Part shown: piece after piece, positions 1-64,000 of the stretch
Layout of the letters: every line of letters starts with the position of its first letter
Position numbering within the stretch: the first letter of the stretch is position 1
NCBI GenBank assembly: GCA_045635965.1
Contig: JAZTWQ010000004.1
Span: forward strand, 36,204 to 100,203
Source of the DNA: Candidatus Gastranaerophilaceae bacterium
Lineage (GTDB): Bacteria; Cyanobacteriota; Vampirovibrionia; Gastranaerophilales; Gastranaerophilaceae
Length of the DNA: 64,000 nucleotides
Reading direction: 5' to 3'
Translations under genes and position numbers: made by a program
The notes under the pieces: generated by a model
What the model was told of the DNA's origin: nothing
The model's database searches: none
Seen by the model: the letters and a program-made list of their open reading frames with translations, nothing else

Positions 1-1
1 T

Positions 2-1162
2 ACAAACAACTTCTTCAAAACTATTGGTTTTGACTATATTTATGTTGAAGAAGGTAATAATGTTGAAAGATTAATTGAAGTTTTTGAAAAAGTTAAAAAT
101 ATTAATCATCCAATTATTGTACATGTTAAAACGCTTAAAGGCTGCGGTTTGGCTCAAGCGGAACAAAATAAAGAAAAATTTCACTGGGTTTGCCCTGGAA
201 TTTTGGATGAAACAACAAATACACAAGTTGCAGAATGTGAAACATACGAAAAAATCACAACCGATTTCATTTTAAACAAAGCAAAAGAAGATAAAACCGT
301 GTTGGCTATTACACCTGCAACCCCTGGGGCTACAGGATTTACAAAAGATTTTAGAGAAAAACTAGGAAAACAATATACAGATGTAGGTATCGCAGAAGAA
401 CATGCAATTGCTTATGCTTCAGCTATGGCAAAATGCGGCGCCAACCCATTTTTAGCAATATTGAGTTCGTTTGTCCAAAGAACTTATGACCAGTTGTCTC
501 AAGATTTATGTTTAAACAAATCTCCAATGACGATGTTAGTTTATTGGGGTGCTATTTCTGGTGCTGATTGCACGCATTTAGGTTGTTTTGATATTCCATT
601 AATATCTAATATTCCTAACATGGTTTATCTTGCACCAACATGCAAAGAAGAATATATTGCAATGTTAGAATATGCATACAAACAAAAAACTCATCCTTTA
701 GCAATTCGCGTACCTTTTACAGAAGTAATTTCAACTGGGGTTGAGGACAGGACTGATTATTCAATTTTAAATAAATTTAAACTCGAAGAAAAAGGTGAAA
801 AAGTTGCGATTTTAGGTTTAGGTAATTTCTTCCATTTGGCAAAAGATATAAAAACGGAATTAAAATCAAAATTTAACATTGACGCAACATTAATTAATCC
901 TAAATTTATAACAGGAATTGACAAAGAGATGCTTGAAGCTTTAAAGTCTAATCACTCAGTTGTAATCACACTAGAAGATGGACTTTTAAACGGAGGATTT
1001 GGTGAAAAAATAGCTCGTTTTTATGGCAATTCAGATACAAAAGTTTTGTGTTACGGCGCAACAAAAGAATTTACAGACAGAATTTCTCTAGATGAGCTCT
1101 ATACTAAATTCAGACTTAAAAAAGAATTAATAATAGAAGATATTATCAACACACTAAATTAA
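2..1162 (+). CDS. dxs: 1-deoxy-D-xylulose-5-phosphate synthase, C-terminal part (5' end lies outside the window)
   Basis: The frame is open from nt 2 (TNNFFKTIGFDYIYVEEGNN...HVKTLKGCG). It continues into the listed ORF with DXS-type transketolase Pyr/C-terminal motifs (DVGIAEEHAIAYASAMA, VQRTYDQLSQD). Confidence 0.85.
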   Translation, partial: TNNFFKTIGFDYIYVEEGNNVERLIEVFEKVKNINHPIIVHVKTLKGCGLAQAEQNKEKFHWVCPGILDETTNTQVAECETYEKITTDFILNKAKEDKTVLAITPATPGATGFTKDFREKLGKQYTDVGIAEEHAIAYASAMAKCGANPFLAILSSFVQRTYDQLSQDLCLNKSPMTMLVYWGAISGADCTHLGCFDIPLISNIPNMVYLAPTCKEEYIAMLEYAYKQKTHPLAIRVPFTEVISTGVEDRTDYSILNKFKLEEKGEKVAILGLGNFFHLAKDIKTELKSKFNIDATLINPKFITGIDKEMLEALKSNHSVVITLEDGLLNGGFGEKIARFYGNSDTKVLCYGATKEFTDRISLDELYTKFRLKKELIIEDIINTLN

Positions 1163-1171
1163 GGAGAAACA

Positions 1172-1651
1172 ATGCAAATAAATACAATTAATACAAATAA
1201 CAACACCCCAACATTTGGGCGAGTTATTTTTCATAACAAAAAACAACTTGCTAAATTAAGTAGAGAGGTAATTGATAACCTTATCGACACAGAATCAGTT
1301 AAAGAATTTTCTAAAAGAAAAGATTATGATTTACATATAACTACAGATTCCTATTTAAAAATTTTCAAATACAAAATAAAATCTGTTGGTCAAGGAATAC
1401 ATGGATTAATTAACAATTTTATTGCTCCTTGGAAAAAAATGAACACAACAGCTCTTTTTAAAAATGATTGCGATGAATATATAGAGATGTGGCATCCATC
1501 AAAAGAAGCCATAAAACGAGGTAGAAGACAAGCTAAAAAGGACGAGCTTGAAAGAAAAATCAGACTTAAAAAAATAGAAACTGAAGATAAAATAAGACAA
1601 AAAGAACACATTGAAATTCTAAAAAAAGTAGAAAATCAATCTATTAAATAG
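1172..1651 (+). CDS. hypothetical Lys/Glu-rich protein
   Basis: 159-aa ORF with GGAG 7 nt upstream of the ATG. N-terminus is MQINTINTNNNTPTFGRV. No recognisable family. Confidence 0.5.
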   Translation: MQINTINTNNNTPTFGRVIFHNKKQLAKLSREVIDNLIDTESVKEFSKRKDYDLHITTDSYLKIFKYKIKSVGQGIHGLINNFIAPWKKMNTTALFKNDCDEYIEMWHPSKEAIKRGRRQAKKDELERKIRLKKIETEDKIRQKEHIEILKKVENQSIK

Positions 1652-1727
1652 AAAAACATCCCATAAACGGGCGAAAGGCGTTGCTGAAAAGCAACGCCAC
1701 ATAATTACACGCCCATTCTATATTAAA

Positions 1728-1760
1728 AGCCCCACATCATAGCTGATGTTCGGCTTTTTT
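1728..1760. terminator. bidirectional rho-independent terminator hairpin
   Basis: AGCC..ACATCA-TAGC-TGATGT..GGCT stem followed by T6 on the plus strand. On the minus strand the stem is followed by TTTTAATA. Lies between convergent genes. Confidence 0.6.
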
Positions 1761-1764
1761 GATA

Positions 1765-2028
1765 TTACCTCGTTAATACTAAATCAAACCTGCAACGCGG
1801 GTTAATTTCAGCTTGCAAAGCCAAGCCCGCCTCCAAATCTTCTTTAGAAACAACGTTCAACGATAATAATATCTGCCCAACATACTCACTTCTGGTTTTT
1901 TGTAAGTCGAGCGCAACCGTAAGAGATTTTTCAGTAATTTTTCCTGCCATTAACAAGATTTCACCGATTTTTAGGCATCTTTCAATGTCTGCCCAGTCAC
2001 TAATGTCGTACAAATTTCTTTTCTTCAT
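1765..2028 (-). CDS. small stand-alone protein resembling the N-terminal domain of T2SS/T4P ATPases (GspE/MshE N-domain-like)
   Basis: 87 aa. Tandem pattern IGEILLMAGKITEKSLTVALDLQK...VGQILLSLNVVSKEDLEAGLALQ, as in T2SSE_N/MshEN domains. Confidence 0.45.
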   Translation of the reverse strand: MKKRNLYDISDWADIERCLKIGEILLMAGKITEKSLTVALDLQKTRSEYVGQILLSLNVVSKEDLEAGLALQAEINPRCRFDLVLTR

Positions 2029-2201
2029 TTTTCACCTCAATTAACTACCCTTGTCTATCTTTCACATTTTTTTATATTTGTATTATTCCCAAATTTTTAA
2101 TTTTATAACCATTTTTTGTAAAATCTTAACAATTTTTAAACTTTTAAGTTTTTTAGTGGTAAAATTATAATAAAATCAAGTACATAGTTGGAGGAAAAAA
2201 A

Positions 2202-3698
2202 GTGCAAGAAACTCAACAACATCATTCTACACAAGAAGATAATATTAGAGCTAGTAGAATACAAAAACTTGCTGAATTAGCGGATAGAGAAGTTAACCCA
2301 TACCCTTATTCATTTGACAAAAACGCTTCTGCAGCAGAATTACAAGAAAAATATAAAAATTTAGCTGCAGGCGAAGAAACAGAAGACAAATACGCTGTAG
2401 CTGGACGTATTATGGCAATGAGAAATTCAGGTATGTTTATTGACTTACTTGATGATTCTGGAAAAATCCAAATTTTCTGCCATAAAGAACACCTTGCAGA
2501 AGATAAAGTAAAAATGTTAAAGCTTATGGATGTTGGAGATATAGCCGGTTTTTATGGAACAATTAGAAGAACTCCTCGCGGTGAGCTTTCTATTAAAGTT
2601 ACAGACTACAAACTTTTAACAAAATCTATAAAAACATTACCAGAAAAATTCCACGGTTTAACAGACGTTGAAACTCGTTACAGACAACGTTATGTTGATT
2701 TGATTATGAATGAATCAACCCGTGATACATTGAGAAAAAGAAGCTTAATCATCCAAAAAATAAGAGAATATTTAGTAAATCTCGGATTCTTGGAAGTAGA
2801 AACACCAATGCTTCAAACACAAGCTGGTGGAGCGTCTGCTCGTCCATTTATTACACACCATAATACATTAGATATGGATATGTTTTTAAGAATTGCACCA
2901 GAACTTTATTTAAAACGCCTTTTAGTTGGTGGTATAAGTGAAAAAATCTTTGAATTAAATAGAAACTTTAGAAACGAAGGTATTTCACCTCGCCACAACC
3001 CTGAATTTACTATGGTTGAGATGTACCAAGCTTACGTTGATTATAACGACATGATGAATTTAATAGAAAATCTTGTAAGCTCTGTAGCTAAAGATGTTCT
3101 TGGTACAACAAAAATTACATTCCAAGGTAAAGAAATAGATTTAACTCCACCTTGGGATAGAAAAACAATGCTTGGAGCAGTTAAAGAATATACTGGGCTT
3201 GATTTTACAGATGTATTCAGCGTTGCTCAAGCTAAGAAAATGGCTGAAGAAATCGGTATAGAAGTTGAAGATAACGCAAACTGGGGACAAATTGTTGAAA
3301 CCGTGTTTGAAGAAAGAGTTGAACCACATCTAATTCAACCAGTTCACATTATTGACTACCCTAGAGAAATCTCTCCACTTGCGAAAGTTCATAGAGATAA
3401 CCCAAGATTAACAGAACGTTTTGAATCCCGTATCAACGGATGGGAAATCTGTAACGCATTCTCTGAATTAACAGATCCAATTGACCAAAGAACCCGCTTT
3501 GAAACGCAAGCAAAAGCAAAAGCTGAAGGCGATGAAGAAGCATGCGATGTTGACGATGATTTTATTAACGCATTAGAATATGGCATGCCTCCTGCCGGTG
3601 GTTTGGGCATGGGAATTGATAGATTGGTTATGCTTTTGACCGATTCTCCTACAATTCGTGATGTAATTGCGTTCCCAACTATGAGACCTTTAAACTAA
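2202..3698 (+). CDS. lysS: lysine--tRNA ligase (class II)
   Basis: 498 aa, GTG start after GGAGG. Has an OB anticodon domain and class II motifs (FRNEGIS..HNPEFT, GGLGMGIDRLVMLL). Confidence 0.95.
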   Translation: MQETQQHHSTQEDNIRASRIQKLAELADREVNPYPYSFDKNASAAELQEKYKNLAAGEETEDKYAVAGRIMAMRNSGMFIDLLDDSGKIQIFCHKEHLAEDKVKMLKLMDVGDIAGFYGTIRRTPRGELSIKVTDYKLLTKSIKTLPEKFHGLTDVETRYRQRYVDLIMNESTRDTLRKRSLIIQKIREYLVNLGFLEVETPMLQTQAGGASARPFITHHNTLDMDMFLRIAPELYLKRLLVGGISEKIFELNRNFRNEGISPRHNPEFTMVEMYQAYVDYNDMMNLIENLVSSVAKDVLGTTKITFQGKEIDLTPPWDRKTMLGAVKEYTGLDFTDVFSVAQAKKMAEEIGIEVEDNANWGQIVETVFEERVEPHLIQPVHIIDYPREISPLAKVHRDNPRLTERFESRINGWEICNAFSELTDPIDQRTRFETQAKAKAEGDEEACDVDDDFINALEYGMPPAGGLGMGIDRLVMLLTDSPTIRDVIAFPTMRPLN

Positions 3699-3812
3699 TA
3701 ACTCAAAAAAAGAAAAGCTTAAAACGCGCTCTATGAGGACATCTTCAGGAACGCGTTTTTTACTAGCAAGAAAAAACCCTTATAAAACAACCATTTGGAG
3801 GATAAAAAGTGC

Positions 3813-3840
3813 TTGCTAATTTTTAAAATTCAATTATAAT
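3813..3840 (+). promoter_or_regulatory. putative sigma70-type promoter of hup
   Basis: TTGCTA, 16-nt spacer, TATAAT, ending about 30 nt upstream of the hup ATG. Confidence 0.45.
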
Positions 3841-3870
3841 AAGAATGTAGACTAAAAAAAGGAGTTTAAA

Positions 3871-4149
3871 ATGAACAAAGAAGAATTAGTACAAGAAGTT
3901 TCAAAAAAAGCTAAAGTTACTCAAAAAGAAGCTGCTGAAGTTGTTAACGCTTTAATGGATACAATTCAATCAACAGTTGCTAAAGGAACAAAAGTTACTT
4001 TAGTTGGTTTCGGTACTTTCGAAGCTAGAAAAAGAGCTGCTAGAACTGGCCGTAACCCACAAACTGGCAAAGAAATCAAAATCGCTGCTAAAACAGTTCC
4101 TGCTTTCTCAGCTGGTAAAAAATTCAAAGATCTTGTTAACAAAAAATAG
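3871..4149 (+). CDS. hup: HU family DNA-binding protein
   Basis: 92 aa. MNKEELV...GFGTFEARKRAARTGRNPQTGKEIKIAA is the canonical HU/IHF arm. Confidence 0.9.
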   Translation: MNKEELVQEVSKKAKVTQKEAAEVVNALMDTIQSTVAKGTKVTLVGFGTFEARKRAARTGRNPQTGKEIKIAAKTVPAFSAGKKFKDLVNKK

Positions 4150-4176
4150 TTTTTGTTTTTTGTTAAAAACAGATTT

Positions 4177-4213
4177 AAAAACACCTTGGCTTCTGAGCCA
4201 AGGTGTTTTTTTA
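4177..4213 (+). terminator. rho-independent terminator of hup
   Basis: AAAACACCTTGGCT-TCTG-AGCCAAGGTGTTTT perfect stem followed by a T run. Confidence 0.8.
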
Positions 4214-4387
4214 TGTATCCTTATATATATAGCAAAACATACATTAAAAAAGCTCTATATAACGTTACAATCCCCCTTATTGCTTAGAGAATTTAGCATT
4301 GAGATTGCACTTGCTCAAACATTCATGAAAACAAGTAAAACAGCTATAACAAATTGTGGTAATTCATTTATAAAAAATGCATAATAA

Positions 4388-4422
4388 AACGAAAAGGCAC
4401 CCCTTATGGTGTGCCTTTTCGT
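4388..4422 (-). terminator. rho-independent terminator directly after rplR
   Basis: GAAAAGGCAC / GTGCCTTTTC 10-bp stem. On the minus strand it is followed by GTTTTATTAT, 20 nt after the rplR stop. Confidence 0.7.
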
Positions 4423-4440
4423 AAATAACTAATTTAAAAA

Positions 4441-4809
4441 CTAGAAGTTCAAACCAGCTTCTCTAGCAGCATCTGCCAACGCCGCAACACGTCCATGATA
4501 AACGAATCCGCCTCTGTCAAATACTACATCACTGATACCAGCTTTAATAGCTTTTTTAGCAACAGCTTCACCAACGATTTTTGCAGCGTCGATGTTTCCA
4601 CCGTGAGCTAATTTTTCTTTCAAATCTTTATCATTTGAAGAAGCAGAAGCAATTGTTACCCTTTTTACGTCATCAATAACTTGAGCGTAAATATGTTTTG
4701 TACTTCTGTATACTGCTAATCTAGGGCATTCAGTTGTACCAGATAATTTAACTCTTAATCTAGCATGTCTTTTTCTGTTTTGAGCTTTTTTGTTTACTTG
4801 TTTAATCAT
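4441..4809 (-). CDS. rplR: 50S ribosomal protein L18
   Basis: [18 protein letters not shown]...[26 protein letters not shown]. Confidence 0.95.
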
Positions 4810-4954
4810 TTTTCTTTCCTTTCACCCAATCTATTTCGCCTCTACGAATAGATTATACTGGCTAATTACTATGTACTTTATTAGGTTTATCCCTAACCTC
4901 TTAAAAGATAGAATTGAGTTAAATAAATTCAACCCAATTCTAATCAATTTAAGC

Positions 4955-5494
4955 CTATTTTTTACCTGTTTTACCAGCTTTACGTCTGATAAATTCACCT
5001 TCGTATTTAATACCTTTTCCTTTGTATACTTCAGGTGGTCTTTTTCCTCTAATTTCAGCTGCAACATCACCAACTAATTGTTTGTTAGCACCTGAAACAC
5101 GGATTTTTGTGTTTGCTTCAACTTCGATTTTGATACCGGCAGGAGCGCTAATCACAACTGGGTGAGAATAGCCCAAAGCCAAGTTCAAATCATTGCCTTG
5201 CATTGATGCTCTGTAACCAACACCAACAATCTCTAGTTTTTTCTCGAAACCTGATTTAACACCTGTAACAAGGTTGTTAACCAATGTTCTGGACAAACCA
5301 TGCAAAGCTCTTACTTTTCTATCATCACTTGTTCTAGTAATTACAAGTGAATTTTCTTCTTGCGCTATAGCAATTTCTGGACGTAATTCTAATGTTTCAG
5401 TACCCAAAGGTCCAACTGCTGTGATTTTTTGACCTTCCACTGTAACTTTTACGCCTTCTGGGATAGCGACAGGTAATTTACCTATACGTGACAT
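4955..5494 (-). CDS. rplF: 50S ribosomal protein L6
   Basis: MSRIGKLPVAIPEGVKV... at the conserved operon position. Confidence 0.95.
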   Translation of the reverse strand: MSRIGKLPVAIPEGVKVTVEGQKITAVGPLGTETLELRPEIAIAQEENSLVITRTSDDRKVRALHGLSRTLVNNLVTGVKSGFEKKLEIVGVGYRASMQGNDLNLALGYSHPVVISAPAGIKIEVEANTKIRVSGANKQLVGDVAAEIRGKRPPEVYKGKGIKYEGEFIRRKAGKTGKK

Positions 5495-5577
5495 TTTTTT
5501 ATCTCCAATTTAATTGTTTACTATTTATACTCTTACTAGTTGCGTACATTTTTTGTACGCATCATTCGTAAATTCAA

Positions 5578-5973
5578 TTACCAAACGTAGCAAAGAATTT
5601 CGCCACCGATGTTTTCTTTTCTTGCTTTTCTGTCAGTTAACAAACCTTTGCTTGTTGACACAATCGCAATACCCAAACCACCTAAAACTTTAGGTAAGTT
5701 TTTAGATTTACAATAAGTTCTCAAACCTGGTTTTGAAACTCTTTTTAAGTTTGTAATAACTGGTTTGTTTTCTTCATCGTATTTTAAAACGATATTCAAT
5801 ACTTTAAAATTACCAGAGTCTTTAACTTCATAATCTGTAATCATACCTTCAGATTTAAGAAGTTTAGCCAATTCAACTTTCAATTTTGAAGAAGGCATAG
5901 AAACTTCTGGATGAGAAACCATATTTGCGTTTCTGATTCTTGTTAGCATATCTGCTATTGGATCTGTGTTCAT
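5578..5973 (-). CDS. rpsH: 30S ribosomal protein S8
   Basis: [13 protein letters not shown] motif, 131 aa. Confidence 0.95.
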
Positions 5974-6153
5974 TTCTTTTTCCTTTTCTTTTTGCCAGTA
6001 AAGTTTTAAAAGAATTCTGCTTAATTAGTTCGTGCGTCGAATACATTCATACTCGCCACATCGGCGGACTTCCCTTAAAACCTTCTGAACTAACTACTTA
6101 CATGAATTTTTCAAGCAGTATAGTTAGATAATTATTAAACTATTAATAAAAAC

Positions 6154-6360
6154 CTACCAACTAGCTTTAGTAACACCTGGGAGTAAGCCTCTATGAGCCA
6201 TTTCTCTCAAGTGGATTCTGCACAAGCCGAAATCTCTATTATAACCATGAGGACGGCCACAAATAGAACAACGGTTGTGAAGTCTTACTTTAGGATATTT
6301 TCCTTTTAAAGCAAGTTCCATTCTTTTTAGTTCTTTGTTTATCATCGCTTTTTTAGCCAC
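6154..6360 (-). CDS. rpsN: 30S ribosomal protein S14, short type-Z-like form
   Basis: 68 aa ending LPGVTKASW. Metal site is CSIC...CRIH (Cys3-His instead of Cys4). GTG start after GGAG. Confidence 0.9.
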
Positions 6361-6451
6361 GATTTTATCTCCTTATCGTTTATTGTTTTTGATTTGCTTT
6401 AGCTTATCCAATGCTTGAGGTTTCCCCCAAGCATTTATAATAAGCATGTTG

Positions 6452-7000
6452 TTATTTTTTAAACGGTACACCCAACTCAGCAAGAAGAGCTCTTCCTTCT
6501 TCGTCAGTGTTAGCCGTAGTAATAATCGAAATGTTCATACCTTGTATCACATCAACTTCATCATAAGAAATTTCTGGGAACAAAGCTTGTTCTTTCAAAC
6601 CTAGAGTATAGTTTCCACGTCCATCAAATGATTTTGAAGAAACACCTCTGAAGTCTCTGATTCTAGGTAAAACTACGCAGTTAAGTTTTTGTAAGAAATC
6701 ATACATTCTTTGACCACGTAAAGTAACCATTGCACCAACCGGCATACCTTCTCTTAATTTGAAAGTTGCAATTGATTTTTTAGCTCTTGTAATAACGCAT
6801 TTTTGACCTGCGATTTTAGAAAGCTGTTTTACAATAGTTTCAGCTAATTTTGAGTTATGAGTACACTCACCAGCTCCCATATTGATAACAATTTTGTTCA
6901 ATCTTGGTACTTGGTGAACATTTTTATAACCGAATTTATCGATTAATGCTTTTTTTACTTCTGACTCGTATCTTTCTTTTAAGTTTTTTGTTGTTGTCAT
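6452..7000 (-). CDS. rplE: 50S ribosomal protein L5
   Basis: LKERYESEV...[12 protein letters not shown], 182 aa. Confidence 0.95.
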
Positions 7001-7117
7001 TTTTCTTTTTCCTTCTTAAGTAGAATGCAAATTCGATTCCAACTTTTTCTTCATTATACCTCAAACATAAATTTTAGGTAAACAGGCAAAGCCAAAACCA
7101 ATTTGCCCATACGTTAA

Positions 7118-7471
7118 TTATACATCAAGTTGTTCGCCACATTTTTTGCAAACACGAACTTTCTTCTCGTTAACTACATCATATTTAATTCTTGTAGCTT
7201 TTTCACAAGAAGGGCAATAAAGCATAACTTTTGAACAATTCATAGGCGCTTCAAATTTAGTTAAACCACCTTGAATACCTGCCATTGGGTTAGCTTTAAC
7301 TGCTTTTGTTACCATATTCACACCTTCAACAACTACTTTTGCATCTTTTGTGAATACTTTGCTTACGCTTCCGATTTTACCTTTATCTTTACCGGAAATA
7401 ACAATAACTCTGTCACCTTTTTTTACGTGAAGTTTATTATTGATTTTTGATTTTTCTTGTCTTTTCATCAT
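7118..7471 (-). CDS. rplX: 50S ribosomal protein L24 (with C-terminal CxxC...CxxC)
   Basis: [23 protein letters not shown] motif. C-terminal part is CPSCEKATR...CKKCG. Confidence 0.93.
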
Positions 7472-7482
7472 GGTCGTATCTC

Positions 7483-7851
7483 CTAAATTACCTCAGGAGC
7501 CAAAGAGATAATCTTCATAAAGTTTTTATCTCTCAACTCACGAGCAACTGGTCCAAACACACGAGTTCCGCGTGGGTTGCCGTCTTTGTTTATAATTACT
7601 GCCGCGTTTTCATCAAATCTGATTACAGAACCATCTGCACGTTTGATATCAGCTTTAGTTCTTACTACTACAGCTTTTACAACTTCAGATTTTTTAACAG
7701 GCATATTAGGGTTAGCGTCTTTTACAGTCGCTACGATAACATCACCAACACCTGCAAAAGATCTGTTTGATCCACCCATAACGCGGATACATAAAAGTTC
7801 TTTAGCACCTGTGTTGTCTGCTACTACTAATCTAGACTCTTGTTGTATCAT
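7483..7851 (-). CDS. rplN: 50S ribosomal protein L14
   Basis: [17 protein letters not shown]... Start moved to the internal ATG that gives the canonical 122-aa L14. Confidence 0.93.
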
Positions 7852-7966
7852 TTTCCTTTTTCCTTTTACTTGCTTGATAACCAAGCGTTTGTGTCTCTCA
7901 ATAGTGGACAGGCAAGCCTTATACCTACTCTGTCATATTGCATTTAACCTATCATTTTATTTAATT

Positions 7967-8010
7967 AAAGTTTCAACATAATTTTTTTTGCTAATTATGT
8001 TGAAAACTTT
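7967..8010 (-). terminator. long hairpin at the S10/spc operon boundary (attenuator or terminator)
   Basis: AAAGTTTCAACATAATT / AATTATGTTGAAAACTTT, 17-bp stem with one bulge, just after the rpsQ stop and upstream of rplN. Confidence 0.45.
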
Positions 8011-8018
8011 AACCAAAT

Positions 8019-8264
8019 CTATTTTGCTCTTTCAACGATAGATTCAACCACCCAGCGTTTGTCGCCAGAAATTGGTTTTGATTCGATAATTCTAACTACA
8101 TCACCTTCTTGACACGCATTGTTAGCATCATGAGCTTTGTAGTTTTTAGTTGTTTCGATAATTTTCTTATATTTTGGGTGCGGAGCAAATTCTGAAACTT
8201 TCACAACTGCTGTTTTGTCCATTTTAGAACTTACCACGATTCCTTGTTTTTCTTTTTTAGGCAT
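8019..8264 (-). CDS. rpsQ: 30S ribosomal protein S17
   Basis: KQGIVVSSKMDKTAVVKV, 81 aa. Confidence 0.95.
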   Translation of the reverse strand: MPKKEKQGIVVSSKMDKTAVVKVSEFAPHPKYKKIIETTKNYKAHDANNACQEGDVVRIIESKPISGDKRWVVESIVERAK

Positions 8265-8275
8265 TTTATAACCCC

Positions 8276-8464
8276 TTAGTTACTTTTTTCTGTAATTACT
8301 GTTTTAATTTGTGCAATAGATTTTCTAACTTCGCCGATTTTAGCTGTATTTTCAAGCTTGTGCATTGATTTTTGTAATCTTAAGTTGAATAGCTCCTGCT
8401 TAAGTTCTACAACTTTATTGCCAAGTTCTTCTACTGACATTTCTCTGATTTCTTGTATCTTCAT
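8276..8464 (-). CDS. rpmC: 50S ribosomal protein L29
   Basis: IREMSVEELGNKVVELKQELFNLRLQ. Confidence 0.93.
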   Translation of the reverse strand: MKIQEIREMSVEELGNKVVELKQELFNLRLQKSMHKLENTAKIGEVRKSIAQIKTVITEKSN

Positions 8465-8475
8465 AATGTCACCTA

Positions 8476-8880
8476 TTATTTTTCAACGATTCTAACTTTA
8501 ATAGGAAGTTTTTGTGCAGCTAACTCTAGCGCTCTTACTGCTGTATCGCGTTCTGGGTAATCCAATTCGAACAACATTCTTCCTGGTTTAACTACTGCTA
8601 CCCAATATTCTGGGTTACCTTTACCTTTACCCATACGAGTTTCAGCAGGTTTTGCAGTGATTGGTTTATCAGGGAAAATTTTAATCCAAACGTTACCGCC
8701 TCTTTTGATTTCACGAGTCATTGCACGTCTAGCAGCCTCAATCTGACGGCTTGTAATCCAAGCTGGTTCAGTTGATTGTAAACCAAAGTTACCAAATTCT
8801 AAAACGGTACCTCTAGTTTCGGAGCCTGTCATTCTCCCTTTCATTTTTTTACGATATTTTGTCTTTTTGGGCATTAACAT
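8476..8880 (-). CDS. rplP: 50S ribosomal protein L16
   Basis: [11 protein letters not shown]...[12 protein letters not shown]. Confidence 0.95.
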
Positions 8881-8899
8881 GATTGTTTTTCGCTCCTAA

Positions 8900-9640
8900 T
8901 TATTCTTCTACTTTATCTGTTCTTGGTCTTCTTTTACCGCGTCTTCCGATAGCTTTTTCTTCTGTCGCGTTTTGACCAATTTTTTTAGATTTGATGTTTC
9001 TATCAGCCATTTCTCCAGGCATTAAGTTACCTTTAAATACCCAAACTTTTACGCCGATTTTACCCATCACTGTATCAGCTTCAGTGAAACCATAATCAAC
9101 ATCAGCTCTAAGTGTTTGAAGAGGGATTCTTCCTTCTTTTGCCCACTCAGAACGAGCGATTTCAGCACCACCTAAACGACCAGATACCATAACTTTGATA
9201 CCTTGAACGCCAGAGCGCATTGTTCTTTGCATAGCTTGTTTCATTGCGCGTCTGAAAGCGATACGTTTTTCTAATTGCTGTGCGATGTTTTCCGCTACTA
9301 ATTGAGCTTCTGCATCTATTCTTGCAACTTCAACTACATCAATTGTAACTTGTTTATTGATAAGTTTTTGAACTTCAGCTCTCAATTCTTCAATTCCTTG
9401 ACCGCCACGTCCAACTACGATACCAGGTTTAGCTGTTACAACTGTTACAGTAACGTTTTGAGCTTTTCTTGCGATAAGAATTCTTGCAACGCCAGCTGCA
9501 TATAGTTTTTTCTTAATGAATTTTCTTAATTTAGCATCTTCTGCTACGAATTCAGGGTAATCTTTCTTAGCAAACCATGTGCTTTCCCAAGGTTGGATTA
9601 CACCGACTCTGAATCCTTTTGGGTGAGTTTTTTGTCCCAC
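8900..9640 (-). CDS. rpsC: 30S ribosomal protein S3 (with basic C-terminal extension)
   Basis: [15 protein letters not shown] domain, 246 aa. Confidence 0.95.
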
Positions 9641-9651
9641 TTTATGTTCTC

Positions 9652-9993
9652 CTATTTAGTCTTACTTGCTACTACGACTGTTAGGTGGGATGTACGTTTC
9701 ATACGTGAGTACATTCTACCTTGAGCTCTTGGTCTTGCTCTTTTCAATGTGATACTTTCATCAGCATAGATTTCTGACACTTTCAAGCTTGCTGCATTAG
9801 CACCAAATTTTTCAGATGCGTTTGCTACTGCCGCTGTTAAGTTTTTCTCAACAACTCTTGCTGCGAAGTATGGCATGAAGCGTAAAATTCTTACAGCTTC
9901 TTCAACTGATTTACCGCGCACTTCATTGATTACACGTCTCAATTTACGTGCTGGCATTTTTATATTTGTTTGTTTAGCCTTTGCTTCTTGCAT
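9652..9993 (-). CDS. rplV: 50S ribosomal protein L22
   Basis: [20 protein letters not shown]...[22 protein letters not shown]. Confidence 0.95.
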
Positions 9994-10032
9994 TGTCCTT
10001 TTCCTTATTTTTGAGGTTTCCCTCTAGTAATC

Positions 10033-10314
10033 TTACTTACGTTTTGCTGTTTTATCTTGACCAGCGTGTCCTCTGAATAATCTTGTAGGAGCGAACTCAC
10101 CAAGTTTGTGTCCTACCATTTGTTCAGTTACATATACAGGTACATGGGTTTTACCATTGTGAACAGCTATTGTATGTCCCAACATATCTGGAACTATCAT
10201 AGATGCTCTTGACCATGTTTTTACGACTTTCTTCTCACCAGCCGCATTCATTTTTTCAATTTTGCGTTGGAGTGATTCAAGTACGTATGGACCTTTTTTT
10301 AATGAACGAGCCAT
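10033..10314 (-). CDS. rpsS: 30S ribosomal protein S19
   Basis: [11 protein letters not shown]...[33 protein letters not shown]. Confidence 0.95.
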
Positions 10315-10398
10315 TAATTATCTCCTTTTAGTTTTGTTTTGTCTTTATCAATTTTGTTTTAAGGGGGGGGCATGAAGAGCTATTCATACCCCATAAAA

Positions 10399-11226
10399 CT
10401 ATTTTTTACGTCTTCTAACGATTAATTTGTTAGATTGTTTATTATTCTTACGAGTTTTGTAACCAAGTGCTGGTTTACCCCAAGGTGTTTTTGGATGTCC
10501 ACCTGGACCTGTTTTACCTTCACCACCACCGTGTGGGTGATCGCAAGGGTTCATTGTAACACCTCTTACAGTCGGTTTAATACCTAAATATCTGGTTCTT
10601 CCAGCTTTACCTACCTTCATGTTCTTGAATTCAGCATTGCCCAAAGTTCCGATTGTAGCTAGGCATTCTTTTCTTACCATTCTCATTTCTGAGCTTGGAA
10701 GTTTAATTGTAACGTAGTTACCTTCTTTCGCCATCAATTGAGCTGCACCACCAGCTGTACGAACAATTTGTCCGCCTTTGCCAGGAGTCATTTCAATGTT
10801 GTGAACCATAGTACCAAGAGGAATCAAATCTAAAGGCATTGCGTTACCTGTTTTGATTTCTACATCAGTACCTGCTACTACAACATCACCAACGTTCAAC
10901 CCTTGAGGAGTTAGAATGTATCTTTTTTCACCATCAGCGTAAACTACTAGTGAAATTCTTACGTTTCTGTTTGGATCGTACTCGATAGTTTTTACTGTAC
11001 CTGGTACGCCGAATTTGTTTCTTTTGAAGTCTATTACACGGTATGCTCGTTTAGCACCGCCACCTCTGTGACGACATGTAATTCTTCCTTTATTGTTTCT
11101 TCCGCCATTTCTTCTAAGTGGTTTCAAAAGTGATTTTTCTGGTTTATCTGTTGTGATTTCAGCAAAATCGCTTTTTGACATACCTCTTTGACCTGGAGAA
11201 GTTGGATTTATAACACGGATACCCAT
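10399..11226 (-). CDS. rplB: 50S ribosomal protein L2
   Basis: [20 protein letters not shown] motif, 275 aa. Confidence 0.95.
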
Positions 11227-11228
11227 TT

Positions 11229-11540
11229 TTATGCTCCTATCAATTCTTCAATTGGTTCGCCCTCAATCGTAACGATTGCTTTTTTGCTAGATTGAGTTCT
11301 TCCTACGCTGTAACCCATTCTCTTTGCGTGAGATGGCATATAAACCGTTCTAACTTTTGTAACTTTTCTGCCTGCAAATGCTGCTTCAACTGCTTGAGCA
11401 ATTTCGATTTTTGTAGCATTTTTAGCAACTTCAAAAGTATATTGGTTTAATGTTGTTGCGACTTCCATAGACTTCTCAGTGATGATAGGTCTTTTAAGGA
11501 TGTCGAATAATTTTTCCTTGTTAGTTTTTGTCTTGCTCAT
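11229..11540 (-). CDS. rplW: 50S ribosomal protein L23
   Basis: [11 protein letters not shown]...[12 protein letters not shown], at the operon position. Confidence 0.93.
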
Positions 11541-12175
11541 TATTTTAACAACCTTTCAGTTATTTCTTTTATTGCAGCTTCAGTGATAACCACATTGTTA
11601 GCTTCCAATAAATCTTTTACATTCAAGTTAGAAGGTAAAATAATTTTTACGCTTGGGATGTTTCTTGCAGCTAATTCTAAGTTTTGATTTTCAGCCGCTC
11701 TAGTATCAGCGATAATAAGAACTTTTCCTTCAAGTTTTAATGATTTCAAAGCTTCAACCATTAATTTAGTTTTTGGAGCTGTGATTTCAGAAAAATCTTT
11801 AACCACAACTGTTTGGTCTAATCTAGCAGAAAGAGCTGAGCGCAAAGCTAGTCTTCTTGCTTTTTGAGGCATTGAGAAGCTGTAATCTCTTGGTTTTGGT
11901 CCGAAGATAACACCACCACCTGCAAATAAAGGTGATCTCAATGAACCTGCTCTTGCGCGGCCAGTACCTTTTTGTTTCCAAGGTTTTTTACCGCCACCAG
12001 ACACTTCTGCTCTTGTTTTAGCGCAAGCAGTACCTTGTCTGCCGTTGTTCAATTGTCTTCTTAAAGCTAAGTGCATAACGTGAATGTTTGGTTCAACGCC
12101 AAAAACATTTTCGTCAAGGGCGATTTGACCTAAACTTTTTCCGTTTGTACTTAGTAATGATATTTCTTTTGACAT
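11540..12175 (-). CDS. rplD: 50S ribosomal protein L4
   Basis: KPWKQKGTGRARAGS motif. ATG at 12175 is preferred because AGGAA lies 7 nt upstream. Confidence 0.93.
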   Translation of the reverse strand: MSKEISLLSTNGKSLGQIALDENVFGVEPNIHVMHLALRRQLNNGRQGTACAKTRAEVSGGGKKPWKQKGTGRARAGSLRSPLFAGGGVIFGPKPRDYSFSMPQKARRLALRSALSARLDQTVVVKDFSEITAPKTKLMVEALKSLKLEGKVLIIADTRAAENQNLELAARNIPSVKIILPSNLNVKDLLEANNVVITEAAIKEITERLLK

Positions 12176-12199
12176 TTTCTGTTTCCTCAATATTTCTTA

Positions 12200-12853
12200 C
12201 TAAGAGTTCCATTTAACTCTTGACGGTTTTACTGTTACCATTCTGCCTTCGCATCCTGGTACTGCACCTTTTACTAACAACAAGTTGTTTTCAGTATCAA
12301 CTTTAACAACTTTTAATTTTGTGATTGTAACTCTTTCGTTGCCCATGTTACCAGCCATTCTTTTGCCTTTGATAACACGACCCGGAGTTGTACCTGCACC
12401 GATTGAACCTGGAGCTCTGTGGTTTTTAGAACCGTGTGCCATAGGTCCTCTTGAGAAGTTCCATCTCTTAACGGTACCTTGGAAACCTTTACCGATTGAT
12501 TTTCCTGTAACATCTACTTTTTCAATGTTTTCAAGAACTGACAAATCGATTGATTGTCCAACTTGATAATCAGCTGCGTTGTCAAGTCTAAATTCTTGCA
12601 ACAATCTGAAGTTATCTAATTTGTTTTTTTGAAGGTGTCCGATTTGTGCTTTTGTAAGGTGTTTTTCTTTAGCAGCACCAACACCAACTTGAATCGCATT
12701 ATAACCATCTGTTTCAACAGTTTTAACCTGAGTTACAGTCAAAGGGTCAACTTTGATAACTGTTACAGGGATTGCGAGTCCTTGTTCGTCAAAAACTTGA
12801 GTCATGCCAAGTTTTTTTCCGATTACACCTAGTCTTGAATCTCTTTTGGTCAC
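12200..12853 (-). CDS. rplC: 50S ribosomal protein L3
   Basis: GVIGKKLGMTQVFDEQG...GKGFQGTVKRWNF. Confidence 0.95.
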   Translation of the reverse strand: MTKRDSRLGVIGKKLGMTQVFDEQGLAIPVTVIKVDPLTVTQVKTVETDGYNAIQVGVGAAKEKHLTKAQIGHLQKNKLDNFRLLQEFRLDNAADYQVGQSIDLSVLENIEKVDVTGKSIGKGFQGTVKRWNFSRGPMAHGSKNHRAPGSIGAGTTPGRVIKGKRMAGNMGNERVTITKLKVVKVDTENNLLLVKGAVPGCEGRMVTVKPSRVKWNS

Positions 12854-13058
12854 TTTTCTACCTTTCTTCTTGTGAGCGCTACGTCCGCCTCATCTTCGAT
12901 TTCTCTTAGAATTGGCTCTTATCTCGTGGGGTACCTTCGCTGCGTCGGACTTAGGTTCTCAAACCGCCGCCTCTTTTATCGCAGCCCCCTCGTAGATCAC
13001 ATTAATATTCAATTTTCATGGTATATTAATGTTTTTCCGGCATCGCCGGAGAGTGTGA
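12854..13058 (-). promoter_or_regulatory. unusually long (205 nt), visibly GC-enriched, hairpin-rich spacer between rpsJ and rplC (candidate structured leader RNA)
   Basis: Hairpins read directly from the sequence: CCGGC-GAU-GCCGG (13037-13049), CATTAATAT/ATATTAATG 9-bp stem (about 12998-13029), and GGGG..CTGCG/CGCAG..CCCC (12927-12988). Confidence 0.35.
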
Positions 13059-13373
13059 TTATAACTTAACTTCGATGTCAACGCCTGCTGGCAAATCCAT
13101 TCTGCTAAGTTCTTCTGTTGTTTGTTGTGTCGGATCATAGATGTCGATGATTCTCTTGTGTATTCTCATCTCGAAATGTTCTCTCGACTTTTTGTCAACG
13201 TGTGGTGAGCGAAGTACGCAATATACACGTCTTTTAGTTGGCAAAGGAATAGGTCCAGCTACTTTTGCATCAGTTCTTTTCGCAGTTTCTACGATTTTTT
13301 CAGCTGATACATCGATTAGCTTATGATCATATGCCTTTAAGCAAACTCTGATTCTTTGTCTTGTTGTACTCAT
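13059..13373 (-). CDS. rpsJ: 30S ribosomal protein S10
   Basis: [28 protein letters not shown]. Confidence 0.95.
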
Positions 13374-13561
13374 TTCAGTTCTTACCTTTTGTTTACTTAG
13401 TAACTTTACTTTGCGGAGCTACGTGAGGCAATATCCTTAATTCCATTTTCAACGAACTGGCTTTTCGCCTCTCTAGCTTGACTTATTTAGTTTTGGCTCG
13501 ACCTTATTTGTTTCGGTCACCAGCCCCAACTTCTTAGCCCATTCCCGCTAGTGTATAGTTA

Positions 13562-13590
13562 AATGTATAATAAACATAATTCCACGTCAA
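13562..13590 (-). promoter_or_regulatory. putative promoter of the S10 cluster
   Basis: Minus strand reads TTGACG, 17-nt spacer, TACATT. This would give a 5' UTR of about 180 nt. Confidence 0.3.
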
Positions 13591-13819
13591 TTGCTAACTT
13601 CAAAAATTTATTAAAATTGTAATAATTTCTTAATAAATTCTTGAAAAGTTTTACAAAAATTAATAATATTTTTAAAATATACAACAAATTGTTGTGTAAA
13701 AATAGTAAAGGTAGTCTAAACTCTATCCTACGTTCTATTCGCAGATTTTACTAGGGTTTAAGGCAACTTTAACCCCACGCTTACATTTTGTTACACAATT
13801 CCAATTTTAAAGCAAAAAA

Positions 13820-14296
13820 CTAACTATTATAATAATAAACACCTTCGTATAAAAAATCCGCAGAACCAGTAATATAAATTAAATTAGATACATCATTAAC
13901 TAAAAATTGTTGAGACTCAATAGGTTTTCCCATGTTCACTGTAACAGTACTATCATCATTAACTTTTACTCCAAAAACGCCATTCAATGTTTCAATGGAA
14001 AACTCTAACTTATCAACATAACCTTTATGCCAAGCATATTTTGCAAAACATCTCAAATCATCCCCACAAACTTGAGCGGGCTGTCCTTGTGCATTAAAAC
14101 AAATCATTGATAAATCAGCTTTATCCGAGACTGGATCAACAATAATTAAGCCATCAGCACCGATACCAAATTTTCTTCGACTCATATTTTGTGCCAGTTC
14201 AGCTGGTTTTATACCTAATTCTCGATATTCTTCCCAATCCAAAATTACAAAGTCTTTGCCTAAACCTTGCATTTTTGTAAAAAATATCTTAGTCAT
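13820..14296 (-). CDS. DapF-like protein consisting of one epimerase domain only (158 aa)
   Basis: Aligns by eye to the DapF N-domain (KMQGLGKDFVILD, FGIGADGLIIV, FNAQGQPAQVCGDDLRCF, VTVNMGKPI). It then jumps to a DapF-like C-terminal strand (LIYITGSADFLYEGV). The second domain is absent. Confidence 0.6.
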   Translation of the reverse strand: MTKIFFTKMQGLGKDFVILDWEEYRELGIKPAELAQNMSRRKFGIGADGLIIVDPVSDKADLSMICFNAQGQPAQVCGDDLRCFAKYAWHKGYVDKLEFSIETLNGVFGVKVNDDSTVTVNMGKPIESQQFLVNDVSNLIYITGSADFLYEGVYYYNS

Positions 14297-14309
14297 CTTA
14301 AAAATTCTC

Positions 14310-15632
14310 TTATGCTATATCTTCGCGAGTTTCAACATCTACCGCTTCAAGTTTCTTTTGTGGAAGCTGAATTAACTCTGCTTTATTTTCGTTCTTTTTA
14401 ACAATATCCAAAGTTACCACAAACTCTTTAATTTCAGGCTTGCTTGGGACTTCATACATAATATCAAGCATAGTTTCTTCAACAATTGAACGCAATGCAC
14501 GAGCACCTGTTTTACGTTTAATAGCTTCTTGTGCAATATAATCAATAGCATCAGGCTCAAATTTTAAATCAACGCCATCCATCTTTAATAGACACTGATA
14601 TTGTTTAATAATAGCATTCTTTGGTTCTGTTAAAATCATTTTCAAAGTAGCTTCATCCAACGCATCCAACACTGCATAAATTGGAATACGACCGATAAAC
14701 TCCGGAATCAAACCGAATTTGAGCAAGTCTTCAGGTTGCAATTTTTTAAGCATTTTAGCTGCTTCAATTTCTTTTTCCGCAACAGTCGCAGGTCCTTTAG
14801 CACCAAAACCAACAGATGAACCTTGACCAGCACGTCTTTCAACAATTTTATCCAAACCGACAAACGCACCGCCCACGATGAACAAGATGTTTTTAGTATC
14901 AATTTGGATAAACTCTTGATGCGGATGTTTTCTTCCGCCTTGTGGAGGAACGTTTGCAACAGTTCCTTCTATCATTTTTAACAAAGCTTGTTGCACACCC
15001 TCACCAGAAACATCTCTTGTAATCGATGTATTTTCTGATTTACGAGCGATTTTATCAATCTCATCGACGTAGATAATACCACGTTCAGCCTTTTGAGCAT
15101 CGAAATCAGCACTTTGATATAATCTCAAAAGAATATTTTCAACGTCATCACCTACATAACCAGCCTCTGTCAATGTTGTAGCATCAGCAACAGCAAAAGG
15201 AACATCCAACATTTTTGCCAAAGTTTGAGCCAACAAAGTTTTACCTGAACCAGTTGGACCAACTAACAAAATATTACTTTTTTGGATTTCAATACCGTTC
15301 GCATCCTCAGACTTATTATGAGCGATACGTTTATAATGGTTATAAACGGCAACTGACAAAACTCGTTTCGCATCGTCTTGCCCAACAATGTGCTCATCAA
15401 GATACGCTTTTATCTCTTGTGGTTTTGGAATAGCTTTGATATCATCACCTTCGTCTTTTTTATCTTCAGACTTATCTTTGTGCTCAAAAAATTCTTCATC
15501 AAGAATTTCATTACACAATTCAACGCATTCATCACAAATATACACCTCAGGTCCAGCGATTAATTTCTTAACCTGATCCTGTGTTTTACCACAAAATGAA
15601 CATTTCAAACGACTTTCGTCAATATTTGCCAT
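14310..15632 (-). CDS. clpX: ATP-dependent Clp protease ATP-binding subunit ClpX
   Basis: N-terminal zinc ribbon CSFCGK...CDEC, Walker A GPTGSGKT, 440 aa. Confidence 0.95.
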
Positions 15633-15647
15633 ATTATCTCCTGCTAA

Positions 15648-16232
15648 TTATGAATTATGAGAAACAACTTTATCAATCATACCATAAGCTAAAGCTTCTT
15701 CCGGAGTCATGATATAGTCTCTGTCTGTATCTTTTTCAATCTTTTTCAAAGACTGACCTGTGTTTTTAGCTAAAATTTCGTTTAATGTTTTCTTAATACG
15801 AATAATTTCAGCTGCTTGGATTTCGATATCAGTAGCTTGACCTTGAGCACCACCTAATGGCTGGTGAATCAACACTCTAGAGTGCGGTAACGCCAATCTT
15901 TTACCAGGAGTACCAGCTGCCAACAAGAACGCGCCCATAGAAGCTGCTTGACCTAAACAAATTGTAGATACATCAGCTCTTATATGTTGCATTGTATCAT
16001 AAATCGCCAAACCTGCTGTCACAGACCCGCCAGGGCTATTGATATACAACATAATATCTTTTTCTGGATTTTCACTATCCAAAAGCAACAATTGTGCAAC
16101 TATCAAGTTTGCAACCATATCATCAACAGGCGTTCCCAAGAAAATAATTCTTTCTCTTAATAATCTTGAGAAAATGTCGAACGAACGTTCACCGCGTGAT
16201 GATTGCTCTACTACTACTGGTACAAAACTCAT
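15648..16232 (-). CDS. clpP: ATP-dependent Clp protease proteolytic subunit
   Basis: [11 protein letters not shown]...[14 protein letters not shown]...IHQPLGG. Confidence 0.95.
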
Positions 16233-16263
16233 ATCGTGTCCTTTCTATAAATATTATAAACTA

Positions 16264-17562
16264 TTATTTTTTATATTCTACTTTGTTGTTATCTAGAATA
16301 AACTGACTAACTTTTTCATTAATGATTTGCTGACTTAATGACCTTATTAGATTAACATTTTTATACATTTCTTTCAACATTGATTCATTATTTACACCAT
16401 ACATTCTAGAAACTTCTTCTAATTTGCGTTGTAAATCAACCGGATGAACCATAATTTTTTCATCTTTTGCAATTTTTGCAACGATTAAAGAATTTTTAAT
16501 TCTAGATTGAGCTTCTGTTTCCATTTCTTTTCTAACTTTTTCTCTACCTTCTTTTTCAATAGATGCCTCAAAATCTTGTCCATATTGAGAAGCTCTCATT
16601 TTCATCTCTTGCATCATTGCATCAGCCTCACGTTCAACCATTGCATCATGCACATCCATTTGAGCACCATCTAAAATCTTATTGAATATAGCCTCATAAG
16701 AACGTTTTTCATTTTCAGCTTTAGCTGTTCCGTCTAAATATTTTTGAATATCAGCTTTTAGTTCTTCTAATGTTTTAAAATCACCAATTTTTTTAGCTAA
16801 ATCATCATTAATTTCAGGTAATTTTTTCTCTTTAATTTCATGAATTGTAATTTTAAATTCAGCGTCTGCGCCTTTCAATTTTTCATCATGATATTCTTCC
16901 GGGAATTTAACTTGGATTGTAAATTCTTTTTCCAATTCTTTATCAACCAACTGTTCCGCAAAACCAGGAATGAAGTTTGAATGAGCCAAGTCTAACATGT
17001 AGTTTTTAGCCGCTCCACCCTGAATCAACTCTCCATTAGCAGAACCTTCAAAATCTATCATCACAATATCAGTTGCAACTGTTTTTCTATCCTCTTCAAC
17101 TTTAACCATTTCGGCATATCTTTCTGCCAATCTGGAAAGTTCTTTATCCATTGCATCAGTTTCTGTCACAAATTCTTCACACTCTACAGTCAAGCCTTTA
17201 TAAGCTTCAAGTTTAACTTCTGGACGAAGTTCAAACTGAACTTTTACAGTACAAGGTTTACCTGTTTCCAAAGTATAAGAAGTCAATGTTGGCTCAGAAA
17301 TAAGCTCATAATCTTTTTCTCTGATAACATCAGTAAATACTTTTGGCAACATTGCATCCAAGGTTTCTCTTTTAATAGCTTCTACGCCAACATGTCTTTC
17401 TAAGATATTACGAGGCGCTTTTCCTTTTCTAAACCCAGCTATATTAACGTTTTGCGCAATACGTCTGCAAGCTTTTTCGTATTCTTTATCTGATACTTTT
17501 GATTCAATCTCAATTTCAACTTCTACAATGTTTTTACCAATTTCTTTTACTTCAGTTTTCAT
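16264..17562 (-). CDS. tig: trigger factor
   Basis: 432 aa. GFRKGKAPRNILE motif. Classic tig-clpP-clpX order. Confidence 0.92.
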   Translation of the reverse strand: MKTEVKEIGKNIVEVEIEIESKVSDKEYEKACRRIAQNVNIAGFRKGKAPRNILERHVGVEAIKRETLDAMLPKVFTDVIREKDYELISEPTLTSYTLETGKPCTVKVQFELRPEVKLEAYKGLTVECEEFVTETDAMDKELSRLAERYAEMVKVEEDRKTVATDIVMIDFEGSANGELIQGGAAKNYMLDLAHSNFIPGFAEQLVDKELEKEFTIQVKFPEEYHDEKLKGADAEFKITIHEIKEKKLPEINDDLAKKIGDFKTLEELKADIQKYLDGTAKAENEKRSYEAIFNKILDGAQMDVHDAMVEREADAMMQEMKMRASQYGQDFEASIEKEGREKVRKEMETEAQSRIKNSLIVAKIAKDEKIMVHPVDLQRKLEEVSRMYGVNNESMLKEMYKNVNLIRSLSQQIINEKVSQFILDNNKVEYKK

Positions 17563-17821
17563 ACAAAAATCCTTTATTATAATAATTCGCTTAGCTTAAT
17601 TATATAATAAATATAAAACAAGTCCAGCCCTACAAGCTTACTATTGTTTTTATTCTTTGTCAAAATCGACATATTATATATGCTTAATTGAATTATGCTC
17701 CCTTTGCTTTTCTTTATTATTTTTAATGCACTTTATTTCAATAGCCAAACCAACACTTACAAACCCACTTAATAGCCCTACCAACTTATAATTTTTTCAA
17801 TAAACTCCCTTTTCATAGATA

Positions 17822-18523
17822 CTAATTTTTTCTACACGCTAGTAAAACTATATTATTAGGACGAACCTCATTTACATCTGGTTTATAAACAGAAGAATGA
17901 GCAGACGCTCTAAAAATAAGACTCATAAAGTCCCCACTACCGCCCCCACCAAGCCAACTGTTTGAAATAGTGCTATCTGAAAAAACACCTGTACGAGTCC
18001 TTGATCTGGTATTAAAAAGTCCCGCACGGCCTTCTAAATCAGGAACCGCAGACTCTTGATACGAGCCCAATGCTCGTCCGGAACCAGATTGGTTTCTGAT
18101 AAACGCATTTGCGGCGTTTGGATATTTTGAAGTTAACTCCGCCCAACCAGCAGGACAAGAACCTAAGTCAAAATACATAACCGCGCCAGAAGGGATATTT
18201 GTTTGTGTTCTTCTAAGTTCTTCTATTCTGCTATTCAACACTTGAACTTGCATATCATTCATACTATTATGTTTGATTTGACCAGCTATCATTGGCGCAG
18301 AATAACCCAAGATAAGACTACCAATCAACAATGCAATCATAGCTTCTGCTACGGAAAAAGCTCTCGTTTGGGTTAAACCAAGCCCTTGCGATACGAGGCT
18401 TTGCGGTGCTGAATTTTGTAGCATTAGACTTTGCGGTGCATCAGAACGACGCACTCTACCGTTCCCTAGCTTTTGCGATGCAAAAATTTGTATTCTTCTT
18501 TCTTTTATTGATTCTGATTTCAT
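17822..18523 (-). CDS. pilin-like protein, subfamily A (prepilin-type signal plus phage-tail-collar-like C-terminal domain)
   Basis: RA|FSVAEAMIALLIGSLILGYSAPMI (F-x-x-x-E plus hydrophobic helix). C-terminal part has GAVMYF..CPAGW, VPDLEGR, and ends NEVRPNNIVLLACRKN. Confidence 0.7.
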   Translation of the reverse strand: MKSESIKERRIQIFASQKLGNGRVRRSDAPQSLMLQNSAPQSLVSQGLGLTQTRAFSVAEAMIALLIGSLILGYSAPMIAGQIKHNSMNDMQVQVLNSRIEELRRTQTNIPSGAVMYFDLGSCPAGWAELTSKYPNAANAFIRNQSGSGRALGSYQESAVPDLEGRAGLFNTRSRTRTGVFSDSTISNSWLGGGGSGDFMSLIFRASAHSSVYKPDVNEVRPNNIVLLACRKN

Positions 18524-18588
18524 TTTTAGTCCTTTCTATTTTAATTTTAATGGTGATAATTTTTTATATTCACTTTGTTTTATTAGGT

Positions 18589-19109
18589 TTAACATTGCGC
18601 ACTAGACCTTACGACGTTAGACGTTGTAGCGATAAGCCTTTGTGTCGCTAGACCTTGTGGTGCGTATAAACGCCCCCTACCTGCCCTACCATTTGCGCAA
18701 AACGCTCTATCTTCACCATAATTAGGCGTCATGCCGAATTTTACCGATATCGTAGGCGAGAGCGTAACTCGAGCCATACGAGACAGGTATGCAGCCAGCT
18801 GGCTTTTAGCGTAAGCGTCAAAAGCTGCGTGCGTGCTATTTCGGCATCTGACCAATAAACAACGTAAGCTAGAAAGCAATTTATTGAATATTTTTCTATT
18901 AAAAAACATGCTAAAACATTCACTACATCCGTTTTCTGGATAGATGCCGAAACCAGTTCGGCATGACGGCTGATTTTTAACTTTTTTACCAGATTTTATT
19001 TTTAATTTTTTATCACGAACACTTATTTTTTGACCTACAGATGATCTCAGTGGGCTGTCAATCCCCCCCCCCCTAGTGTTATGCGGGTTTTAGCCGTTTT
19101 GTTTTTCAT
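18589..19109 (-). pseudogene. leader ORF of the pilin-like family, out of frame at a G11 tract (phase-OFF state or frameshifted)
   Basis: ATG at 19109 after AAGGA. MKNKTAKTRITL plus G11 runs into TGA. With G12 it would read through to the listed ORF 18589..18909. Confidence 0.55.
19063..19073 (-). repeat. coding-strand poly-G tract, 11 nt
   Basis: Counted directly: C11 on the plus strand. Confidence 0.95.
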
Positions 19110-19292
19110 AAATCCTTCGCCAATTTCTTGTCAACTTAATAAAATAGACTTACTTTTTACATTTAATTCATAGAAAATTATACTAAATTTCACCACATTA
19201 ATCAAGACTCAACTACTCAACAAATCCATGTATTAACACCTCTTGACAAATATGCTATAATAGTAGTAGATGGTCGAAACGAAAGGAGAACT

Positions 19293-19604
19293 ATGTCCTA
19301 TAGCTTCAACATTCCGAACAGCAGACCAATGATACAAGAGTCGCAATCAATGAAAAACAACGGCGGTGGCGGCAATACTGGCTATTTTCAAAGAGGCAGG
19401 AAGAAAAAAGAAAACGAAAAAAATACCCCCATGTTTTCTGAAAAAGATGACGCTGATTCTTTTATTTTAGAGTCAAAAGACGAAGAAAACGCTCCTCCTA
19501 AATCAGAAAAGCTACTAAAAACAATTCTAAACAAAGCAAAAGACATCCTCAAACAGCCTGAAAAGCCGTCAAACAATCCATTTGCATCTGAGGCTGAAAT
19601 GTAG
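19293..19604 (+). CDS. hypothetical low-complexity (Gly/Lys/Glu-rich) protein
   Basis: 103-aa ORF with AGGAG upstream. No recognisable family. Confidence 0.45.
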   Translation: MSYSFNIPNSRPMIQESQSMKNNGGGGNTGYFQRGRKKKENEKNTPMFSEKDDADSFILESKDEENAPPKSEKLLKTILNKAKDILKQPEKPSNNPFASEAEM

Positions 19605-19611
19605 AAATAGG

Positions 19612-20466
19612 TTACATATCTAAACCGATGTCCAAAGTTCCTGCTTTGGCAACTATTGCGCTGGAAGAAATTATATCAACACCTGTTGCGGCAATTTCGT
19701 TCACGGTTGAAAGATTCACATTACCACTTGCCTCAACAATTGCTCTACCATCTATATACTCAACGCAATCTTTCATTTGCTCAACCGTCATGTTATCAAG
19801 CATAATGATATCAGCACCTGCCGCAACCGAAGCTTTTACTTGTTCAAAAGTATCACATTCAACTTCAATTTTATGAGCATGAGAAATATTTTCTCTTACT
19901 TTTGCTACAGCATTTTCTATTGAGCCGCCTGCCAGCTTAATATGGTTATCTTTCAACATAACGCAATCGCTCAAATTAAATCTATGCAACGACCCGCCAC
20001 CAACTTTAACAGAATATTTTTCAAACATTCTAAAATTAGGCGTAGTTTTTCTTGTATCAACAATCTTAGCCTTATGCGGTGCTATTGCTTTTTGGTACTT
20101 ATTAGTTTCTGTTGCAATACCACTCATTCTTTGAATATAATTCAACGCTGTTCTTTCTCCAATAAGAATAAAACGAGCCTTACCCTCAATATCAGCGATT
20201 TTATCACCTTTTTTAATTACATCACCATCTTTAAAGTATGTTGTTACTTTAATATCTTTATCCAAAACTCTAAACACCATCAACATGACATCCAAACCAC
20301 ACAAGATACCATCTTGACGTGTATTAAGCTCGGCTTTAATAACATCATCTTCATTTGCTAAATAATCAGTTGAAATATCACCAAAACCAATATCTTCTTT
20401 TAACGCTGATTTTACATGTTCTTCAATTATAAAATTATGCAATAAAAATTTTGTCATTTTTTTCAT
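19612..20466 (-). CDS. nadC: nicotinate-nucleotide pyrophosphorylase (quinolinate phosphoribosyltransferase)
   Basis: ALKEDIGFGDISTD, TRKTTPNFR, MLDNM motifs. The true start may be an internal ATG. Confidence 0.9.
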   Translation of the reverse strand: MKKMTKFLLHNFIIEEHVKSALKEDIGFGDISTDYLANEDDVIKAELNTRQDGILCGLDVMLMVFRVLDKDIKVTTYFKDGDVIKKGDKIADIEGKARFILIGERTALNYIQRMSGIATETNKYQKAIAPHKAKIVDTRKTTPNFRMFEKYSVKVGGGSLHRFNLSDCVMLKDNHIKLAGGSIENAVAKVRENISHAHKIEVECDTFEQVKASVAAGADIIMLDNMTVEQMKDCVEYIDGRAIVEASGNVNLSTVNEIAATGVDIISSSAIVAKAGTLDIGLDM

Positions 20467-22090
20467 CCTTAACTAAACTACTATGCCTTGCTTCCGGCAA
20501 CAAATCCGGATAATCTTTTCTATAATGTCCGCCTCTGGATTCGCAACGATTCAACGCTAATGTTGCAATAATTTTAGAGACACACAACAAATTTCTAAAT
20601 TCGTATTCCTTGAAATTAGAACATTTATTTTTATATTTAAACTCTTTTTCCAATTTTGCTATAACATCCAATGCTTTTTTCATATCCGTTTCATTTCGTT
20701 CTATGCCTACTAAATCCCACATTGTCTGTTGCAATTCTTTTTTCATTTTTTCAACATCAACTTCATAATACTCATCTATAGTTTCATAATATTTGATAGT
20801 ATCTAAAATCGCATCGTCTATAACATCTGAAACCTCAAGATTGGCAAAAGACAAATAATCCGCCAACTCATACGCAGAAACAACACATTCCAACAACGAA
20901 TTACTAGCCAATCTATTAGCACCATGCAAACCGGTACAAGCGACTTCACCAATAGCATACAAACCATCTAAAGAAGTTTTTGCATTAGTAATATTTGTCT
21001 TAATTCCTCCCATCAAATAATGACATGCCGGAGAAACGGGGATTAAATCCTTGGTTATCTCAATCCCTTTTTCCAAACATAATTTATGAATATTTGGAAA
21101 TCGTTTTAACAATTTTTCTTTGCCAATTATAGTTGCATCTAAATACGCACATCGCTCACCCGATTCTCTTAATTCTGCAAAAATAGAACGAGTTACAATA
21201 TCACGAGGTGCCAAATCCTCTAATTGATGATATTTATGCATAAAAGGTTCGCCCTTAGAATTACACAACTTAGCGCCCTCACCTCTCACTGCTTCAGAAA
21301 TCAAAAATCTACTATCATCATTAGGCAAACTTAACGCTGTAGGGTGAAACTGAACAAACTCCATATCTGAAATAACAGCACCGGCACGATAAGCAATAGC
21401 CATCCCATCACCGGTAGCAACTTGAGGATTTGTTGTATATTTATAAACTTGCCCGATTCCACCGGTAGCAAACACTGTAGCGGACGAATATACAACCTCA
21501 TATTCATCTATCGCTGATTTATAACAAATTACGCCTTTTACTTTACCCTCTTGATTTTTAATCAATTCCACAGCTAAAGCCTGTTCATAAACAGTAATAT
21601 TAGGATTTTCTAAAACTTTTTTCACAAGGGCTTTTTCCATATTTGCACCGGTTGAATCTCCACCCGCATGCAAAATTCTTTTTACGCTATGAGCACCTTC
21701 TAATGTAAAATTAAACTCATTTTTATCATTTTTATCAAACTCAACACCATACTCTAACAAATCCTTAATTACTTCATTAGAATTTTCAGAAATAAAAGTA
21801 ACAACTTTTTCATCCGACAACCCCGCGCCAGCTTTTAGCGTATCTTGAACATGAATTTTAACAGAATCAGCTATATTTTCCGGCATAACAGCAACGATAC
21901 CGCCTTGCGCATGACTAGAATTACAATCTGAAAGACTAGCTTTTGTTAAAACCAACAGCCCATCCGGTAAAGTCATTAAATCAGACAACTTTAACGCCGC
22001 ATACAACCCGGCTATACCGCTACCTACAATTATTATCGAGTATTTTGAATGTTTCACGCTGATAACCTCTATCTTATTTTCTTTTAACAA
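20435..22090 (-). CDS. nadB: L-aspartate oxidase
   Basis: FAD fold IIVGSGIAGLYAAL, HAQGGI, RGGHYR. 551 aa. Confidence 0.9.
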   Translation of the reverse strand: MLKENKIEVISVKHSKYSIIIVGSGIAGLYAALKLSDLMTLPDGLLVLTKASLSDCNSSHAQGGIVAVMPENIADSVKIHVQDTLKAGAGLSDEKVVTFISENSNEVIKDLLEYGVEFDKNDKNEFNFTLEGAHSVKRILHAGGDSTGANMEKALVKKVLENPNITVYEQALAVELIKNQEGKVKGVICYKSAIDEYEVVYSSATVFATGGIGQVYKYTTNPQVATGDGMAIAYRAGAVISDMEFVQFHPTALSLPNDDSRFLISEAVRGEGAKLCNSKGEPFMHKYHQLEDLAPRDIVTRSIFAELRESGERCAYLDATIIGKEKLLKRFPNIHKLCLEKGIEITKDLIPVSPACHYLMGGIKTNITNAKTSLDGLYAIGEVACTGLHGANRLASNSLLECVVSAYELADYLSFANLEVSDVIDDAILDTIKYYETIDEYYEVDVEKMKKELQQTMWDLVGIERNETDMKKALDVIAKLEKEFKYKNKCSNFKEYEFRNLLCVSKIIATLALNRCESRGGHYRKDYPDLLPEARHSSLVKDEKNDKIFIA

Positions 22091-22216
22091 GATATCCCTG
22101 TTTCAACATTTTATTACAAAAGAACTTTTTTTTCATCTTTTTAATTTTTAAAATCAACTTTAAATTTGATGATAATAAAAAATATTTGATTTATTATATA
22201 GGGTAAAGGAGAAAAA

Positions 22217-22540
22217 ATGCTTAACTGGGACAGCGCAGAAGAAGATAAAACACTTAAATCGGTAGGAATGGAACTTATGTTCCTTACTCGCGAAAAACAT
22301 TTCCACGACGATGGAATAACTGCTGTCGAGCTTGCAAAATTGGTTAATCTCCCTTTAGACACAGTCAAAAAGAAACTAAAAATCTTAACTGACGCACAAA
22401 TTATTCGAGTAAAAGGCATCAACCCTAAATGCTTTAAATTCGACGAATACCAATTTCAAAGAATGAACGAAGAAGACCCTATTTACAAACACTTGTGCAG
22501 TTTTGATGACGTTGATTTCGATAAATATTTTAACTACTAA
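22217..22540 (+). CDS. hypothetical winged-helix-like DNA-binding protein
   Basis: 107 aa. HTH-like ITAVELAKLVNLPLDTVKKKLKILTDAQII. GGAG upstream. Confidence 0.45.
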   Translation: MLNWDSAEEDKTLKSVGMELMFLTREKHFHDDGITAVELAKLVNLPLDTVKKKLKILTDAQIIRVKGINPKCFKFDEYQFQRMNEEDPIYKHLCSFDDVDFDKYFNY

Positions 22541-23325
22541 ATTATCAACAAACTCAACCCAATAATAAACATACCAGCTATTATACCTGTAATAACATGG
22601 TGGTTTTCGCCATATTCTCTCGCCATCGGCAATAAAGTATCAAAAGAAATATAAACCATTATACCGGCAACCGCTGCAAACATAGCGCCAACCATCCATT
22701 CAGGCATAAATATCTTCAAAAACAATATTCCAACCAAACCCGCTATCGGCTCGGATATTCCTGATAAAAAAGAATACCAAATTGCATAACGTTTTTTCCC
22801 TGTTGAATGATAAATTGGTAACGCTACCGCTATTCCTTCTGGAATGTTATGTATAGCTATCGCTATCGCAACAGGCACCCCCAAACTCAAATCATGACTT
22901 GAAACCAAAAATGTAGCCAAGCCTTCAGGAAAATTGTGCACCGCAACAGCAATTGCAGTAATCAAACCGGCTCTTTTTATTTTATGCTTATGGTTGCAAT
23001 GCTTTTGTTCAGAAAACAAATCTTCCTCAATATGGTCAGGGATAAAATAGTCAATCATAATTGCTATCAAAATCCCAATAAAGAAAAATACAAATGTTAT
23101 TAAGTTAGCAATTTTTTCACTAAAAGATGCAACCAACATAATTGACGATGATTTCATCAATTCAGTTAAGCTAATATAAACCATCACACCGGCAGAAAAG
23201 CCTAATCCAATTGACAAAGCTTTTAAGTTATTACGTTTTACAAAAAACGTCATAAAACCGCCTAACAACGTAGACATTCCGGCAAATAGTGTCAAAAGTA
23301 AGGGTAATACAATTTGTAAATTCAT
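22537..23325 (-). CDS. zupT: ZIP family zinc transporter
   Basis: Multi-TM protein with HNFPEGLA and HNIPEGIAVALP motifs. Confidence 0.88.
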   Translation of the reverse strand: MNLQIVLPLLLTLFAGMSTLLGGFMTFFVKRNNLKALSIGLGFSAGVMVYISLTELMKSSSIMLVASFSEKIANLITFVFFFIGILIAIMIDYFIPDHIEEDLFSEQKHCNHKHKIKRAGLITAIAVAVHNFPEGLATFLVSSHDLSLGVPVAIAIAIHNIPEGIAVALPIYHSTGKKRYAIWYSFLSGISEPIAGLVGILFLKIFMPEWMVGAMFAAVAGIMVYISFDTLLPMAREYGENHHVITGIIAGMFIIGLSLLII

Positions 23326-23382
23326 ACCCTTATTCTAACACGAGAAAAAAATTTGGCTAGCCGAACAAAATAAATTTATTAG

Positions 23383-23739
23383 CTATTTATGCGCACACTC
23401 TTGAACAAATGCATTTGCAATCATGCATGCTTTTTCATAAGCATGTGGATCATTTTGTTCAGACAATTTTTCATAAGCTCTATCAAAAGCCTCATCTGCC
23501 AACATCACAAGCTTTGGACTAGTTTTCAATGTTAACAAATCATTACTGATATTGTCAGTTTTAATTTGTGATTTACCGGCAATCGCACTTTGCCCAACCG
23601 GCACACCTTGAGATTTAGGTTCTTCCACAATCTCTTCAATTGATTGTTCCAAGATTTCATCTTTTACATCAGAAGGTTTTACATTCGTTTGCTTCTGAAT
23701 TGCCCCAAAATTAAGATTACTGTTAAATTCTGTACTCAT
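23383..23739 (-). CDS. hypothetical protein
   Basis: 118-aa ORF. N-terminus MSTEFNSNLNFGAIQ. Confidence 0.45.
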   Translation of the reverse strand: MSTEFNSNLNFGAIQKQTNVKPSDVKDEILEQSIEEIVEEPKSQGVPVGQSAIAGKSQIKTDNISNDLLTLKTSPKLVMLADEAFDRAYEKLSEQNDPHAYEKACMIANAFVQECAHK

Positions 23740-23940
23740 ATATCTTATCTCCGATTAATATCTTTTGCGTGTTTATTGCTTTAAAACACAAAGTAATTTT
23801 TTTTTGCTAGTAAATTTCTAAAAATATATAAATTTTTCTAAAAAAAATACTATTTAAATCCTCAAAATCAATAATAACAAGAAAAATTAATATATAAAAC
23901 TTCTTAATATTTCTTAACAAAAAGTAAAAACTGTATTAAA

Positions 23941-24726
23941 TCAATCTTTCTCACATGCCAACAATAAAATCGATTTTGGTCTGTTTTCATTACCAACAAG
24001 AGGCATTTCTGACAAATATGGCAAATTATACTGGTTTCCAGTTGGTTTACATATAGTATCACCCTCATCACGATTTGGACAAGTTAAAACAGAATATAAT
24101 TTGGAACGAGTTCTCGATAAAGTTTCAGTTCTATTCATCCCATCACTGGTATACAAAAACCATTGATCATACGCAGCCTCTGTATATCCACCACCAGATA
24201 TAATATGAGTAGAACTAGTCTTCGCTGGGTAAGTGCCATCACCAACAGCGCCTACATCAGCGTTATAAGGAGCATAAGGTCCATAACGATGAGTATTAGA
24301 CATTGCATTAGAACTATGAGTAACAAAAGGTGAAACATGCTTATGCTTATGAACCATAGTTTCTAAAGTGTCGCCGATATTTTTATCGTCTACAATAACA
24401 CCAAGGTCGTTCACCTGTGCAATTCGCAGATAGTGCCCACCCATATTCTTAATTACAGACCACCCCTCAGGACAACTCGTACGCCTAAAAAACATAACAG
24501 CGCCAGACTCTACAGAGTCCCGTTCTTCTTGTGGTTGTTCTCGTATTTGCTCACGAAGTTGATCGATTTGTCGTTGCAATATTTGCATTTGAGTATTAGT
24601 CAAAGTTTCGTTTCTCAACTGACGAGAAATCATAGGAGCCGACATCCCAAGTGCAATTGTAGCTATCAACAACACAACCATCGCTTCGACCAAGGAAAAT
24701 GCATTTTCCTGCTTTAATTCTATCAT
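23941..24726 (-). CDS. pilin-like protein, subfamily A (prepilin-type signal plus tail-collar-like domain)
   Basis: NA|FSLVEAMVVLLIATIALGMSAPMI. Also GAVMFF..CPEGW, MVHKHKH, and ends NENRPKSILLLACEKD. Confidence 0.7.
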   Translation of the reverse strand: MIELKQENAFSLVEAMVVLLIATIALGMSAPMISRQLRNETLTNTQMQILQRQIDQLREQIREQPQEERDSVESGAVMFFRRTSCPEGWSVIKNMGGHYLRIAQVNDLGVIVDDKNIGDTLETMVHKHKHVSPFVTHSSNAMSNTHRYGPYAPYNADVGAVGDGTYPAKTSSTHIISGGGYTEAAYDQWFLYTSDGMNRTETLSRTRSKLYSVLTCPNRDEGDTICKPTGNQYNLPYLSEMPLVGNENRPKSILLLACEKD

Positions 24727-24914
24727 TTTAAATCCCTTCTATATTAATTTTAATGGTATAAATAATTTTCTTTCATTAACTTTGCTTGGATGGGTTTCAC
24801 CAAACCTGCGTTGTCCGTTCTTTCTATCTGCTTGGTAAAACCAACCCACATTTTTTAGTCCTTGCGGTGCGTCAAAACGACGCCCCCTACGGCTCTTAGC
24901 CCCACAATAACTAA

Positions 24915-24945
24915 GCGTCATGCCGAAATAAATTCGGCATGACGC
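24915..24945 (-). other. perfect 13-bp hairpin inside the leader ORF
   Basis: GCGTCATGCCGAA-ATAAA-TTCGGCATGACGC. Confidence 0.8.
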
Positions 24946-25040
24946 ATGATTTTTTGCTTTATCACTAGATTTTATTTTTAATTTTTCACCACGAACACTT
25001 ATTTTTTGCCCCGCAGAAGAATTTATCGGGCCGTCAATTG

Positions 25041-25046
25041 CCCCCC
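25041..25046 (-). repeat. coding-strand poly-G tract, 6 nt
   Basis: C6 on the plus strand, in the same leader context as the longer tracts. Confidence 0.9.
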
Positions 25047-25118
25047 TACAACCATGTGGGTTTTAGCCGTTTTGTTTCCCATAAAATTCTTCCTACCTTC
25101 TGGCGACCAATATAGAGA

Positions 25119-25421
25119 TTACAACTTGCTAGGCATATCTAGTCTTGGGTCAATTATACCTGTCCCAAATCTACCGCTTTCAGCCAATGGATCCATATAT
25201 TGAACAAATCTTTTAATAAGATTTGTTTCTCTTTTTGGCTCAACGTATGGTGAATAAGGGTCATATCTTTTAATATTTACCATACGAATAGCTTCAGGCG
25301 AATAACCGGCGTTTCTTAAATAGTCTTCGCTTAAAAGCCTATCCGTGTCAATAGCTGCTAATGCAGGCAATACCCCACACGCTAATGCTAAAAGAATTGT
25401 TGAAATTATTAGTTTTTTCAT
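25119..25421 (-). CDS. small secreted hypothetical protein
   Basis: MKKLIISTILLALACGVLPALAA signal peptide. The internal ATG is preferred as the start. Confidence 0.5.
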   Translation of the reverse strand: MKKLIISTILLALACGVLPALAAIDTDRLLSEDYLRNAGYSPEAIRMVNIKRYDPYSPYVEPKRETNLIKRFVQYMDPLAESGRFGTGIIDPRLDMPSKL

Positions 25422-25496
25422 ACTTTCTACCCATTTAATTAAATGTACATTCATCTATTATACATTATAATATATTTTTTAAAAAAATAAAACCAA

Positions 25497-26555
25497 CTAT
25501 TTTGCGTATTCTTTTACAATTTTTTCAAATTCATCCAATAATTCGCATTCTGGAACTTTTTTAATTATTTCACCTTTTTTGAATATGTAGCCTTCACCAA
25601 TTGCACCAGCTATTCCAAAATCTGCATGTTTTGCTTCCCCCGGACCATTTACAGGGCACCCCATAACAGCTAGTGTCAGTGGCTTGTCGTAATTTTTAAA
25701 TCTTTCTTCAACTTTTTTGGCTAGAGAGATTAAATCAATTTGAGTTCTTCCACAAGTTGGGCAAGATATAAAATTAATTCCTTTTTGTCTCAATTCAAGT
25801 GATTTTAAAATTTCAAAACCAGCATAAACTTCTTCTATTGGGTTTTCGGTTAGCGAAACTCTTATTGTGTCACCAATTCCTTGCGAAAGTATTGCGCCAA
25901 TTCCTGCACCTGATTTTATTAAACCCGCTTTTAAAGTCCCCGCTTCAGTTACGCCAACATGGAGAGGATATTCGATTTTTTTTGATATCAAATTATATGC
26001 CTCAATCGTTGTCAAGACAGAGCTGGATTTTAGAGAAACTTTTATTAGGTCAAAATCATTGTCTTCTAATATTTTTATGTGTCTTAATGCACTTTCGACC
26101 ATTTTTTCAGCTAAAGACATTTCATTGTTTTGTTCCAAGTCTTTTTGTAGAGAACCGGCATTTATTCCTATTCTTATCGGCGACTTATTTGTTTTTGCAA
26201 GAGCAACAACTTTTTTTACGTTTTCAGCATTGCCAATGTTTCCGGGGTTAAGTCGAAGAGCATCAATTCCGTTCTCTATACATTGTATTGCTAATCTGTA
26301 ATCAAAATGTATATCAGCAATCAAGGGAATTGGAGATTGTTTTTTTATTTCTTTTATTGCGCTTGCAGCATCTTTATTTAAAACAGCAAGCCTTATTAAT
26401 TCGCAACCTGCGTCAGCAAGCTCGTTAATTTGAAATAGTGTCGCTTTTACATCTCGAGTATCAGTATTGCACATCGACTGTACACTGATTGGCGAATCCG
26501 AACCTATTTTAATATTTCCTATTTGAAGTTGTTTTGTTTTTCTTCTTTTTATCAT
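25497..26555 (-). CDS. ispG: 4-hydroxy-3-methylbut-2-en-1-yl diphosphate synthase
   Basis: IGSDSPISVQSM, GINAGS, SCPTCGR...GCPVNGPGE cluster motifs. Confidence 0.92.
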   Translation of the reverse strand: MIKRRKTKQLQIGNIKIGSDSPISVQSMCNTDTRDVKATLFQINELADAGCELIRLAVLNKDAASAIKEIKKQSPIPLIADIHFDYRLAIQCIENGIDALRLNPGNIGNAENVKKVVALAKTNKSPIRIGINAGSLQKDLEQNNEMSLAEKMVESALRHIKILEDNDFDLIKVSLKSSSVLTTIEAYNLISKKIEYPLHVGVTEAGTLKAGLIKSGAGIGAILSQGIGDTIRVSLTENPIEEVYAGFEILKSLELRQKGINFISCPTCGRTQIDLISLAKKVEERFKNYDKPLTLAVMGCPVNGPGEAKHADFGIAGAIGEGYIFKKGEIIKKVPECELLDEFEKIVKEYAK

Positions 26556-26593
26556 AATATTTATATAACACAAAAATGATAAGTAAATAAAAT

Positions 26594-27358
26594 ATGGAGA
26601 AAATTATGAAAATAGCTGTAATTTCTGATATTCATGGCAATATGCAAGCTTTAGAGGCTGTTTTAGACAGTATTAATAAAGAAGATTGTGAAAAAATATT
26701 TTGCTTAGGCGATTTAGCTATGGCTGGTCCTCAACCAAACGAGACTATTAATAAAATTAAAGAATTGATAAATATTGGGAATTTCGAATTAATCCAAGGA
26801 AACACTGATGAATATTTATCAAAAAATAGTGATGAAATGTATAACGTTATAAACAAGGCTAACCCTATAATGGCGGCAGCTTATAATGCTGATAGAGAAG
26901 TTATAAGTAATGAAAATTTGGAATTTTTAAAAAGCTTACCAGCTCAAAAAACTATTGAACTAAATGGGGTAAAAATATTATTAACTCATGGCTCTCCTCG
27001 CGCCAACAATGAAAATATTTTTCCAGAATTACCAATTGAAAAAATTGAAGAAATGTTAATTGGAGTTGATGCTGATTTGATTTTTTGCGGTCATACTCAT
27101 CAACCTTGTGGATACCAAACAAATACAAAACAAACCGTTGTAAACGTTGGAAGTGTTGGACGCCCTTTAAATGAGCACCCAAGAGCTTGTTATTTATTAT
27201 TAGAAATAGTTGAGAATACTGGTGAATTTTATGTAGAGCATAAATTAATCAGATATGACAAAGAAAAAGCTGCAGAATTATTAAAGCAACGAAACTTTGA
27301 AGGTGCTGAAAAATTAGCAAGCATGCTACTAAGCGCGTCAGAAAGATATCCTGCTTAG
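26594..27358 (+). CDS. metallophosphoesterase family protein (YfcE/MJ0936-like)
   Basis: ISDIHGN, GDLAMAGP, GNTD, THGSP, CGHTH motifs. Confidence 0.8.
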   Translation: MEKIMKIAVISDIHGNMQALEAVLDSINKEDCEKIFCLGDLAMAGPQPNETINKIKELINIGNFELIQGNTDEYLSKNSDEMYNVINKANPIMAAAYNADREVISNENLEFLKSLPAQKTIELNGVKILLTHGSPRANNENIFPELPIEKIEEMLIGVDADLIFCGHTHQPCGYQTNTKQTVVNVGSVGRPLNEHPRACYLLLEIVENTGEFYVEHKLIRYDKEKAAELLKQRNFEGAEKLASMLLSASERYPA

Positions 27359-27468
27359 TTATAGAATGAAGTTTGATAAAATATAATGTTTTAATTAATC
27401 ATATTTCTATATGATGCATTGTTACGTGATTTTTACTAGTGTAGTTTTATGGTTAGATAGGAGATTTT

Positions 27469-28017
27469 ATGTTAGAAAATTTAAGCTTACAACAAACATT
27501 CTATTGGATTAGTCTTGTTTCAACCGTTTTGTTTATTTTAAAAATGGTTATATTTTTGTTGTTTGGCGGAGATTCTGAAGTTGAAGTGGATTTTGACTCT
27601 TATGCGGATGCAGATCCATCTTTCAGTTTCTTTTCAGTTCAATCAATATTAGCCTTTTTTATGGGACTAGGCTGGATGGGACTATTGCTCATTAAGCAAG
27701 CAACAATTAATCCATTAATGACATTTTTGATTGCTTTTGGTAGCGGTGTTTTATTTATGCTAGCAACTGCATATTTGATGTTTTGTATTAAAAAATTGAA
27801 TCAAAATGTGAAAGTTGATTTAAATGATTATGTTGGAACTGAAGGTAAAGCTTATACTTCAATCAATCCAAATGCAGAAGGTCAAATTGAAATTGTTATT
27901 AATAAAAAGTTGGTAATTATGCCCGCTATTAATATAACTGAAGAAAAAATTGAGGCATTTACGCCAATTAAAATTGAAAAAGTAGAAAATAATAAATTAT
28001 ACATAGTAAAAATTTAG
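27469..28017 (+). CDS. YqiJ/NfeD-like membrane protein
   Basis: TM helices, an acidic GGDSEVEVDFD segment and a C-terminal OB-like part. Sits immediately upstream of the flotillin gene. Confidence 0.6.
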   Translation: MLENLSLQQTFYWISLVSTVLFILKMVIFLLFGGDSEVEVDFDSYADADPSFSFFSVQSILAFFMGLGWMGLLLIKQATINPLMTFLIAFGSGVLFMLATAYLMFCIKKLNQNVKVDLNDYVGTEGKAYTSINPNAEGQIEIVINKKLVIMPAINITEEKIEAFTPIKIEKVENNKLYIVKI

Positions 28018-28029
28018 AAAGGAGAAAAA

Positions 28030-29466
28030 ATGTATTTAGATCCAGCATCTATGTTTTTTGTGGTTATTCCAGCGCTTATATTAATATCCGCACTACTGTT
28101 TATTGCGAACCAATATAAACGTTGCCCATCAAACAAAATTATCGTTGTTTATGGTAAAACAGGTTCAAACACAACTGCTAAGTGTGTTCACGGCGGTGGT
28201 GTTTTTGTTATTCCACTTATTCAGGATTACGGAGTTTTGTCTTTAGAACCTTTGGCAACTGATATTGATTTAAGAGGCGCTTTGTCAAAAGGTAATATCC
28301 GTGTTGCCGTACCTTCAACTTTTACTTTTGGTATTTCTACAAAAACAGATATTATGATAAATGCAGCTGAGCGTTTGCTTGGATTAAGCAAGCAAGACAT
28401 TATTGCACAAGCAAGCGATATTATTTTAGGTCAATTACGTCTTGCTATTGCAACATTGACAATCGAAGAAATCAACCAAGATAGAGAAAAATTCTTGGAA
28501 CAAATCAACATCAACGTAAATACAGAGTTGAACAAAATTGGTTTAGAAATCATCAACGTAAACATTAAAGATATTACGGATGAATCCGGATATATCGATG
28601 CTATTGGTAAAAAGATGGCGGCAGAAGCTATTAACAAAGCTAAAGTAGAAGTTGCTCAACAAGAAAAACTTGGTGCAGTTGGTGAAGCTGAAGCTAATAA
28701 AACGAAAGAAGTTCAAGTTGCAGAACAAGTTGCTCAAACAGAAATTGGTAAAACTAATGCGCAAAAAGAGCAACGTATTAAAACAGCAAGCCTAGAAGCA
28801 GAAGCGGTTGAAGGTGAAAACATTGCTAAAGCAAATATTGCAGATTATAATGCTACTTTAGCTGTGAAACAAGCAGAAGCTTTAAAACTTGGTGAAGTTG
28901 CAAAAGCAAATGCAGAACGTGATGTTTTGATGGCTCAAAAAGAACAAGAAGAAGCAAGATTGAAAAAAGAAGAACTTGCAAGACAAGAAGTTGAAAAATT
29001 AAAAATTCAGGTTGAAGCTGATGCAGAGGCTGAAAGACAACGTAGAATTGCACTTGGTGAAGCTGATGCGATTAAAGCTAAATACTTTGCAGAAGCTGAA
29101 GGTATCAAAGCCGTTCTTGAAGCTAAAGCTAAAGGGTATGAAGAACTTGTTAAAATCAGCAATAACAAACCTGAAATTGCTACAAGTTTCTTGATGATTG
29201 AAAAAATCGAGGATATTGTTGCAAAACAAGTTGAGGCAATTAAAAATATTAAATTTGATAAGATTACTGTTTGGGATGGTGGCGCAGGCTCAAAAGATGG
29301 CAGCACAACAGCTAATTTTATGAGAGACTTGATTAAAGCTCTTCCAGCAATGCATGATTTAGCTGGTCAAGCTGGTATTGAATTACCTCAAATTCTTGGT
29401 AAAGTTGCATCTCAAGATGAACTTCAACCCCTAACAAACGCAACAAGCGAAGAAAACCAAAATTAA
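28030..29466 (+). CDS. flotillin/SPFH (band 7) family protein, YqiK-like
   Basis: N-terminal TM, SPFH core, long Ala/Glu/Lys coiled-coil repeats. Confidence 0.8.
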   Translation: MYLDPASMFFVVIPALILISALLFIANQYKRCPSNKIIVVYGKTGSNTTAKCVHGGGVFVIPLIQDYGVLSLEPLATDIDLRGALSKGNIRVAVPSTFTFGISTKTDIMINAAERLLGLSKQDIIAQASDIILGQLRLAIATLTIEEINQDREKFLEQININVNTELNKIGLEIINVNIKDITDESGYIDAIGKKMAAEAINKAKVEVAQQEKLGAVGEAEANKTKEVQVAEQVAQTEIGKTNAQKEQRIKTASLEAEAVEGENIAKANIADYNATLAVKQAEALKLGEVAKANAERDVLMAQKEQEEARLKKEELARQEVEKLKIQVEADAEAERQRRIALGEADAIKAKYFAEAEGIKAVLEAKAKGYEELVKISNNKPEIATSFLMIEKIEDIVAKQVEAIKNIKFDKITVWDGGAGSKDGSTTANFMRDLIKALPAMHDLAGQAGIELPQILGKVASQDELQPLTNATSEENQN

Positions 29467-29516
29467 AAATCTTACAAAAGATTAATTTAAATTAACATTA
29501 TAAATTTTAAACAAAT

Positions 29517-29560
29517 CCCAAAGCTACACCAAATACAAAGTTAGTTTTGGGGTTATTTTA
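29517..29560 (+). terminator. putative terminator after the flotillin gene
   Basis: CCCAAAGCTA / TAGTTTTGGG stem (one mismatch) followed by GTTATTTTAT. Confidence 0.4.
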
Positions 29561-29681
29561 TGCAATAATTTCTTGCACTGATAAGTTTTGTATAGTAATA
29601 TTAACAATAATTTTGCTTATTTTTAAAATTAGTTATAAAATTAAAGTAAATTAGACTTATAAATTTAAAGAGGATGTTAAT

Positions 29682-30770
29682 ATGAAATCTTACACACAAG
29701 AACAAATTACGGAAATTGTTGGTGGTATTCTTACTAAAGTTACAACAACTACTATTAACAGAATTTCCCCACCACTTTTAGCTAACGAAAACACTTTGGC
29801 TTTAGCTCTTGGCGAAGAAGAAATCGAAAACCTTTCAAAATCACAAGCACAGGTTGCATTGGTTCCTCTTGGTGTAAATTTAGACAATATATCAACAATA
29901 GAAGTTGAAAGACCAAAACTTGCAATGATGAAACTACTTCATCTTTTCTACATTCCACCGGAAACACAATCCGGTATTCATCCTACGGCTGTTGTTCATC
30001 CCGAAGCGGAAATTGCTGAAAATGTTTCAATAGGCGCAAATGTTGTGATTTCAAGAGGTGCTAAAGTTGCAAGTGGCACAAAATTATTACCAAATTGCTA
30101 TATCGGCAGAAATGTAAAAATTGGAGAAAATTGTTTCTTCCATGCTGGATGTCATATTGGAGACGATGTTCAAATTGGAAATAGAGTAATACTTCAACAA
30201 GGTTGCTCAATTGGTGCTGATGGCTTTAGCTTTGTTACAGAAAATCCTGACAATATCGAAAAAGCAAAACAAGCAGGCGAAATTAAAGAAGCGAATACAA
30301 AACAAAAAATATATAAAATTCCTTCTATTGGTTCTGTGGTAATTGAAGACGACGTTGAAATCGGTGCAAATTCTGCAATCGACAGAGGTACAATCGAAAA
30401 CACAGTAATTGGCGCATCAACTAAAATTGATAACCTTGTTCAAATTGGTCATAACTGCAAAATTGGTAAAGCTTGTATGATAGTATCCCAAGTTGGTATT
30501 GCAGGAAGTTGTGTAATTGGAGATAGAGTTGTTATAGCAGGACAAGCAGGACTTGCAGACCACTTAAATATTGGCGCAGATAGCATAATTATGGCTCAAG
30601 CTGGAGTTTCAAAAAGTTTTCCAGAACGTTCTATCATTATCGGCGCGCCAGCTGTTCCTAGAAAAGATTTCATTAAACAAATGAAAATGATGAAATCTGC
30701 AGAAGAATTAGTTGCTAAGTTCAAAAAATACGAACATTTACTAAAAGCGCTAGAAACAGACGAAGAATAG
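29682..30770 (+). CDS. lpxD: UDP-3-O-acylglucosamine N-acyltransferase
   Basis: [13 protein letters not shown] plus long left-handed beta-helix hexapeptide repeats. 362 aa. Confidence 0.9.
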
Positions 30771-30778
30771 GTAAAACT

Positions 30779-31582
30779 ATGACAACGATAAAAAATGAAA
30801 TATCAATCAAATCAGTTGCCCTAATGACCGGCGTCGAGTGCGAAGCAAAACTTGTTCCCGCAAGAGAAAAAGGAATAAGATTTCACTTTGCAGGGCAGAC
30901 TATTGAGGCAAAAGTTGAAAATGTTGTATCAACCGAACATTGTACAGTTATTGGTAACGCAAATGTTCAAATTATGCTTATTGAACACTTTATGGCAGCA
31001 TGTGCATTAAGTCGTATAGACAGTATTGATGTATACTTAAGTCATTTTGAATTACCAATTTTAGATGGGGCTTCACAAAAATGGATTGACGCATTCAACG
31101 AAGCTGGTATTGAAAGCATTGAAAAAAAATCATATACAATAACAGAACCGGCATATTACATAAATGGAAAAACACATCTTGTAATGTTGCCTGCGGACAA
31201 GTTAAATATTACTTACGGAGTAAATTTCAATCATCCTGATTTAAATCATCGCTGGGTTAGTGTTAATAATGATTTTTCAGAAGTTTCAAAAGCAAGAACT
31301 TTTGGATATCTAAAAGACTTAGAAATGCTACAAGCCGCAGGATATGCAAAAGGCGTAAGCATTGAAAACACTGTTGGATTGACAGGTGATGGTTATACAA
31401 CAGAATTGAATAGCGAATTTGAACCTGCAAAACACAAAGTGCTTGATTTACTTGGTGATTTATACTTAACAGGTTGCAACCCGCTTGATTTCAAAACAGA
31501 AATAATTGTAAAAGAAGCTGGACACGCAGTTCATGTTAATTTTGCAAAAGGATTAAGAACTAAAATTATGGAGGATAAATAA
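30779..31582 (+). CDS. lpxC: UDP-3-O-acyl-N-acetylglucosamine deacetylase
   Basis: EHFMAA, PILDGS-like (PILDGAS), HKVLDLLGDL motifs. Confidence 0.88.
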   Translation: MTTIKNEISIKSVALMTGVECEAKLVPAREKGIRFHFAGQTIEAKVENVVSTEHCTVIGNANVQIMLIEHFMAACALSRIDSIDVYLSHFELPILDGASQKWIDAFNEAGIESIEKKSYTITEPAYYINGKTHLVMLPADKLNITYGVNFNHPDLNHRWVSVNNDFSEVSKARTFGYLKDLEMLQAAGYAKGVSIENTVGLTGDGYTTELNSEFEPAKHKVLDLLGDLYLTGCNPLDFKTEIIVKEAGHAVHVNFAKGLRTKIMEDK

Positions 31583-31583
31583 A

Positions 31584-32021
31584 ATGAGTGAAACTGTATC
31601 TTACAACATCATGGAAATCATGAAAATGATTCCTCACAGATACCCATTTTTATTGGTAGACAGAATTACAGAATGCGTTCCTGGAGAATACTGCAAGGGG
31701 TACAAAAACGTAACGATGAATGAAGAATTTTTCTGCGGACACTTTCCTGAAAACCCTATTATGCCAGGAGTATTACAAATTGAAGCTATGGCACAACTAA
31801 GCGCAGGTACACTTATGAACATGCCCGAATACGAAGGAAAACTAGCGTTATTTGCCGGAATTGAAGGAGCAAGATTCAAAAATATTGTCCGCCCAGGAGA
31901 CAAATTCGAAATGGAAAGCCGCATTGTTAAAAGAAAAGGTCCTATCGTAAAATGTGAAGCAAAAGGCTATGTCGATGGCAAATTGACTGTTAGCGCAGAA
32001 TTAACATTCTCTATTATGTAA
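31584..32021 (+). CDS. fabZ: 3-hydroxyacyl-ACP dehydratase
   Basis: IPHRYPFLLVDRI...FFCGHFP..PIMPGVLQIEAMAQ. Confidence 0.93.
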   Translation: MSETVSYNIMEIMKMIPHRYPFLLVDRITECVPGEYCKGYKNVTMNEEFFCGHFPENPIMPGVLQIEAMAQLSAGTLMNMPEYEGKLALFAGIEGARFKNIVRPGDKFEMESRIVKRKGPIVKCEAKGYVDGKLTVSAELTFSIM

Positions 32022-32036
32022 GAAAGAAGGTAAAAT

Positions 32037-32864
32037 ATGATACATCCAACAGCAATTATATCACCGGATGCGATTATTGGCGAAGGTTGCGAAATCGGAG
32101 CTTATGCATACATCGGCGAGAACGTAAAACTAGGAAATAATGTAAAAATCATGGCTCATGCCTATCTTGAACATTGTGAAATTGGGTCAGGAACATCTAT
32201 TTCTCCGTTTGCGTCAATAGGTACAGCACCTCAAGATTTAGGCTATAAAAATGAACCAACAAAAGCAATTATTGGAGAAAACTGTATTATCAAAGAATAT
32301 GCAACTGTAAATCGTGGTGCGGTTAGTGGAGATAATTGCACAAGAGTAGGCAACCGTTGTTTATTAATGACATCATCACACGTTGCACACAACTGTGTAG
32401 TTGAAGATGAGGTAATTATGGCAAACCTCGCAACTCTTGGTGGTCATTGCAATGTTGGTAAAGGTGCATTTTTAGGTGGAATGAGCGTATTCCATCAAAA
32501 CGTTAGAATTGGTGAAATGTGTATTGTCAGCGGTTTTTCAGCTGCAAGACAAGACGTTCCTCCATACTGCAAAGCAGATGGTAGACAATGCTTAATACAT
32601 GGAATAAACTCAATCGGACTTAAACGTCGTGGATTTACACCAGAGCAACGTAAAAATCTTAAAGACGCGTTTAAAATTTTAGACTCAAACGATATAACAA
32701 CAACAAAAGCATGTGAAATTATTGAAGAAACTATTCCTCAAGATGAGCATGTTAAAAAGCTTGTTCAATTTATTAGAGAATCTAAACGCGGTGTATTGCT
32801 AAGTTCTACAAGCAAAGAATTCCGTAAATTAGGTATTACAAGTAGTGAAAATAACGAGGACTAA
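32037..32864 (+). CDS. lpxA: acyl-ACP--UDP-N-acetylglucosamine O-acyltransferase
   Basis: IHPTAIISPDAIIGEG hexapeptide repeats, NSIGLKRRGF. Confidence 0.9.
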   Translation: MIHPTAIISPDAIIGEGCEIGAYAYIGENVKLGNNVKIMAHAYLEHCEIGSGTSISPFASIGTAPQDLGYKNEPTKAIIGENCIIKEYATVNRGAVSGDNCTRVGNRCLLMTSSHVAHNCVVEDEVIMANLATLGGHCNVGKGAFLGGMSVFHQNVRIGEMCIVSGFSAARQDVPPYCKADGRQCLIHGINSIGLKRRGFTPEQRKNLKDAFKILDSNDITTTKACEIIEETIPQDEHVKKLVQFIRESKRGVLLSSTSKEFRKLGITSSENNED

Positions 32865-33968
32865 ATGGATAATATTTGGGAAAAATACGCAAAAGTTTTG
32901 GTTGAATATTCAACCGACGTACAAAAAGGAGACTTAACCGTAATCAAAACCGATAACGCACAAAGTGCTCCACTTATAAATGAAATATACAAAGCCGTAT
33001 TAAAACGTGGAGGAAATCCGCTTGTGCGTTGTGGAATAGATGGAATTACAGAAACATTTTTCAAGAATGCAACAGATGAGCAACTTGAATTTGTTGATGA
33101 AATGTCTAAAATGGAATACAATACAGTTAAAAATTTCATATCTATTTCTGCGCCATCAAACGTAAAACAGCTTGCGCGTATTTCTCCGGAAAAACAAGCA
33201 AAACGTTCTCGTGCGACTAGAGGGCTGTCTGAAACTTTAATGTCTCGTAGTGCAAAGGGCGAAGCAAATTGGGTTATAGCTGATTTCCCAACCCAAGCAT
33301 TGGCGCAAGAGGCTAGAATGTCATTAGAGGATTACAAACAATTTATTATTAATTCTTGCTATTTAGACGTTGAAGACCCCGTTTCAAAATGGAAAGAAAT
33401 TGAGAAAGAACAACAAATCAAAACTGATTATTTGAATACAACATCAAAAATTAGGTTTGTTGGAGAAAAAACTGACATTACATTCTCTACAGCTGGAAGA
33501 AAATGGATTAACTGTTGTGGATTAAACAATTTTCCTGACGGAGAAATTTTTACATCTCCTGTTGAAGATAGTGCAAATGGTAAAATATATTTTGATTTTC
33601 CAGCTATTTATCGTGGTAACGAAGTAAACAAAATTCTTTTAACCTTAGAAAATGGAAAAGTTACAGACTACAAAGTTGAACAAGGTGAAGACTTCTTTGC
33701 GGCGATGATAAACCAAGACGAAGGTGCAAGATTTGTTGGTGAAATAGCTATCGGCACAAATGACAGAATCCAAGAAATTACAGGCAACATTTTGTTTGAT
33801 GAAAAAATTGGTGGTTCTATTCACATGGCATTGGGTGCGTCTTACCCAGAAACTGGTGGTAAAAACATATCAGGCTTACACTGGGATTTAATCAAAAACA
33901 TGAAAAATGGCGGACAAATCTACGCTGATGACAAGTTAATCTATGAAAATGGAAAGTTTTTGATTTAA
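32865..33968 (+). CDS. aminopeptidase, M29 (AmpS/PepS) family
   Basis: NFPDGEIFTSP, GEIAIGTN, GGSIHMALG motifs. Its start abuts the lpxA stop. Confidence 0.8.
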   Translation: MDNIWEKYAKVLVEYSTDVQKGDLTVIKTDNAQSAPLINEIYKAVLKRGGNPLVRCGIDGITETFFKNATDEQLEFVDEMSKMEYNTVKNFISISAPSNVKQLARISPEKQAKRSRATRGLSETLMSRSAKGEANWVIADFPTQALAQEARMSLEDYKQFIINSCYLDVEDPVSKWKEIEKEQQIKTDYLNTTSKIRFVGEKTDITFSTAGRKWINCCGLNNFPDGEIFTSPVEDSANGKIYFDFPAIYRGNEVNKILLTLENGKVTDYKVEQGEDFFAAMINQDEGARFVGEIAIGTNDRIQEITGNILFDEKIGGSIHMALGASYPETGGKNISGLHWDLIKNMKNGGQIYADDKLIYENGKFLI

Positions 33969-33970
33969 AT

Positions 33971-34010
33971 AAAAAAGAACAAGGTGCGTAATCCGCACCT
34001 TGTTTATTAA
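33971..34010. terminator. bidirectional terminator between convergent genes
   Basis: ACAAGGTGCG-TAATC-CGCACCTTGT stem. The minus-strand reading is followed by TCTTTTTTATTT. Confidence 0.7.
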
Positions 34011-34020
34011 TTAAATACTT

Positions 34021-34791
<771 letters not shown>

Positions 34792-34912
34792 TTTTAAAAC
34801 TCCAACTATTCTCACCACATGATAATAGCATAGTTTGTACAATCTGTAAAATTTTTACAAACTATAATGCTGGCATTAAAAAACATCTAAACTTTTTCTA
34901 AAAATTAAACAA

Positions 34913-36928
34913 CTACCTTGCTACACTGATAAAAAGTTTCATCTGTGGATTTCTAGCCTTTAAAAGACTTATTTCATTCTTGAATTTGCGATACTGAACA
35001 TCACTACAATGCAACTCATTTACCTTTGATAAATTTTTAGGGAATTTCTTAATTCCTGAATTTTTCATATAAAAAACATCAATTGATTTTACATCACCCA
35101 ACAACATATCTTCATCAATTCCAAAATACATTAAAGGAACTTGCGAATAAGGTCGTTTTTGCCCATTTTCATAATCCAAATCAATAAGCGGGTTATATAT
35201 TTGTAAAGACAACAAATTTTCTGAAGTTGTAAAACCTTTCAAATCTAATTTAGATATTTTTTGAATAACTTTATTCAAAAAAAGTTTTCTATTAAAATCT
35301 TTTTCAAGAGCCGCAACAGGAATTGAAACAGTTGTAGATACCGCTGGAATAGTTTGAGACTCTGGCAATGGAATATCCATTTCACTAACATTCTCAACTG
35401 TTCTTACATCTTCAAATGTAGGTAAGTCTAGAACTTTATTCAAAACTTCTATTGTATCAATAACCGAATAATCAACACTCATCGGCTTAGCACCCATCTC
35501 TGAAAGCAAATTTTTGTATAATTCTTTACTTTGTTCTTTAGTATTTGTAATTACTTGCGCCGCAGCTTTTGCTCGCTCATTTAATTCTCGAATTTCATTT
35601 TCAATATTAATTCTTTCCAAAGGGTCTATACTTGTATTAGACGTAGGCTTAAGTAATTTTATCCTTTCTTGGTTTTTTATGCGTTTAGCCTTCATCTTAT
35701 CTATCTGCTCATTAGCCTTTCTGATATCAGAAATCGCTATAGCTAAAGGTGAACCTTTTTCCAAATAATTCATAATGGACATCTGCACACAAGCTGTTGG
35801 CGCGTTATCATTAATATCTCTATGCTTAAATTTCAAAGTTTTATCAAATTTTTGCATCAAAATTTTAATTCTTTTATAATCTTCATCTGTTAAAATATAA
35901 TTATTTTTCACACCTTGAAGCTCAATAACGCCGATACTTTGTTTCTTTTTATACCTATTATCAGAAGAAACAGCAGTCATAGGAACCCAATTATTATCAT
36001 CATCCCGTTTTAAATAAACAAAGAAATCACCCGTTTCTACTTGGGCTTTTGCCTTATCCTCACGAGAATGAGTACACCAATTTTTATTACTGAAAATTTC
36101 TACCAAATTAATAAATTTATCTTGAACAGTATCTTCTTCACCCCGCCCTGGAATACAAACCCAGCATTCTTTTAGCTCATCCACAGGATATTTATCATCA
36201 ACATAAATTATTCTTTCCGGATTATTAATCAAGGCATCTTCTATCAAATTACTATGATACAACCTAGACAGTTTACCAATACTCATGCTTTCTCGACTTG
36301 CATCAACATGCGCAAAAGTTTTAGCTAGAACTTCAATATTGAACGGTAATGGAATATGCCTGTTAGAGTCTTTTACGTCATTAAAGGCTACAAGCATTGC
36401 TAAAAATTGATACGCTTGATTATTCTTCAATTTTTCTATACACAACGCAACATCTTCAGGCAGATATTCACTCTTAACCGCAAAATCTCCAACAGATGCA
36501 TAGTCTCTCAATCTATCACTTCTTGCTTTATTAACTCCTTTGCAAGATGTACGTTTGTAATCGGCATTTAAAAATGTTTTCCACTCAACCAAATTTGCAT
36601 CCGCCTGAACGCCTAAACCGACTTTAGACATTACATCAAGGAAGTTTTCTTTTAATTTTGCTGAAATATTGTGAGGAGTTAAGCCCTCATAAACAATAGA
36701 TGCCCCCCAATCTTTTCTTCTTAAATCAAGATAATTATGAGCCATAAGTTCAATAACAGAAACATCATTCATCCCTCTTTCCTTTGGGCTATATTGTTTC
36801 TTAAAGCTCACTGTATCTGATTTTAAAATTGGAAGAGAAAAACTTTGACGCAAAAAATTATTTGAATCATAGTTTTTATAAGTTCTATTATTATTAATAT
36901 TGCAATTGTTTACACCAGATATATTCAT
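34913..36928 (-). CDS. hypothetical 671-aa protein
   Basis: Long ORF whose start overlaps the stop of the upstream 103-aa ORF by 1 nt. No family recognised. Confidence 0.6.
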   Translation of the reverse strand: MNISGVNNCNINNNRTYKNYDSNNFLRQSFSLPILKSDTVSFKKQYSPKERGMNDVSVIELMAHNYLDLRRKDWGASIVYEGLTPHNISAKLKENFLDVMSKVGLGVQADANLVEWKTFLNADYKRTSCKGVNKARSDRLRDYASVGDFAVKSEYLPEDVALCIEKLKNNQAYQFLAMLVAFNDVKDSNRHIPLPFNIEVLAKTFAHVDASRESMSIGKLSRLYHSNLIEDALINNPERIIYVDDKYPVDELKECWVCIPGRGEEDTVQDKFINLVEIFSNKNWCTHSREDKAKAQVETGDFFVYLKRDDDNNWVPMTAVSSDNRYKKKQSIGVIELQGVKNNYILTDEDYKRIKILMQKFDKTLKFKHRDINDNAPTACVQMSIMNYLEKGSPLAIAISDIRKANEQIDKMKAKRIKNQERIKLLKPTSNTSIDPLERINIENEIRELNERAKAAAQVITNTKEQSKELYKNLLSEMGAKPMSVDYSVIDTIEVLNKVLDLPTFEDVRTVENVSEMDIPLPESQTIPAVSTTVSIPVAALEKDFNRKLFLNKVIQKISKLDLKGFTTSENLLSLQIYNPLIDLDYENGQKRPYSQVPLMYFGIDEDMLLGDVKSIDVFYMKNSGIKKFPKNLSKVNELHCSDVQYRKFKNEISLLKARNPQMKLFISVAR

Positions 36929-37239
36929 TATTTTTTCAAATTTTTCAACATATTAACCAAGTTTGTAGGAACAGTTTCTCCCATAGAAATTATATAATCA
37001 ATTGTATCTTGGATAGATCTTATCATTTTTAACTTATATTTAGCCTCTAAGTTTTTGTTTATAAGTGTTCTTCTCTCATTTTCCGCTAATACTTCTTCTA
37101 CACGACTTGACAGATTTTTTGAAAAAGAATCATATTCTTCATGAGACATAACATCTTGTAAACCCAAATTATTTTGAAAATCTGTTAGATTTCTTACATT
37201 TTTGCCAAACGAAACATTTGAAAAATTGATTGCTTGCAT
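36928..37239 (-). CDS. hypothetical 103-aa protein
   Basis: ORF with AAGGAAA upstream. N-terminus MQAINFSNVSFGKNV. Confidence 0.5.
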   Translation of the reverse strand: MQAINFSNVSFGKNVRNLTDFQNNLGLQDVMSHEEYDSFSKNLSSRVEEVLAENERRTLINKNLEAKYKLKMIRSIQDTIDYIISMGETVPTNLVNMLKNLKK

Positions 37240-37371
37240 ATTTTTCCTTTCTTTGTTCTACTATTACTTAAACTCCTGAAAAAATAAAATTGCGTTATTA
37301 AAATCACAAAAAGAGTTTTTGTAATAAAAAGTTACAATAGTCAAATTATTTATAATATTATTTGTATTTTA

Positions 37372-47009: not shown

Positions 47010-47565
47010 TTAATTCTTTACGCAACCTAACAAGGCAACTACTCGAGGGCGGTTTTCTTCCGACACTAAGCATTTACGCAGTACCAGTTGTATTATATTT
47101 TTTTGTTGAAGTATTGTAACTCAACACGGTGTAACTTCCCGCAAATCTTGGAAATCTACCCTGCCAACCAGCATCAATCAAACTCCAACCTTTAGGGCAA
47201 GGGTTTGTTTCTGATTCCACCACTACAGTGTTATTAAAAAATGCTACAGTTCCTTTTGGCACACCTCCACTTGAGTTTTTCAATGGTTCTATTTCTTGTT
47301 TTAATACATTATTTGATTCTACAAGTTTTTCTATTCTTCTGTTTATAATTTGCGCTTGCGCATCGCTATAATCATTGTGTTTTAATTGTTTTGTAATCAT
47401 TGGCGCAGAAAAGCCAAGCACCAAAGTCCCAATCAACAACGCAATCATCGTTTCTGCTACAGAAAAAGCCTTTATTGGTGTAGAATTTAGTCCTTGCAGT
47501 GCTAGCCCCTTCATCATTAGTCTTTGTAGCGTTAGACCTTCTGGTGCGTCAAAACGACGCACCAT
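47010..47565 (-). pseudogene. pilin-like protein, subfamily A, shortened and frameshifted near an A7 run
   Basis: KA|FSVAETMIALLIGTLVLGFSAPMI. The ORF stops at 47074. The family C-terminal signature (SEENRPRVVALLGCVKN*) is present in the +1 frame ending at 47010. Confidence 0.6.
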
Positions 47566-47699
47566 ACTGCGCCTAAACCTTTGCGGTGTTATAAATTAAT
47601 CCCTACTTCTTAATCTCATATTTAAACCTTTCCACATTAATTCAAATAACTTTTTATCAACTTAATAAAACCGACCTGCTTTTCTTTTTCGGTGGTAGA

Positions 47700-48444
47700 C
47701 TAATAATCCATTTTATTTTTAGTCAAAATATAAAACGCACAACCATAGCCAGGAGACCCCTTAGGTAAACAAGCTTTATCATAAGGATTAGTCGAATCTG
47801 GCGCACCACCTGGGACTAGCTTTCCATTCCTATATGAAAAAGAAAAAAAATCTTCTCCCCATTTATTTGGCGGAGCTGAATTATTTATATCAACAAAAAT
47901 CGTAAATACGCTATTAGTTAAAAACTCATCTCCATCAGTTGCTTTCCAAATTAAAGCCAAACCATTTTGCAAGACTATTTTATAATACCTTCTATCTGTC
48001 GCATACTTCACATCATGCAAAAGACCATCTCTTCGTTTATATTGAGAATTAACACACTTATTTGCATCATCATAAGTGCCACAATCCGTCATAATTTTAA
48101 AATACGGTTTTAAATTTTCTGCAATATCTATAGCGCCCTTTTCCGTCCATCGTTCAGTTGTCCATTCCGAAGCCTCTCCATTATCCCTTTGTGCAGACTG
48201 AACAGCTTGAGTCAATATTGAATAAGACGACTTCAACTTTGAAATTACTTGATGCCTTTGAATATTGCGGGTAAGAGTAGGAACGCTCATCGCAGAAACC
48301 ACTCCTATAATAGTCAAAGTAACCAAAACTTCCGCCAGAGTAAATGCTTTTTTATATATTTTTTGACCTGCGGAAAAATTTATCAGGCTACCAATTGCCC
48401 CCCCCCCCTACAACCATGCGGGTTTCCAGCGTTTTATTTCCCAT
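47700..48444 (-). pseudogene. pilin-like protein, subfamily B, leader out of frame at a G11 tract (phase-OFF state)
   Basis: AAGGAG-N6-ATG at 48444. MGNKTLETRMVV plus G11 gives GNW*. With G10 it gives ...GGGAIGSLINFSAGQKIYKKA|FTLAEVLVTLTIIGVVSAM, in frame with listed ORF 47700..48326. Confidence 0.7.
48398..48408 (-). repeat. coding-strand poly-G tract, 11 nt
   Basis: C11 counted on the plus strand. Confidence 0.95.
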
Positions 48445-48491
48445 GATTTTCTCCTTTTCTCACAAACTAACAAATGCTATCTGGCTAAATT

Positions 48492-48824
48492 TTAAACTTC
48501 TTCTTCTTTCTCTATATTTATGCCAGCCTCTTTAAGCGTTTGAATGAAATTTTCTGCAGCAGATTTTTGAATTTCAGGAGGAACTACTCGTAACAATTCG
48601 ACCGTTTTTGAGATAACAGGGTCTTTATCATACCAGCGATTGCCATTTACTGGTTTCACCATATTATAAAAAGCATCAATAGTTTCTTTAGAAACTTTTT
48701 CCTCAATCTTTTCTAAAAAGACCATAGCTTGAGACTTCAATTCATCTTGATAATTCTTTAATAAATCAATAACTTCCAATAGAATTGGGTCATGGTCATA
48801 CCATCTTTTATATTGCTGACTCAT
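48492..48824 (-). CDS. hypothetical protein with internal RWYD(H/K)DP duplication
   Basis: 110 aa. Its start overlaps the murA stop by 17 nt. Confidence 0.5.
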   Translation of the reverse strand: MSQQYKRWYDHDPILLEVIDLLKNYQDELKSQAMVFLEKIEEKVSKETIDAFYNMVKPVNGNRWYDKDPVISKTVELLRVVPPEIQKSAAENFIQTLKEAGINIEKEEEV

Positions 48825-50133
48825 TTAAACTTCCTTTTGTATTTGCATTATATAAATCATCAGAAACATTGAGCCTTTCAATATTTGCGCCCAATTTGCG
48901 TAATTTATATTCTAAATTTTCATAACCTCTATCGATATGAGAAAGGTTTTCAATTTCACTGTATCCTTCTGCCATTAACGCTGCTACAACCAAAGACGCA
49001 CCAGCTCTTAAGTCGCTTGCTTTTAGATTAGCACCTGTAAGCTTTTTCACACCTCGTACCAGTGAATGATTTCTTTCTTGGTGTATATCGGCACCCATTC
49101 TACGCAACTCCGGCACTTGCATAAATCTATTTTCATATAAGCTTTCTGTTACAATACTAACGCCATCCGCAGTTGTAAGCATAGCCATTGCAATTGCCTG
49201 CAAATCAGTCGGGAACCCTGGATAAGGTTGAGTTACAATATTTATTGCACTCAATCTGTGTCGACAACTAACTTCTAAGGCTGTCGGCTCAACCAATTTA
49301 ACATTCGCACCCATCCTCGTTAATTTTGAGGTAAAGAATGTCAAATGGTTAGGAAATATATTTTTAATAATACCTTTCCCCTTTGTACAAACCAACGCCG
49401 CCATGTACGTACCAGCTTCAATTCTATCAGGAATTGTAGTATATACAATTGGATGTAAATCAGATTGTTTTACCCCATTTATAACTATCTCTGATGTTCC
49501 CGCACCTTGAATATCTGCACCAATAGCATTTAAAAAGTTCGCCAAATCAATAATTTCAGGTTCTTGCGCAGCATTTTGGATACGAGTAGAACCCTCTGCC
49601 ATAACCGATGCCAGCATTAAGTTTTCAGTCGCACCAACAGATGGAATGTCAAGATAAATATCAGTTCCGCGCAACTTTGACGCCTTTGCATGCACATAAC
49701 CATTTTCAATTTTTATATTAGCACCAAGTGCCTCTAAGCCTTTTATGTGAAAATCTACTCGTCTTTCACCAATTGCACAGCCACCGGGAAGTGCGACAAT
49801 AGCCTCTTTGCAACGACCAACCAACGCGCCTAAAACGTTAAAAGATGCTCGCATTTTGCTAACTAACTCATATTTAGCAGTAACAGAAGAAATATCTGTT
49901 GCATCTATAGTAACAGATTTTTCTTCCCTGTCATAACAAGTTTTTACGCCTAACTGTTCAATAACATTAAGCATGATATTAACATCAGTCAAATCAGGAA
50001 CATTATAGATTTTAGAAACACCTTTAGGTAATAAAGCCGCCGCCATAAGCTTAAGTACAGCGTTTTTTGCGCCGCCAATTTCCACTTCACCCTTTAATGA
50101 TGTTCCGCCTTTTATCCTTAAAATTTGGGACAT
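48808..50133 (-). CDS. murA: UDP-N-acetylglucosamine 1-carboxyvinyltransferase
   Basis: GGAKNAVLK, LPGGCAIGERRVD (active-site Cys), 441 aa. Confidence 0.93.
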   Translation of the reverse strand: MSQILRIKGGTSLKGEVEIGGAKNAVLKLMAAALLPKGVSKIYNVPDLTDVNIMLNVIEQLGVKTCYDREEKSVTIDATDISSVTAKYELVSKMRASFNVLGALVGRCKEAIVALPGGCAIGERRVDFHIKGLEALGANIKIENGYVHAKASKLRGTDIYLDIPSVGATENLMLASVMAEGSTRIQNAAQEPEIIDLANFLNAIGADIQGAGTSEIVINGVKQSDLHPIVYTTIPDRIEAGTYMAALVCTKGKGIIKNIFPNHLTFFTSKLTRMGANVKLVEPTALEVSCRHRLSAINIVTQPYPGFPTDLQAIAMAMLTTADGVSIVTESLYENRFMQVPELRRMGADIHQERNHSLVRGVKKLTGANLKASDLRAGASLVVAALMAEGYSEIENLSHIDRGYENLEYKLRKLGANIERLNVSDDLYNANTKGSLNESAI

Positions 50134-50216
50134 TTTCCCTCCGATGCTAACTTCTCTACTATTATATAATAATATAACGGATATGCAAATTATAAACTTT
50201 ACTTAATTTAAAAAAT

Positions 50217-51368
50217 CTACATCTTTGGAATGATAATATTTATCGGATTAATTTGAATATTTTTATCAATATCTATAGCTGGTCGCAAACCAGCGTCTGG
50301 CAACTCATTTACAGGTTCAAGCTGAATGGCTTTTTCTTCCACAACCACCTTTACTGTTTCATCTAAATTTTTCTTTTTTAATTTTTTATCTTTTTTAGAC
50401 TTAACAAATTTTAAAATAAGCCCAGTTTCTTTTTTCTCTTGAGGAATTACAACATCTTCTTGAACCGCCTCAACATCGGTTTCTACAACCGTTTCAGAAA
50501 TTTCAATTCTTTTTCCCACAGCCTCATCAACCTGTTTTTCTTGGGAATTTAAACTTTTAATTTTTTCAACTGTTTTAGTTTTAATATCATTAATATTTTG
50601 AACTGACTCTTCATATTTTTTATTAACATGGAATTTTAAAAACTCATGTACCGTTGGAGGAGTTTTTTCTGCAGCAATTAATGGCGTCAAAACACTTTCC
50701 ACTCGATAAGCAGCATCCTTTGCTATCAATTGAGAGCCTTGTTTAACCTTTACCATTTGCTTTGCATCAGGAGAATAATTCAAGTTTACCAATCCAAATT
50801 CTGGGGCTTCCAAGTTCCTTTCATAAGCATTTTGCCATTTTATTGTTTCTGTATTCAAATCGACCAATGCTATATACGTATACAATTTAAATTCAGATTT
50901 AACCACATTTTCCCCTGGTACATTCAACCTTGACCACCAAGTAGGTTTTAGAAAGTCGCTAGTTGTATCCATTGCACCAGTTACAATCAAAACATTTGTT
51001 GTATCAAAATGATTGGCTATTTTTCTTAATGCCGCATAATTTATATCATAAGTGTAACGATAATTATCCAACAAGACATAAGACGCTCTTACAAGCGCTG
51101 GGGCACGTAACTCACTTCTAACATAAGACAAAGTAGGGGCTTTAACTTCTCCTTCAGTATTTAATTTATTAATTATTTCAGCCGCAATCATTTCACTAAC
51201 TTGAGGGTAAATAAAATATTTTGGATTTGCCTGCTCCACTCTATCAGACAACACCAATAATAGTTTTGTTTTTTCAGAATTTTCAGTAGTTTGCGCACAT
51301 GAAATTGAAAAACAAAAACTAAAAAACAAAACTATTACAACCCCAAATATTTTATTTAAATTACGCAT
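50217..51368 (-). CDS. secreted hypothetical protein
   Basis: 383 aa with a signal-peptide-like N-terminus ending SISCAQT. Confidence 0.5.
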   Translation of the reverse strand: MRNLNKIFGVVIVLFFSFCFSISCAQTTENSEKTKLLLVLSDRVEQANPKYFIYPQVSEMIAAEIINKLNTEGEVKAPTLSYVRSELRAPALVRASYVLLDNYRYTYDINYAALRKIANHFDTTNVLIVTGAMDTTSDFLKPTWWSRLNVPGENVVKSEFKLYTYIALVDLNTETIKWQNAYERNLEAPEFGLVNLNYSPDAKQMVKVKQGSQLIAKDAAYRVESVLTPLIAAEKTPPTVHEFLKFHVNKKYEESVQNINDIKTKTVEKIKSLNSQEKQVDEAVGKRIEISETVVETDVEAVQEDVVIPQEKKETGLILKFVKSKKDKKLKKKNLDETVKVVVEEKAIQLEPVNELPDAGLRPAIDIDKNIQINPINIIIPKM

Positions 51369-51456
51369 AATTTCCCTAATTTTCCTATACTAAATCCATT
51401 ATAGCTATTTATAAGTTTTTTTTATCCATTAATCACATGATTTTTATTTTCAAAAC

Positions 51457-51867
51457 ATGATAAATAATAACAATATGATTACTAACGAAGATTTATTTCA
51501 AATAGCAAAAGAAGTAGTTGAAAACTCTTACTCACCATATTCAAAATTTCCAGTAGGAGCGGCTGTTTTATATGAAGATGGGTCTGTTTACAAAGGGGTA
51601 AATGTTGAGAACTCCAGTTTAGGCTTGACGCTTTGCGCTGAAAGAAACGCTATATCTACAGCAATTGCACAAGGGCAAAAAGGGAAAATCAAAGCCATTG
51701 CAATCTATGCACCCAAAGAAAAAATGTGCGCCCCATGTGGTGCTTGTCGCCAATGGATTTGGGAATTTTCAAACAATGGAGATACAAGAATTATCATTGA
51801 ATCAAACGAAGGCGAGATTTATGAGACAACTATTAAAGAATTATTACCACTTGGGTTTAATCTTTAA
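51457..51867 (+). CDS. cdd: cytidine deaminase
   Basis: CAERNAI and PCGACRQ zinc motifs. Confidence 0.9.
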   Translation: MINNNNMITNEDLFQIAKEVVENSYSPYSKFPVGAAVLYEDGSVYKGVNVENSSLGLTLCAERNAISTAIAQGQKGKIKAIAIYAPKEKMCAPCGACRQWIWEFSNNGDTRIIIESNEGEIYETTIKELLPLGFNL

Positions 51868-51909
51868 TCTTTTTGTCTGATAAATTATAGTTTATTAAAA
51901 TCATCTTTA

Positions 51910-52714
51910 TTATTTAGAACATTTCTGCTTACCATTCCAGTTTAAATCATCACAGTGCAAATACTCCATATTACCTTTGTACACAACCCATGCTGCGCAC
52001 CCCCAACCTTCTTTATTTTTTCTACACGATGTATCAAAAGTATTAACCATTCCTTCACTACCAAAAGGGACTAGTTTATTATTTACAACAACTAAAGCAA
52101 AAACATCATGCCCCCATTTATTGGGTCCCCCTTGGTCCATTTGTATCTATAAAAGCAGTAATGTATGAAGTTTTATCACCTCTAAACCAAACAGAGGAAC
52201 CATCATTTAATATAATTTTGTAATAAAAATTTCCGCCGTGGTTTTCTGCATGATATTTTCCAATATTTTCCCCGTTTAAATAATAAAAATCGGCATCAGC
52301 AATACATTTTTTTGTATTTTCAAAACCACAATCTGTCGCTATTTTAAAATTATCTTTAATCATATTGTTATATATAATTAAAGCATCTTCTTTTGTAGCT
52401 CCTGTAATCCCCCAAGTATCGACATCTCCATATTCAACAACGGTTTTTTGATAAGCTTGGGACATAGTAGTGTAAAATTTTTTAACCTTATTAATTGTCG
52501 CTTGCTCAATATGTCTTTGATGAAGTGTTGGGATAGTCATAGCTGAAACAACTCCAATGATTGTTAAAGTTACCAAAACTTCAGCAAGCGTGAACGCTTT
52601 TTTATTAAATTTAAAGAAAGAACGATTAATTTTTTGATAGTTAGGAGAATTTAAACGGCACCCAAAGCCCCCCCCCCCTAGAAAATCAACGGTTTCAGCC
52701 ATTTTGTTCTTCAT
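51910..52714 (-). pseudogene. pilin-like protein, subfamily B, leader in frame (G11) but body split by a frameshift at a G5 run
   Basis: AAGGAG-N6-ATG at 52714. MKNKMAETVDFLGGGGFGC...NKKA|FTLAEVLVTLTIIGVVSAM. The two listed ORFs (52118..52810 and 51910..52140) join as FIDTNGPRGPNKWGHDVF if G5 (52127-52131) were G4. Confidence 0.65.
52668..52678 (-). repeat. coding-strand poly-G tract, 11 nt
   Basis: C11 counted on the plus strand. Encodes GGGG. Confidence 0.95.
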
Positions 52715-52902
52715 ACTTTTCTCCTTGTTTCTATGTTTAATGCGATTGTTTGTACCAGCTTTATAAACTTTGTGGGGTAAAACTGCACCTTTTGCTTTGT
52801 TGAGTTTCACTCAACCTATGTTTAATAATATATTATTTTTCAATTTTGAGCAAGAAGTTTGCATTTGATTTGATAAATTACAATTTTTAATACAAACAAA
52901 AA

Positions 52903-54198
52903 CTATTCTTCTAACACAAACTCAATCAAATCCTTAGTCGAATAAATATCCTCGACTATCAAAACCTCACACTCCAACTCTCGTTTCAAGTCATCAACCG
53001 TTAAATCATCCAAAAAGTTTTCAGTCAAAGGTTTTAACATTATAGTTGGAATTATCAGTGTTTTAATTTCATCTTTTTTATGTTTAAGTTGTTTGATAAT
53101 ATCCTGTCCAACAATAAGCCCCGTAACATTTACATCCTTGCCCCAAAACTCACTTTTTATAATTTCCATCCTAACTTCAAGATTTTCAATCGTGCTAAGA
53201 TACGCGGTTATATCTTTAAATATTGTTCCAGCCGCGACACTTGTTATAAAATGAAATGTTTTAGGCGTCTTAATAGATTTAGGCAAATCTTTTTTTCTAG
53301 ACTCAAAATCATCCATAACCATTCTCAATGCCCCAACTCCGTCTTCTAATTGCGCAAAATCGCCATAATACTCACGACTCGGTACTGTTTTTTCAGCAAT
53401 TAAAAAGAATTCATCGGAGGCACAAGCCACCTGACGACCATTTTTTTTATTGAATTCATCAATAATTTCAATAGTTCGAATCGCAACAGTTTTATCAACT
53501 CTAACAAGCGGAGTTTCTCTAAATTGAGTAATTCCAACAGGAACAACCGCAATTGATAACAATACATCATCAACAGTTGCTAAATCATCTAACGTTCTTT
53601 TTAATTCTTCATCATCATTGTACGTAGGACACAAAACAACTTGGGCATGAAATGGTATATCAATTTCCTTAAGCCAACGAAGATTATCCATAATTTTTCC
53701 AGCCATTTTGTTGTTCAGCATTTTTTGTCGTAATTCAGGGTTAGTAGTATGAACAGACACATACAATGGACCAAGCCTATCCCTTTCAATCCTAGCCCTA
53801 TCTGATTTTGTAAGATTAGTTAATGTTACATAAGTTCCTTGAAGGTAAGACAAGCGATAATCATCGTCTTTCACATACAAAGTATCTCTCATTCCCTCTG
53901 GTTGCTGATTTACAAAACAAAAAATACAATTATTTGCACACAACTTTATTTTATCAAAAACAGCACTTTCAAAAATTATTCCTAAATCTTCATCAAAATC
54001 TTTTTCAATTTCTATTTCTTCAAGCTCACCATTTTGTTTTTTTATGACTATTGTAAGCTCTTCATTCATAATCAAATAACGATATTCGATTAAATCTTTA
54101 GGCGCAATTTCATCAATAGTAAGGAGTTCATCACCTGCTGTAATTTCCAGTTCTTCCGCTATCGAATTTTTCTCAACTTCTGCAACCAACGCCCCCAT
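52903..54198 (-). CDS. PDZ plus DUF512 radical-SAM-like protein
   Basis: CANNCIFCF (CX3CX2C), DDDYRLSYLQGTYVTLTNL. Confidence 0.75.
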   Translation of the reverse strand: MGALVAEVEKNSIAEELEITAGDELLTIDEIAPKDLIEYRYLIMNEELTIVIKKQNGELEEIEIEKDFDEDLGIIFESAVFDKIKLCANNCIFCFVNQQPEGMRDTLYVKDDDYRLSYLQGTYVTLTNLTKSDRARIERDRLGPLYVSVHTTNPELRQKMLNNKMAGKIMDNLRWLKEIDIPFHAQVVLCPTYNDDEELKRTLDDLATVDDVLLSIAVVPVGITQFRETPLVRVDKTVAIRTIEIIDEFNKKNGRQVACASDEFFLIAEKTVPSREYYGDFAQLEDGVGALRMVMDDFESRKKDLPKSIKTPKTFHFITSVAAGTIFKDITAYLSTIENLEVRMEIIKSEFWGKDVNVTGLIVGQDIIKQLKHKKDEIKTLIIPTIMLKPLTENFLDDLTVDDLKRELECEVLIVEDIYSTKDLIEFVLEE

Positions 54199-54713
54199 TA
54201 ATTTGTCCTCAACCTTTCTACCATTAATTTAAGAGACTCAAGATTGTTTAAAGTTTCTTCAATAACAACTTTTTGATACTCATCATATTTAATATATTCA
54301 TCATTAAGCGCATTTTTTGCGTCAAGTTCTTGCAATTCAATAACTTGTTTTAAATCTTGCAAAAAGACATCTCTATCTTCTTTTTCCAACATCGACAAAG
54401 TCAAAAGCCTAACTGACAACTGATTATGAAAAATAGTTGGATTTAAAGATATATCCTCAAAAAACAACTCTTTAAAGACTTTTTTACCATTATTTGTAAC
54501 CGAATAAAATGTAGATTTTTTTCCACCTTCGGAAAATTTCTTATCAACTGATATTGCTTCTTTTTTCTCAAGCCGATGCATTGCAGGATGCATTGTTCCA
54601 AAAGATGGTTTTGTAATCATACCAAACTTCTCAATAATATCACGTCTTAAGGAATAAAGTGTTCTGTCTCTTTTATTTAAAATATACAAAATCAATAATT
54701 CAATCATAAACAA
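54198..54713 (-). CDS. PadR-like transcriptional regulator
   Basis: LLILYILNKRDRTLYSL...MHPAMHRLEKKEAI...FYSVTNNGKKVF winged-helix pattern. Confidence 0.65.
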   Translation of the reverse strand: MFMIELLILYILNKRDRTLYSLRRDIIEKFGMITKPSFGTMHPAMHRLEKKEAISVDKKFSEGGKKSTFYSVTNNGKKVFKELFFEDISLNPTIFHNQLSVRLLTLSMLEKEDRDVFLQDLKQVIELQELDAKNALNDEYIKYDEYQKVVIEETLNNLESLKLMVERLRTN

Positions 54714-54744
54714 AGATTAGCATATAATCGGACTAAAGACAATG

Positions 54745-56154
54745 TTATCTTCTTGAAAAAAAGCTCATTAATTTATCTAAAAAACCTTCTTGCGCATCAG
54801 GCTCAAGACTATCTAATGATTGCAATTTTCTTTTTATGCTTTCTGTTTCCTCACTTATTGGCGCACGTTCAAGATATTTTTCCCAAGCTTTTTTAGCATT
54901 TTCCCCATCTTTAACTTTTTCATAAGCCACAGCAAGAAGTTTTAAGTTTTGCATATTACTTTTATCTAAAACATATAATTTTTCATAAAAATCAAGTGCA
55001 ACTTTGTTTTCACCATGAGATTGATAAAATTCTGCCAATTTTTTTATCGCAAATGAATTATTTTCATCAATATTGTAAAGTTTTTCACAAAATTCAATAA
55101 CAGAATGATTATCATTCTGACGAGAATACACATTAATCAAAGACATAATAGCTTTTTCATCCTTTGAATTGGAATTATGAGCAAGCAGCAATTCATCAAT
55201 GGTCAAATCAATTTGACCTTTTAGCTCATAACATTTTGCCCAACAAAGATGAGACATATATTCATCATTTTTTGCCTCATAAATCATTGCTCTCATTTGA
55301 TACAACAGCGGCAAATTAGGAGCGGCTTTTTCAAGATTATTCAAATTTTCAAAAGCTTTATCAAATTCATTCAAATTATAGTTATATTCAGCCCACAAAG
55401 AATGATATTTTACCGCATTTTCATCATTCACTTTAATTTCCTGCAAAATCTTTAACGCATCATCATTTTTTTGTTGTTCTAAATAAACCTTTGCTTTTGT
55501 AAGTTCATTTTGAGCATATTTTAAAGTTTTTTCCAAATCTCCAGACTTATAATAAAGTTTCGCCAAATCTTCTTTTAGTTCAATTTCCTGAGGAAATTTT
55601 TCAACAACAGTTTCTAATAACCCAATAGCTTCTTCTTCCGATTCTTGTTTGTATAACTCAATCAATCTGGAATAAATATTTAAATTTTCTTCTGTTTCTA
55701 AAAGTCTCAAATATTCCTGAATAGCTTCTGTATTTTTTTGCAAAGACTCATACATTACAGCAAGCATAAAACGAGCATTTGAAATTTCTTTTTCATCTTT
55801 TGCACTTGATATAGCCTTTTTAAAATCATCTACGGCTTGTCCATTTTTCTTTTCAATAATTTTTATATGAGCTCGATTCATATAATATTGATATTTATCA
55901 CGCTCTAAATACAAATCAATCAATTGAAAATAAGAAATAGTATCATTTGCATCTATTGATTTATACTTTTCCCACCAAACAATTGCTTGCTCATCATTCT
56001 TTAAAACCTCATAATCCATCGCAAGGTTTTTAATAATCTCAAGGTTATTAGGCACCATTTCATCAAGTTTCAACAACTCTTCAACAGCTTTTTCATACTG
56101 CTCATTTTGCTCTAATTCTTCAATTTCTTTCAACATTTTTGCAATATTTGCCAT
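54745..56154 (-). CDS. TPR-repeat protein
   Basis: 469 aa of repeated A..Y/L..A TPR-like units. Confidence 0.65.
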   Translation of the reverse strand: MANIAKMLKEIEELEQNEQYEKAVEELLKLDEMVPNNLEIIKNLAMDYEVLKNDEQAIVWWEKYKSIDANDTISYFQLIDLYLERDKYQYYMNRAHIKIIEKKNGQAVDDFKKAISSAKDEKEISNARFMLAVMYESLQKNTEAIQEYLRLLETEENLNIYSRLIELYKQESEEEAIGLLETVVEKFPQEIELKEDLAKLYYKSGDLEKTLKYAQNELTKAKVYLEQQKNDDALKILQEIKVNDENAVKYHSLWAEYNYNLNEFDKAFENLNNLEKAAPNLPLLYQMRAMIYEAKNDEYMSHLCWAKCYELKGQIDLTIDELLLAHNSNSKDEKAIMSLINVYSRQNDNHSVIEFCEKLYNIDENNSFAIKKLAEFYQSHGENKVALDFYEKLYVLDKSNMQNLKLLAVAYEKVKDGENAKKAWEKYLERAPISEETESIKRKLQSLDSLEPDAQEGFLDKLMSFFSRR

Positions 56155-56237
56155 ATAACCTCCGATGATTTAATTTTTTCTAAATTATAGAATAAACAAA
56201 GTATAGCAACAATAAGAAAATCGGGTATAATGTAAAT

Positions 56238-56882
56238 ATGAAAAAAATATTATTACTAATTAGCTTTTTATTATTTTTTACAACATCCGCAATTGCAGAT
56301 GTTATTCCTCGATACTCTGACAACATAAGACACAGCGGTATCGGTGCATTTAATACGCCCAACGAATTTAATATTTATGCAGAACCAGACGAAAACTCCC
56401 AAATTCTTCACACTATAAAATGGAACGAAAAAGGATTAATCGACACAAATATAAAAGAACACGAAATATTTATATCATTTATTCCATCCGAAAACATTGC
56501 CTACAGCGCAGTAGACGACGAAATAGATGGTTGGGTAAAAATATTTTACTCCCAATCTCAAGGCAAAAGCGGCTGGGTTAAAGCCACCGCAAAAAACCGC
56601 TACGTCTCTTGGCTTGGATTTTATATGAGCTGGGGTAGAAAAAACGGTGTATATTTTTTCAAAGACATGCCCGACATTAACAAACGCCTACTTTCTGCTC
56701 CAGATGCAGCAAGCCAAAAAGTTTGGGGAATAACCTACCCCAAGTTTATTAAACTAACTCTCGTTAGAGGCAACTGGATGTTAGTTAAATTGCTAGATTT
56801 TGGCGACGAAGCAAAAATCGGCTGGATACAATGGCGCGATGAAAACGGTAAATTCTTAATGTTCCCAATTATGAAAAGGTAA
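56238..56882 (+). CDS. secreted protein with SH3b-like repeats
   Basis: Signal peptide MKKILLLISFLLFFTTSAIA. GWVKIFY..GWVKA and NWMLVKL..GWIQW. Confidence 0.5.
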   Translation: MKKILLLISFLLFFTTSAIADVIPRYSDNIRHSGIGAFNTPNEFNIYAEPDENSQILHTIKWNEKGLIDTNIKEHEIFISFIPSENIAYSAVDDEIDGWVKIFYSQSQGKSGWVKATAKNRYVSWLGFYMSWGRKNGVYFFKDMPDINKRLLSAPDAASQKVWGITYPKFIKLTLVRGNWMLVKLLDFGDEAKIGWIQWRDENGKFLMFPIMKR

Positions 56883-56903
56883 ACACTCTTAAATTATTTA
56901 AAT

Positions 56904-64000: not shown

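What the first reader, a model, noticed from the sequence alone, without database searches (positions are those of the whole stretch)
17822..18523. Subfamily A: prepilin-type N-terminus fused to a phage-tail-collar-like domain
The 17822-18523 and 23941-24726 proteins, and the degraded 47-kb copy, share the same layout. They start with A|FS(V/L)xE(A/T)M plus a hydrophobic helix, followed by a heptad-like segment (QVQVLNSRIEELRR; QMQILQRQIDQLREQIRE). Then come GAV(M)(F/Y)F...CP(A/E/K)GW, VPDLEGR (18 kb), MVHKHKH (24 kb) and a conserved end NE(V/N)RP..I(V/L)LLAC.K(N/D). The G-x-I-x-F...P-x-GW, LPDLRGR and H-x-H elements are the hallmarks of the Phage_Tail_Collar/MdpB-type domain. That domain is a receptor-binding fold in phage fibres. 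Placing it on a pilin-like anchor suggests a pilus-displayed adhesin module. I could not run a profile search, so the domain call rests on motif memory.
Basis: inference. Interest (0 to 1): 0.6.

Follow-up and report, generated by a model that had tools for sequence, protein, structure and literature searches.

The report
Pilin-anchored phage tail-fibre adhesin family
Two genes of an uncultured gut relative of cyanobacteria encode pilus-subunit anchors fused to the receptor-binding end of a phage tail fibre. They belong to a family of about 50 such genes in a 2-Mb genome, probably a switchable set of pilus-tip adhesins; the design is already catalogued but untested.

Summary
ORFs 17822-18523 and 23941-24726 (minus strand) and a broken copy at about 47 kb share one layout: an A|FSxxE prepilin-type N-terminus, a short heptad helix, then a C-terminal domain.

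Pfam PF07484 does not reach significance on either protein. Other evidence does:
- The 18-kb family profile hits the phage phiTE short tail fibre (E 1e-9) and T5-type L-shaped fibre sequences in the PDB.
- It hits PHROG tail-collar-fibre families (E 2.5e-5).
- Its AlphaFold model finds 20 viral tail-fibre, baseplate or collar models at E<=1e-3.
- The 24-kb family links to the 18-kb family (hhalign 99.6%) and to own-genome paralogues that do pass Pfam Collar.

One detail is wrong: VPDLEGR aligns with the post-collar DAIRNITG motif, not with LPDLRGR.

The genome (Gastranaerophilales, 2.0 Mb) holds about 53 such loci. It also has a PilD-type peptidase, a type IVa pilus cluster, and a Tad-like operon followed directly by a family member.

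Best reading: modular minor pilins, probably trimeric pilus-tip adhesins. The kind is known (Raynaud 2021 modular pilins; Milman 2023 PilV-collar fusion). This scan found pilin-collar fusions before, in Omnitrophota. New here are the scale of the expansion, the missing pilin head and the divergent domain.

The parts
17822..18523 (-). Gene 1 (233 aa): a 55-residue leader, then a mature 178-residue head-less modular pilin with a tail-fibre-type C-domain
   Evidence: ORF. The family has 84 homologues, all metagenomic and unnamed. Alignment is A5.
18359..18523 (-). Long leader peptide of gene 1 (residues 1-55, ending ..TQTRA), containing xxPQ(S/G)L pentapeptide repeats
   Evidence: Sequence; the GAAAGGA ribosome-binding site before the ATG is my reading of that sequence. 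Leaders of the same type are conserved in homologues P0056, P0085, P0116 and P0122.
18197..18358 (-). Pilin-type alpha-1 helix of gene 1: F1, E5, G13, P22, a hydrophobic stretch, then the amphipathic/heptad part QVQVLNSRIEELRR
   Evidence: Translation. Pfam N_methyl gives 12.4 bits, below the cut-off. The AF2 model is helical up to mature residue ~52.
17825..18196 (-). C-terminal tail-fibre/collar-type domain of gene 1 (residues 110-233: IPSGAVMYF..CPAGW .. RALGSYQESAVPDLEG .. NEVRPNNIVLLACRKN)
   Evidence: Family profile against PDB phiTE short tail fibre, E 1e-9. PHROG phrog_523, E 2.5e-5. BFVD Foldseek, 20 hits at E<=1e-3. pLDDT is 75-93.
23941..24726 (-). Gene 2 (261 aa): a 9-residue leader MIELKQENA, then a mature modular pilin with a divergent (HKHKH-type) tail-fibre-like C-domain
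   Evidence: ORF. Pfam N_methyl 21.3 bits against a cut-off of 21.2. 58 homologues, none with a Pfam domain. Alignments A1 and A2.
23944..24513 (-). C-domain of gene 2 (residues 72-261): GAVMFF..C85PEGW, GxYxRI, EtMVHKHKHV, RYGP, YTSDGMNR, CPNRDEGD, NENRPKSILLLAC258
   Evidence: hhalign to the 18-kb family 99.6% and to canonical Collar paralogues 87.9%. The top AFDB fold hits are almost all tail collar or tail fibre, but each is weak.
24337..24351 (-). H-K-H-K-H motif (residues 126-130), a candidate metal site on a three-fold axis
   Evidence: Nearly invariant in the family. It aligns with the MPxHxH motif of canonical collar paralogues. Metal binding is inferred from published T4 gp12/gp37 HxH sites (own knowledge).
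47013..47565 (-). Degraded third copy: the N-terminus and start of the C-domain are intact (ORF 47074-47565), followed by a ~65-codon deletion and a frameshift. The last 15 codons survive at 47013-47057.
   Evidence: tblastn of intact paralogues against the region.
18589..19109 (-). Upstream leader-like module with a poly-G tract and a hairpin/insertion, out of frame with gene 1
   Evidence: Sequence. The earlier notes e1-3943326 and e1-3943327 describe it. The same module is in frame in paralogue P0083.
24739..25082 (-). Upstream leader-like module with a G6 tract and a perfect hairpin, ending 12 nt before gene 2
Evidence: Sequence.

Best explanation
Both genes encode modular type IV pilins. 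The first part is a class-III (prepilin) signal and the pilin alpha-1 helix (F1, E5, P22). This runs into a short heptad helix instead of the usual globular pilin head. The last part is a 125-190-residue domain homologous to the distal collar-plus-tip domain of phage tail fibres and T4 gp10/gp12-type proteins.

Proposed mechanism:
- The genome's PilD-type peptidase cuts after the Ala at -1.
- The hydrophobic helix is extracted from the inner membrane by a type IV filament machine. Candidates are the PilB/PilC/PilQ set, or the Tad-like set that has a family member at its 3' end.
- Three copies associate through the helical stalk and the obligately trimeric fibre domain, and sit at the pilus tip. 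This is how the homotrimeric minor pilin CofB caps and primes type IVb pili.
- The variable middle of the domain binds a surface ligand, probably a glycan of another microbe or of host mucus.

The genome carries about 50 such genes with three types of C-domain and two stalk lengths. Many lie behind leader modules with slippage-prone tracts. Together they would form a repertoire of alternative tip specificities, comparable in outcome to the PilV shufflon.

Shown: the architecture, the homology, the family size and the presence of the machinery. Inferred: processing, trimerisation, tip location, adhesion and the ligand.
For: N-terminus:
- The A|FS(V/L)xEAM site, a hydrophobic stretch and SAP22M are present.
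- N_methyl scores 21.3 bits against 21.2 on gene 2.
- Weak GspH/ComGF/GspG/ComGC N-terminal hits, and geopilin/PilA N-terminal hits in the PDB.

C-domain:
- PDB sequence hit to the phiTE short tail fibre, E 1e-9 over profile positions 73-211, and to an L-shaped tail fibre at 2.7e-4.
- PHROG tail-collar fibre hits.
- BFVD gives 20 tail-fibre/collar/baseplate hits at E<=1e-3.
- AFDB cluster hits are named tail fiber, Gp10_C or tail collar.
- VIA-align gives T4 gp12 at 31% identity over 45 residues, rmsd 1.8.
- hhalign links A2 to A5 at 99.6% and A2 to A3 at 87.9%. The A3 paralogues pass Pfam Collar.

No pilin head: the AF2 model goes from the helix (to mature residue ~52) straight into the C-domain.

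Trimer precedents:
- The matching part of the phiTE fibre follows a trimeric coiled coil (PMC11972413).
- A CofB homotrimer sits at the T4bP tip (PMC6048534).

Machinery in the same genome:
- A24_N_bact plus Peptidase_A24.
- Secretin, MshEN-T2SSE and T2SSF on contig C2.
- RcpC, secretin, TadZ-like, T2SSE and two T2SSF genes on contig C15, followed directly by family member P0083.

Family scale: about 53 loci, at least 41 with both parts.

Related fusion: a distant hit, P0174, combines Shufflon_N (PilV) with this C-domain.

Published precedents: a PilV-collar fusion (PMC9881135) and modular pilins (PMC8179133).
Against: - No experiment of any kind exists; the organism is uncultured.
- Residue -1 is Ala rather than Gly, and gene 1 has a 55-residue leader (81 residues in P0083). 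That is far longer than any characterised prepilin leader, so cleavage by PilD is unproven.
- The pilin HMMs are at or below threshold (N_methyl 12.4 bits on gene 1; TIGR02532 10.7 against 16.3).
- Pfam Collar is not significant on either protein.
- Both AF2 models are mediocre (pLDDT 65 and 70), and no solved structure matched at a significant level.
- The heptad stretch is only 2-3 heptads long, with Ile/Met at 'a' and Leu at 'd', which does not by itself predict a trimer.
- The two window genes are not next to pilus genes.
- With about 50 paralogues, some could be filament-body subunits or not pilus-associated at all.
Confidence: 0.6

Rival explanations
1. Membrane-anchored or secreted fibre proteins that only borrow a pilin-like signal. 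The N-terminus would act as a signal-anchor, or as an export signal for a type II secretion-like or 'bindosome'-like route. The trimeric fibre domain would then work in the periplasm or on the cell surface without being part of a pilus.
For: - The leaders are very long (55-81 residues) with Ala at -1.
- There is no pilin head domain.
- The same C-domain superfamily occurs in other bacteria behind ordinary Sec-type signal peptides.
- Pilin HMMs are borderline.
Against: - F1, E5, G13 and P22 with the conserved SAPMIxKQ are exactly the features needed for filament packing and are nearly invariant across the family.
- One member sits at the end of a Tad-like pilus operon.
- A relative carries a genuine PilV shufflon N-domain.
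- In a diderm cell, an inner-membrane anchor with a 60-residue stalk could not reach the surface.
Confidence: 0.2
2. Alternative major or body subunits. Each paralogue would polymerise along the filament as a variant pilin whose head is the collar-like domain, giving antigenic variation rather than tip adhesion.
For: - In the short forms, the helix before the domain is ~52 residues, the same length as a canonical pilin alpha-1.
- The gene family is large and carries switchable leaders, as expected for antigenic variation.
Against: - All characterised relatives of the C-domain are trimeric fibre ends.
- Long-stalk paralogues have 155-190 residues before the domain, which cannot pack as a pilin head.
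- The genome has a second, equally large family of more conventional pilin-like genes (AFTLAEVL type) that are better candidates for body subunits.
Confidence: 0.1
3. Remnants of prophage or tailocin tail-fibre genes with a chance pilin-like N-terminus, with no function of their own.
For: - The C-domain is homologous to phage fibres.
- Several copies are broken.
Against: - No phage genes flank the window copies, which lie between tig and nadC and between zupT and ispG.
- The fusion is conserved with intact frames in 7 of 7 genomes of the genus and in many metagenomes.
- An invariant Cys pair and a conserved N-terminus indicate purifying selection.
Confidence: 0.03

Closest known systems
Modular type IV pilins (Raynaud et al. 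2021, PNAS, PMC8179133; e.g. Streptococcus sanguinis PilB = pilin + vWA, PilC = pilin + lectin)
   Same: A class-III signal and pilin N-terminus with a non-pilin binding module grafted on the C-terminal side. They are proposed to be tip-exposed adhesins. The paper reports more than 1,200 such proteins in 264 architectures.
   Different: PilB keeps a small globular pilin module joined to the extra module by a short loop. Here no pilin head is predicted, and alpha-1 runs into a helical stalk and then the fibre domain. The grafted module is an obligately trimeric phage-fibre end. The family has about 50 members per genome instead of one or two.
Shufflon PilV-phage tail collar fusion (UCP91044.1 in CP084655.1; Milman et al. 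2023, NAR, PMC9881135) and R64 PilV tip adhesins
   Same: A pilin N-terminus plus a phage tail collar domain, encoded with pilus genes and proposed to set pilus binding specificity. A relative found here, P0174, has Shufflon_N plus this very C-domain type. The outcome is the same: alternative C-terminal specificities.
   Different: No Shufflon_N domain is present in the window proteins, and I have no evidence of invertible segments (not tested). Diversity comes from many separate genes, apparently with repeat-tract switches, not from DNA inversion within one gene. The host is a gut melainabacterium, not a proteobacterial plasmid or ICE.
CofB / TcpB minor pilins of type IVb pili (Oki et al. 2018, PNAS, PMC6048534)
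   Same: A minor pilin whose C-terminal domains homotrimerise, sit at the pilus tip, prime assembly and mediate adhesion. This is the mechanistic precedent for a trimeric pilin-anchored binding module.
   Different: CofB has a full type IVb pilin fold plus beta-repeat and H-type lectin domains. There is no sequence or fold relation to the collar-type domain here, and CofB is one gene per operon.
Phage tail-fibre distal domains of the Collar / T4 gp12-gp10 type (Pfam PF07484, PF21939, PF14928; phiTE short tail fibre in PDB 9CUY; T5-type L-shaped fibre 8HQZ)
   Same: Shared sequence blocks: GxIxxF..PxGW, RALGSxQxxAxxNIxG, GAF, FDAS, and a terminal E-x-R-P-K-N-hydrophobic strand. An HxH motif is present in the 24-kb type. 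The domain follows a helical coiled coil, as in the phiTE fibre.
   Different: The window proteins fall below Pfam thresholds. They have an invariant Cys pair (CPxGW ... LLAC.K) that is absent from the canonical own-genome Collar paralogues (alignment A3). They lack any baseplate-attachment N-terminus, which is replaced by a pilin helix. The matching part of the phiTE fibre is not resolved experimentally: only residues 3-92 were modelled.
Pilin-tail-collar fusions noted earlier by this scan in Omnitrophota and an endosymbiont-type bacterium (e1-1190751, e1-1926837, e1-991951, e1-3881588)
   Same: The same two-part design and the same proposed role as a pilus-tip adhesin.
   Different: Those are single conserved genes inside pilus or secretion clusters of other phyla. 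Here the genes are dispersed among housekeeping genes, hugely amplified and restricted to one genus. I did not compare the sequences directly.

Membership tests
Type IV pilin / class III signal peptide proteins | Short polar leader ending in Gly (rarely Ala) at -1, and Phe/Met at +1 | tested here: inconclusive
   Both proteins have A|F. Gene 2 has a canonical 9-residue leader. Gene 1 has a 55-residue leader, which is outside the known range. Almost all of the ~90 pilin-like genes in this genome have Ala at -1.
Type IV pilin / class III signal peptide proteins | Glu at +5, a ~20-residue hydrophobic helix, and helix-breaking Gly14/Pro22 | tested here: met
   F1-S-V/L-A/V-E5, G13 and S-A-P22-M are present, and are nearly invariant in alignments A1 and A5.
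Type IV pilin / class III signal peptide proteins | Profile match (Pfam PF07963 N_methyl; NCBIfam TIGR02532) | tested here: inconclusive
   N_methyl scores 21.3 against a cut-off of 21.2 on gene 2 and 12.4 on gene 1. TIGR02532 scores 10.7 against 16.3.
Type IV pilin / class III signal peptide proteins | Globular alpha/beta pilin head packed on alpha-1C | tested here: not met
   AF2 models show helix, then the C-domain directly, with no four-stranded pilin sheet. Model confidence is moderate.
Type IV pilin / class III signal peptide proteins | Cognate prepilin peptidase and filament machinery present in the genome | tested here: met
   A24_N_bact plus Peptidase_A24 on contig C20. A PilQ/PilB/PilC-like set on C2. 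A Tad-like operon on C15 with a family member at its end.
Type IV pilin / class III signal peptide proteins | Actual cleavage, N-methylation and incorporation into a filament | not testable with these tools
   This needs biochemistry.
Pfam PF07484 Phage Tail Collar domain | Score at or above the gathering threshold (24 bits) | tested here: not met
   There is no hit at E<=1 by hmmscan on either protein. The six-frame scan gives 11.5 bits, E 0.68, over model positions 1-55 on gene 1. Paralogues L001 and L004 pass with 26.8 and 27 bits; L002 and L003 reach 23.8 and 23.6.
Phage tail-fibre distal (collar + tip) domain superfamily | Significant profile or fold similarity to bona fide phage fibre ends over most of the domain | tested here: met
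   Gene 1 family: PDB sequence hit at E 1e-9 over positions 73-211, PHROG at 2.5e-5, and BFVD with 20 hits at E<=1e-3. Gene 2 is linked only transitively (hhalign 99.6% to the gene 1 family; 87.9% to Collar paralogues), plus weak AFDB hits.
Phage tail-fibre distal (collar + tip) domain superfamily | Homotrimer, often with metal on the three-fold axis bound by HxH | not tested
   An HKHKH motif is present in gene 2 and absent in gene 1. No multimer prediction was available, so the trimer is an inference.
Shufflon PilV | Shufflon_N constant region (PF04917) and invertible C-terminal segments | tested here: not met
   There is no PF04917 hit on the window proteins. Only the distant relative P0174 has it. 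Inverted repeats flanking the genes were not examined.
Modular pilins (sensu Raynaud et al. 2021) | [quoted passage not shown] | tested here: met
   See the rows above. The definition is from PMC8179133.

The most novel reading that the evidence does not exclude
A 2-Mb gut melainabacterium devotes about 50 genes (roughly 2-3% of its coding capacity) to head-less pilin / phage-fibre chimeras. Each could be switched individually by slippage tracts in an exceptionally long leader. Its pili would then be tipped with a stochastic, phage-like 'host-range' repertoire used to attach to other microbes. That would point to an epibiotic or predatory lifestyle in Gastranaerophilales, like that of their relative Vampirovibrio.
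Probability: 0.2. Interest if true: 0.8.

Novelty: new variant of a known kind. Interest (0 to 1): 0.55.

Why it matters
Pilins that carry phage receptor-binding domains have been catalogued, but none has been studied. This genus offers the most extreme case seen so far: dozens of paralogues with three C-domain types and two stalk lengths in a tiny genome.

If they are trimeric pilus tips, three things follow:
- Bacteria would be shown to re-use phage host-recognition modules for their own cell-cell or cell-host attachment on a large scale.
- There would be an independent route to the binding-specificity variation that shufflons achieve by inversion.
- It would give a handle on the unknown ecology of human- and animal-gut Gastranaerophilales, namely what they stick to.

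There is also a practical point. The C-domain belongs to a wide family (478 representatives at E<=1e-3) that Pfam Collar mostly misses, and a new profile would improve annotation.

Tried and rejected
- **Pfam and NCBIfam on the two proteins.** No Collar hit. The weak Toxin_4, DUF6719 and DUF5339 hits were dismissed as noise.
- **Rfam and tRNA scans of the window.** Nothing found.
- **Single-sequence search of species genomes with gene 2.** No confirmed relative. The alignment-based scan worked and named the lineage.
- **Profile of the full-length 24-kb family against the PDB.** Only N-terminal pilin hits and a non-significant T4 gp12 C-terminal match at E 7.4.
- **Foldseek against the PDB with both models.** No significant hit.
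- **VIA-align against 48,161 chains.** Best Z was 3.5, on helices. gp12 and the Pa223 fibre reached only Z 2.9-3.0. Monomer models of intertwined trimers are probably the reason.
- **Gene conversion between paralogues.** I considered this as an explanation for the conserved N-terminus. The mean nucleotide identity of the first 150 nt is only 58%, so there is no sign of wholesale concerted evolution.
- **Prophage remnant.** Considered and rejected on genomic context.
- **Not done.** I did not follow up the poly-G / hairpin leader modules, which are covered by other notes of this scan, and I did not look for RNA-seq runs.

Full report
**What is there**

The window is AT-rich (about 33% G+C). It is contig C4:36204-100203 of a 2.0-Mb, 45-contig, 99.6%-complete genome. 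Related loci come from MAGs titled Candidatus Gastranaerophilaceae / Gastranaerophilales, so the organism is very probably a gut melainabacterium.

ORF 17822-18523(-) is 233 aa and lies between tig and nadC. ORF 23941-24726(-) is 261 aa and lies between a zupT-like gene and ispG. No phage or pilus genes flank either one.

**Observation**

The two proteins align at 40% identity over the first 89 residues (E 1e-21) and again at the C-terminus. HMMs of the C-domain alone cross-detect the other gene (2e-14 and 1e-19). hhalign of the two family profiles gives 99.6%.

The 47-kb copy is a true pseudogene. It has an internal deletion of about 65 codons and a frameshift, with the last 15 codons surviving at 47013-47057.

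**N-terminus**

After the A|F site both proteins have F1, E5, G13, a hydrophobic stretch and P22 (S-A-P-M), all nearly invariant in the families.

Pfam N_methyl just passes on gene 2 (21.3 against 21.2) and fails on gene 1 (12.4). NCBIfam gives only weak N-terminal pseudopilin and competence-pilin matches.

Gene 2 has a 9-residue leader. Gene 1 has a 55-residue leader with pentapeptide repeats, starting at an ATG with a good ribosome-binding site (my reading). Homologues conserve this long leader.

Ala at -1 is the rule in this genome.

**C-domain**

A six-frame scan gives only 11.5 bits on gene 1.

That same scan, however, found five paralogues elsewhere in the genome. They have the same N-terminus and canonical collar features: GTPDLRxRF, EQMPxHxH and ENRPPYYALxYIMK. 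Two of them pass the Pfam gathering score, and they score E 2e-26 against PHROG tail-fibre families.

The 24-kb family aligns to these paralogues by hhalign (87.9%, E 3e-6). This puts GAIMFF..CPxGW on GsImmWSG..IPxGW and EQMVHKHKH on EQMPxHxH.

For the 18-kb family the evidence is direct:
- Its profile (A5) hits the phage phiTE short tail fibre sequence in PDB entry 9CUY at E 1e-9 over the whole domain. It also hits a T5-like L-shaped fibre at 2.7e-4.
- The single protein hits PHROG tail-collar-fibre phrog_523 at 2.5e-5.
- Its AF2 model (pLDDT 70 overall, 75-93 in the domain) finds 20 viral predicted structures at E<=1e-3. All named ones are tail fibre, baseplate wedge or tail collar.
- AFDB clusters named tail fiber, Gp10_C and tail collar also come up.

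Solved-structure fold searches were not significant. The likely reason is that monomer models of intertwined trimers are distorted. The matching part of the phiTE fibre is itself unmodelled, since only residues 3-92 were built.

In the strong alignment, VPDLEGR corresponds to the DAIRNITG block that follows the collar, and YPNAANAFIRN corresponds to PDYRGLFLRG.

**Wider family**

A C-domain profile finds 478 representatives at E<=1e-3 among 1.84 billion proteins.

Of 78 distant ones:
- 7 carry Pfam Collar, 2 carry Gp10_C and 2 carry a T7 tail-fibre N-terminus.
- 9 carry N_methyl and 1 carries Shufflon_N.
- About a third carry the same AFSxAEA pilin start. Others have ordinary signal peptides.

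P0174 is a genuine PilV-type protein ending in this domain.

An invariant Cys pair (CPxGW ... LLAC.K) suggests a disulfide in an extracytoplasmic protein. This is an inference.

**Genome census**

Six-frame ORFs and four HMMs give about 53 loci with the subfamily-A N-terminus and/or a fibre-type C-domain. At least 41 loci have both.

There are three C-domain types: about 30 of the 18-kb type, about 11 of the HKHKH type and about 8 canonical Collar.

The distance from F1 to the PxGW motif falls into two classes, about 60-70 and about 155-190 residues. Sixteen loci sit at contig ends and several are split.

A second family of about 45 AFTLAEVL-type pilin-like genes also exists.

The expansion is genus-restricted. 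All 7 same-genus genomes have 3-28 matching pieces, against 63 in this genome. Other genera show at most a few weak matches (best E 1e-6 to 3e-12); the only ones listed cover just the N-terminal part of the profile.

**Machinery**

The genome has:
- a bifunctional PilD-type peptidase;
- a secretin / MshEN-T2SSE / T2SSF cluster;
- further PilT-size ATPases;
- a Tad-like operon (RcpC, secretin, TadZ-like, TadA-like and two T2SSF genes) followed immediately by family member P0083.

P0083 is the closest paralogue of gene 1 by N-terminal nucleotide identity (89%). Its 81-residue poly-G leader is in frame.

**Interpretation**

These are modular pilins in the sense of Raynaud et al. 2021 whose added module is a phage-fibre end. 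A PilV-collar fusion was reported by Milman et al. 2023. This scan has noted pilin-collar fusions in Omnitrophota.

The most likely mechanism is a homotrimeric tip complex, as shown for CofB, presenting a variable receptor-binding head. The large, apparently switchable gene set (notes; I saw the G tracts but did not analyse them) would give alternative specificities.

Processing, trimerisation, location and ligand are all inferred.

The rivals cannot be excluded without experiments. They are a non-pilus signal-anchor role, a role as body subunits, and a phage remnant. The last is unlikely.

**Verdict**

This is a known kind of protein in an unusual, highly amplified and structurally reduced variant. 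Interest is moderate.

Noticed in passing
window 18950-19110 and 24930-25085 (minus strand): A conserved module lies upstream of both genes: ..AAAACGGCTAAAACCC.., a G run (G11 and G6), ATTGAC.GCCC.., CAAAAAATAAGTGTTCGTG, then a GTCATGCCGAA..TTCGGCATGAC hairpin. It contains stops here, but in paralogues it is translated in frame as M..K.AKTRI.LGGGAIDSxLNSPxGQKI (for example P0083, with an 81-residue leader). Other notes of this scan already cover it.
   Followed up: partly
window 34665, 48347, 52597, 57599 (minus strand); genome-wide: There is a second pilin-like family, KKA|FTLAEVL(V/I)TLTIIGVVSA, with other C-terminal domains (ends such as ..CAAWVIEKGxMPWL, ..GYGCAYYVLxxxKMDY, ..DDYPW). I counted about 45 copies in the 2-Mb genome. 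Together with subfamily A, that makes roughly 90 prepilin-like genes.
   Followed up: partly
window 51910-52810 (minus strand): The subfamily-B gene at 52 kb looks split. ORF 52118-52810 ends ..FIDTNGPRGTQ, and the overlapping ORF 51910-52140 continues with ..GPNKWGHDVF.., which resembles the intact 48-kb paralogue. A frameshift is likely.
   Followed up: no
G000:C15:44198-51947 (locus L025 6198-13948): A Tad/Flp-like operon: RcpC-like, secretin with pilus N-domain, response-regulator-ParA (TadZ-like), T2SSE, and two T2SSF genes. It ends with a subfamily-A fibre-pilin gene. No Flp-type small pilin was seen among ORFs of 35 aa or more immediately upstream.
   Followed up: partly
hits (e.g. P0185, P0191, P0204, P0254, P0162): The CPxGW ... 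E(T/N)RPKN-ALL-C-K domain also occurs behind ordinary signal peptides and in very long multi-domain proteins (up to 2,660 aa with several copies) from other bacteria. Pfam Collar recognised only 7 of the 78 sampled. This looks like an under-modelled cellular branch of the tail-collar superfamily.
   Followed up: partly
genome G000, contig ends (C8, C12, C15, C19, C22, C26, C30, C32, C34, C36, C37, C41 and others): Sixteen fibre-pilin loci touch a contig end, so this gene family seems to be a main cause of the assembly breaks. The true copy number is therefore uncertain.
   Followed up: no
window 18371-18443 (minus strand): The 55-residue leader of gene 1 contains imperfect pentapeptide (15-nt) repeats, APQSL / MLQNS / APQSL / VSQGL. 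Homologues carry 2-5 such units (e.g. P0085), so leader length varies in frame.
   Followed up: no

What the first reader, a model, noticed from the sequence alone, without database searches (positions are those of the whole stretch)
24739..25082. Leader module detached from a pilin body: a G6-interrupted upstream ORF ending 12 nt before a subfamily-A pilin-like gene
From the ATG at 25082 the reading is MGNKTAKTHMVV, then G6, then QLTAR-TAA. With G7 the frame reads MGNKTAKTHMVVGGGAIDGPINSSAGQKISVRGEKLKIKSSDKAKNHASCRIYFGMTLSYCGAKSRRGRRFDAPQGL...PLKLI*. That is 114 aa, joining listed ORF 24739..24921, and it stops 12 nt before the ATG of the 23941-24726 gene. That gene has its own RBS (GAAGGGA). 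So at this locus the switch would act through an upstream ORF (coupling or polarity) rather than through the pilin reading frame. The RRFDAPQGL segment also precedes the 47-kb subfamily-A gene directly downstream of a subfamily-B gene. This suggests the locus arose from a B-A tandem by loss of the B body.
Basis: partly seen in the sequence, partly recalled or inferred. Interest (0 to 1): 0.6.

Follow-up and report, generated by a model that had tools for sequence, protein, structure and literature searches.

The report
Hairpin-laden switch leader before pilin gene
A short on/off "switch" gene-start that this gut bacterium normally fuses to its pilus-protein genes here lies about 340 bases upstream of its gene, separated from it by small palindromic repeat elements; it can act on that gene only indirectly and looks like a worn, nearly locked copy, which makes it an instructive but fairly ordinary variant.

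Summary

The 392-nt spacer is a mosaic of repeats found throughout this Gastranaerophilaceae genome:
- one of about 50 poly-G prepilin leader modules;
- a collapsed CGTC-tagged REP palindrome, terminator-like (translated "HASCRIYFGMT");
- a GTAG-tagged REP (translated "RRFDAPQGL");
- a decayed second leader/5'UTR;
- the conserved proximal SD/ATG module of subfamily-A genes.

The G7 frame is non-randomly open: 1 stop against 14 and 11 in the other two frames (shuffle P=0.004). In three paralogs the same modules run in frame into the pilin. However, indel phases mark the sequence upstream of the proximal ATG as untranslated.

This copy has a short OFF tract and no family promoter. Related strains join the upstream gene to this pilin through only 72-120 bases.

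Best reading (0.45): a quasi-locked leader uORF plus REP hairpin, ahead of a pilin gene translated from its own start. Coupling or polarity is plausible but untested. Origin by loss of a B body is not supported.

The scan has already reported REPs inside pilin leaders in other genomes.

The parts
25119..25454 (-). 111-aa secreted-looking protein gene, the last gene of the ispG unit. Its stop lies 36 nt before the leader ATG.
   Evidence: ORF list. Orthologues follow ispG in relatives. No Pfam family.
25083..25118 (-). 36-nt spacer with the leader's SD (AGGAAG). The family promoter (TTGCTA-N17-TATAAT) seen upstream of many other leaders is absent.
   Evidence: Upstream regions of 49 leaders compared. 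No promoter-like site between 25454 and 25082 on the minus strand.
25023..25082 (-). Leader ORF as sequenced (G6): 19 codons plus TAA. One member of the roughly 50-copy poly-G prepilin leader family.
25041..25046 (-). G6 tract. G7, G10 and so on open the long frame. Paralogous tracts run from G5 to G13.
24739..25082 (-). The 114-codon frame that opens with one extra G. It ends at TAG 24741-24739.
   Evidence: Stop-codon asymmetry and shuffles.
24915..24945 (.). CGTC-tagged REP, a doubly tagged 13-bp palindrome that looks like a collapsed head-to-head dimer. It is terminator-like on both strands and reads HASCRIYFGMT in the G7 frame.
   Evidence: Scan. Fold -24.8 kcal/mol, z -6.4. 32 perfect-stem units in the genome. 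Expanded dimers in paralogs. Family features from PMC3733652.
24866..24890 (-). GTAG-tagged REP: GTAG, an imperfect stem of up to 8 bp (5 perfect pairs here) and a 5-nt loop. It reads RRFDAPQGL in the G7 frame.
   Evidence: Copies in related genomes G005, G008 and G010.
24795..24862 (-). S6: a hairpin-forming relic of a second leader unit (its 5'UTR plus a degenerate leader start, with no ATG and no G tract).
   Evidence: Compared by eye with leader-upstream regions and with paralog C45:87202, where it is plain 5'UTR behind the family promoter. Fold.
24727..24800 (-). S7: the conserved proximal-start module of subfamily-A genes. It holds the in-frame TAG (24741-24739) and SD GAAGGGA (24739-24733).
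   Evidence: 85-93% identical in 10 paralogs. TAG variant shared by at least 4 other paralogs with the same 12-nt gap, with AAG or CAG in the rest. Indels are not multiples of 3.
23941..24726 (-). Subfamily-A pilin-like gene, 261 aa, with a short class-III-type leader MIELKQEN followed by AFSLVEAM.
   Evidence: ORF. Pfam N_methyl PF07963, 21.3 bits against a cut-off of 21.2. One of 79 pilin-like N-termini in the genome.

Best explanation
What it is (shown). The stretch is the 5' region of a subfamily-A pilin-like gene in a Gastranaerophilaceae genome. It has been assembled by recombination from repeat modules of that genome. In order:
- a poly-G prepilin leader module (here G6, out of frame);
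- a collapsed CGTC-tagged REP palindrome;
- a GTAG-tagged REP;
- a decayed second leader/5'UTR;
- the conserved proximal SD/ATG module.

How it works (inferred).
- The pilin is translated from its own SD and ATG at 24726.
- The family promoter is missing, so transcription must arrive from the ispG/111-aa unit upstream.
- In the sequenced G6 state, ribosomes that start at 25082 stop after 19 codons. The 13-bp REP hairpin 78 nt further on is then free to fold. It most likely ends or stabilises the upstream transcript, so the pilin gene receives only read-through.
- A +1 slip to G7 would carry ribosomes across the hairpin to a TAG that overlaps the pilin SD. That would favour read-through and re-initiation.
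- A 6-G run slips rarely, so this copy is best seen as a worn, quasi-locked OFF version of a gate. The gate may still operate at paralogous loci with G9-G11 tracts.
For: - Repeat nature: 57 matches of the 392-nt spacer in the 2.0-Mb genome, with modules mapped.
- The REPs fit the published CGTC and GTAG definitions: tag, 8-bp stem with a 4-5-nt loop, head-to-head dimers, and non-pilin copies extragenic and mostly downstream of genes.
- The hairpin is terminator-like, at -24.8 kcal/mol with z -6.4.
- The proximal SD/ATG module is conserved in all long subfamily-A loci. In paralog C45:87202 it serves with S6 as plain 5'UTR directly behind the family promoter, with no poly-G leader.
- Indels upstream of the proximal ATG are not multiples of 3. 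Internal indels downstream of it all are.
- There is no family promoter before this leader.
- G6 is at the short end of G5-G13.
- Related strains at about 90% identity join the 111-aa gene to this pilin CDS through only 72 or 120 other bases, too few for the leader-REP block.
- For the gate architecture: the G7 frame is open for 99 codons past the tract (P about 0.005). All 7 unfused long loci keep ON-frame ORFs of 70-213 codons, and three fused loci have no stop in 394-520 nt.
Against: - There are no expression, transcript-end or read-level data for this organism.
- The persistently open G7 frame could mean that the uORF is still under selection here, that is, a working switch. Or it could be inherited from translated paralogs without present function.
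- The paralog C45:87202 shows that S6+S7 can stay open for 70 codons without any start codon.
- The REP's U-tail is interrupted (UUAGUUAUU), and other copies of the family lack a U-run, so terminator efficiency is unknown.
- Weak promoter-like hexamers lie within S7. They could make the pilin independent of everything upstream.
- The letters between the joints in the related-strain contigs could not be read.
Confidence: 0.45

Rival explanations
1. Pure relic. The leader, the REPs and the 114-codon frame are leftovers of recombination among paralogous 5' regions and have no effect. The pilin gene is expressed constitutively with the ispG/111-aa unit, or from a weak promoter in S7, and is translated from its own SD/ATG whatever the tract length.
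For: - Related strains have the pilin 72-120 bases after the 111-aa gene with no room for the block.
- S6+S7 act as plain 5'UTR in C45:87202.
- The phase of indels marks the region upstream of the ATG as non-coding.
- Codon-position variability is flat in modules upstream of the ATG.
- The tract is short (G6), Arg is replaced by His in the leader, and there is no family promoter.
- The long-leader peptide is not found in other proteins or in other species of the genus.
Against: - The G7 frame has 1 stop where about 7 are expected.
- Every unfused paralog also keeps an unexpectedly long ON-frame ORF.
- Most of those paralogs keep long, uninterrupted G9-G11 tracts in a 32% GC genome. That is hard to explain for functionless DNA.
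- A 13-bp hairpin with a U-rich tail between the upstream gene and the pilin gene should affect read-through.
Confidence: 0.3
2. Active uORF switch, which is the functional part of the first reader's reading. G6/G7 slippage occurs at a useful rate in the population and toggles pilin expression, through translational coupling at the TAG/SD/ATG junction and through relief of termination or polarity at the REP hairpin.
For: - The stop lies 12 nt before the ATG and overlaps the SD.
- The hairpin lies inside the ON frame and downstream of both OFF-frame stops.
- The same layout recurs at C4:101633 and C29:16767 (23-nt gap) and at 18.6-19.1 kb (65-nt gap).
- The frame is non-randomly open.
Against: - A 6-G run is at the short end of the family's G5-G13 range. 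From general knowledge, that is below the length at which homopolymer slippage becomes frequent.
- No length heterogeneity could be observed, because no served run holds the strain.
- The in-frame TAG is a shared family variant rather than a feature shaped at this locus.
- Local folding does not sequester the pilin SD (z about 0), so coupling is not enforced by structure.
Confidence: 0.15
3. One long prepilin. The leader, the REP-encoded segments and the pilin are a single gene, as in paralogs C45:10536, C22:788 and C45:75327. It is made when the tract is G7 and the TAG is read through or reverted, so this locus is a gene broken twice.
For: - The three fused paralogs have 0 stops in 394-520 nt between tract and pilin motif, against 12-23 in the other frames, and are in frame in the assembly.
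- The target's TAG sits where they have AAG.
- The G7 frame and the pilin frame coincide.
Against: - TAG is an ordinary stop codon here: 100 of 507 frames of at least 400 codons end in it.
- The TAG variant is shared by at least 4 other paralogs.
- Indels upstream of the proximal ATG ignore the reading frame.
- All long loci keep the proximal SD/ATG.
Confidence: 0.05
4. Origin from a subfamily-B/subfamily-A tandem by deletion of the B body. This is the evolutionary part of the first reader's reading.
For: A B-A tandem exists at 47-48 kb, and an RRFDAPxGL segment precedes both A bodies.
Against: - RRFDAPQGL is a dispersed GTAG REP.
- Its position relative to the proximal-start module differs at the two loci.
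- Only the first 83 nt of the leader align between the two regions.
- Better matches to every module lie at other loci.
- Related strains show a short 111-aa/pilin junction.
Confidence: 0.05

Closest known systems
Poly-G translational phase variation in a leader or signal-peptide coding region (Neisseria pilC; contingency loci of Neisseria, Haemophilus, Campylobacter). From general knowledge, and as named by earlier agents of this scan.
   Same: A homopolymeric G run lies a few codons after the start codon of a cleaved leader. Two of the three frames stop at once. There are many dispersed paralogs with differing run lengths (G5-G13).
   Different: At this locus the run sits in an upstream ORF, not in the structural gene, which has its own SD/ATG. 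The run is only 6 G. The lineage is Gastranaerophilaceae.
CGTC-tagged and GTAG-tagged REPs (Di Nocera, De Gregorio and Rocco 2013, PMC3733652)
   Same: The features match: terminal CGTC or GTAG tag, 8-bp stem with a 4-5-nt loop (CGTC type), imperfect 5-8-bp stem with a 4-5-nt loop (GTAG type), tens of dispersed copies, head-to-head dimers. Copies outside pilin loci are extragenic and mostly downstream of genes.
   Different: More than half of the perfect CGTC units lie within 900 nt upstream of pilin bodies. No Y1/RAYT transposase is found in the genome. Many units lie inside open frames.
Rickettsia palindromic elements and other intragenic REPs (as summarised in PMC3733652)
   Same: Palindromic repeats sit in frame inside ORFs and add 10-30 residues without breaking them. 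This holds here for the REP-bearing leaders downstream of the proximal ATG (indels all multiples of 3) and for the three fused paralogs.
   Different: At the target the REPs lie in an upstream ORF that is not joined to the protein. The invaded segment is a leader that is normally cleaved off.
Leader-peptide attenuation in which a translating ribosome prevents a terminator hairpin (pyrBI type), and termination-reinitiation coupling in operons. From general knowledge.
   Same: A leader ORF overlaps a terminator-like hairpin, and its stop lies next to the next gene's SD/ATG.
   Different: The input would be a heritable frameshift in a G run rather than a metabolite or charged tRNA. Nothing has been shown experimentally.
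Earlier reports of this scan on palindromic repeats inside pilin leaders in other genomes (e1-1061785, e1-1584508, e1-1313043, e1-1173560)
   Same: Small REP-type palindromes sit in the part of a pilin gene that encodes the cleaved leader.
   Different: Here they are combined with a poly-G switch and, at this locus, lie in a detached upstream ORF. I did not check those reports.

Membership tests
Simple-sequence (poly-G) phase-variable contingency locus | Homopolymeric tract inside the 5' coding part of an ORF, so that length changes shift the frame | tested here: met
   G6 at 25046-25041, 12 codons after the ATG. The three frames give 19, 114 and 16 aa.
Simple-sequence (poly-G) phase-variable contingency locus | Tract long enough to be hypermutable (roughly 7-8 or more; general knowledge) | tested here: not met
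   Only 6 G. Most paralogs carry G9-G13.
Simple-sequence (poly-G) phase-variable contingency locus | Observed length variation within a population or between strains at the same locus | not testable with these tools
   No served run holds the strain: at most 9% of sampled words. No contigs with the same proteins or pattern. Only paralogs vary (G5-G13).
Simple-sequence (poly-G) phase-variable contingency locus | The frame change switches a functional product | tested here: inconclusive
   The shifted ORF is a uORF made of repeat modules. Any effect on the pilin would be indirect.
CGTC-tagged REP (PMC3733652) | CGTC tag at the end of a short stem-loop, with a stem of 8-9 bp and a loop of 4-5 nt | tested here: met
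   The unit is CGTC, an 8-bp stem (ATGCCGAA/TTCGGCAT) and a 5-nt loop. The tag is present on both sides, giving 13 pairs.
CGTC-tagged REP (PMC3733652) | Dispersed multicopy family, with head-to-head dimers, mainly extragenic and downstream of genes | tested here: met
   32 perfect-stem units (19 CCG-type and 13 CTG-type). Dimers at C31:149531-149686, C5:63806-63971 and C29:16496-16641. The 9 non-pilin sites examined are all extragenic, and 6 of them lie downstream of a gene or between convergent genes. In addition, 12 of the 21 tagged units lie upstream of pilin bodies.
GTAG-tagged REP (PMC3733652) | GTAG tag followed by a stem of 5-13 bp and a loop of 2-20 nt, in many copies | tested here: met
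   At the target: GTAG, an imperfect stem of up to 8 bp (5 perfect pairs) and a 5-nt loop. About 35 copies of the core in the genome, plus copies in G005, G008 and G010.
GTAG-tagged REP (PMC3733652) | Association with a RAYT (Y1) transposase | tested here: not met
   PF01797 finds nothing in the 99.6%-complete genome, while the search's control genomes respond.
Type IV prepilin-like protein (class III signal peptide) | N-terminal methylation motif with Glu at +5, followed by a hydrophobic helix | tested here: met
   PF07963 at 21.3 bits against a cut-off of 21.2, E 1.9e-4. The motif is AFSLVEAMVVLL. Ala replaces the usual Gly at -1. Cleavage was not tested.
Leader-peptide attenuator or translationally coupled uORF | Leader ORF overlapping a terminator hairpin, with its stop adjacent to the next SD/ATG | tested here: met
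   The hairpin at 24945-24915 lies inside the G7 frame and 78 nt after the G6 stop. The TAG overlaps the SD, 12 nt before the ATG.
Leader-peptide attenuator or translationally coupled uORF | Downstream expression depends on leader translation | not testable with these tools
   This needs reporters or transcript mapping. The local fold does not sequester the SD.
In-frame palindromic insertion (RPE-like) | The repeat lies inside a protein ORF and keeps the frame | tested here: not met
   At the target the REPs lie in a detached uORF. The feature is met in paralogs C45:10536, C22:788 and C45:75327, and in the REP-bearing leaders after the proximal ATG (indels in multiples of 3).

The most novel reading that the evidence does not exclude
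A phase-variable attenuator. In this pilin family a slippery G run sits in an upstream ORF that runs across REP hairpins to the pilin's ribosome-binding site. Slippage would then switch the pilin through ribosome-dependent relief of termination plus re-initiation, not through the pilin's own reading frame. REP elements would have been co-opted as the terminator part. This would operate at the seven unfused long loci and, weakly, at this one.
Probability: 0.3. Interest if true: 0.65.

Novelty: new variant of a known kind. Interest (0 to 1): 0.38.

Why it matters
This locus shows how a large contingency-gene family in an uncultured gut lineage, a non-photosynthetic relative of cyanobacteria, is remodelled. 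Small palindromic repeats (REPs) pile up in the dispensable, cleaved-off leader region of prepilin genes. Recombination shuffles leader, REP and start modules between about 79 paralogs. The products range from in-frame giant leaders to detached upstream ORFs.

If the detached form still gates the pilin gene, it would be an example of simple-sequence phase variation acting through an upstream ORF and a REP terminator. It would also give REPs a concrete regulatory role.

If not, the locus is a useful warning: a long open frame in repeat-built DNA need not be a gene.

Tried and rejected
- Structured RNA or riboswitch. Rfam at gathering threshold on the whole window, and at E-value threshold on 24600-25250 and on six paralogous loci, gave nothing credible. 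The best hit was CyaR at 22.6 bits against a threshold of 47, which is only the hairpin.
- RAYT/IS200 mobilisation of the REPs. PF01797 is not found in the genome.
- Group II intron or invertible promoter, as readings of the nested inverted repeats. There was no Rfam hit and I did not look for a recombinase. The nested forms are explained as head-to-head REP dimers and their collapsed products.
- TAG read as a sense codon. Rejected, because TAG ends 100 of 507 long frames.
- Other alleles of the locus. Exact-protein look-ups for the pilin and the 111-aa protein, one metagenome pattern scan, one metagenome scan and one genome scan with the 111-aa protein found no second copy of this locus. The genome scan found only L056's genome.
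- Long-leader protein in other organisms. Only the query itself was found among 5.8 billion proteins. In the genus, matches almost all cover only the pilin N-terminus.
- Read-level tract length. The served runs are animal-gut contigs of relatives at about 90% identity. They gave locus structure but no heterogeneity.
- Codon-position test for coding constraint in the leader extension. Weak or flat: 0.28, 0.22 and 0.30.
Only the leader start aligns.

Full report
OBSERVATION. On the minus strand the ATG at 25082 opens MGNKTAKTHMVV. A run of six G follows at 25046-25041. The frame as sequenced reads on as QLTAR and stops at TAA 25025-25023. One more G opens a 114-codon frame that ends at TAG 24741-24739. 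Two more G give a 16-codon frame. The TAG is 12 nt before, and in frame with, the ATG at 24726 of the 261-aa pilin-like gene 23941-24726. GAAGGGA overlaps the TAG.

CONTEXT.
- The window comes from a 2.0-Mb, 32% GC genome. Its closest named relatives are Candidatus Gastranaerophilaceae MAGs.
- The genome holds 79 pilin-like N-termini.
- It holds 55 G or C runs of 8 or more bases.
- It holds about 50 copies of one leader module: SD, ATG, about 12 codons ending in KT(A/V)KTR-like residues, then a G run of 5-13. After the run, two frames stop at once and one reads (A)IGSP.NSP.GQKISV....
- In many genes this leader runs straight into the pilin body. Examples are C38:368 and C36:5565, and the 48-kb copy in this window.
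- Earlier agents of this scan have already described this switch family in this genome. I did not repeat their work.

ANATOMY OF THE 392-nt SPACER. The spacer 24727-25118 gives 57 matches in its own genome. It breaks into modules.
1. The leader with G6, continuing through GQKISVRGEKLKIK. In short-leader genes this segment directly precedes the pilin.
2. A 13-bp perfect palindrome at 24945-24915.
   - Its core is CGTC, an 8-bp stem, a 5-nt loop, the stem again, then GACG.
   - The genome has 32 perfect-stem units of this kind.
   - Typical copies carry CGTC on one side and CTATCC on the other. They occur as head-to-head pairs 100-150 nt apart.
   - The target, C45:10646, C22:658 and C31:27784 carry the tag on both sides. 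That is the product expected when such a pair collapses through its 8-nt direct repeat.
3. GTAG followed by an imperfect stem of up to 8 bp and a 5-nt loop, at 24890-24866. Its translation is RRFDAPQGL. About 35 copies of its core are in the genome, with further copies in related genomes G005, G008 and G010.
4. S6 (24862-24795). This resembles the 5'UTR hairpin and first codons of a leader unit, but has no ATG and no G run.
5. S7 (24800-24727). This is 85-93% identical to the sequence just before the start of ten other subfamily-A genes.

The two hairpin types fit the CGTC-tagged and GTAG-tagged REP super-families of Di Nocera et al. (PMC3733652).
- The paper gives, for the CGTC type, stems of 8-9 bp, loops of 4-5 nt and predominant head-to-head dimers.
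- It also notes a location mostly downstream of genes, that intragenic copies are known, and that the CGTC type has no dedicated transposase.
- The nine CGTC sites outside pilin 5' regions that I examined are all extragenic. Six of them lie downstream of a gene or between convergent genes.
- No Y1/RAYT transposase is present.
- 12 of 21 tagged perfect CGTC units lie within 900 nt upstream of a pilin body. Such regions are only a few percent of the genome.

IS THE 114-CODON FRAME REAL?
- Between the tract and the pilin motif (338 nt), the frame shared with the pilin has 1 stop. The other two frames have 14 and 11.
- Dinucleotide shuffles expect 7.3 stops, giving P=0.004.
- Thirteen loci have more than 100 nt between tract and pilin.
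  - In six the ON frame runs uninterrupted into the pilin. Three of these are the long C45:10941, C22:368 and C45:75858, with 0 stops in 394-520 nt against 12-23 in the other frames.
  - In three, including the target, it ends 12-23 nt before the proximal ATG.
  - In four it ends 62-284 nt before that ATG.
- In all seven unfused loci the ON-frame ORF beyond the shared leader is longer than composition predicts. P runs from 0.063 to below 0.0004.

The frame is therefore not a chance ORF. Three caveats apply.
- The loci share modules, so they are not independent.
- In paralog C45:87202, S6+S7 lie directly behind a clear promoter (TTGCTA, 17 nt, TATAAT) with no leader start. Yet they are open for 70 codons. 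Openness can therefore be inherited without translation.
- Indels among paralogs upstream of the proximal ATG have lengths 1, 2, 2, 6, 6, 2 and 14. In the REP-bearing leader downstream of the proximal ATG every internal indel is 3, 9 or 15. Codon-position variability upstream is flat.

Translation from the proximal ATG, REPs included, thus carries a coding signature. The stretch upstream of it does not.

THE TAG AND THE PROXIMAL START.
- The in-frame TAG is not a private mutation. At least four other paralogs share a variant of S7 with TAG five codons before the ATG (C31:45845, C15:30600, C29:2445 and the C15:35719 locus). C4:54564 carries a related TAG at a different spacing.
- The fused loci carry AAG at that position. 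C29:16767 and C45:87202 carry CAG.
- TAG is a normal stop codon here.
- All long subfamily-A loci, fused or not, keep the SD-ATG of S7 almost invariant.

PROMOTER. At least a dozen leaders have the family promoter 55-95 nt upstream of their ATG. The target leader starts 36 nt after the stop of the 111-aa gene. No promoter-like site lies between 25454 and 25082 on its strand. Promoter-like hexamers within S7 are weak and no more frequent than in shuffles. Transcription therefore most likely arrives from the ispG/111-aa unit.

HISTORY OF THE LOCUS.
- In the closest named relative (ispG 90% identical) and in two same-genus genomes, the 111-aa gene is followed by a terminator hairpin and lpxD. There is no pilin there.
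- Here lpxD (96% identical to that of G005) lies 4.5 kb away on the other strand. A rearrangement breakpoint therefore sits just after the 111-aa gene.
- Contigs of animal-gut runs from organisms about 90% identical join the last base of the 111-aa gene's stop codon (25119) to the pilin coding sequence. One joins at 24706 through 72 other bases. Another joins at 24660 through 120 other bases. That leaves no room for a 340-nt leader-REP block.
- The block is therefore specific to this lineage, either gained here or lost there.
- The proposed origin by loss of a B body finds no support.
  - The shared RRFDAPxGL is a dispersed REP.
  - At 47 kb it lies after the proximal-start module. Here it lies before that module.
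  - Only the first 83 nt of the leader align between the two regions.

MECHANISM (INFERRED).
- The REP palindrome folds at -24.8 kcal/mol (z -6.4). It has a U-rich tail and scores as terminator-like on both strands.
- It is the first such structure after the 111-aa gene. The whole leader RNA is unusually structured (z -3.8).
- With G6, leader translation stops 78 nt before the hairpin, which can then fold.
- With G7, ribosomes would cross the hairpin and terminate on the pilin's SD.

This is the layout of a ribosome-dependent attenuator plus termination-reinitiation. I rate the readings as follows.
- 0.45: this layout exists but is quasi-locked OFF here, because the tract is short, the promoter is missing and the leader is worn.
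- 0.30: the block is a pure relic with no effect.
- 0.15: it is an active switch.
- 0.05: it is a twice-broken single long prepilin.

The B-A origin (0.05) is a separate historical question, not a fifth member of this set.

At family level, G9-G11 tracts are retained in front of unfused uORFs. That makes some gating role more likely, at about even odds.

COMPARISON AND NOVELTY. Each component is of a known kind: poly-G contingency leader, tagged REPs, intragenic REPs, leader-ORF attenuation. The scan has already reported palindromic repeats inside pilin leaders in other genomes and the poly-G family in this one. What is added here:
- the identification of the "leader-to-pilin" filler as CGTC and GTAG REPs;
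- the spectrum from fused giant leaders to detached uORFs;
- the evidence that this particular copy is a worn one.

I class it as a new variant of a known kind, of moderate interest.

Noticed in passing
G000 C5:126465, C31:45206, C2:73454, C38:368, C22:788; in the window upstream of the leader at about 19.1 kb: A conserved family promoter lies 55-95 nt upstream of many leader ATGs: TTGCTA, 17 nt, then TATAAT within the motif AAATTTAGTATAAT. It is absent before the target leader and before the 48-kb leader.
   Followed up: partly
G000 C23, about 57900-58350 (upstream of the pilin motif at 58351): One leader carries a composite dinucleotide repeat, (AG)n followed by (GT)n with interruptions, in place of the G run. 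It is followed by a CGTC-type REP and the TAG variant of the proximal start.
   Followed up: no
window 25119-30770: In three relatives the order is ispG, 111-aa gene, lpxD on one strand. Here lpxD (29682-30770, + strand, 96% identical to G005's) is separated and inverted relative to ispG/111-aa. The pilin locus sits at the breakpoint.
   Followed up: partly
G000 C29:16496-16641; C31:149531-149686; C5:63806-63971: These are head-to-head CGTC REP dimers. In C29 the two units are 117 nt apart, a multiple of 3, inside the leader ORF. Doubly tagged single palindromes (target, C45:10646, C22:658, C31:27784) look like their collapsed products. REP expansion or collapse could change leader length without breaking the frame.
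   Followed up: partly
G000 contig ends: C1:67-171, C38:329, C22:633, C36:127, C39:400, C7:251, C17:32, C35:1-34: Many contigs end inside leader or REP repeats. The assembly is broken at these elements, so copy numbers given here are lower bounds.
   Followed up: no
L007 (G000 C31, about 10140 down to 9800, minus strand): A GC-rich, helix-rich block of about 300 nt follows the left arm of a CGTC REP inside a leader ORF. Part of it recurs inverted at the 18.6-19.1 kb locus of the window. There is no Rfam match.
   Followed up: partly
G000 C45:87000-87202: A subfamily-A gene has the family promoter, S6 and S7, but no poly-G leader. Its 5'UTR is open in the pilin frame for 70 codons without any start codon.
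   Followed up: partly
G000 C31:227677 and C31:27500-27560: These leaders have G runs broken by other bases (for example GAGGGGTGGGGAG). They are probably decayed or locked switches comparable to the G6 copy.
   Followed up: no

What the first reader, a model, noticed from the sequence alone, without database searches (positions are those of the whole stretch)
47700..48444. Subfamily-B pilin-like gene locked OFF by a G11 tract; G10 restores a full prepilin
From the ATG at 48444 the reading is MGNKTLETRMVV, then G11, then GNW-TAG (stop at 48388-48390). Removing one G gives MGNKTLETRMVVGGGAIGSLINFSAGQKIYKKA|FTLAEVLVTLTIIGVVSAM..., exactly in frame with the listed ORF 47700..48326. The ORF track only finds a TTG that lies inside the mature hydrophobic helix. 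The subfamily-A gene at 47010-47565 follows 134 nt downstream with no leader module of its own, so its expression may depend on this switch.
Basis: seen in the sequence. Interest (0 to 1): 0.7.

Follow-up and report, generated by a model that had tools for sequence, protein, structure and literature searches.

The report
Poly-G on/off switch in pilin gene
A pilin-like surface-protein gene of an uncultured gut bacterium (Gastranaerophilales) is put out of frame by a run of 11 G's in its leader, and related genes show this run is a hypermutable on/off switch shared by a large gene family in this lineage.

Summary
On the minus strand a strong Shine-Dalgarno sequence and the ATG at 48444 open a 12-codon head. 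A G11 run follows (48408-48398), then a stop at 48390-48388. With G10 the reading continues for 247 codons into an intact pilin-like protein.

The tract is not chance. G10 or longer is expected 0 times in shuffles. All four such runs in the window start exactly 36 nt after the ATG of the same conserved leader. A fifth pilin-like gene carries (GA)30 in its leader.

The organism is a Candidatus Gastranaerophilales bacterium. In 80 loci from other species of this group, 38 of 44 G/C runs of 9 or more lie within 230 nt upstream of a prepilin motif. In three groups of near-identical orthologues from different samples, tract length differs and produces in-frame and out-of-frame alleles.

The best reading is a slipped-strand contingency gene that is OFF in this assembly. 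Switching at this particular tract could not be shown, because no reads and no second copy of the gene are available.

Dependence of the downstream gene on the switch is untested, and that gene itself looks truncated.

This is a new member of a known kind of switch, and the library searches found no paper describing it in this lineage.

The parts
48451..48456 (-). Shine-Dalgarno AAGGAG, 6 nt before the ATG
   Evidence: Read from the sequence. All five leader modules in the window have a purine-rich site at this position.
48409..48444 (-). Start codon (48444-48442) and the 12-codon conserved 'head' of the leader, MGNKTLETRMVV
   Evidence: The pattern AAAAYGSYKRAAACC-N10-TAG9 matches four times in the window against 0.00 expected. 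It is aligned.
48398..48408 (-). G11 homopolymer (C11 on the + strand), the proposed slipped-strand switch. G10 or G13 gives ON; G11 gives OFF.
   Evidence: The tract starts exactly 36 nt after the A of the ATG, as in the other three modules.
48388..48390 (-). Premature stop TAG reached in the G11 frame (codon 19)
48345..48397 (-). Rest of the leader in the pilin frame (AIGSLINFSAGQKIYKKA), ending with Ala at position -1
   Evidence: This stretch is open in the pilin frame and contains no ATG, GTG or TTG. It is 68% identical to the leader of the in-frame paralogue at 57725.
47700..48344 (-). Mature pilin-like protein starting at Phe+1 (FTLAEVLVTLTIIGVV...), with its stop at 47702-47700
   Evidence: Pfam N_methyl scores 25.4 bits (cut-off 21.2) and TIGR02532 scores 24 bits (cut-off 16.3). 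The AF2 model has pLDDT 83, a helix at 36-88 and an alpha/beta head. All invariant columns of the family alignment are kept.
47566..47699 (-). 134-nt spacer to the next gene
   Evidence: No terminator-like and no sigma-70-like site on this strand. The RNA fold z-score is 0.2.
47010..47565 (-). Downstream 'subfamily-A' pilin-like gene. The ORF 47074-47565 (163 aa) is truncated, and the conserved C-terminus ENRPRVVALLGCVKN* lies in another frame, ending at 47010.
   Evidence: Three-frame translation. The ORF is 40% identical to the first 145 aa of the intact 233-aa paralogue at 17822-18523, which ends EVRPNNIVLLACRKN.
57680..57725 (-). Paralogous leader module, ATG 57725, G10, in frame (ON), heading the ORF 56904-57725
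52668..52714 (-). Paralogous leader module, ATG 52714, G11, in frame (ON). The gene is then broken by a second frameshift at a G5 run (52131-52127).
19063..19109 (-). Paralogous leader module, ATG 19109, G11, out of frame (needs G12 or G9). It heads an ORF without a pilin motif, and an intact subfamily-A gene follows it.
34709..34791 (-). Leader of a fifth pilin-like gene, ATG 34791, with (GA)30 in the leader instead of poly-G; in frame (ON)

Best explanation
The gene is a contingency (phase-variable) gene of a Gastranaerophilales bacterium. It encodes a type IV pilin-like protein made with an unusually long, 33-residue leader. Codons 13 onward of that leader are a poly-G run. Slipped-strand mispairing during replication is inferred to change the run by one G at high frequency. 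G10 (or G13) reads through to the full prepilin. G11, the state in this assembly, stops translation at codon 19, and no usable start lies downstream, so no functional pilin is made. The same leader cassette heads other pilin-like genes in this genome and across the order. It has a 12-codon head, then a simple repeat of G, C or GA, then a variable tail ending KKA|FTLAEV. Each gene can therefore switch independently, giving cells different sets of surface filament subunits. Shown here: the anatomy, the frame logic, the family-wide association, and tract-length polymorphism with ON and OFF alleles in orthologues of relatives. Inferred: switching at this tract within a population, cleavage of the long leader by prepilin peptidase, and the selective reason (immune, phage or adhesion variation).
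For: (1) The frame logic was verified. (2) The tract is far beyond chance, and all four G10-11 runs in the window sit at the same position of the same conserved leader. (3) The leader is coding. Many homologues are in frame from an equivalent ATG, with 0-4 Gly at the tract position, for example P0007 MAVGGGPIGS, P0009 VVVGGGAVS and P0139 VVGGGGFS. No alternative start exists in g2. (4) There is direct DNA evidence of tract instability in relatives at 90% or higher identity. In one syntenic group the alleles are L087 GGTGGGG (ON), L084 one base shorter (OFF), L085 G11 (ON) and L086 G13 (ON). In a second group L089 has G10 (ON) and L088 has GGGGGCGGG (OFF). In a third group L092 has G7 (ON) and L091 has G9 (OFF). 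(5) The feature is order-wide. In 80 loci from other species, 38 of 44 G/C runs of 9 or more lie within 230 nt upstream of a prepilin motif. In 42 of 44 SSR-bearing leaders the stretch from tract to motif is open in the pilin frame. (6) The mature part of g2 is intact and keeps every invariant family residue. It also gives a confident pilin-like model. (7) Housekeeping genes in the window are full length, so there is no general indel problem.
Against: No reads and no second copy of this gene are available. Its cluster has one member on one contig, and the metagenome scan found nothing close. G11 could therefore be a consensus error or a fixed state. Two other family members in the window carry extra defects: a frameshift at a G5 run in the gene at 52714 and the truncated downstream gene. 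Either some decay or some G-run miscalling is present. Among loci from other species only 3 of 37 are in frame, far below one third, which plain random switching does not predict. The leader is longer than usual for pilins and has Ala, not Gly, at -1. The head domain matches no solved pilin structure.
Confidence: 0.72

Rival explanations
1. Assembly or consensus error: the true tract is G10 and the gene is simply intact.
For: Runs of 10-11 G are hard to call from short reads. Another family member has a one-base frameshift at a G5 run. Most out-of-frame loci in other assemblies are exactly one base from in frame.
Against: Housekeeping genes across the window are full length against Pfam models. 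Two other tracts of the same length class in the same window are in frame. Orthologous tracts elsewhere differ by 2-6 nt and by interruptions, more than a +/-1 miscall. Even if the call is wrong, the tract remains a mutable switch.
Confidence: 0.12
2. The gene is decoded despite the frameshift. RNA polymerase slippage or ribosomal frameshifting on the G run restores the frame in a fraction of products, so the out-of-frame DNA state is a low-expression setting rather than OFF.
For: Only 3 of 37 loci from other species are in frame. Of the 34 out-of-frame loci, 24 need one extra base, and the modal length is 10. This looks like a preferred out-of-frame state. Long homopolymers are known slippery sites (general knowledge, not tested here).
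Against: The required shift is not uniform: some loci need +1, some need -1 and some are in frame. In-frame DNA alleles are common in the protein collection. DNA-level length changes are directly seen. No stimulatory RNA structure was found (z = +1.25). This rival could coexist with DNA switching.
Confidence: 0.1
3. Fixed pseudogene: a dead family member whose tract happens to be out of frame.
For: Neighbouring family members show extra lesions. No population data exist for this gene.
Against: After the single correction the frame is open for 229 codons in a 34% G+C genome. All invariant residues, including the four conserved Cys, are kept. The Shine-Dalgarno sequence and ATG are intact. The model is confident.
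Confidence: 0.06

Closest known systems
Neisseria pilC (poly-G run in the signal-peptide coding region of a pilus-associated protein)
   Same: A G homopolymer a few codons after the start, inside the leader-coding part of a pilus-related gene. Length changes shift the frame and turn the protein on or off. (My own knowledge; not tested here.)
   Different: PilC is a large tip or assembly protein with a Sec signal peptide and has one or two copies. Here the protein is itself pilin-like, with a class III signal motif preceded by a 33-aa extension, and the tract-bearing leader heads many paralogues.
Neisseria opa gene family (CTCTT repeats in the leader-peptide coding region)
   Same: A multigene family of surface proteins, each copy carrying its own repeat in the leader-coding region, so that copies switch independently. 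The window shows five copies in mixed states.
   Different: Opa uses a pentanucleotide repeat in outer-membrane beta-barrel proteins of a proteobacterium. Here the repeats are mono- or dinucleotide, the proteins are pilin-like, and the organism is a non-photosynthetic relative of cyanobacteria.
Campylobacter jejuni poly-G contingency genes
   Same: A low-G+C genome in which G/C runs of about 8-13 are otherwise absent and sit inside coding regions of surface-structure genes. The tract lengths have a narrow distribution (here 9-12, mode 10).
   Different: In Campylobacter the tracts are mostly in glycosylation, capsule or LOS enzymes at varied positions. Here they sit at a fixed position in a shared, conserved leader cassette of structural proteins.
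Promoter-located tracts (Bordetella fim poly-C, Haemophilus hif TA repeats)
   Same: Homopolymer or dinucleotide repeats control fimbrial subunit genes.
   Different: Those act on promoter spacing. Here the tract is 36 nt inside the reading frame, after a Shine-Dalgarno sequence and ATG, so the effect is translational.
Type IV pilins / type II secretion pseudopilins
   Same: The N-terminal motif A|FTLAEV with Glu5, a hydrophobic stretch, a predicted 53-residue alpha-1 helix and a globular head with conserved Cys pairs.
   Different: The leader has 33 residues or more and Ala at -1. The head domain (weak DUF6613 match) has no detectable solved-structure relative. The genes lie singly among housekeeping genes.

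Membership tests
SSR-mediated translational phase-variable (contingency) gene | A simple sequence repeat long enough to be hypermutable lies inside the 5' coding region | tested here: met
   G11 at 48408-48398, starting at codon 13 after the Shine-Dalgarno sequence and ATG. The pattern is expected 0 times by chance.
SSR-mediated translational phase-variable (contingency) gene | Repeat-length change alone toggles between a full-length and a truncated product | tested here: met
   G11 stops at codon 19. G10 gives a 247-aa intact protein. No alternative start exists.
SSR-mediated translational phase-variable (contingency) gene | Tract length is polymorphic between closely related strains or populations, with both ON and OFF alleles | tested here: inconclusive
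   Met for three orthologue groups of family members in other samples. Not testable for this gene, because only one contig carries it.
SSR-mediated translational phase-variable (contingency) gene | High-frequency, reversible switching within a clonal population | not testable with these tools
   Needs reads or a culture; none are available.
Type IV pilin-like protein (class III signal peptide) | N-terminal cleavage/methylation motif [GA]-F-T-L-x-E followed by a hydrophobic helix | tested here: met
   PF07963 scores 25.4 bits (cut-off 21.2) and TIGR02532 scores 24.0 bits (cut-off 16.3). The AF2 helix spans 36-88.
Type IV pilin-like protein (class III signal peptide) | Short basic leader (about 5-30 aa) with Gly at -1 | tested here: not met
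   The leader is 33 aa and has Ala at -1. Relatives with canonical short leaders exist, for example P0002, P0012 and P0014.
Type IV pilin-like protein (class III signal peptide) | Head domain with the pilin alpha/beta fold | tested here: inconclusive
   The AF2 head is alpha/beta with conserved Cys pairs, but Foldseek against the PDB gives no match below E = 0.6.
Type IV pilin-like protein (class III signal peptide) | Processing by prepilin peptidase and assembly by PilB/PilC machinery | not testable with these tools
   No such genes were identified among the window ORFs scanned. A published Gastranaerophilales genome is reported to carry pilA, pilB, pilC, pilT and pilD (PMC5877343).
Pfam DUF6613 (PF20318) | Score at or above the gathering threshold | tested here: not met
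   g2 scores 17.3 bits against a cut-off of 24.3. The paralogue at 34021-34791 scores 53.3 bits, and most homologues carry the precomputed hit.

The most novel reading that the evidence does not exclude
This is not one broken gene but an order-wide, modular contingency system. A conserved leader cassette sits in front of many pilin-like genes throughout Gastranaerophilales. It consists of a short head, a G, C or GA repeat at a fixed position, and a variable tail. The cassette can be exchanged between genes: the same mature protein occurs with different leaders (P0010 and P0128). It leaves most copies out of frame in population consensus sequences. Each cell would then express only a few of many alternative filament subunits, an antigenic or phage-receptor variation system in uncultured gut relatives of cyanobacteria. 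MAG annotation currently hides it by calling truncated genes.
Probability: 0.55. Interest if true: 0.72.

Novelty: new member of a known kind. Interest (0 to 1): 0.58.

Why it matters
Phase variation through simple repeats is best known from pathogens such as Neisseria, Campylobacter, Haemophilus and Mycoplasma. Finding the same logic on a large family of pilin-like genes in Gastranaerophilales has three consequences.

- **Selection in the gut:** these widespread, uncultured gut commensals would be under strong, fluctuating selection on their surface filaments, from immunity, phage or attachment.
- **A concrete genetic handle:** it would give this lineage a feature that can be tested directly.
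- **MAG annotation:** gene callers currently report N-terminally truncated 'proteins' (P0001, P0005, P0123, P0130, P0133, P0137) for genes that are one repeat unit away from intact.

Tried and rejected
- **RNA element in the leader.** Rfam finds nothing in the window, and the leader folds no better than shuffles (z = +1.25).
- **Promoter-spacer tract.** Rejected, because the run lies 36 nt inside an ORF that has a Shine-Dalgarno sequence and ATG.
- **General homopolymer-error assembly.** NadC, NadB, L14, L24 and GcpE are full length.
- **The same gene in other samples.** A protein-guided scan of metagenome contigs returned one distant locus only. An exact look-up of P0001 found no record.
- **(GA)n length polymorphism.** The two contigs carrying P0005 both have a 60-nt tract and both are out of frame, so they give no length difference.
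- **Structural match of the head domain to solved pilins.** None was found.
- **Terminator or promoter in the 134-nt gap.** None was found, so co-transcription is neither shown nor excluded.
- **Literature.** No paper in the searched library links Melainabacteria, Gastranaerophilales or Vampirovibrionia to repeat-mediated phase variation of pilins.

Full report
**What is in the sequence.**

On the minus strand an AAGGAG (48456-48451) is followed after 6 nt by ATG (48444-48442). Eleven further codons follow (GNKTLETRMVV), then a run of eleven G (48408-48398). In that frame the reading is GGGG-N-W and then TAG at 48390-48388. Removing one G gives a 247-codon frame, MGNKTLETRMVVGGGAIGSLINFSAGQKIYKKA|FTLAEVLVTLTIIGVV..., which ends at the TAG at 47702-47700.

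Between the tract and the FTLAEV motif there is no ATG, GTG or TTG in the pilin frame. The only mechanical start is a TTG inside the hydrophobic helix. The database product of this genome starts even later, at MSVPTL (P0001).

**More than chance.**

The window has 33.9% G+C. G and C runs stop at 6, apart from one run of 8 and four runs of 10-11, and all four are poly-G on the minus strand. A G10 pattern is expected 0.00 times in shuffles.

The four runs are 19063-19073, 48398-48408, 52668-52678 and 57680-57689. Each begins exactly 36 nt after the A of an ATG that has a purine-rich ribosome-binding site. All lie in the same conserved module, AAAAYGSYKRAAACC-N10-TA-Gn, then ATTGG.AG...TAAAT...GGTCAAAAAAT.

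The frame states differ between copies:

| Leader (ATG) | Repeat | State |
|---|---|---|
| 57725 | G10 | in frame |
| 52714 | G11 | in frame |
| 48444 | G11 | needs G10 or G13 |
| 19109 | G11 | needs G12 or G9 |
| 34791 (fifth pilin-like gene) | (GA)30 at 34709-34768 | in frame |

These states come; the fifth gene is also documented.

**What the protein is.**

The restored product passes the curated thresholds of the prepilin N-terminal methylation motif. PF07963 scores 25.4 bits against 21.2, and TIGR02532 scores 24.0 bits against 16.3. It has a weak, sub-threshold match to DUF6613.

An AlphaFold model built on 21 homologues has mean pLDDT 83 and pTM 0.74. Residues 1-31 are disordered, a 53-residue helix spans 36-88, and an alpha/beta head follows. 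Foldseek finds no solved structure resembling the head (best E = 0.63).

So this is a pilin-like protein by its N-terminal motif and overall architecture. It is not a demonstrated member of any characterised pilin subfamily. Its 33-residue leader with Ala at -1 is atypical.

**Organism and family.**

Relatives in the species-representative genome collection are almost all labelled Candidatus Gastranaerophilales, Melainabacteria or 'Cyanobacteria bacterium' MAGs from guts. A published single-cell genome of this order is reported to carry pilA, pilB, pilC, pilT and pilD (PMC5877343).

The pilin-like genes in the window lie singly among housekeeping genes. Neighbours include murA-like, panB/panC-like, radical-SAM, a PadR regulator and TPR proteins.

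**The leader is translated.**

Many homologues from other genomes and metagenomes are in frame from an equivalent ATG through an equivalent leader. Examples are:

- P0007: MKNKMSKTCMAVGGGPIGSLLNS...KKAFTLAEV
- P0009: ...VVVGGGAVS...
- P0008: ...VVRGGAFS...
- P0018: ...AVGGAF...
- P0027: one Gly at the tract position
- P0004 and P0006: no Gly run

These are listed.

Of the 150 family proteins fetched, 65 have a short canonical leader and 64 have a long one, 34 of them with a Gly run. The remaining 21 lack the N-terminus because the gene was called from an internal start or is a fragment.

The leader of g2 is about 68% identical to that of the paralogue at 57725, while the two whole proteins are 28% identical. 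The leader is thus better conserved than the mature protein. In one cluster the same mature protein (90% identity or higher) carries two unrelated leaders (P0010 and P0128). That suggests leaders are exchanged between genes.

**Direct evidence that such tracts change length.**

Members of clusters at 90% identity or higher, taken from different samples, were fetched as DNA.

| Group | Locus | Tract | State |
|---|---|---|---|
| 1 (syntenic: pilin, pantothenate kinase, small ORF, NAD kinase) | L087 | GGTGGGG | in frame |
| 1 | L084 | one base shorter | out of frame |
| 1 | L085 | G11, with a neighbouring T run one base shorter | in frame |
| 1 | L086 | G13 | in frame |
| 2 | L089 | G10 | in frame |
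| 2 | L088 | GGGGGCGGG | out of frame |
| 3 | L092 | G7 | in frame |
| 3 | L091 | G9 | out of frame |

Group 1 comes, group 2, and group 3. A further N-terminally truncated product (P0130) sits behind a G9 that is one base short of in frame. These differences go beyond +/-1 and include interruptions, so they are not easily dismissed as consensus noise.

**Breadth.**

In 80 loci (473 kb, 35% G+C) from other species there are 44 G or C runs of 9 or more. Of these, 38 lie within 230 nt upstream of a prepilin motif, and four more lie slightly further upstream of the pilin match.

The associated tracts have lengths 9-12, with a mode of 10. Both poly-G (Gly-coding) and poly-C (Pro-coding) leader classes occur.

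In 42 of 44 SSR-bearing leaders the stretch from the tract to the motif is open in the pilin frame. Nearly all have an ATG with a ribosome-binding site 18-36 nt before the tract.

**Best explanation.**

The gene is a slipped-strand contingency gene that is OFF in the consensus of this assembly. It is one member of a family of independently switchable pilin-like genes that share a repeat-bearing leader cassette.

- Shown: the anatomy, the frame logic, that the leader is coding, the family-wide association, and length polymorphism in relatives.
- Inferred: switching at this tract within the population, cleavage of the long leader, and the selective purpose.

**Unresolved points and rivals.**

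- **No population data.** Only one contig carries this gene. The metagenome scan found nothing close and the exact look-up failed. G11 may therefore be a miscall of G10 or a fixed state.
- **Other defects in the family.** The gene at 52714 is in frame at its G11 but has a +1 frameshift at a G5 run (52131-52127); G4 would restore ...NGPRGPNKWG.... The downstream subfamily-A gene is also truncated. Housekeeping genes are intact, so this is not a general assembly problem. It does show decay, or G-run miscalls, within the family.
- **Excess of OFF states.** Among loci from other species only 3 of 37 are in frame. Of the 34 out-of-frame loci, 24 need one extra base. Possible reasons are a deletion bias that makes the shorter OFF length more stable, selection against expression, systematic under-calling, or decoding by transcriptional or ribosomal slippage. 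None of these was tested. In-frame alleles are common in the protein collection and the needed shift is not uniform, which argues against slippage as the sole mechanism.

**The downstream gene.**

No terminator-like or sigma-70-like site lies in 47566-47699, and the spacer is unstructured. Co-transcription is therefore possible.

A frameshift would lower downstream expression only through polarity, which is untested. In addition, the ORF 47074-47565 matches only the first 145 residues of the intact 233-residue paralogue at 17822-18523. The conserved C-terminus (ENRPRVVALLGCVKN*) sits in another frame and ends at 47010. The same arrangement, a repeat-bearing leader gene followed by a subfamily-A gene, recurs at 19109-17822.

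**Comparison with known systems and novelty.**

The mechanism is the classical one. It resembles Neisseria pilC, Neisseria opa and the Campylobacter poly-G genes; this comparison rests on my own knowledge, and PMC5084427 gives a general account of repeat-mediated phase variation.

What is new is the lineage, the gene family and the shared leader cassette with interchangeable repeat types. Five library searches found no paper describing it. I rate it a new member of a known kind, with moderate interest.

Noticed in passing
window 34709-34791 (minus strand); L001 2756-2840; L002 81-165: A pilin-like gene (34021-34791) has (GA)30 in the leader position where its paralogues have poly-G. Here it is in frame and encodes (ER)10. 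Two metagenome contigs carrying a related gene (P0005) also have a 60-nt GA tract, one with two A-to-G interruptions. Both are out of frame by one repeat unit.
   Followed up: partly
window 52127-52131 (minus strand), within the gene 51910-52714: The paralogue that is in frame at its G11 leader tract is broken further on by a +1 frameshift at a G5 run. G4 would restore ...IDTNGPRGPNKWGHDVF.... This is either decay or a short-homopolymer miscall.
   Followed up: partly
window 17822-19109 (minus strand): A leader module with G11 (out of frame) heads an ORF that has no pilin motif but ends in APQGL/QRL-type repeats like the N-termini of subfamily-A proteins. It contains a perfect palindrome TGCCGAA-N5-TTCGGCA (18945-18963), and a second copy lies at 24921-24939. 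An intact subfamily-A gene (17822-18523) follows.
   Followed up: partly
window 47010-47565 (minus strand): The subfamily-A gene downstream of the finding is truncated. Its ORF stops at 47074, and the conserved C-terminal motif (RPRVVALLGCVKN*) is in another frame. The middle of the protein, present in the 233-aa paralogue, is missing.
   Followed up: yes
window 10363-10370: The only other long G/C run in the window is G8 on the + strand (C8 on the minus strand). It lies about 55 nt upstream of an ORF beginning [10 protein letters not shown] (S19-like by inspection), between ribosomal protein genes.
   Followed up: no
L030, L078, L066, L062, L059, L079 (leader regions just upstream of position 3001): In other Gastranaerophilales subfamilies the tract lies 100-125 nt upstream of a pilin that also has a canonical short start (for example MKKGFTLAEV). 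The stretch between them encodes a conserved peptide (..CKN..ICYNGD..HHNY..) in the pilin frame. This suggests two alternative starts, a switchable long leader and a fixed short leader.
   Followed up: no
L016, L025, L026, L031, L045, L056, L060, L065, L069: A second leader class uses poly-C (mostly C10, encoding Pro-Pro-Pro, for example ..KGCPPPEK..) instead of poly-G, at the same kind of position upstream of pilin-like genes.
   Followed up: partly
proteins P0010 and P0128 (same cluster at 90% identity): The mature protein is nearly the same, but the leaders are unrelated (MENKMAESRIVVRGGAFS... and MKTKNTKIKNILKQETIAHH...). This suggests that leader cassettes recombine between genes.
   Followed up: no
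GTDB-representative loci L003-L082: Only 3 of 37 tract-bearing leaders are in frame in these assemblies. Of the 34 out-of-frame ones, 24 need exactly one extra base, and the modal tract length is 10. This excess of OFF states is unexplained.
   Followed up: partly
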